Program-made: the position numbers and the translations under genes
DNA from: Promethearchaeota archaeon
Lineage (GTDB): Archaea; Asgardarchaeota; Lokiarchaeia; Sigyniarchaeales; SOKP01
Length of the DNA: 31,621 bases
Direction of reading: 5' to 3'
Assembly: GCA_019057795.1 (NCBI GenBank)
Contig: JAHLWS010000054.1
Coordinates: 1-31,621, forward strand
The notes under the pieces: generated by a model
Told to the model about the DNA's origin: nothing
Seen by the model: the letters and a program-made list of their open reading frames with translations, nothing else
The model's database searches: none
In this document: positions 1 through 31,621 of the stretch, one piece after another
Layout: each line of letters starts with the position of its first letter
Position numbering within the stretch: position 1 is the stretch's first letter

Positions 1-8
1 AAGAATAG

Positions 9-137
9 CAAGTTGAGCCAGAACAAACTAAATGCGACGAGATTGATTGGAGCGCAGATAAGCATGTTCAGCGAGAAAAAACTATATGGGACGAGATTGA
101 TTTGAGCGAAGATAAGCAAGTTGAGCGTGAAAAAAAT
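9..137 (+). repeat. Degenerate 54-bp (18-codon) coding tandem repeat, ~2.4 copies
   Basis: GACGAGATTGATTGGAGCGCAGATAAGCATGTTCAGCG at 36 recurs as GACGAGATTGATTTGAGCGAAGATAAGCAAGTTGAGCG at 90. It is in frame with the 102..3689 ORF (QVEPEQTKCDEIDWSADKHVQREKTIWDEIDLSEDKQVEREK). Confidence 0.8.
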
Positions 138-3100
138 GAGAAGGACAAAAATGACGATCAAAACGATGAATACAATAAAGAAGATTATGTCGAAAATGTT
201 GAATCCCATTCAGTTTCTACAGTTTTAATTAATAAAATAGAAGAAATAGAAAATAATGTGGAACACCAGGAACAAGAAGAAGAAATCGAGATTCGTAAAG
301 AAGAATATCAAGAAGTTACGGAACCGATTGTAAATAGTGACGAGATTGAATTCATAAAGAGTGTTGAAGAATTGGCCGAACATGCTAGAGAAACAAAAGC
401 TGAAGACGAAATTGTCGAACCACAAGCTGAAAAAGAAAATGCGGCTTATTATGCTGAGCAATATTATGAAAAATTAAAGGAAAAAGAGGTACTTAACGAT
501 CAAAATAGTAAAGAGGAGCAAGAAGCAGAAGAACTTAGGCAAGAAGTAACAGAGGAATTAAAGGGTGACCAAGATAGTGGTTATATTAACGATGAACTCG
601 AAAAGGAGGATATTATTGAGGCGTCCAAGGATATTACTACAGAGGAATTTGAATATTTATGGGAAATTCGCGATAAATTAGATCGAGAAGGAAAGCCCCT
701 TGAAGAGATAGAAGAAGTAATGCACGAAGCGGAAGAGATGTACGAAACGCTTAAAAACGCAGAAAAATTATACGAAGAACAAGAACTTGAGAAATTAAAG
801 CTAGTCGATCACGAAGACGAAGCGACCGAAGAGGATCTAAAAGAAGATTTGGATAGAGTAGATCTAATAGAACAAGCTGTTGAATTAGAAGAGAAATTGG
901 TTCAACAAGGGATGTTGCAAGAAGAGATAGATACGAGAGTAGAGGAAGCCATAGAAACAACCAAGTTTGAGGAGAAATTAGAAACATTAATTGAAAAAGA
1001 ACAAGAATCGATTGTAAATGAAAAGCTTAAAAAACACGATTTAGAGATTAACGAACAAAGTTCAAATGAAAATGTTGAAAACAAAGAAGATTTAGAAGTA
1101 TTAAAACCAGAATTAAATGCTATCGAAAGCGAATCCGAAGCTAATAAAGATTTTCTTGAGGAAAGTACAAAGATAGTAAGTGAAGAATCGGACGAACAGG
1201 AAACCGAACATCTTCAAGAGTTATATCGCCAAGAAACGGGCAGAAGACCTATATATTCTAGAAAAAAAACAAAAGGTTATAGCCAATGGTTAGAGCAAAG
1301 AGAATTAGGAACGGAGAAGATTAAAATTTCTAAAAGTGAAAGTGAAAAAATAAAAGAAATCAAAGAAGAAGATTGGAAATCAACCCTTAAACAATGGATA
1401 AGAGAAGCTTCTGAGGAAGAATGCAACGCTGAACTTAAATCCGAGTTGATAAAAACCCTTGAGCGTTATAACGAGTTCGAGGATTTGACTCGAAAGTTTA
1501 TGGAATTATATGAAAAGGGTCAAAACGAAAAACTCTCTGAAAAAGAAAAGAATAGATTAAAATCCTTGACGGGAAGGCTACAGGAGCTAGATCCGATCAA
1601 ACTAGAATTATTAACAAGTGTTTTTTTTATTAAAAAATATATCACCGAGCAATATTGGCACGATTTTTGGAATAAACCTCTTGTTAATCGAGTGCTTAGC
1701 AAATTTTTTAAGCACATCTCGCAGAAAATATTAAAATTAAAGGAGTTAATAAATCCTAATGAAAAATTAAAATTAAAAAAATATCAATTAATTGATAATT
1801 CACCATCTCAAGAAGAAATTCGAAGGGTTAATGGGTTGGCCGGAAATTATCAGGTGAAACAGATCAAAGATCATAAGCAAATTAGTCTCTCGGCATCAAT
1901 CAAAATTAAGTCTCTATGGAAAAATCCACTAAAAAAATTAGGCAAACATTTAAAGGTTGACGGAAGCATAGATAAGAAAGCCCTTGCAAAAGAGCTTGTA
2001 TATACTATGAAAAAACAACGAATAGAAAATCTTAGAGGACTAGGATACGATGGTGGCATACCTCTAAAAGATTTTGTCTTGCACAAAAAAGATATTGATA
2101 ATCTTCTCCAAAATGGTATCCTCAAAGACATGAATGATTTAGTCAGCGGTAAGGGAAAAGTTCAGTATGGTTTCACAGGGTTCACTTATAGAATAATTGA
2201 TTTAAAAACAAAATTCTTTCAGACTGGTTTGTCGTTCGTTCCTCATCCTGTCAGACTTGGGTGGTACCTTTACGATATTATTTTCAATCCTAAGAAGTAC
2301 CAGTTTAGAAGAACGGGTACTAATCAAATATCTGGCTGGTTAGCGAAAGCTATCGATTTGGAATACGGTTTACAGTCGTTTAGAGATGAAATTATAAAGG
2401 GGAATAATGAATCTTTAATAAAAGCTTTAAACACACTCTTCGAATTTGAGGTAACAGGGGTATTTTGGGACCAAAAATTGGTAAGAGCCGCTGAAGATGA
2501 ACAAATTGCCGTTACCTTAATTAATTCCAATCGTAAAGGAATAAATAAATTAATTAGCTCTCTAGGTTTAGGGTACAATCTTGATCATCCCACATCTTTG
2601 GATTTGAAGAAGATTACAAAAATTGCTACAAAATATGGAATTTCTGAAGATATGAAGGGTTTGGGGCTTAATGATCCTGAATCCTCGGGGAAGGGTGGAA
2701 ATCCCGAGAAAGCTGAGGAATTTATTTGGAAGTGTGCTTATTACACTGCACTTGGTATGCCATACAGTCAGATGTATGAAAATATGAAGAAAATAGGTTT
2801 ATTTAAAAAGTCATTAGGAGCTTTTAAAGGCGAATATATAAAGTGGTTTGGGAGTCTTGAGGAAGGGAGAAAATTATTCTTAAATCCTATACGTGAGAGT
2901 CTAAAGGAATTACATGATTATTCGGAAGGAGATATTAATAGATTATATCCATTAGGCAAAAAATTTAATAAAGAGCTCTTCATTCATTTGGCTGAAGAGA
3001 ACTATCAATTAAATGATATTGCTCAAGAAATGGGTTGGGATAGCCGTCATTTAGGACGTTTAATTATTGAATTGATTGATATAGAATATGATTTTATAGA

Positions 3101-3689
3101 ACAATATAAATTTTCAAGTAATAAGAACCAAAGAACATTTGAGGATTTGCAGTATTATCTAATAGCTCAAAGAATACTGCAACAAGCCATGATTAATATC
3201 TCAAGAAGCGAAATTATGGAAAGTTTTGAAGGGGGGATAACACATGATGTATTTAGTGAAGTATCTAAGAGGGTATTAAAAGCTCAAAGATTTAACGATA
3301 TACAAGATATAGCTAGGAAGGCTTTAATAGGAGTTCTCATATTAGATATTAACCCTGCTAAAGTTAGAGATTTTGCGAATGATAGAAGGTGCTGGATACC
3401 TTTGAGCACTATTTCCCAGAAATTAGCACAATTTTATAAAAATAACCCTTTGGTCCAATCCATTATCTCGAGAGGTCACAGATTAACAAACATACAAATA
3501 GGAAAGGTGGCTGTTATAGGCTTACAACTTGAGAGTTTTTATAAATTGGGTTTCTCTAATTCAAGAATTCTTAGTAATTTAGGTTCTGCATATACTTTGC
3601 AAGACATTATCGAAATAACTAGACTAGTGTGGAATACTAATCCTGATGGTGCTAGGAGGTTACTTCATACAAGATTTATAGGAAGCTAG
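102..3689 (+). CDS. Large modular protein: acidic low-complexity/coiled-coil N-terminus, ETGRRPIY motif region, C-terminal degenerate GIY-YIG-like domain and helical/HTH-like tail; true start probably upstream
   Basis: 1195-aa ORF with a very E/K/D-rich first ~420 aa. GFTYRIIDLKTKFFQTGLS..R..FEFEV..E..I..GLN..GGN (nt ~2178-2703) follows the GIY-YIG motif order. The TTG start lies inside a coding repeat. Confidence 0.7.
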   Translation: MSEDKQVEREKNEKDKNDDQNDEYNKEDYVENVESHSVSTVLINKIEEIENNVEHQEQEEEIEIRKEEYQEVTEPIVNSDEIEFIKSVEELAEHARETKAEDEIVEPQAEKENAAYYAEQYYEKLKEKEVLNDQNSKEEQEAEELRQEVTEELKGDQDSGYINDELEKEDIIEASKDITTEEFEYLWEIRDKLDREGKPLEEIEEVMHEAEEMYETLKNAEKLYEEQELEKLKLVDHEDEATEEDLKEDLDRVDLIEQAVELEEKLVQQGMLQEEIDTRVEEAIETTKFEEKLETLIEKEQESIVNEKLKKHDLEINEQSSNENVENKEDLEVLKPELNAIESESEANKDFLEESTKIVSEESDEQETEHLQELYRQETGRRPIYSRKKTKGYSQWLEQRELGTEKIKISKSESEKIKEIKEEDWKSTLKQWIREASEEECNAELKSELIKTLERYNEFEDLTRKFMELYEKGQNEKLSEKEKNRLKSLTGRLQELDPIKLELLTSVFFIKKYITEQYWHDFWNKPLVNRVLSKFFKHISQKILKLKELINPNEKLKLKKYQLIDNSPSQEEIRRVNGLAGNYQVKQIKDHKQISLSASIKIKSLWKNPLKKLGKHLKVDGSIDKKALAKELVYTMKKQRIENLRGLGYDGGIPLKDFVLHKKDIDNLLQNGILKDMNDLVSGKGKVQYGFTGFTYRIIDLKTKFFQTGLSFVPHPVRLGWYLYDIIFNPKKYQFRRTGTNQISGWLAKAIDLEYGLQSFRDEIIKGNNESLIKALNTLFEFEVTGVFWDQKLVRAAEDEQIAVTLINSNRKGINKLISSLGLGYNLDHPTSLDLKKITKIATKYGISEDMKGLGLNDPESSGKGGNPEKAEEFIWKCAYYTALGMPYSQMYENMKKIGLFKKSLGAFKGEYIKWFGSLEEGRKLFLNPIRESLKELHDYSEGDINRLYPLGKKFNKELFIHLAEENYQLNDIAQEMGWDSRHLGRLIIELIDIEYDFIEQYKFSSNKNQRTFEDLQYYLIAQRILQQAMINISRSEIMESFEGGITHDVFSEVSKRVLKAQRFNDIQDIARKALIGVLILDINPAKVRDFANDRRCWIPLSTISQKLAQFYKNNPLVQSIISRGHRLTNIQIGKVAVIGLQLESFYKLGFSNSRILSNLGSAYTLQDIIEITRLVWNTNPDGARRLLHTRFIGS

Positions 3690-3818
3690 AGAAATATAAT
3701 CGAAATTTATAACCTAAAGAAATTAAATTTATTAAAAATTAGATACATTTAGAGTTACTATTCTAAGAATAATTAAAAAAATTAAGATCATAAAGCATCT
3801 AAAATAGGTGAAATACAT

Positions 3819-3956
3819 TTGAAATATGAGTGTAGTGCGTGTGGCTACGTTTACGATGAGGAGAAAGAAGGAACTAAATTTGCAGACTTACCTGATGATT
3901 GGGTTTGCCCAGTCTGTGGCGTAGACAAATCTTTCTTCTCGATAATATCCGATTAG
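3819..3956 (+). CDS. Rubredoxin (45 aa), missed by the ORF track
   Basis: Manual translation: [45 protein letters not shown]. It has two CxxCG knuckles and LPDDW. TTG start lies 8 nt after an AGGTG RBS (3806-3810), and a T-rich tract follows the stop. Confidence 0.92.
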
Positions 3957-3959
3957 TTC

Positions 3960-3995
3960 ATTTTAATAATTTTTTTTATTTTTTTCTATTTTTCT
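3960..3995 (+). terminator. Probable archaeal oligo-T terminator
   Basis: Several T runs immediately after the rubredoxin stop codon. Confidence 0.5.
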
Positions 3996-4123
3996 CAAAT
4001 AATTTGCTCTTTTTAGTTTCAAATCTTCTTAATGAATTTATAAGATAAACAAATTAAATTTATAAAAAACAAAAAGAAAAATAACTTAATAGAAAAAATG
4101 AAATAATATTAGAGGTAAAAGAA

Positions 4124-5530
4124 ATGGATTTTAATTTAACAGACGCACAAAAAGCTTTACAAAAAAAAGCTAGAGAATTTGCCGTCAAAGAAGTTCTACC
4201 CGTTTCGTTCAGTTATGACGAGCATGAAATGATGCCTATGGATGTTATCGAAAAAGCCTGGAAGGCAGGACTAACAAATCTGGGAGTTCCCAAAGAATAC
4301 GGTGGACAAGGATATGGTTTAATGGAAGCCGTAATTGTTGTCGAAGAGATCGCTGCAGCGTGCCCGGGGACCGCAACTTCAATATTCGACAACGATCTAG
4401 GCGCGGGACCTATCATAATTGGAGGGAACGAAGAGCAAAAGAATAGGGTATTGAAGGATATAACAGAAAACTTCAAATTAATCGCATTTGCCACTTCAGA
4501 GCCAGGAATGGGGAGCGATGTAGCTGGAATGCAATGTCGCGCTGAAAAGGCTGAGAATGGTGGATACATTTTAAACGGTACTAAATATTGGATCACTAAC
4601 GCAGGGTATTCTGATTACATTACTGTATTTGCCACTGTAGACCCAGAGAAAAAACATCGCGGCATAGCAGCCTTCATCGTGCCAAATGATTACGAAGGCG
4701 TGAAAACTGGCCCTCATATTCCTAAATTGGGACAAAGGGCATCTAATACTTGTTCTGTGATATTGAAAGATGTAAAGATACCTAAAGAAAATGTTTTGGC
4801 AAAACCTGGTCGGGGATTTTTGTTAGCCATGCAAACCTTTCAAAACACTAGACCTGCCGTCGCTGCTTTTGCGGTAGGATGTGCAAGATCGGCAATGGAA
4901 TACGCTATAGATTACGCTCAAAAGAGAAAAACTTTCGGTAGGCCAATAGGAAATTACCAAGGCATTCAATTTAAACTAGCAGAAATGTATAAAGACATTG
5001 AAGCTGCGCGACTTTTAACTTATAAAGCGGCTTGGGAAGGAGACCAAGGCTTAGATAGCAATCTAACGTCTTCTATGGCCAAAGCGTTTGCTTCAGATGT
5101 TGTGATGAATGTAACTACTGAAGCTATTCAAATTTTTGGAGGATACGGATATATTAGAACTTTTCCAGTCGAAAAACTGTTTAGAGACGCTAAGTTATAC
5201 CAAATTTACGAAGGTACTTCGGAAATTCAGAGAATAGTAATTGCAAGGTTCATTATGAAGAAATATCAACACGCAATGCCTAATTTATTTGAAATTCCGC
5301 GAGTGGAAATACAAGTAGAAAAAAAAGCTGAAAAAACTATTGCTAAAGTAGAAAAATCCAGCGCCGAATTGGGAGGGAGGTGGAAATGTTTAATATGTGC
5401 ATATGTTTACGATCCCGTTAACGGCGATCCCGATAGTGGAATAGCTCCTGGAACTCCTTTTGAGGATATTCCAGATGATTGGTTTTGTCCGGTATGCGGA
5501 AGCGATAAATCTAACTTTGCGAAAATCTAA
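4124..5530 (+). CDS. Acyl-CoA dehydrogenase with C-terminal rubredoxin domain
   Basis: ACAD motifs [38 protein letters not shown] and [10 protein letters not shown] (catalytic Glu). The C-terminus [12 protein letters not shown]...[14 protein letters not shown] is a rubredoxin. Confidence 0.93.
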
Positions 5531-5648
5531 AAATTTAATTTTTTATTACTTATTTTTTTAATTATATTTTTACAAAATATTGAAATATCCCAGACTACTT
5601 TCTGAACTATCACTTTTTATGATTATTAAGTTAAAATAGGTTAATAAT

Positions 5649-7145
5649 ATGTCCGATAACGACACTGAAATTGCTAAATCTTTAGATCGTAGTAGTTCGG
5701 AAATAGTACCTTTGAAGGAAAAATTATCCTATAGTTTTGCTCAAATGCCAGGTACCTTCTACGGAGGAATGATGGGTGTAATCCAATCTTTCTATTTCGC
5801 ATGGATGGGATTATTAAACATATGGATTTTTATTGCACAGATTATATATGCGATTTGGAATGTTATAAACGATCCGATTTTTGGTAATGCAATTGGAAAT
5901 ACACGATATTATAATAAAAAAAGAGGAGAAGTTCAAAGATATATCCCTTATATTAAATTTGGTGCTCCGCTTTTTAGTATATGTTTCGCATTGGTATTTT
6001 TTCCACCAACTTCATGGAGAGGACAGACTTCAAATCTTACGATTCAAATATGGCTCTTCATATGGTATCTCGTAAGTCAACTGGCATACGATACTTTATT
6101 TACGCTGGTGTTATGCGCTCATGTAGCTCTACTCCCCCAAATGACGCTAAATCAACGAGAAAGAGAAAAAATTCAGCTAATGAGCACTGCTTTTATGTTA
6201 CCCGCAATTTTAATTGGCTTCATTGTTCCCGTTATGTACTTAACAAATCCAACCACAGCAACCATTGCCCAATTTCAATTGCTTGTAGTAATTATCGCTA
6301 TCTTTGGTGTATTTCCATACCTATTATTATCAAAATATGTTCATGAGCATAGTGAATATATCCCCGAAAAAAAAACTCCTTTATTAAAATCGATAAAACT
6401 TGCCTTCAAAAACCCTTCCTTCAGAGTATATGTAGTATATGACGGAGTTTCAGTATTACTATTGAATTTGGTAATGGTAAGCCTACCCTTCTACTTAACT
6501 TGGGTCCTAGCACCGATGGAAGGTTTTGATATGCTTCTTTTCTGGATTGGACCAATAGTCTGCTTACTTATTTCAATTCCAATTATTCTGAGAATTGCAG
6601 CAAAAATATCTACAAAGGCGTCAATAACATATTATCTTGGAGCTTTAATTATAGGGTTTTTCTTTAGCTTTTTTGCTGGACTTTCAGGCAACTGGGTTCT
6701 TGTTTCAATTGGGTTTTCAATATTTATGCTAGGCTTTGCGGGAGATTTTATTCAACATAATCCAATGCGTGCTGACACGATTGATTATGACTACTGGAAA
6801 ATCTCAGGAGAAAGGAGAGAGGGACTTTATGCTGGCGTAGGACCATTACTTAGCAAACCTATGATTAGTGTTGCTTTAGCGGTTCCAACGGCATTAATGA
6901 CTGCTTTTGGTTTGATATATGTGGATGCGGTAGGTGGTTTAGTAGCAACTCAAGGTATGGCTTCAGCTTCTTTAGGCGTTAACATTAGTATGACTCTTAT
7001 ACCTGGAATTGCATGCCTAATCGGCTTAATAGTATGGGTAAAATTTTATCCTTTAACTGGAGAGGTTGTAGAAGAGATGAAAAAAGAGGTCCGCATTATG
7101 CACGAACGAAAAAGAAAGGATTACGAAGAGAGTCATCGCGCATAG
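5649..7145 (+). CDS. MFS transporter, glycoside-pentoside-hexuronide (GPH/MelB-like) family
   Basis: About 12 hydrophobic helices, with WNVINDPIFG, MRADTIDYD and GERREGLY motifs. Confidence 0.85.
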   Translation: MSDNDTEIAKSLDRSSSEIVPLKEKLSYSFAQMPGTFYGGMMGVIQSFYFAWMGLLNIWIFIAQIIYAIWNVINDPIFGNAIGNTRYYNKKRGEVQRYIPYIKFGAPLFSICFALVFFPPTSWRGQTSNLTIQIWLFIWYLVSQLAYDTLFTLVLCAHVALLPQMTLNQREREKIQLMSTAFMLPAILIGFIVPVMYLTNPTTATIAQFQLLVVIIAIFGVFPYLLLSKYVHEHSEYIPEKKTPLLKSIKLAFKNPSFRVYVVYDGVSVLLLNLVMVSLPFYLTWVLAPMEGFDMLLFWIGPIVCLLISIPIILRIAAKISTKASITYYLGALIIGFFFSFFAGLSGNWVLVSIGFSIFMLGFAGDFIQHNPMRADTIDYDYWKISGERREGLYAGVGPLLSKPMISVALAVPTALMTAFGLIYVDAVGGLVATQGMASASLGVNISMTLIPGIACLIGLIVWVKFYPLTGEVVEEMKKEVRIMHERKRKDYEESHRA

Positions 7146-7186
7146 ATTTTCAAGACAAAATGTCTCACATCGTTCTTTTCATTTAA

Positions 7187-7735
7187 CTATTTCATTTCAA
7201 TGATCTTTTTTGCTGTATTCAAAAAATTAGAGCTGATCAATGTTGGTTTTATCCCTTCAACTTCTAACTCGTGAAAATGTTTCTTACCGTGACCACTAAT
7301 CAAATACACAGTTTTGGATCCTGCATTAATCCCAAATAAAATGTCTGAAGGATGGTCCCCAATTACCCAGGAATTATTTATATCAACATTCCATCCATCA
7401 ACAATTTCTCTAATATATTTTATTTTTGGTTTCTTACACTCACAATTGTCTTCTTTTACATGTGGACAGTAAAAAGTTCTTTCTATCCTTATCTGATTCT
7501 CTTTTAATATCCCAATCAAGTGATCATTGAATTTATGGAATTCTCGATCGGTATAGTATCCTCTTCCAATACCCGATTGATTTGTGACAATAAAAAGAAG
7601 GAAATTCTTTTGTAAAATTTTTAAGCCTTCAATGACTCCAGGTAAAAGCTCGAAATCTTCGATTTTATAAGCGTAATCTTTATCCTCTATTAACGTTCCA
7701 TCTCGATCTAGTATAATCGCTTTAATCTTTCCCAT
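7187..7735 (-). CDS. gmhB: HAD IIIA phosphatase, GmhB/histidinol-phosphatase-like
   Basis: DRDGTL, VTNQSGIGRGYY, Zn site CPH..CECKKP and the GD motif. Confidence 0.8.
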   Translation of the reverse strand: MGKIKAIILDRDGTLIEDKDYAYKIEDFELLPGVIEGLKILQKNFLLFIVTNQSGIGRGYYTDREFHKFNDHLIGILKENQIRIERTFYCPHVKEDNCECKKPKIKYIREIVDGWNVDINNSWVIGDHPSDILFGINAGSKTVYLISGHGKKHFHELEVEGIKPTLISSNFLNTAKKIIEMK

Positions 7736-7899
7736 ATTAAGTAAGATTACATTTCAACCAATTTAACTTTGATCTGTATATTCTATAGAGATTCAAAAGT
7801 ATGAAAAATTTCAAACATTAAAAGAAAACGAATATTGATCTAAAATATTTGATATTTAATAAAAAAAAGAAAAAAGTATTAAAATTTACTTAGATAAAT

Positions 7900-8286
7900 T
7901 TAACTCTTCCATAAACCGTGTAAATTACAATATTCTCGGGCGCCTACAACTTCGATATCTGCTACAACAAATGTAGCTTTAGGTTCGTCTCCAGGTTTTA
8001 AAAACTTGCGCTTATAACAATTGTCTTTGCAGATTAATTCAATCCACATAATATAATGCTCTTCTGTCATAGGGTGTGGAGTTCCCATCGATACACCAAC
8101 ATCTACGGTAACTTTATTACCTTCAATTGTTATTTTAGGAACATGCTTTTCGCCCTTCCAATCAGCGGTTTTTTCCTCCATCAAATTCATTGCCTGTCCA
8201 CAGCAGATGGTTTCAGGTGCGCCTGGATTAAGGATTTCAATTACTTTCTTACAAATTGCACATTTGTACACAGATTTTTGTTTCAT
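7900..8286 (-). CDS. dfx: Desulfoferrodoxin (two-iron superoxide reductase)
   Basis: N-terminal desulforedoxin site CxxC..CCG, plus EKHVP, HPMTEEHYI and YCNLHGLW. Confidence 0.93.
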   Translation of the reverse strand: MKQKSVYKCAICKKVIEILNPGAPETICCGQAMNLMEEKTADWKGEKHVPKITIEGNKVTVDVGVSMGTPHPMTEEHYIMWIELICKDNCYKRKFLKPGDEPKATFVVADIEVVGAREYCNLHGLWKS

Positions 8287-8576
8287 TCAAAATCACATTG
8301 ATATTTGTTTTCCTATGAATTTATTTGCGGATAATATTTAATGATTGTGTTTAAATTTTATAACTATAAAAATAAATGAATATCTTCTTCTGTTCTAATC
8401 GTGATAGAATGCCTGAAACTTGATTTTTTCGCTTTTTTTTAGACTTGGGAATTTCAGAAAATCTACATGAATTGGATTGATTTGATGTTTTTTAATCTAA
8501 CCCTATCATCTTCAATTTTTTGTCCTTTAAATATAACGATTTAGAATAGAAATAAAAGAAAAAATTATCGATTGAA

Positions 8577-9215
8577 GTGAATGAAATGAATTTTAATGAT
8601 GAAATTTCTTACCTGGAATTTGAAGAAGATGAAATTTTCCTCAGTTGGTATGAAGTTGAAGGCGTAAGAACCATAACAGAGCTTTCACGGCAAATTCGAA
8701 CATTAATAAAGTACAAGGCTGCTATAATACAATATAGATTTCGAACCAACCACAGTTATCCTACAATTACTCCCAATATTAAATTTCTGGAAACAAAAAA
8801 TAAGTTTGAATCTTTAGCATTAAAATTCATCAAACTCCTTAGAAATATAAAGGATCGTACTGGAAATCTTAGAGGAGGATACCAATATCTCCTCGATCAT
8901 GCTAGTAGTAATAAAACAGAAAATTTACTTTTAAAAAAGCTGGAAGACGTTACTAATCATTTGTTCATACAAATTCATTATTTTTCAGAACAAAAAATAA
9001 GTGAACACCCTTCCTTTTTTAAAATAATTATACTACTTGCTCAAGAAGTATGTGAAACAAGAAAATACTTGAAAACGCAATTTTCCGGTTTTTATGAGGA
9101 ACTTGGAAAGAATTATCACAATTTAGAGAAAGAACTCTCAATATTGATTCCTAGTGGAGTCCAAGAAAAATTCAATGAGAGAAAAAGAAAAATAGGTGAA
9201 ATGATAAAATCATGA
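8577..9215 (+). CDS. Hypothetical helical protein, translationally coupled to the downstream endonuclease-domain gene
   Basis: 212-aa ORF (ATG at 8586 is a plausible start). Its stop overlaps the next start (ATGA at 9212-9215). Confidence 0.7.
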   Translation: MNEMNFNDEISYLEFEEDEIFLSWYEVEGVRTITELSRQIRTLIKYKAAIIQYRFRTNHSYPTITPNIKFLETKNKFESLALKFIKLLRNIKDRTGNLRGGYQYLLDHASSNKTENLLLKKLEDVTNHLFIQIHYFSEQKISEHPSFFKIIILLAQEVCETRKYLKTQFSGFYEELGKNYHNLEKELSILIPSGVQEKFNERKRKIGEMIKS

Positions 9216-11374
9216 AGACATATGCAAAAGTAAATCGGAAGACTGTAGGGGAAGATCGAATAGCTATTTGTCCACAATTTGGGTGTGAAAATGTAACTCG
9301 CGTCAAACCTTTGAAATTTGGCTTTCTAGGCTTTGGTAAGTATCCAAAATGCAAGAAACATCAAATTCCATTAGTATATATTGATGAAAGAATTGGAGAT
9401 TTTGTGGATGCCGCATTAACTTGCTTATTTGATATAACAGGACTTCCTCCAAAAAAATTACTCTCGCTTGTTAATAAAGAAATTCCTGAAGATCTGGATA
9501 TGTTTGTTTGGAGATGGGTGTATTGCATCACGATTGGAAGAGGTGCTCCTATTATTTCTCAGTATATGGATTCCATCTCGAATACCTACCTTAAACAATT
9601 AACCAAGAAGCAAATAAGAGTTCTTAGTTATGATGTTCAATCTAAAAAGAATAATGTTTTTCAAGCGATAAGGAAGGGAATACAAGAGATTACAGAACAA
9701 TACACAAGGCTCCTCAAACATCTTCGAACTCATAACGAAGTCTTTACTAATCTTTATGAACCCAAGCCACTCTCTGATAAACTGAGAAAAGTACTCTTTA
9801 GATGGATAGAAATGTCTAAGCAAGTAGAAAAAGACTTACTCTCAATAGGGGAAAAGCGAGAAATTTCCCTCTCCGAAACTAAAAAGTATTATGATTCTAT
9901 CCTTAACATAGGAACATGCATGTGTCTTCTCGGACTCTCACCTGAAAAGATGGTGAGCAAGGCGAAACGAATTACTGCCTTTGATCGATTTTCTGCATAT
10001 TTTGATTTTTTCACGAATGGTTTAACTAAGAATTTTACTAAATCTGACATAGAAGAATTACTAAGGAAGGATCTTCCGGAAATATATTTTAACCAAACTA
10101 CACAAAGCGGAGATAATGGTGTCGTTGCGTCAACTATTGGAATAATAAACAGCAAGAATGGCATACAACAATATTCTGTAAATGATTTCTTTAATGATGT
10201 AAAGAAGGAAATTAAAAGTTTAGTTAATAAAGAAGTAAATTATAGAAGGTTATCAACCGAATTCTTAGGTTATGTAAATAATTACCATGTACAATCCAGA
10301 ATAAATAGCGCTAAAAGATCTTCTAACTATACTCTAGTAAACCGTCTTTTAACGAGATATTATAATAAAATTAAGAGCAATTTACAAAATAAGTATTCTA
10401 TATCTGAAGAGAGACTGGTAAAGATTAGGGAGTTTATACAAAAATATAAAGAATTGAATTCTGGAGTCCAACAGAACGAATTCGATTTAAATATTAGATA
10501 TTTTGAGAAAATTGACACTATAGAAAAAGCATATTGGCTTGGTTGGATATTTGCAGAAGGTCACATAGGAGTTTTAAATAAAGCCACTGGTGAGTTTAAA
10601 GTTACCATAAGTGTTGAAGACGGAATTTTAATAAAAAGATTTGTTAAGGCAATTGGTCTTGATCCAAGAGCCGTTGAATATAGCAAAGGGATAACCAAAA
10701 CTGGAAAAATTTCAAGATTTTTTACAGTTAAAATCACAGATAGTACGTTTATGAGTAATTTAGAAAAAAACGGAGTTCCGACTGGACGCAAGTCTTGGAT
10801 TCTACGAATGCCCTCTTTAAGTACTAATCCTTTTGATTTAGCTTTTATTATGGGATATTTTGATGGAGATGGGCATAGAGCAGATTCACCTAGTATTGCA
10901 TCTTCAAGTAGAAAATTTCTAGAAGACATTAGAGCACTATATAGTGAATTAAATTCCCAGAAAATCGCCCCTAATAGAAGGAATGGAAAAATCACGGGTT
11001 ATTACTTGATTTTACCTACAAGGTTCTTCAATGAATTACTTGAGAATTTAGATCATCATGGAGTTAAGTCTCTTCCTAGAAAAGCTATTCGTTATTTGAC
11101 ACCCTCCGAAAATAAAATGGTCCACACTGCTGCTATCAAGAGATATTTCAGAGGAAAAGCTGAGGAGAGAAGATTAAGAGTGATTGAATTAAGACTTCAA
11201 GGCTGGACAGATTGGAAAACAATTTTTACAGAGGGTCTTGGTTTGACTTGGGTTTCTCATAATCGTGCAAGAGAATATCTTAGAAACTGGTTTGCGCTTG
11301 ATCCTGCAATTATGGGTAAGATTAGCCATTTTCCAGATGAAGATATTTATGTCTTGGTTGAGGAAGTATATTAA
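9212..11374 (+). CDS. Modular protein: Cys/His (Zn-binding?) N-terminal domain plus two-motif LAGLIDADG endonuclease-like domain and C-terminal helical/HTH-like segment
   Basis: N-terminal CPQFGC..CKKH. Motif 1 is FEKIDTIEKAYWLGWIFAEG (~10500-10525) and motif 2 is LAFIMGYFDGDG (~10840-10872). Confidence 0.8.
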   Translation: MKTYAKVNRKTVGEDRIAICPQFGCENVTRVKPLKFGFLGFGKYPKCKKHQIPLVYIDERIGDFVDAALTCLFDITGLPPKKLLSLVNKEIPEDLDMFVWRWVYCITIGRGAPIISQYMDSISNTYLKQLTKKQIRVLSYDVQSKKNNVFQAIRKGIQEITEQYTRLLKHLRTHNEVFTNLYEPKPLSDKLRKVLFRWIEMSKQVEKDLLSIGEKREISLSETKKYYDSILNIGTCMCLLGLSPEKMVSKAKRITAFDRFSAYFDFFTNGLTKNFTKSDIEELLRKDLPEIYFNQTTQSGDNGVVASTIGIINSKNGIQQYSVNDFFNDVKKEIKSLVNKEVNYRRLSTEFLGYVNNYHVQSRINSAKRSSNYTLVNRLLTRYYNKIKSNLQNKYSISEERLVKIREFIQKYKELNSGVQQNEFDLNIRYFEKIDTIEKAYWLGWIFAEGHIGVLNKATGEFKVTISVEDGILIKRFVKAIGLDPRAVEYSKGITKTGKISRFFTVKITDSTFMSNLEKNGVPTGRKSWILRMPSLSTNPFDLAFIMGYFDGDGHRADSPSIASSSRKFLEDIRALYSELNSQKIAPNRRNGKITGYYLILPTRFFNELLENLDHHGVKSLPRKAIRYLTPSENKMVHTAAIKRYFRGKAEERRLRVIELRLQGWTDWKTIFTEGLGLTWVSHNRAREYLRNWFALDPAIMGKISHFPDEDIYVLVEEVY

Positions 11375-11547
11375 CCAGGTTCATCCGTTTCAGATCATCT
11401 TTTAAAACCTAGATCTTAAATCTATTTTTTAACATATTTCTTTTTACTTTTTGGTTGAGGATTGGAATTTTTTACTAAGAGCTCTTAGATTAGTTTAACA
11501 CAAAAAGAGAAAAAAAAAGAAAGTTTGTTTTTCATAAAATTCTGAAT

Positions 11548-12132
11548 TTAGAAAACTTCGCATTTCTTTCTGAAATAAGACCTTGGATGTGAACAACTCG
11601 GACAAACAAAATCTTTTGGAAGCTCGTCTAATTCTACTTCATAGCCGCATTCAAGGCAGACCCACACTACTTTCTCTCCTCGTTTAAAGAACGCATCATC
11701 TCCAATTAATTTCAACAGTTTACCGTAGCGTTCTGCATGGTGTTGTTCTGCTCGAGCGATAGCTCGCGTTCTTTCTGCAATATGAGGATACCCCTCTTTT
11801 TCAGCGGTATCAGCTAAGTCCGGATATAGTTTCGTATACTCCATTGTTTCGCCATTAACTGCGGATTTTAAATTTTCTATTGTTTTTCCATAAGTCGTAG
11901 GATACATCTCATTTACCAGGAAATCATCAAAATCCTCTTCCTTTTTGAATTCTTGGAGCATTTTATAAAAGTTTAGACCGTGTTCCCGCTCTTGATCAGC
12001 AGTTTCTTGAAAAATTCGCGATATTAATACATACCCTTCCTTTTTGGCTATTGATGCGAAGAATGTATATCTATTTCTTGCTTGCGATTCGCCAACATAG
12101 GAAGCAAATAACTTTTTTGGTGTTTCTTTCAT
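11548..12132 (-). CDS. rbr: Rubrerythrin
   Basis: GESQARNRY, EREH, GETMEY and EQHH di-iron ligands, with a C-terminal CLECG..CPSC rubredoxin-like site. Confidence 0.93.
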   Translation of the reverse strand: MKETPKKLFASYVGESQARNRYTFFASIAKKEGYVLISRIFQETADQEREHGLNFYKMLQEFKKEEDFDDFLVNEMYPTTYGKTIENLKSAVNGETMEYTKLYPDLADTAEKEGYPHIAERTRAIARAEQHHAERYGKLLKLIGDDAFFKRGEKVVWVCLECGYEVELDELPKDFVCPSCSHPRSYFRKKCEVF

Positions 12133-12293
12133 TTTATCACCTTTTTTAAATTTATAGGAATTTGAATATATATTTATTACGCGAACTTTAAATTTTATAC
12201 TTATAATTTAAAAAAAATATATCATGTTGTCTAACTATTTTTAGATTTAGAAGGCACTAAAACAAATAAAAATAATTTTAATAAAAATAAATT

Positions 12294-14666
12294 CTAGTAT
12301 TCTTTTTTAGGTGGCAACACAGGATAACCATTCCGATGCCATATAATCATACCACCTGTTAAGTTTCTAACATCTTTAAATCCCTCTCTAACCAGCAATT
12401 GGGCTGCCATCATCGAGCGCGCCCCACTATGGCAAACTACAACGATTTCCTCGTCCTTATACTCGTTTAAAGCATTAATATTGTGCATTAATTCCCCTAA
12501 CGGCATTAATCTAGTGTCTTTAATATGTCCACTATGATATTCTTGAGGAGTCCAAATGTCAATCATTATTGCTGGCGATTCATCTGTATCAATTATTTCG
12601 AATAAATCATCTGCACTCATCTCAGATAGAGCAGGTGCATCTGGACCTCTCAATTGTTTCCTCGTTTTCTTCGCAATTTTTACTGGTGCTGAAACATCTT
12701 CGACAGATATAGGCCCCTTTTCTAACATGGCAACCAATTTTCCTTCTTCTTTACCTAAATATAACAATGTAACGGCATCATTCAATTTTGCGTAGGCTTC
12801 TACACTTGCTTTAAATCCTGGATCGGTAGCATAAATCTTTAATTTTTTGTTTTCCGGTAGTGCTTCAAGAGATTTAATGAGCGCTGTCAAAGGCCCTGGG
12901 CAGGAAAGACCGCATGCGTCTACTTCAATATAGTCTTCCGTAATTGTAGTTTTTCTTTCAACCATTTCTTCCATAATATCTTCTGATGCTCCACACTCAG
13001 CGGCTATTTCTTCGGTTGTTGCTATAGCTGTTTTAAATAATTTGTATCCACCTGATAAATTCTTAACATTATAGCCTTTTTGAATTAATAATCTTGTTGA
13101 AAGGTAGCCTCTGAACCCCACTTCGCAAAGAATGTAAATATTTTTATCTTTAGGTACTTCATCCAATCTGCTTCTTAATTCTAAATCGCTTATGTTCACA
13201 GCTCCTTCAATTGTTCCAATTTGATATTCTTCGGGCGTTCTCACGTCAAGTATAAAACTATTATTGTTTTTTATTTTTTCAATTTCGTGCCAATGCCAAA
13301 TAGGCATATCACCTTTAATTACGTTAGCAGCAACAAATCCCGCCATATTTACGGGATCCTTAGCAGAACCAAAAGGCGGTGCGTAAGTAAGTTCTAACTC
13401 TTCTAAATCAAACACAGTTCCTTTGAATTTAATTACAGTAGCAATTACATCAATTCTTTTTTCTGTTCCTGGACCTCCAGCTGCTTGAACTCCGAGTATT
13501 TTTCCACTTGGGACTTCAAATATCAATTTAAGAGTTATTGGTACCGCTCCAGGGTAATAACCTGCGTGGTTATTAGGGTGTATGTAAATCTTTTCATACT
13601 TAATATCGGTTTTCTTTAATTGTTTTTCAGTTAAGCCTACTGTTGAAACAGTTAAATCAAACACTTTTACGACGGAGGCTCCCAAAATTCCTTGATACTT
13701 CGTATCACGGCCAGCAATAACATCAGCAACTATTCTCCCTTGTTTATTTGCTGGACCTGCTAAAGGTATTCCCGTAGGTTCTTGGGTTATAAAATTTTTT
13801 ACTTGGACTGCATCACCTACAGCAAATATTGAAGGATCTGAGGTTTTCATTTGTTCATCTACAATAATATGACCTCGTGGACCAATTTTTAAATCGGCTT
13901 CCTTAGCTAATTTGCTTTCTGGTTTGACCCCAATTGCTAAAATTATCATGTCAGTCTTAATGTTTTTCCCACTTTTAGGAATAACGTAAAAACAATTGTC
14001 GCTATCGCATTTGAAAGAATCAACAGGGTCTTCTAATTGTAAACAGACACCATTTAGTAGTAGTTCTTGATGTACAAATTGCGCTATTTCCTTATCTATA
14101 GGCGCCATAACTTGGTCAAGCATTTCCACGATTTTTACCTTAGCACCTCTATGCTTCAAATTTTCAGCCATTTCTAAACCAATAAAACCGCCCCCGATGA
14201 TGGTTGCGTGTTTAACATTATTATTTTCAAAAAATTGTTTGATCTTAACGGAATCTGGAATTGTTCTCAAGGTAAATACGGGAACATCACCGATCCCCTC
14301 AAATGGAGGTACAATTGGGGTAGCTCCAGGAGAAAGTACTAAGTAATCATAGTCCAATTCGAAAGCTTTATCGTTTTCAAGGTTTTTAACCGTAATAGTT
14401 TTCTTTTTCTTGTTGATTGAAATTGCTTCGTGGTTAACTTTAATGTCAATCCTGAATCGATCCCAAAACTCTTCTGGCGTCATTAGTTCCAATTGACTTT
14501 TGTCCTTTATGATATGACCAATATAATACGGTAACCCACAGTTAGCAAATGAGACGTATTTCCCCTTCTCAAGCACTATAATCTCTACGTCTTCCATTAA
14601 CCTTCTAAGTCGAGCTGCCGTTGAGGCGCCCCCAGCGACCCCTCCTACAATTATAACTTTTTCCAT
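12294..14666 (-). CDS. CoA-disulfide/persulfide reductase (CoADR-rhodanese, Npsr-like) extended by TusA and second rhodanese domains
   Basis: GGVAGG FAD motif, SFANCGLPY active Cys, GGGFIGLE and YAPPF. Then rhodanese 1 (DVRTPEEY..LCEVGFRG), TusA (DACGLSCPGP) and rhodanese 2 (VCHSGARS..NLTGGM). Confidence 0.9.
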   Translation of the reverse strand: MEKVIIVGGVAGGASTAARLRRLMEDVEIIVLEKGKYVSFANCGLPYYIGHIIKDKSQLELMTPEEFWDRFRIDIKVNHEAISINKKKKTITVKNLENDKAFELDYDYLVLSPGATPIVPPFEGIGDVPVFTLRTIPDSVKIKQFFENNNVKHATIIGGGFIGLEMAENLKHRGAKVKIVEMLDQVMAPIDKEIAQFVHQELLLNGVCLQLEDPVDSFKCDSDNCFYVIPKSGKNIKTDMIILAIGVKPESKLAKEADLKIGPRGHIIVDEQMKTSDPSIFAVGDAVQVKNFITQEPTGIPLAGPANKQGRIVADVIAGRDTKYQGILGASVVKVFDLTVSTVGLTEKQLKKTDIKYEKIYIHPNNHAGYYPGAVPITLKLIFEVPSGKILGVQAAGGPGTEKRIDVIATVIKFKGTVFDLEELELTYAPPFGSAKDPVNMAGFVAANVIKGDMPIWHWHEIEKIKNNNSFILDVRTPEEYQIGTIEGAVNISDLELRSRLDEVPKDKNIYILCEVGFRGYLSTRLLIQKGYNVKNLSGGYKLFKTAIATTEEIAAECGASEDIMEEMVERKTTITEDYIEVDACGLSCPGPLTALIKSLEALPENKKLKIYATDPGFKASVEAYAKLNDAVTLLYLGKEEGKLVAMLEKGPISVEDVSAPVKIAKKTRKQLRGPDAPALSEMSADDLFEIIDTDESPAIMIDIWTPQEYHSGHIKDTRLMPLGELMHNINALNEYKDEEIVVVCHSGARSMMAAQLLVREGFKDVRNLTGGMIIWHRNGYPVLPPKKEY

Positions 14667-14803
14667 ATTATCATCTTTTTATTTATTTTTAGTTGTGTGA
14701 TCGTGATGCACTATATCACTACTTTAAAAAATAAAATTAACTAGAATTAATAAACCTCTTTATTATAAATTATGAAAAGATAAGAGTATTAGGAAAAAAA
14801 AAT

Positions 14804-15607
14804 TTATAATCGATAATCTAAAACTATTACGACATCAACGAATAGCTCGTAATTCTCGTCCTCATCGAAATCGTGTATAACAATTTTTTCTACTTCATCA
14901 AGCTCTCCTTTGATTTCAATCAGTTCTGATTCTTGCAATATTTTTACATCTGAATGCTTCAATTTTCTCCTCAATTCAACAGTGCCAGGAACAGATTTTG
15001 AAGAAGTTACAACAATTACTCTCCCAGTATATTCTGTCAGTTTAAGCGCGAGTTCTAAAGATTCGTCTCCCGAGTCAACTATAATAATTCTTTTTTCTCT
15101 AAACTCTTCTAAATCCGCGAGTACTTCTTTATAAACTCCTTTTCCAAGAAAGTCATCGATTCCAAGTATTATCCTAACATCTAATTGACAAGACGTAACA
15201 ATTTCTATTTCTGGCTCTGTACCTAGACGATAGTTGTCGATTGCGGCTTTTAAAGCATCGGCAGCTAGATTAGAGCAATGCATTTTTATAGGAGGAAGTC
15301 CATCTAGTTCGTCAGCAACGTTTTGTCGCGTTATTTTATACGCTTCGTCAAGAGTCATGCCTTTTGCCATCTCAGTTATCATTGATGATGTAGAAACAGC
15401 GGAACCACAACCGAATGTTTTAAATTTAATATCGTCAATTATTTCTTCACCTTTTTCATTTTTGGCAATCTTGAGGTAGATCCACATAAGATCTCCACAA
15501 ACAGGGTTTCCAACTCGACCAATTCCATCTGCATCCTCAATTTCACCTATGTTACGAGGATTTTTGAAGTGTTCTAATACTTTGTCTGAATATGTAGTAG
15601 ATTTCAT
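14804..15607 (-). CDS. iscU: Fe-S scaffold IscU/NifU-N fused to a degenerate thioredoxin-reductase NADPH-domain-like region
   Basis: YSDKVLEHFKNPRN, GNPVCGD, FGCGSA and KMHCSNLA. The C-terminal FLGKGV..IIIVDSGDESLELAL resembles TrxR. Confidence 0.88.
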   Translation of the reverse strand: MKSTTYSDKVLEHFKNPRNIGEIEDADGIGRVGNPVCGDLMWIYLKIAKNEKGEEIIDDIKFKTFGCGSAVSTSSMITEMAKGMTLDEAYKITRQNVADELDGLPPIKMHCSNLAADALKAAIDNYRLGTEPEIEIVTSCQLDVRIILGIDDFLGKGVYKEVLADLEEFREKRIIIVDSGDESLELALKLTEYTGRVIVVTSSKSVPGTVELRRKLKHSDVKILQESELIEIKGELDEVEKIVIHDFDEDENYELFVDVVIVLDYRL

Positions 15608-15611
15608 TTTA

Positions 15612-16802
15612 TTATTTTACCTCATCATATTTTTTTAATAATTCTGGAGGCGTTAATGGAGATAACTTTCTCAACCTTTTTACTTCATTTGGTAAAACTT
15701 CTAAAAGTTTATCAATGTCAGACTCGCGAGTAGTTCTACCTAAAGAAACTAGTAGACTACCGTGTGCTTCTTCGTGCAAAAGACCCATTGCAATTAATGT
15801 ATGAGATGCCTCCAATGTTTTTGAACTACAAGCTGAGCCTGTAGCAGCAGCAATATTATGTTCTTTTAGCGTTAATATCAACGATTCCCCTTCGATATAA
15901 TCAAATCGAAAATGTGCGTTGTGAGGAAGTCTTTTTTCGGGATGCCCATTTAAATACGATTTAGGAATTGTTTCCAAGATATTCTTAATCAATTTATCTC
16001 TTAATATTTTTAAATTTTCTGATTCTTTGGGCATTTCTTCCTTCAAAATTTCAGCGGCTTTAGCAAACCCAACGATGCCGGGAATATTTTCAGAGCCTGA
16101 CCTCATACCTCTTTCTTGACCGCCACCAATTATTATAGGGTTAACTCGTACTCCCTTTTTTAAGTATAATGCGCCAACCCCTCTTGGTCCGTAAATATCG
16201 TTCGATGATAATGTGATTAAATCTATCGGAACTTTTTGAACATCAATTGGAACTACGCTTTCACTAGCAACAGCGTCAGTATGAAATAATATACCCTTTT
16301 CTCTTGCAATCCCACTAATTTCTGCGGTTGGTTGCAAACTTCCAACTTCGTTACTAGCCGTTGATATTGAGATTAAAATTGTCTCATCTGTTATTAGCTT
16401 TTCAAGCTTATCTAAATTAATGATGCCAAATCGATCTACAGAAACTCTGCTTACTCTAAACCCCTGTCTTTCTAAATATTTCCCAAGGTTTAAGATAGAT
16501 ATATGTTCGATTTCAGAAATAATTATGTGGTTCCCTTTTTTCTTCTGTCTCATAGCAGCTCCTATTAAAGCCAAATTATTTGATTCGGTCGCTCCAGAAG
16601 TAAATAGAATGTCAGATGGATTAGGGGCATTCACAAACTCTGCAATTTTTTCTCGCGATGTCTCTAAAATATCTGTAGCAATATCTCCATCGCAATGAAG
16701 AGAAGCCGGATTTGCAAATTTTTCATTAAAGTATAGGAGCATTTCAGACACGACTCTTGCGTCCACGGGTCTTGCAGCCTGATTGTCTAGATATACACTC
16801 AT
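15612..16802 (-). CDS. iscS: IscS/NifS-family cysteine desulfurase homologue with the PLP-binding Lys replaced by Asp
   Basis: VYLDN, FTSGATESNN, FHTDAV, SSNDIYGPRG, GGGQERG.RSG and TGSACSS (catalytic Cys). Confidence 0.92.
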   Translation of the reverse strand: MSVYLDNQAARPVDARVVSEMLLYFNEKFANPASLHCDGDIATDILETSREKIAEFVNAPNPSDILFTSGATESNNLALIGAAMRQKKKGNHIIISEIEHISILNLGKYLERQGFRVSRVSVDRFGIINLDKLEKLITDETILISISTASNEVGSLQPTAEISGIAREKGILFHTDAVASESVVPIDVQKVPIDLITLSSNDIYGPRGVGALYLKKGVRVNPIIIGGGQERGMRSGSENIPGIVGFAKAAEILKEEMPKESENLKILRDKLIKNILETIPKSYLNGHPEKRLPHNAHFRFDYIEGESLILTLKEHNIAAATGSACSSKTLEASHTLIAMGLLHEEAHGSLLVSLGRTTRESDIDKLLEVLPNEVKRLRKLSPLTPPELLKKYDEVK

Positions 16803-16834
16803 AATTTATTCCCTCCTTAATTTCAAGTTAATCA

Positions 16835-17089
16835 TTATTCCCTTTTTCTGAAATAAAATATTAGATCATCTCCATCTTTTAAAAACTCAACCAACTCTGT
16901 ACCAGTTCTTTTTGCCCACCTTTTCAAATCTTCTTCTGCTGCCGGATCATCAGCTAAAACTCTAAAACATTGACCAATATCTAAAGATTCTAAAAAGGTT
17001 CTTACCTCAAAAATTGGTTCTGGACAAAATAATCCCCTCGTATCTAATTCTGCATCATATATTATTTGCTTTTCCTTTTCACCAGTCAT
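16835..17089 (-). CDS. tusA: TusA/SirA-family sulfur carrier (84 aa; start corrected from 17167)
   Basis: LDTRGLFCPEP and ADDPAAEED motifs. A GGAG RBS lies ~9 nt upstream of the ATG at 17089. Confidence 0.85.
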   Translation of the reverse strand: MTGEKEKQIIYDAELDTRGLFCPEPIFEVRTFLESLDIGQCFRVLADDPAAEEDLKRWAKRTGTELVEFLKDGDDLIFYFRKRE

Positions 17090-17339
17090 TAAAAAAAACT
17101 CCATTTTCTTATAAACATTTTTTACTAATTTGTAATATCTAAAAATAATTTTATTTGATTGGTTCAATTGATATACTTTAACTTAGTAAAATAAATATTC
17201 TCATTATATTTTAATTAAGTTTCTAAGTAACAAAAAGAATAAAATATAATCTCTTTTAAACCGACTTTATAAATTATAAATATCAAAAAATGTATCCCAT
17301 AAATTTAAAAGTATAAAAATAAAAAATTGAATGAATGCA

Positions 17340-17972
17340 TTATTTCCCTGCTAACGCTTTAATATGTCTGACTCCATCGACAGCGTCATCTGCGAAATCA
17401 TCCGCGCCCAACCGCTTAGCAAGTTCCATGTTCAAAGGAGCTCCGCCAACGATTAATTTTACACTATCCCTAAGACCTGCTACTTTTAAAGCTTCGTGAA
17501 CGCTTTTAATTTGCTCGACAGTCATAGTCAATAGGGAACTTAACGCTATGATTGTTGCCCCAGTTTCCTTTACCTTATCGACAATAACATCTGCATCGAC
17601 ATCCATTCCCAAATCATGTAATTCAAAACCACTACTTAATAGTAATGAGCCTAAAATATTTTTTCCGATATCGTGATTGTCGCCCTTTACAGTTGCTAAA
17701 ATTATCTTAGTTTTGTCTACTGACCTATCAGAAGCTGCTAAAGCAGGTTGGAGCACTTTAAACGCTTCTTTCATGGTTTCCCCCGCTAATACTAGCTCAG
17801 TTAAATAATATTCCTTCTCTTCATATCGCTTCCCTACTTCATCCATTCCTTTTGTTAAAGCGCTTAAGACATCAAATGGATCTTTTCCATCTTCTAAGGC
17901 TTCCTTCACTGCGGCTTCAATATCATCTACTTCTAACTCAATTATTAATTCTGTTAATTTTTCAAAATCCAA
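17340..17972 (-). CDS. Corrinoid (cobalamin-binding) protein of methyltransferase systems (MtaC/MttC-like)
   Basis: B12 cap domain (GMDEVG..YE..EYYL), GDNHDIGKNI (DxHxxG), LSSL and VGGAP. TTG start after a GGGGG RBS-like run. Confidence 0.92.
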   Translation of the reverse strand: MDFEKLTELIIELEVDDIEAAVKEALEDGKDPFDVLSALTKGMDEVGKRYEEKEYYLTELVLAGETMKEAFKVLQPALAASDRSVDKTKIILATVKGDNHDIGKNILGSLLLSSGFELHDLGMDVDADVIVDKVKETGATIIALSSLLTMTVEQIKSVHEALKVAGLRDSVKLIVGGAPLNMELAKRLGADDFADDAVDGVRHIKALAGK

Positions 17973-18159
17973 ATTTTTTTCCCCTTTTTTTTTAATTCTG
18001 TAGAACTAGCTCTGTCAGCTTTCAATTCTGGGTAATAAGAATGATTTTTTCAAACTTTCTCTAAAAAAAGTTTAAAACTGCTGTAATTTTAATAATGAAA
18101 TATCTTAACTAAAATAAATATTTTTAAATTTATAAAACAAATTACTTAATTTTATTTTT

Positions 18160-18323
18160 AAAAAAAGGAGAAGAGAGGAAAAGTCGGAAATTGAACCTCA
18201 ATAAGAGGTTAAATTTTGGATAAAATTTAGTTCCGTACGTTACCATTTAAATTTTCCCTCCGACGGGGAAACCCGTTCGAAATAGGAAATTAGGGGATAT
18301 TTATAATTTGCGACTTCCTCTCT
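18160..18323 (-). ncRNA. Candidate structured ncRNA of unknown family (~150-165 nt); strand tentative
   Basis: GC-enriched island in AT-rich intergenic DNA. The ends pair (18172-18192 with 18305-18323) and there are internal hairpins. A TATA-like box lies 29 nt upstream and a U7 tract lies downstream on the minus strand. Confidence 0.55.
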
Positions 18324-18344
18324 AATAACATTGTAACACGACAA

Positions 18345-18358
18345 TATTTAAACTTTTG
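18345..18358 (-). promoter_or_regulatory. Putative BRE-TATA promoter of the ncRNA candidate
   Basis: Minus strand CAAAAG-TTTAAATA, with the first T 29 nt upstream of the paired 5' end at 18323. Confidence 0.4.
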
Positions 18359-18474
18359 TTTGATCCTTCTGATCCAATTTAATATTGTTTTTAAAATGAA
18401 GTCGGTAGAACAATATTTTAAATAATTAAGGATTATAGAAAAGAGAGATATAAAAAGAATGTGTTGAAATAAAA

Positions 18475-19218
18475 ATGGAGAAAGAATTTCTAGAGCCTAC
18501 TGAATTAGAAGATATCGATAGTTTAAACGAAATTAGAGAGGAAAACATTGTTATCTTAACTAAAAATTTATTTAAAAATTATGAAATTGGAGATTTTATT
18601 GTAAAAGCCGTATGTGATGTAAATCTGAAAATAAAAGAGAGAGATTTCATCGTTTTTAAAGGTCCGTCAGGAGCAGGTAAAACTACTTTACTAAATTTAA
18701 TTGGAGGGTTAGATTCTCCTAACGAAGGCACGATTTTTTCAAATGGGGTCAAAATTTCCGATTTACAAGAAGAATCACTCTCTATATTTAGATTAATTAA
18801 CACCGGATTCGTTTTCCAGAACTATAATCTTATTAGCACTTTAACTGCTGAAGAAAATTTGATGTTCCCGATGAATTTAGCTGGAATGACCCTAAAAGAG
18901 CAAAGAGAGAAAGCATTAAGTTTACTGAAAAAAGTAGGTTTAGGGGATAGAAGAGAACACTTACCATTTCAACTTTCGGCTGGTGAACAACAGAGGGTAG
19001 CAATAGCAAGAGCGTTAGCAAACGATCCTCCAATTATTTTGGCAGATGAGCCTACAGCCAACCTCGATAAAAATACAAGTATGTTTATACGAGATCTATT
19101 TAATGATATGAAAAAGGATGGTAAAACGATTCTAATAGCAACACACGACGATTTTTTAATAAAACTTGCAAATCGCATCATAACTTTTGAAGATGGTAAG
19201 ATCACAAGTGAAGAGTAG
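18475..19218 (+). CDS. ABC transporter ATP-binding protein (LolD/MacB-like)
   Basis: Walker A GPSGAGKTT, GFVFQ, LSAGEQQRVAIARAL, LADEPT and ATHD. Confidence 0.93.
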   Translation: MEKEFLEPTELEDIDSLNEIREENIVILTKNLFKNYEIGDFIVKAVCDVNLKIKERDFIVFKGPSGAGKTTLLNLIGGLDSPNEGTIFSNGVKISDLQEESLSIFRLINTGFVFQNYNLISTLTAEENLMFPMNLAGMTLKEQREKALSLLKKVGLGDRREHLPFQLSAGEQQRVAIARALANDPPIILADEPTANLDKNTSMFIRDLFNDMKKDGKTILIATHDDFLIKLANRIITFEDGKITSEE

Positions 19219-19269
19219 TTAGGATTTAGGATTATGAATTAAATATTATTTAACATTGGTGAGTTAATA

Positions 19270-21183
19270 ATAAGTTTAGATTTTGCCTTAAAAGACTTCT
19301 TTAGAAAAAGGGAGGTCACTTTCCCTTACGTAGTAATAATTGCTCTAGTTATTGCGCTCGCTATTTTCTTAACGTATTTTATGTCTTCAATGGGATTAAA
19401 TAGATTTTTAACGTATAAGTACGAAAATGAATTTTATTTTTCGGGAGGAATTAGCATAGTCTTTACAGATTTTACTATTTTAATACTGAGCCTAATAGTT
19501 CTTTTGGCTTTTACTATTGTTATAATCGTCACAAGTACTCTAATTATTAATAAAAAACGTGATATTGCTATTATGAAAGCCTTGGGGACGCTCCCAAGGA
19601 GATTATATGACTTTTATTTAACCGAAGTATATGTAGTGTTTATCGTTGGTTTCTTAATAGGGTTAATAATCGGTTTTGTTTCATATGGTATCTTCGCGTT
19701 TATTATGTCGGTTTTAGGAATTGTATCCTCTTTTCAAATTGATTTAATTTATACTCCGATATTGTTTTTTTCGTGTATAGGGGGAATTTATTTCGTTCCC
19801 GGCGTAATTTTAAGGAAACTAGGAAATCAAAATACCGTAAAATTATTTTCAAAGGATATACCCTATAATTACGACGCTTCAAAAGGATTTAGATTAGTTC
19901 CAAAATGGTTGTCCTCAATAGGATTTAACTTTAAAATTTCCGTTATAAACACAATCAGGAGAAAAGGGGAATTTAAGAGGTATTTAATAGTTTTTTCCAT
20001 AATTTCTTTAGTGATTTTTACTTTAGGATTAGGGAATATCGTTTTGAGCAGTTCCTCTCAAGAATGGATACGAAAGTCTCAAGGTGAAGACATCATTGCT
20101 ATTGGCCATAAAGATGTTATTCAAAACTACACTTTGATGTATAGTATGTTTTCTAATCCTGACATTATTATAACTGAGAACAGCATTGATTTTTTAAATC
20201 CAAACTACATGTTTAACCTTACTGATATTGAAGAACTAAGTAGTATTACTGAAGTTGAGAGCATAGATCAGCGTTTGATTAATTTTTTCAATGGTACTGA
20301 ATTAGATGGATATCATTATCTAACTGATGGAGGTTATTTAGTAGCAGGTCAACAACGTTCAGGAATTTTCCCGATTGTAGGAGTTAATATTAGTGAAATG
20401 ATACAAGATTTTGAAATTGAGGGAGTATATTTTGCTCAGGAAGATTCAATAAACATGATGATTGGAGATGGATTAGGTTATAATTTTTTTGATTATCCAT
20501 TATCACAGAGTTTGAGAGTAGAGGAATTAGGATTAGGTCACACATTTCACATTTCCGGGGTTGTCCTGGATAGTTTTTATAGCGGATTTGCGGGATATGT
20601 AGATTTAGAGGTTATGCAAGAAGATTTGAATTTTAGTGGGCAAAATATTAATCTCCTTTTGTTAAAAATAAGACCAGGCGAATTTGATAGCGTTATAGAC
20701 AACATTGAATCAATTATTAGTGGAAATCTTGGAGATAATTTCACATATATTAACTTAAATCAAACTTTCGACGATAATTTACAATATTTAAATAATTTAA
20801 CTCTATATCCCGCTTTTTTAATTATAGTCGTGGCCTTAATTTCAATTATCTCTTTATATAATTATCAAAAAGGTAATATTATGGATAAAGCTAAAGATTT
20901 CCTAATAATGAAGGCTCTTGGCTCAAAATCTAAAAATATTAAGAAAATTCTTTTCTTGGAAGCTCTCTATGTAATTATACCATCACTTTTTTTGAGTTTA
21001 GGCATAGGAATGATATTAAATTCGCTCGTTATATTTCAAAGAGTATCTTTACCACATATATTAACGCCTTTTATTATAATTGGTATACTTTTTATCGCCT
21101 TCTTAACTTTTAATTATTTAAGTCTTTTTCCAATTTTGAGCAAAATTAAGAAATTTACCATAAAAGATTTCGACATATATTAA
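19270..21183 (+). CDS. FtsX/MacB-like ABC permease; N-terminus probably extends beyond the ATG at 19381
   Basis: Two (K/R)xxDIAIMKALG-type FtsX motifs and a large extracytoplasmic loop. The upstream frame is open (SLDFALKDFFRKR plus a TM helix) back to an ATA codon after GGTGA. Confidence 0.85.
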   Translation: MSLDFALKDFFRKREVTFPYVVIIALVIALAIFLTYFMSSMGLNRFLTYKYENEFYFSGGISIVFTDFTILILSLIVLLAFTIVIIVTSTLIINKKRDIAIMKALGTLPRRLYDFYLTEVYVVFIVGFLIGLIIGFVSYGIFAFIMSVLGIVSSFQIDLIYTPILFFSCIGGIYFVPGVILRKLGNQNTVKLFSKDIPYNYDASKGFRLVPKWLSSIGFNFKISVINTIRRKGEFKRYLIVFSIISLVIFTLGLGNIVLSSSSQEWIRKSQGEDIIAIGHKDVIQNYTLMYSMFSNPDIIITENSIDFLNPNYMFNLTDIEELSSITEVESIDQRLINFFNGTELDGYHYLTDGGYLVAGQQRSGIFPIVGVNISEMIQDFEIEGVYFAQEDSINMMIGDGLGYNFFDYPLSQSLRVEELGLGHTFHISGVVLDSFYSGFAGYVDLEVMQEDLNFSGQNINLLLLKIRPGEFDSVIDNIESIISGNLGDNFTYINLNQTFDDNLQYLNNLTLYPAFLIIVVALISIISLYNYQKGNIMDKAKDFLIMKALGSKSKNIKKILFLEALYVIIPSLFLSLGIGMILNSLVIFQRVSLPHILTPFIIIGILFIAFLTFNYLSLFPILSKIKKFTIKDFDIY

Positions 21184-21277
21184 ATCTCATTTGCAGAAAG
21201 AAAAAGATTAAAAAAGTGGAAATAGATATAATTTTTATATAACATAATTTTTTCTAATTAAAAGGTAAGGTGCGAAG

Positions 21278-22492
21278 ATGACGGAAGAAGATAAATTGCG
21301 CAAGAAGATAAACGATTTACAGTCAGAGCTAAACAAAAAAGATAATGAAATTAATATTTACTTAGATAAAATTGATGGCTTTGAAGAAGAAGTTATGAGA
21401 TACGAGGAAATGTTCGATGAAAATGCTCCGAAAAAAAAGATCAAAAAAGCGAAAGAAGAAAAATTAAATATTGAATTAGATGCTAAGGATCGAGAAATAA
21501 GAGAGCTAAAGAATCGAATGGGATTTTTAAGAAAAGAAAAAATGCAACTACAAAAAAAACACGATAACTTTGTGAGAACAACTAATTCTTCTGTTATTAG
21601 CGTAGAAGAGCTAAGAGAAAAGGAAAAACCACCTCTTAATATTTTGCTTCATGAATTACAAGATAAATTAAATAAACAAGAATCTTTAATTAGGCGATTG
21701 AAGAGTAAAGACCTTGGAAGCGAAGAATATAACGAAAAAATAAGAGAAAAGGACGAAAAAATTGAATTATTAACTGATAAAATTACGGATTTAACTGAAA
21801 AGATCGAGAATAGCTCTTCTCAAATAGAAACTAATTATGTTGATAATAACATTACGAAAAATCTACTAGAAGATCTGCAAAAAAATCTTAATAAAGCAAA
21901 AAGACAAAATGAAGAATTAAAAAAGGTTATAACTAAATACGAGAAAAAAGATAAAGGTAAGAAAGGTAAAGCAGAACCAGAACCAGAACCAATTGCTTTA
22001 AAAGAAGTTGTGGAAGAATTAAAAAGTAAATTAAGTAAATCAAAAATACAAATAGCAAATCTTCAAGAACAAATTAAAGAAGGTCAAAATCAGGAAACAC
22101 CTCCTATTAGCCTCCCTCACGGAGATATTGAAGGCAAATTGAAAATTCAAAGAGAAATGGCAAGTTTTCTGCAAAAACAATTAGCTGAATCAAAAAACGC
22201 GTTAAAAACGAAAGAAGAAGAAATTACTACGATTAAGAACGAAGCTATAAGAATAAAAAAAAAATACAGCGATTTAGACAACCAACTCAAACTAAAAGAT
22301 CAAAAATCAAATGAAATTGAAGCAGAGTTAGATAGTTTAAGAATTCAAATTCTTTCTCTGCCAAATACAACACAAACAAAAAACCCAGATGTTAATTTAA
22401 GGTTTAAAGAACTCGAAAGTTTGGTTGACGATCTAAGCAAATTAAATATACAACAACGGCTTGAAATTTCACAGTTAAGAAAAAGTAAATAA
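21278..22492 (+). CDS. Long coiled-coil protein of unknown function
   Basis: 404 aa, K/E/Q-rich heptad pattern throughout, with an AGGTG RBS upstream. Confidence 0.75.
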   Translation: MTEEDKLRKKINDLQSELNKKDNEINIYLDKIDGFEEEVMRYEEMFDENAPKKKIKKAKEEKLNIELDAKDREIRELKNRMGFLRKEKMQLQKKHDNFVRTTNSSVISVEELREKEKPPLNILLHELQDKLNKQESLIRRLKSKDLGSEEYNEKIREKDEKIELLTDKITDLTEKIENSSSQIETNYVDNNITKNLLEDLQKNLNKAKRQNEELKKVITKYEKKDKGKKGKAEPEPEPIALKEVVEELKSKLSKSKIQIANLQEQIKEGQNQETPPISLPHGDIEGKLKIQREMASFLQKQLAESKNALKTKEEEITTIKNEAIRIKKKYSDLDNQLKLKDQKSNEIEAELDSLRIQILSLPNTTQTKNPDVNLRFKELESLVDDLSKLNIQQRLEISQLRKSK

Positions 22493-22512
22493 TTAATATT
22501 AAATGAACTTCG

Positions 22513-23496
22513 ATGGAATTAATAATCCTAGGTTCTTCCGCGGCGATTCCTGTTCGCGAAAGGAACCTTCCTTCTACAGCTCTTAAATATAAAAACGAAC
22601 TCTTTCTATTTGATTGTGGTGAAGACCTCCAAAGAAGGCTAATTGAAGCGGGTTTAAAGTTTAATAAACCTTTAAAAATATTAATTTCGCATTTTCATGG
22701 AGATCATATCATTGGTCTTCCAGGTCTTTTATTTAGATTTGGTTTAATTGAAAGAACGGCTCCCGTTACTATATTTGGACCTCAGAATTTGTTTCTTTAT
22801 TTATTTGTCCATAGAAAAATTCTCGGACTAAAAGCAAATTATCCGATTAAAATCGTAGAAATTGATAATGATAATAATAAGTTAATAGTGTTCGAGACCT
22901 TGGACTCCGAAATCCCTAGTGAAGAAAAATTCTTAGAAGATAATGTAATTTTTGAAAACGATAAATACACTCTCAAATATACAGAAGTAGATCATTCAGT
23001 ATTAACGTTTGCTTATTCGTTTATAGAAAAACCTCGCAATGGAAAATTTAACCCAGAAAGGGCAGAAGAACTTGGAATTCCTAAAAGTAATCTATGGAAA
23101 ACTCTTCAAGAAGGAGATATTATTGAATATGAAGGAAAACCAATTGATCCATTAAAAGAAGGCATAGTGGGTCCAAAGAGACCGGGTCGAAAAGTAACAT
23201 ATTCGGGTGACACAATCCCTTGCGAAAGTTTGATCGAATTAGGAAGAGATTCTGACATTTTAATTCACGAAGCAACTTTTTCGAAGGAGTTGTCTGATGT
23301 CGCATTTGAAAAGAAACATTCCACTTCTGTTGACGCAGCTAACGATGCTAAAAAAATGAACGCTAAACAATTAATTTTAACTCATATTTCGTCGAGATAT
23401 CAAGAGGAGGACGCTAACCAATTGCTGCAAGATGCAAAACTGATATTCCCCAATACTATTTTAGCAAAGGACTTAATGAGAATCTCTTTACAGTAA
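22513..23496 (+). CDS. rnz: Ribonuclease Z (tRNA 3' processing)
   Basis: LGSSAAIP, FDCGE, SHFHGDH, the flexible-arm GP motif, YSGDT, HEATF, HST and LTHISSRY. Confidence 0.93.
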   Translation: MELIILGSSAAIPVRERNLPSTALKYKNELFLFDCGEDLQRRLIEAGLKFNKPLKILISHFHGDHIIGLPGLLFRFGLIERTAPVTIFGPQNLFLYLFVHRKILGLKANYPIKIVEIDNDNNKLIVFETLDSEIPSEEKFLEDNVIFENDKYTLKYTEVDHSVLTFAYSFIEKPRNGKFNPERAEELGIPKSNLWKTLQEGDIIEYEGKPIDPLKEGIVGPKRPGRKVTYSGDTIPCESLIELGRDSDILIHEATFSKELSDVAFEKKHSTSVDAANDAKKMNAKQLILTHISSRYQEEDANQLLQDAKLIFPNTILAKDLMRISLQ

Positions 23497-23538
23497 AAAC
23501 AGATAAATATAATAAGTAACCAAAAAAAAATTGATTTT

Positions 23539-23748
23539 CTAAAACCCTCCCGCTATGTGAGGAAGAATAACTATGTCTGAATTCTCATCTAAAACCGTAT
23601 CCTCGTTAGCTTTCTTACCATCAACGAGGATCCCAAAGTATTTACCTTCAAGGTTTAACTCTTTAAGGAGGTCTTTAACTAACATCTTCCTCTTGGGAGT
23701 GTAAGTTTCAATAATACCTGTTTCTAAAAGATCAGCAATCTGTTTCAA
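23539..23748 (-). CDS. ThiS/MoaD/SAMP-family ubiquitin-like protein ending in GG-F
   Basis: Beta-grasp pattern (VKDLLKEL..ILVDGK..L.ENSDIVILPHIAGG) followed by one extra Phe. Confidence 0.8.
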   Translation of the reverse strand: MKQIADLLETGIIETYTPKRKMLVKDLLKELNLEGKYFGILVDGKKANEDTVLDENSDIVILPHIAGGF

Positions 23749-24090
23749 TTTTAAACCACATCTAATTTTAATTTATTGATTTTAACTATGATAAATAAAA
23801 CATTTCAACTATATATAATTAATTCAAGAAATCAAAAAATATTAAGATTTAATACTATAGGCTTTTAACTTAATGGTTATAACTGGATTCTGAGTTTATG
23901 TCCGATAAAATGGATTTTGTAATTGTAAAACCAAAAAATTTTCTATTTTTCATAAAAACCATTATTTTTTATGTGTCAAATAATTTTTATGCATAAATCT
24001 AAGTATTATTTATAGGGTTGATTTTAGATTCTTCAAGAGGATACCTTTAGCGATTACGGCGATTACCTCGAAAAAATAAGAGAGTCTTTA

Positions 24091-25686
24091 ATGGAACTTG
24101 GAAATCTGAAGGACGAGAAGCAAAAAAACCACATAATTCAAAATGCAATTGAAGATTCTATTATAGTAGCAAATGAAACCGCTGAATCTGGAGAATTTTT
24201 TGAAGCTGGTGAACTTCTTTTTTCCGTAGCAGAATTATTAGAAAGCATAGCTTCTTTTCAGGCAACCAAGTTGAATAAATTAATTATTAAATTCTGGGAA
24301 AAACAGATTAGTTCCTTTAAACTTCAAGGAAAATTACATGAAGTTGCTGAAACTTTCTTAAGAATTGCTGAACTCTATGAAAAACTTAACGACTCTAAAT
24401 TGTATAAAAAAAATCTCTTAAATAGCATCAATTTTTTAAAGCAGGAAAGTAAAATATTAAAGGATTTCGATGACATTAGGAAGCTCGCTCAAAATTACGA
24501 AAACATCGCTGAGTTGTATTTAAAAACCCAAGATATTAAAAATGCAAAAAAATATTACATAAATGTTATAAATATAGCAAAGGATTATCAATATTTTGAT
24601 TTGCTCTCGTATTCCTATAAGCAAATTGCCTCGTGTTATCGGGAATTAGACGAGGTAAATAAATCAAATGATATAATTTACGACGGAATCGAGTTTTTTT
24701 CAAGCCTTTTTCAAACCTTTGAACAAAAAAATGATAATCTAGCAATTTCTCAAATTTCACAAGTATTAAAATCGCTCTATCAACTCATAAATGAAGAAGA
24801 ACAATTCATTAGTTATTCAAAAAAAGAAGCAGGGGCTTATATTAATTTAGCAGAAAGACTAAGACTAAAGAAAAACGAAGGAACTTATCATAAAATAGCA
24901 ACGTATTATCGTGGTGCAGCGTTGTGTTATCAAGAAATCAACAACAATTTAATTGAATCGGCTTCTTGCTTTGTTTTAGCTGCCAACTATTCTGAAAAGG
25001 TTAAGGATTACAACGAAGCTGCTACAAATTTCTTTAATGCTGCGGTGACTTTTAAAGAATTAAACAATTTAGAGATGACGTATAAGCACTATGTAAAAGC
25101 AGGAGATAACTACTGGAAAACTGAGAATGTAAACGATTCAACGGAGAGTTATTTAAACGCTTACGATGTAGCCGTTGAAGGCGGCTTAGAATACAATAGG
25201 TTTGGCATTTTCAATCAAATTATTAGAGGCTTAAACATAATAGCTAAAGAAGGATTGAAAAATAAACAATTCTATACTGCAGCTACTCTGATTATGGAAA
25301 GTATAAAATTCTATCAACAACTTGATACCGCTAAAGATTTTCTCATTTTTGGAATGTTAAAAAATTTAAAAAAATATTACTATAGAGCCGCTAATTTAAA
25401 AAAAATCGGTCAATCTCACATAGTTCAATCTTATGTTATGGCAGCCATTTCTTCGATTCTTAACGGTAAGAATAACAAAGCGTTAGAAATTATTTCTGAA
25501 GTCGAAATCAAGGGCAACACGGTAAATAAATACAAAGAATTAATTAAATTGATTATAGAGTGGGTATCGGAGGGAAAAGAAGTCGAATTAAAAAACTTCC
25601 CATTCAAAATCCAACGCATAGTTCAAGGTTCAGAAGACATAAAGTACCTTCTGAAATTATTTAAAGGATACAAATTTCCGTCCTAA
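24091..25686 (+). CDS. Alpha-helical repeat (TPR / alpha-SNAP-like) protein; possible extension to 24028
   Basis: Repeated A..Y..AA..Y..L helices (e.g. EAATNFFNAAVTFKEL, YKHYVKAGDNY). Confidence 0.7.
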   Translation: MELGNLKDEKQKNHIIQNAIEDSIIVANETAESGEFFEAGELLFSVAELLESIASFQATKLNKLIIKFWEKQISSFKLQGKLHEVAETFLRIAELYEKLNDSKLYKKNLLNSINFLKQESKILKDFDDIRKLAQNYENIAELYLKTQDIKNAKKYYINVINIAKDYQYFDLLSYSYKQIASCYRELDEVNKSNDIIYDGIEFFSSLFQTFEQKNDNLAISQISQVLKSLYQLINEEEQFISYSKKEAGAYINLAERLRLKKNEGTYHKIATYYRGAALCYQEINNNLIESASCFVLAANYSEKVKDYNEAATNFFNAAVTFKELNNLEMTYKHYVKAGDNYWKTENVNDSTESYLNAYDVAVEGGLEYNRFGIFNQIIRGLNIIAKEGLKNKQFYTAATLIMESIKFYQQLDTAKDFLIFGMLKNLKKYYYRAANLKKIGQSHIVQSYVMAAISSILNGKNNKALEIISEVEIKGNTVNKYKELIKLIIEWVSEGKEVELKNFPFKIQRIVQGSEDIKYLLKLFKGYKFPS

Positions 25687-25770
25687 ATTGACGAATTTTT
25701 ATACATCTCTATAAAAATTGAAGCAATATAAATAATTATATCAAAGAATTATATTTTTTTGCCATAACTT

Positions 25771-26436
25771 ATGAAAGATATTAAAGATCGTAAAAAAATT
25801 CTTTTAAGTTTTGATTTAGATAATACATTAATCGATAATAGAGAAGGGATCGTTAATTCCTTCAATTACGCCTTGAAAAAATATAATCTCCCGGCCCTTG
25901 AAAGAAACAAGATCGAAAAAATGATTGGTACGCCTTTGGATGACATGTTTGAAGAAATTTCTAATGTTAATCCAAAAAAGTTATCTACTTTTTTCCGCGA
26001 ATATTACGGAGAAAAAGGAATTTACCAAGCAACCCTATTGTCTGGAGTTAGAGAAAAATTAGACGAATTGAAACAAAAATCTTTTACACTGGGCGTGATA
26101 ACTTCAAAGAAGCAAGAAATGGCAGTTAGAATCATAAAGTACTTAGGAATTTTTAGCTATTTCGAATATATCTTAGGCGAAAGCGTAAATATCAAGAGCA
26201 AATTAGACCCTAATCTGAAATTTTATTTATTGAATAAATATAAAGGCTTTTTTATCGTGATTATTGGCGACCATCCTAAAGATAAAGCTCTTGCCGAAAA
26301 TCTACGCGCACCCTTCATTGGTGTTTTAACAGGACACCATTCAGCCGCAGAATTACAACAAAATAGCACTATAAAAACTCATATTTTAAGTAGCGTTAAG
26401 GAGATAAAGCCTAAAATGATTTATTCCTTATTATAA
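25771..26436 (+). CDS. HAD-superfamily hydrolase (phosphoglycolate phosphatase-like)
   Basis: FDLDNTL, GVITSK, IGDHPKD and GVLTG. Confidence 0.85.
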   Translation: MKDIKDRKKILLSFDLDNTLIDNREGIVNSFNYALKKYNLPALERNKIEKMIGTPLDDMFEEISNVNPKKLSTFFREYYGEKGIYQATLLSGVREKLDELKQKSFTLGVITSKKQEMAVRIIKYLGIFSYFEYILGESVNIKSKLDPNLKFYLLNKYKGFFIVIIGDHPKDKALAENLRAPFIGVLTGHHSAAELQQNSTIKTHILSSVKEIKPKMIYSLL

Positions 26437-26474
26437 AATAACAATAGATTAAAAATAATAAAAAAAGAATTAAG

Positions 26475-27929
26475 TTATTCTTTCAAATCTTCGTATATCT
26501 TCATAAACTCTTCGGGGTTCCATTGCTCTTTTATGTATTTGCCAATTCCAGAACTATCTCTTGGTCCTACAACAACAAATGCATCAGCTTCGTCTTCCAA
26601 AGCTCCACTTAGACGTGCAGCCATACCTGGAATTATCAAGATTCTATGATTAACTTTTTCAAACATTTTAAATTCTTTTACTGTTTCAGCAATAGATCCT
26701 GCGTTAAATTGCCCTCCTGCGACGGCTGATTCAATTCCTATACCTTCAGAATCTACAACCAAAAGCCACGCGTCTAAATTTGCCCCTTTGATATCGATCT
26801 CAACAGGAATCTTAGTAAGCCTGTAATTTGAAGTCACAAAAATAGGAGATTTCTCTGTTGGCTCTCCAATTATGTATATTCCAGCATCCACAGCGGGATA
26901 AATACGAGGATCGCTGAATATACTCTGTCTTAATGTCATCATTGCCAGAAGAGCCCAAATATCTTCTTTTCTTTTACCGCTATGCATAACAATGAGACTG
27001 CAATCAATTGATTGCATGATCGCTCCCATAATAATTTCTTGATATTGATGCTCCCAGAGTTCCTTATCATCGTCAGTTTTCACTTGACTCCAATAAGCAG
27101 CGGGAACTCCCATAATGGGCCAACCCGCATTAACGTCTCCTTTATCAATAGCAGCAATTCTCAATTGCATTATATTATCGTAAGTTAATGCTACATTGCC
27201 TGGACCAAAAACGGTCATAGCATCTAAAATTAGATCCTTTACACCAAGCTTTTGTAGGGTAGCACTTAAAGATAGTAATTGATCTAAGTCATTCGAGACA
27301 GCTACAACGGGTAAATTATTTTCAACCGCAAATTTTCCCACTTGTTCCCACGAATCTTTTGTTGCTGCATAAAGTAGAGGTTTAAATTCTTTAATTTCGG
27401 TAGCAGCAGCGAGTAAAATATCTGGATTCAAACACGCTAACATTACGGGAAGATCTGAAACCTCTGTTAATTTCTTAGAACAGAGTTTAAATTGCTCAGT
27501 GTCTCCAGATACGCATCTTAGTGTAATACCGTTAACTTGTAAAACCTCTCCCATCCTTTCAATCTTTAATTCGGTTAAATATTTCGCAATTTCAGCAATT
27601 TCAGGATCATCGTCTGCAATTTGCATAAAGATTTGTGTTTCATTATAAAACGTGAGTTGATGGCGATTGAGAACTTCTTCACCCCCAACAATACATTTTC
27701 GTTCCCCTATTCCAATAGTAACTGGTTTTTGTGGAGGTGTCACAATTTTTATTAATTTATTGCGTTTTTTTGCCTGTTTAGGATCTTGCATAAGATGCGT
27801 GCAATCTTGTACGACAACATTTCTTTCAAGCAAATCAGTCGCAAAAGCCATACACGTATCTCTATCACAGTCTTTACAATTACTTTTATCTAATAGCGCA
27901 TAAACTTCTAACGGACTCGGTCTTGCCAT
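26475..27929 (-). CDS. cdhE: Corrinoid iron-sulfur protein large subunit (acetyl-CoA decarbonylase/synthase gamma)
   Basis: N-terminal NCKDC..TCMAFA..C [4Fe-4S] motif, GGEEVL.RH..TFYN, IFSDPR, VTSNY.LT, IIPGMAARLSG and VGPRDSSGI. Confidence 0.92.
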   Translation of the reverse strand: MARPSPLEVYALLDKSNCKDCDRDTCMAFATDLLERNVVVQDCTHLMQDPKQAKKRNKLIKIVTPPQKPVTIGIGERKCIVGGEEVLNRHQLTFYNETQIFMQIADDDPEIAEIAKYLTELKIERMGEVLQVNGITLRCVSGDTEQFKLCSKKLTEVSDLPVMLACLNPDILLAAATEIKEFKPLLYAATKDSWEQVGKFAVENNLPVVAVSNDLDQLLSLSATLQKLGVKDLILDAMTVFGPGNVALTYDNIMQLRIAAIDKGDVNAGWPIMGVPAAYWSQVKTDDDKELWEHQYQEIIMGAIMQSIDCSLIVMHSGKRKEDIWALLAMMTLRQSIFSDPRIYPAVDAGIYIIGEPTEKSPIFVTSNYRLTKIPVEIDIKGANLDAWLLVVDSEGIGIESAVAGGQFNAGSIAETVKEFKMFEKVNHRILIIPGMAARLSGALEDEADAFVVVGPRDSSGIGKYIKEQWNPEEFMKIYEDLKE

Positions 27930-28047
27930 TTCATTTTCTCCAAATTTATTATTTGTTCTCTTTAAAATTATTAAATTTTAAAATATACAATATTTAGTTT
28001 AGTCTGATTTTACAATTAAAAATTTGGTTTTTTGAATATTTATAAAA

Positions 28048-28105
28048 TAATGCATAAAAAAAAATTTAACATCTTATTCAAAATAACTTCTTTTTGGGTT
28101 TAACT
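28048..28105. repeat. Direct repeat copy 1 (~58 bp; 36-bp identical core 28070-28105)
   Basis: CATCTTATTCAAAATAACTTCTTTTTGGGTTTAACT is identical to 31205-31240. The preceding TAATGCATAA-A tract is also shared. Confidence 0.92.
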
Positions 28106-28198
28106 GACATGAACGATCCGAGAAAATTAAACGAGATACAGGTTTCCAATCAAATAGAAAGCTTCATTGAAATTTTACGGCAAAGAAAAAAGAAATAA
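28106..28198 (+). pseudogene. Orphan C-terminal gene fragment resembling the end of a 2-hydroxyacyl-CoA dehydratase (HgdB/FldB-type) subunit
   Basis: DMNDPRKLNEIQVSNQIESFIEILRQRKKK* matches the D..D.R.....Q....IE.F.E.L C-terminal pattern I recall for that family. It begins exactly at the repeat boundary. Confidence 0.5.
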
Positions 28199-28221
28199 AA
28201 AAAAAAGGATTTAGAAAACTG

Positions 28222-28398
28222 TTAGATTAATAACAGCCTATTTTTTCTTGTTATTTTGTTAAAGATTATTGGAATCATCAAACAAATTACTGAAACGAAG
28301 AGAAAAGATAATATTGGGGCAATAACCCGAATCGTATCTATTCCAATGAATTTTTTTCCATCGTTTAATTGACCAGCTACAATAATTTTAAAGATCAT
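28222..28398 (-). pseudogene. Short ORF / C-terminal remnant of a membrane-anchored surface protein (58 aa)
   Basis: MIFKIIVAGQLNDGKKFIGIDTIRVI followed by a hydrophobic helix and basic tail (RKNR). Confidence 0.45.
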
Positions 28399-28517
28399 AA
28401 TTAATTAAAAATAGTCTAACTCATCCAAATAATAAATAATTGGGAGAAATCTTATATGAAAAATTTGCGATTAATGCAGCATGTCTGAGTTCTTTACTGA
28501 GCTCTTGCTAAATATCA

Positions 28518-29321
28518 TCAATATTTTACATTAACGCCATTCTTAACTAATTCAACTAGTAATGTTCTAAGATTTTTATCTGATTTTAAAGGATTATTCC
28601 GTAAATCTAAATATTTTAGGGCGGATAACTTAGTTAGTGACATAGGAAGTTGGTTTAGTTTGTTATATCTTAATTCAAGGATTCTAAGAGATTTCAACTC
28701 TCCAATGTATTCTGGAATTGACTCTAATCTTAAACTATTCATTAGCAGGATATGAAGTGCTTTTAACTTAGTAATTGTTATAGGAATTTCAACGTTTTTA
28801 ACTCCAAGATCATACAACTGAGAGAGTTCCAACTGAAAAATTCTATTTCTGTAAACAGGGTAAAATAAACCGATACCATGGTGTCCTAAGACTGTTATAG
28901 CAAATTCATTCACTTTTCTTCCTATTAGTCGTACTTGAGTTGGGTTGAACTGATTTCTTAATGACGTTTGAATTTCTTGAAGTACTTCAAATTCTTCTTC
29001 AGGCATTAGAAATCCATTTTTTTCTATTAAAGCACTGTTAAATTTAGGAATTTCACTTGAACTAATCTCTTGTATTATATCATTTTCAATAAACGAGATT
29101 CTCTGAGCGCTACCAAACTCGAAATCTTTCTCCCCCTGAAATATTTGAGGATGAAATCTTAGGTAGTGTTTTTGATCAAGTCGGGTAAATATCCTCGCAA
29201 GTAGTCCTACAACTCTATATCTTTCTCTTTTTTTTTGAGAAGTTGTCGCTTGAGGAGAAAAACGATTAATTTTCCCCCCTTTCTTAATCCAATTATTAAG
29301 TGAATGGAGCTCTTTAATCAA
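28518..29321 (-). CDS. Leucine-rich repeat protein
   Basis: C-terminal LRRs (LELSQLY, LKALHILLM, LKSLRILELRYNKL, LSALKYLDLRNNPL). Confidence 0.85.
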   Translation of the reverse strand: MIKELHSLNNWIKKGGKINRFSPQATTSQKKRERYRVVGLLARIFTRLDQKHYLRFHPQIFQGEKDFEFGSAQRISFIENDIIQEISSSEIPKFNSALIEKNGFLMPEEEFEVLQEIQTSLRNQFNPTQVRLIGRKVNEFAITVLGHHGIGLFYPVYRNRIFQLELSQLYDLGVKNVEIPITITKLKALHILLMNSLRLESIPEYIGELKSLRILELRYNKLNQLPMSLTKLSALKYLDLRNNPLKSDKNLRTLLVELVKNGVNVKY

Positions 29322-29346
29322 AAATCTAATTACTAAAGAATCTGAT

Positions 29347-31158
29347 TTATATTATAATGCTCTCTATTTCATCACTTTCAATTTTTATAATCTCAAATAA
29401 AAACCTGAAACAAAAATCCATGTCTTTTAGATATTTTTCTTCTTGAGCACATAGCATAATTTTATTTTCAAGTGATTCCTTTATCTTTGTACAAAATTTA
29501 TCCCGAAAATATTTCGGTATCCTTGTTAATAAGATATCTTCGATATTTGGAGTAATTACTTCGTTATGAAAATGAAACTTTTCCGATCTTAGGGTATATT
29601 TTAAGTGCTCGAGTGAACAATATAGGAATATAGTAATATCAAAATTTTGTATCTTTACAGTTAAAGATCCTTTATAGTTTTCATGTATACTACTAATAAT
29701 GTTTTGAGCATAATTTTTTTCAAGATAAAGCTTATAGTGATTTATTAAAACATTGGGATTTCCTTTTTTATCTATTATAAGATATAGTTTTCCTAACGGA
29801 TTATTTTTCAATACTTCCCCTTTCAATTGATTTAATGCTTTATGAGCACCCTTATCTTCAGAATTGGCTATCTTTTTTATAAACAAAAAGAAAAATTTTA
29901 ATGCTATACCTTCTCGAAGAAGATCTAACACCCAACTTTTTAAATTATAATTCTCATCAGTAAATATAATTTGAAGGTTTCTATATTCTAAATTTATTAA
30001 CAAATCATATAGGAACTCTAAGCCCCTTTCATTACGTTTTAGATGATGTAAAAGTCCCTCTTTTAAATTATTATAGTCATCTGTTAAAAGAGCGTATAAT
30101 TTTTCATTCGATAAATAACCAATTGATTCCCTCAAATTGTAAAAAGCATCATCCTCATCTGTAAAAGCTAATTTATCTATAACCTCCAAGAAACTATAAA
30201 AATATTTCTCTATCCATCCTGTTTTCTTTGCTACTTCAAGTAACATTTTAAAACCTAAGAATTTAATATCAACATGGAATAATTTCACAATTCGCTCCAG
30301 AAAAGTACAAAACATTGTTTCATATTCTTCTATTTTTACTAAATCCCATAATTTATAAAAAGCAGCAAACCTATTTGGTAATTTATCGAAAACTTCTAAG
30401 ATGGTAGCAAGATTTTCTTCTATCCACCCTTCTTTATTCATTACTTCAAGTAGGACAGAAAAAGTATGATTCCTATCCTTCTTATCTAATTCATCAATAA
30501 CCTCTAAGAGGGCTACACAGTGTTCTTCACTCCAACCATTTTCTTCTGAGTTTTCTAGTATTTTTGAAAGAATTTCTTGATGTTCATTTGATTGCATTAA
30601 ATATCTCAGAGTCGCAGAGATATTCTTTTCCATTAAATGTATCAATTCTTGTGTTTCAAAGTAATCCAGTAAATTCATTTCATATATACATTTAACAACG
30701 GAAGGATATCCGCTCTCGAAATGTATTGCAATCTCCTCTTTAAACACTTTTTTAGCGAGGGGATCTCCAACTTCAGTAAGCTTTCTTAGTAAAGGGAATG
30801 CCAGATTGCTGTGCAAAAGCCGTGTATCGTAGTCGTTTTCATACCACGCTTGCAAGTTCGAGCAATGTCCCCAAAATTCTGTTTCAGGATCAATTTCATA
30901 TTCAACTCCCTTTTGCCCATCATATGTCCAACCTAAAATATCAGCAGCTTCGTCAATAGATTCAATTTCGTCAAACCTCTCGGTCTCCTCAATGGGAATG
31001 TTTAACATAAGATACTTACACTGGATAAAAAGTTTTCCCTTCATGTAAATATTGGTTCCACCCTCTTCTAATTTAAGAGTAAGGAACTCGTTGATTTTAA
31101 ACTCTTTCATGAATTGTTTGGTAAAATTTGTCTTTTTTCTATTGTAATAATGATCCAC
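29347..31158 (-). CDS. Lokiarchaeia-expanded family protein (FWGHCSNLQAW N-terminal domain) with ~35-aa helical repeats; start may be the ATG at 31110
   Basis: EFKINEFLTLKLE..FWGHCSNLQAWYENDYDTRLLHSNLAFPLL..GDPLAKKVFKEEI, with repeated GW.E.....LLEV.DKL units. Confidence 0.8.
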   Translation of the reverse strand: MDHYYNRKKTNFTKQFMKEFKINEFLTLKLEEGGTNIYMKGKLFIQCKYLMLNIPIEETERFDEIESIDEAADILGWTYDGQKGVEYEIDPETEFWGHCSNLQAWYENDYDTRLLHSNLAFPLLRKLTEVGDPLAKKVFKEEIAIHFESGYPSVVKCIYEMNLLDYFETQELIHLMEKNISATLRYLMQSNEHQEILSKILENSEENGWSEEHCVALLEVIDELDKKDRNHTFSVLLEVMNKEGWIEENLATILEVFDKLPNRFAAFYKLWDLVKIEEYETMFCTFLERIVKLFHVDIKFLGFKMLLEVAKKTGWIEKYFYSFLEVIDKLAFTDEDDAFYNLRESIGYLSNEKLYALLTDDYNNLKEGLLHHLKRNERGLEFLYDLLINLEYRNLQIIFTDENYNLKSWVLDLLREGIALKFFFLFIKKIANSEDKGAHKALNQLKGEVLKNNPLGKLYLIIDKKGNPNVLINHYKLYLEKNYAQNIISSIHENYKGSLTVKIQNFDITIFLYCSLEHLKYTLRSEKFHFHNEVITPNIEDILLTRIPKYFRDKFCTKIKESLENKIMLCAQEEKYLKDMDFCFRFLFEIIKIESDEIESIII

Positions 31159-31180
31159 ATCATATAAATAGATAATTGTC

Positions 31181-31240
31181 TAATGCATAAGAAAAAAAAA
31201 TTAGCATCTTATTCAAAATAACTTCTTTTTGGGTTTAACT
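31181..31240. repeat. Direct repeat copy 2; covers the last codons, stop and T-tract terminator of the rightmost gene
   Basis: Matches 28048-28105 and encodes VKPKKKLF* on the minus strand. Confidence 0.92.
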
Positions 31241-31620
31241 TTTAATAATATCAAGGGAGCTAACGCTAAGGTTGATAGCATTCCAGCGATTATAATTAAA
31301 GTCTCAATCGGAACAAAGGCAGATAAGTAAGTTCCAAAGGGTATAAAAATCACGCAACTAAGTGCATATGCTATTTTAAAGCATTGATATGTTAAAGTCT
31401 TATACTTCCCGTTATTAGAAATAGTTATCATTAACGAAGCGTAGTTTAACATCATTACACCGGCAATTACTTGCATAATGCCTTGGATAATCATAAAAAA
31501 TAAAAAATCTGAAATCGCCATCAGAAAAGTTAAAACAGCATATAATCCAACTGTAATAACGATGATCTTTTTTCGATTAGATAGCTTAAAAGCATACAAT
31601 ACTTCGTCTTGATTATCATC
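31213..31620 (-). CDS. Membrane protein (MFS-like permease C-terminus), 5'-truncated by the window edge
   Basis: About four TM helices. The frame stays open to the end of the window. Confidence 0.7.
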   Translation of the reverse strand, partial: DDNQDEVLYAFKLSNRKKIIVITVGLYAVLTFLMAISDFLFFMIIQGIMQVIAGVMMLNYASLMITISNNGKYKTLTYQCFKIAYALSCVIFIPFGTYLSAFVPIETLIIIAGMLSTLALAPLILLKVKPKKKLF

Positions 31621-31621
31621 C

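Follow-up and report, generated by a model that had tools for sequence, protein, structure and literature searches.

Among the Firmicutes, RsaE/RoxS and the 'UCCC' sRNAs of Staphylococcus place unpaired C-rich motifs, present in several copies per RNA, on G-rich Shine-Dalgarno sequences. These C-rich sRNAs are bacterial, and their seeds of 4-8 nt act on many unrelated mRNAs. Of the archaeal sRNAs, Methanosarcina mazei sRNA162 acts in trans by masking ribosome-binding sites (PMC3510493). M. mazei sRNA41, another trans-acting sRNA that masks such sites, is described as acting on several related leaders (PMC5867862), and other archaeal sRNAs with a mechanism of the ribosome-binding-site masking type have been reviewed (PMC5867862, PMC4152357). 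Haloferax volcanii sRNA132 and s479 are described as linked to phosphate and zinc ABC transporters (PMC6560208, PMC8155600). For the Asgard archaea, the closest known relatives of eukaryotes, a literature search turned up no published regulatory RNA. The RNA gene described below, from a Promethearchaeota genome, is predicted to define a new family of a known kind, the trans base-pairing sRNAs.

The gene lies in a window of 31,621 nt (the whole stretch of DNA that was analysed), in an intergenic gap of 500 nt between two divergent genes. To its left is a gene for a B12-binding (corrinoid) protein (17340-17972, minus strand; Pfam B12-binding and B12-binding_2), and to its right an ABC ATPase gene (18475-19218, plus strand), followed by that of an FtsX-type permease. 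(The start codon of the B12-binding gene, at 17970-17972, is TTG after AAAGGGGAAAAAAAU in the window's genome and its closest relatives, and ATG in more distant ones.) With its U tail, the structured RNA gene occupies 18160-18325 of the window on the minus strand and is marked by a BRE/TATA box, a closing helix, hairpins and a U7 run. The small RNA itself would be ~160 nt long (18163-18325, minus; covariance-model match of 121 bits, E 3.9e-19), with its 5' end predicted near 18323-18325 and its 3' end within the U run. The putative promoter (18345-18358) consists of a purine-rich BRE, CAAAAG (18353-18358), and the TATA box TTTAAATA (18345-18352), and the oligo-U (T7) terminator lies at 18160-18166, after the closing helix.

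The closing helix, P1, joins AGAGAGGAAGUCGCAAAUU (18305-18323) to AAUUUCCGACUUUUCCUCUCU (18172-18192) on the minus strand. It was first read as AGAGAGGAAAAGTCGGAAATT with AATTTGCGACTTCCTCTCT, 19 bp with a bulge of 2 nt and one C.C/G.G mismatch, and all of the helices and hairpins that the sequence-only reading had proposed are present in the sequence where it placed them. Within P1, again on the minus strand, come an invariant pyrimidine-rich 'seed', AUAUCCCCUAAUUUCCUA (18283-18300), which is kept across the family and whose perfect complement is found in MFS leaders of genus g18; a lineage-specific insertion of ~30 nt (18253-18282); a second invariant unpaired block, AUUUAAAUGGUAAC (18239-18252), of which AAUGGUAA is preserved in nearly all members and for which no pairing partner was found; and the hairpins P2 and P3. 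P2 (18210-18229) is AAAUUUU-AUCC-AAAAUUU, initially read as TAAATTTT-GGAT-AAAATTTA, and P3 (18194-18210) is AACCUC-UUAUU-GAGGUU, initially read as AACCTC-AATAA-GAGGTT. The fold is more stable than expected from shuffled sequences on either strand (z = -4.4 for plus and -4.5 for minus; 0/200 shuffles equally stable), and the 4.95-Mb genome has one copy of the element.

Homologues found by BLAST in relatives within the genus likewise number one per genome, and a covariance model (R1) was built from 16 such homologues with a hand-assigned structure comprising P1, P2 and P3. R1 matched 36/42 genomes of the genus, one match each, and 107/131 genomes of the family, which spans seven genera, in nearly all cases as a single copy. 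There were no matches in 19 genomes from other families of the order, nor in 125 genomes from a phylum-wide sample of 26 other families. The RNA was likewise not found in the closed genomes G044 and G055 of family f2. To score the helices, 41 distinct sequences covering the seven genera were aligned under guidance of the model. Standard pairs fill 87.7% of pair cells against 71.1% in shuffled alignments, 23/27 pairs change on both sides, and the covariation score of 0.451 (0.192 shuffled) was reached by 0/500 shuffles. When the 3' partners were slid by 1-3 columns as a control, the score was at most 0.131. All 12 modelled pairs of P1 change on both sides. Fitting the alignment to the model favours the structure, yet P3 by itself occurs in six stem versions (CCUC/GAGG, CAGG/CCUG, AGCC/GGCU, AACC/GGUU, CCUU/AAGG and AAUC/GAUU). 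In P2, A-U pairs are swapped to G-C in one subgroup, and the loop and stem are lost or altered in several genera. The element is thereby confirmed as a genuine single-copy gene encoding a folded RNA, and one Asgard (Promethearchaeota) family has kept it in more than 100 genomes. The suggestion made from the window alone, a novel small RNA of Asgard archaea whose ends are closed and followed by a U tail, is borne out by the covarying helices, the single copy, the minus-strand signals and the lack of an Rfam match. (The RNA also turns up under unexpected labels. A 164-bit copy is found on contig L145, DATKTW010000107.1, which is labelled 'Candidatus Nanopelagicaceae bacterium' and is probably mis-binned, and several MAGs labelled Hodarchaeota, Hermodarchaeota, Thorarchaeota or Odinarchaeota that have it are probably mislabelled.)

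The most conserved portion of the RNA is a nearly invariant, unpaired and pyrimidine-rich stretch of 32 nt, AAUAUCCCCUAAUUUCCUAAUUAAAUGGUAAC. In relatives, the probability of being unpaired is 0.71-0.74 for the seed, against 0.39-0.55 over the whole RNA. Different lineages carry optional hairpins at three fixed insertion points. Among them is the ACGGG-GAAA-CCCGT hairpin (18263-18276) of the window's insertion, which is present as had been described but lies outside the conserved RNA: it is found only in the window's genome and one other species, and 34/36 genus members are without it. On the RNA, the 3' part of the insertion reads AGGGAAAAUU and pairs with one half of the seed, UUUCCU, so that in the window's copy the probability of UUUCCU being unpaired drops to 0.1 and only the AUAUCCCCUAA half remains open. 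Since hairpin insertions in several lineages pair with the seed itself, the seed could normally sit within a structured core rather than being free.

What does the invariant strand pair with? An exact scan for the 18-mer ATATCCCCTAATTTCCTA in one genome per species returned 69 loci, of which ~55 are the RNA gene itself. At seven other Asgard loci, the 18-mer stands directly beside 'CAT', and the opposite strand reads as the leader (...AAUUAGGAAAUUAGGGGAUAU-N2-3-AUG) of a gene for a 428-aa MFS_1/MFS_3 transporter. Target-type MFS genes form tandem arrays of DHA3/EntS-like paralogues. In 30 loci with 58 MFS starts, the motif leader precedes about 35, and its duplexes with the seed are predicted at -19 to -38 kcal/mol; these arrays also include a second MFS subfamily, whose leaders are of the ordinary GGUGA Shine-Dalgarno kind and whose energies are -2 to -11 kcal/mol. 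(The arrays, L184-L213, for example G099:C24:38649-43925 and G140:C18:3169-8722, hold 3-5 MFS_1/MFS_3 paralogues, each with its own A-rich leader, and a single array can mix the AAUUAGGAAAUUAGGGGAUAU type and the GGUGA type.)

The sites are restricted to the family that has the RNA. Searched across the order with up to one mismatch, a 17-mer of the motif was confined to that family, with 0/19 genomes of other families having it. In the sister genus g18 (54 genomes), a hand tally gave ~47 sites apart from the RNA gene, and a reversed control pattern gave 3; the sites lie mostly on contigs with MFS arrays, with the complement 3-4 nt before the AUG. In one g18 genome that has both partners (G140), the RNA and the leader can form 21 contiguous Watson-Crick pairs over positions -24 to -4 of the AUG, so the Shine-Dalgarno GGGG is covered; the predicted duplex energy is -37.8 kcal/mol, and the leader by itself is unstructured. 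In the commonest internal variants of the leader, GGAGAUU and GGGAAUU, pairing with the seed persists via G.U. Within the window's own genus (g1), proper sites upstream of MFS genes were found in only two genomes (G025 and G032), most of the genus having no canonical site, and none were found in g21, g22, g23, g27 or g28. Taken genome by genome, a complementary site at a translation start accompanies the RNA in g18, G025 and G032, and does not in the window's genome and five other genera.

The element probably encodes an autonomous regulatory RNA of ~160 nt, which most likely acts in trans through an antisense seed that masks the ribosome-binding sites of MFS transporter genes. Transcription would start 22-23 nt after the BRE/TATA box and stop at the U7 run. 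P1, P2 and P3 would form a scaffold that keeps the 32-nt strand open, and this strand would then pair with the purine-rich leaders AAUUAGGAAAUUAGGGGAUAU-N3-AUG, over the Shine-Dalgarno sequence, blocking translation initiation and probably exposing the mRNA to decay. The visible targets of such an RNA would be the tandem MFS (DHA3/EntS-like) genes of g18 and of a few species of the window's genus. The accessible seed within a scaffold that is expected of a base-pairing sRNA is found here, in that the seed is invariant and the scaffold covaries.

For the window's own genome, the picture is different. Searches with the 21-mer at up to 4 mismatches, and 11-mer diagonal searches with the whole unpaired region, gave nothing usable there, and a k-mer-seeded duplex scan gave only a continuum, with the best non-self site at -24.7 kcal/mol. 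The nearest MFS homologues in this genome (43% and 39% identity) have unrelated leaders. An 18-nt AT-rich match before an HExxH gene (G000:C67:30867-31398) decays in the orthologues of close relatives and was therefore judged a chance AT-rich match. (The HExxH gene encodes 166 aa, is conserved in 123/135 family genomes and starts with TTG in the window's genome.) Another site, at C22:58162, with 2 mismatches (AATTAGGAAAATAAGGGATAT), falls in a non-coding, purine-rich stretch that no gene follows. (That stretch, at G000:C22:58000-58340, is ~600 nt long with repeated TAGGA/GGAAT-like words.) The neighbouring genes also fail as targets: the ABC ATPase leader gives energies of -4 to -17 kcal/mol with no common site, and the leaders of the B12-binding gene differ by subclade, again with no common site. 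Complementarity to 16S/23S rRNA is no better than that of shuffled seeds. Covariation between the two molecules was also sought. One g21 copy (L067) has AAUUCCU in its seed, and the matching leader was not found in that genome; hits in G074 and G116 fall within coding regions. The near-matches in g19, g28 and g21 (G071, G130, G107) and the one in G108 are either coding or hard to assign. With no matching leader and half of its seed folded away, the window's copy would have to act on weaker sites, or via the open AUAUCCCCUAA half, or with another partner.

Thus, the seed outlives its visible targets, being invariant even where complementary leaders are gone, the window's species included. Since it is invariant in genera without canonical sites, the MFS leaders cannot be its sole partner and are perhaps not the ancestral one. 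An MFS regulon fits the RNA in the sister genus but not the family-wide conservation of the seed, which points to a further partner, either a protein or shorter targets. One form of this idea, unlikely but deserving of attention, is that the RNA is a scaffold or ligand for a protein, as an RNP component or a sponge, with the invariant strand including AAAUGGUAAC as the protein-binding site and with the MFS pairing secondary and lineage-specific. The seed and the adjoining AAAUGGUAAC are indeed invariant where no complementary leader exists, AAAUGGUAAC lies outside the MFS duplex, and optional hairpins at fixed junctions are typical of structured RNP RNAs. On the other hand, no candidate protein partner was found: no TROVE/Ro protein is present, and the only constant neighbour is an ABC/FtsX transporter. 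Moreover, a perfect 21-nt match to ~47 start-proximal sites is very unlikely to be incidental. Somewhat less probable again is that the RNA forms the core of an as yet unknown Asgard RNP, or interacts with a ligand or the ribosome, so that the conserved strand would be an active site or protein platform and the MFS pairing derived. This reading draws on the invariance of the strand in seven genera, mostly without leaders, on the fixed-junction hairpins, and on the internal pairing of the seed in several lineages.

The shared 21-bp motif could also be seen as DNA rather than RNA, namely as an operator for a factor that controls both the MFS genes and the RNA locus, with the RNA complementarity as a by-product. 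The motif does form a direct repeat (TTAGGAAA TTAGGGGA), and at the MFS genes it sits between the AT-rich promoter region and the ATG, a frequent position for archaeal repressors. Within the RNA gene, however, it is found ~25-45 nt inside a transcribed, structured unit, and an insertion of 25-35 nt, forming a paired-arm hairpin, interrupts it in 10 or more lineages. Such an insertion would destroy the spacing of an operator, whereas RNA pairing tolerates the split. The leader variants are biased to G.U-compatible changes, and conservation in the RNA reaches past the shared motif, all of which makes an operator improbable.

The preferred reading, an antisense seed acting in trans, places transcription on the minus strand. 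Could it be the plus strand instead? The plus strand carries a copy of the MFS leader (UAGGAAAUUAGGGGAUAU) and might serve as a decoy for whatever binds that leader. It folds more stably in 19/20 homologues, by 4.8 kcal/mol on average, some helix extensions are G.U on plus and A.C on minus, and the window's insertion has a GAAA tetraloop, which had been taken to favour plus. The loop is there, but the argument rests on a lineage-specific insert, and an insertion in g23 has a GNRA loop (GUAA) on the minus strand. Overall, the counts of G.U versus A.C (51 versus 41 and 71 versus 50) lean mildly to minus, a difference that is uninformative for the strand, and the P1 duplex energies are -413 kcal/mol for minus versus -399 for plus. 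What speaks for the minus strand is the conservation there of the transcription signals, rather than the helix counts. A AAAGTTTAWATA-type BRE/TATA box stands 22-23 nt ahead of the first helix base in nearly all of the 20 + 15 + 20 homologues inspected; the spacer between box and helix varies, and the flanks diverge. Similarly, in nearly all of them the minus strand has a run of T5-T9 beginning 5-10 nt past P1, a few runs being shorter or interrupted, so that the BRE/TATA box and U7 described from the window are kept in nearly all homologues. The plus strand of the homologues has no promoter at a conserved fixed spacing and no T run of at least 5 after the helix. Finally, in one relative of the same genus (L019), the whole unit is inverted, and the borders of the inverted segment coincide exactly with the BRE and the T run of the minus strand. 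Expression from the minus strand, as deduced from these sequence signals, is the assignment adopted here, and a plus-strand decoy seems very doubtful.

The inverted unit bears equally on whether the RNA is a gene in its own right. It had been suggested that the element might be an attenuating leader of the B12-binding gene, and in a wider form it could be any cis-acting leader, attenuator or riboswitch of that gene. In most genomes, the RNA does precede the B12-binding gene and share its direction, and five species have GAAGUCAGAAAU, from the RNA's 5' helix strand, a second time in the leader of that gene. However, neither position nor orientation is fixed, and different genera have different genes downstream. 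In L019 and L060 (genus g21), the unit from promoter to terminator runs the other way relative to both neighbours, two independent inversions (L019:1497-1706 and L060:2501-2631) between the same flanking genes, and the B12-binding gene does not adjoin the RNA in genera g22, g27 and g28, leaving the ABC/FtsX transporter pair as the sole constant neighbour across the family. Where the B12-binding gene does follow, the spacer is 95-190 nt and the gene has its own TATA box ~30 nt before the ATG in many relatives. A terminator comes directly after the closing helix in nearly all members, and no cobalamin or other riboswitch model, nor any other Rfam aptamer, matches. From the inversions and the three genera in which the neighbour is missing, the RNA appears to be an autonomous gene with its own promoter and terminator, the independent transcription unit expected of a trans-encoded sRNA, and the leader or riboswitch proposal, given up here, is hardly credible.

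The region between the RNA and the B12-binding gene has some features of its own. L060 has ~850 nt of extra sequence between the RNA unit and the B12-binding gene. In L003, L008, L011, L013 and L014, the last 15 nt of the corrinoid-gene leader are AAAGAGAAGUCAGAA-AUG, a feature confined to that subclade, and in those five species the 3' helix strand of the RNA could pair with the corrinoid-gene ribosome-binding site via the repeated GAAGUCAGAAAU. Across L003-L014, a conserved imperfect palindrome, AAAATATTTATCTTAAGTAAGATATTTTAT, is found ~40-75 nt before the start of the B12-binding gene, just upstream of a TTAAATAT box, and has the appearance of an operator that overlaps the promoter of the corrinoid gene; in this group, several B12-binding genes seem to be leaderless or to have a duplicated ATGGATTTT.

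Two further ideas can be dismissed with little hesitation, a mobile element (MITE) and a small-protein gene whose start codon would be the conserved AUG of AAAUGGUAAC: the ends do resemble inverted repeats and the window's copy has an open frame of 34 codons after the AUG, but the single copy per genome, without the dispersed copies of a MITE, and the constant ABC/FtsX neighbour across the family exclude the former, and a frame that varies from 5 to more than 35 codons, with frame-shifting indels, no Shine-Dalgarno sequence and substitutions that are compensatory in helices rather than synonymous, makes a peptide unlikely.

The RNA also stands apart from the known classes of structured RNA. 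From the window alone, it had not been matched to tRNA, 5S, SRP, RNase P or a known riboswitch. Rfam release 15 at gathering thresholds, run on the whole window, gave no match; at E up to 10 it gave noise alone (miRNA; CRISPR-DR58 at E 3.1; lncRNA); and ARAGORN found no tRNA or tmRNA genes. A closed 5'/3' helix and a U tail give it a likeness to Y RNA, but there is no Rfam match, and the genome, estimated to be 100% complete, has no TROVE protein (PF05731), so it is not a Y RNA. The plus strand of the element includes a GAGGAAAAGUCGG string like that of RNase P CR-I, but the RNase P RNA model (RF00373) has no match at the element, and since the genuine gene is on another contig (G000:C56:30912-31235, 123.5 bits), an RNase P identity is rejected. 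As for guide RNAs of the C/D box or H/ACA type, inspection of the RNA strand found no conserved boxes, and complementarity to rRNA is at the shuffled level.

Asgard archaea thus gain a family-wide small RNA that is supported by covariation and has a testable predicted mechanism, a 21-nt antisense match covering the Shine-Dalgarno sequences of tandem MFS genes of the efflux type. The covariance model and the motif together allow the RNA to be annotated in more than 100 MAGs and provide a handle for mining metatranscriptomes.

How does the Asgard RNA compare with the systems described at the outset? With the H. volcanii RNAs sRNA132 and s479, it has in common that it is an archaeal sRNA with transporter mRNAs as proposed targets, but the sequences are unrelated, the pairing mode differs, and the leaders are those of MFS rather than ABC transporters. 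It resembles the C-rich sRNAs of the Firmicutes in its several unpaired C-rich motifs (UAUCCCC, UUUCCU and, in the P2 loop, UAUCCC), which would pair with G-rich Shine-Dalgarno sequences, but differs from them in having a single extended match of 21 nt, on the leaders of paralogous transporter genes. The sRNA162 and sRNA41 of M. mazei are similar in design. Like these, the Asgard RNA, as predicted from its sequence, is intergenic, has its own promoter, and exposes an unpaired region complementary to the ribosome-binding sites of its targets. Unlike them, it belongs to the Promethearchaeota, has no relation to either in sequence or structure, and combines a much longer perfect match, of 21 nt, with a long closing helix.
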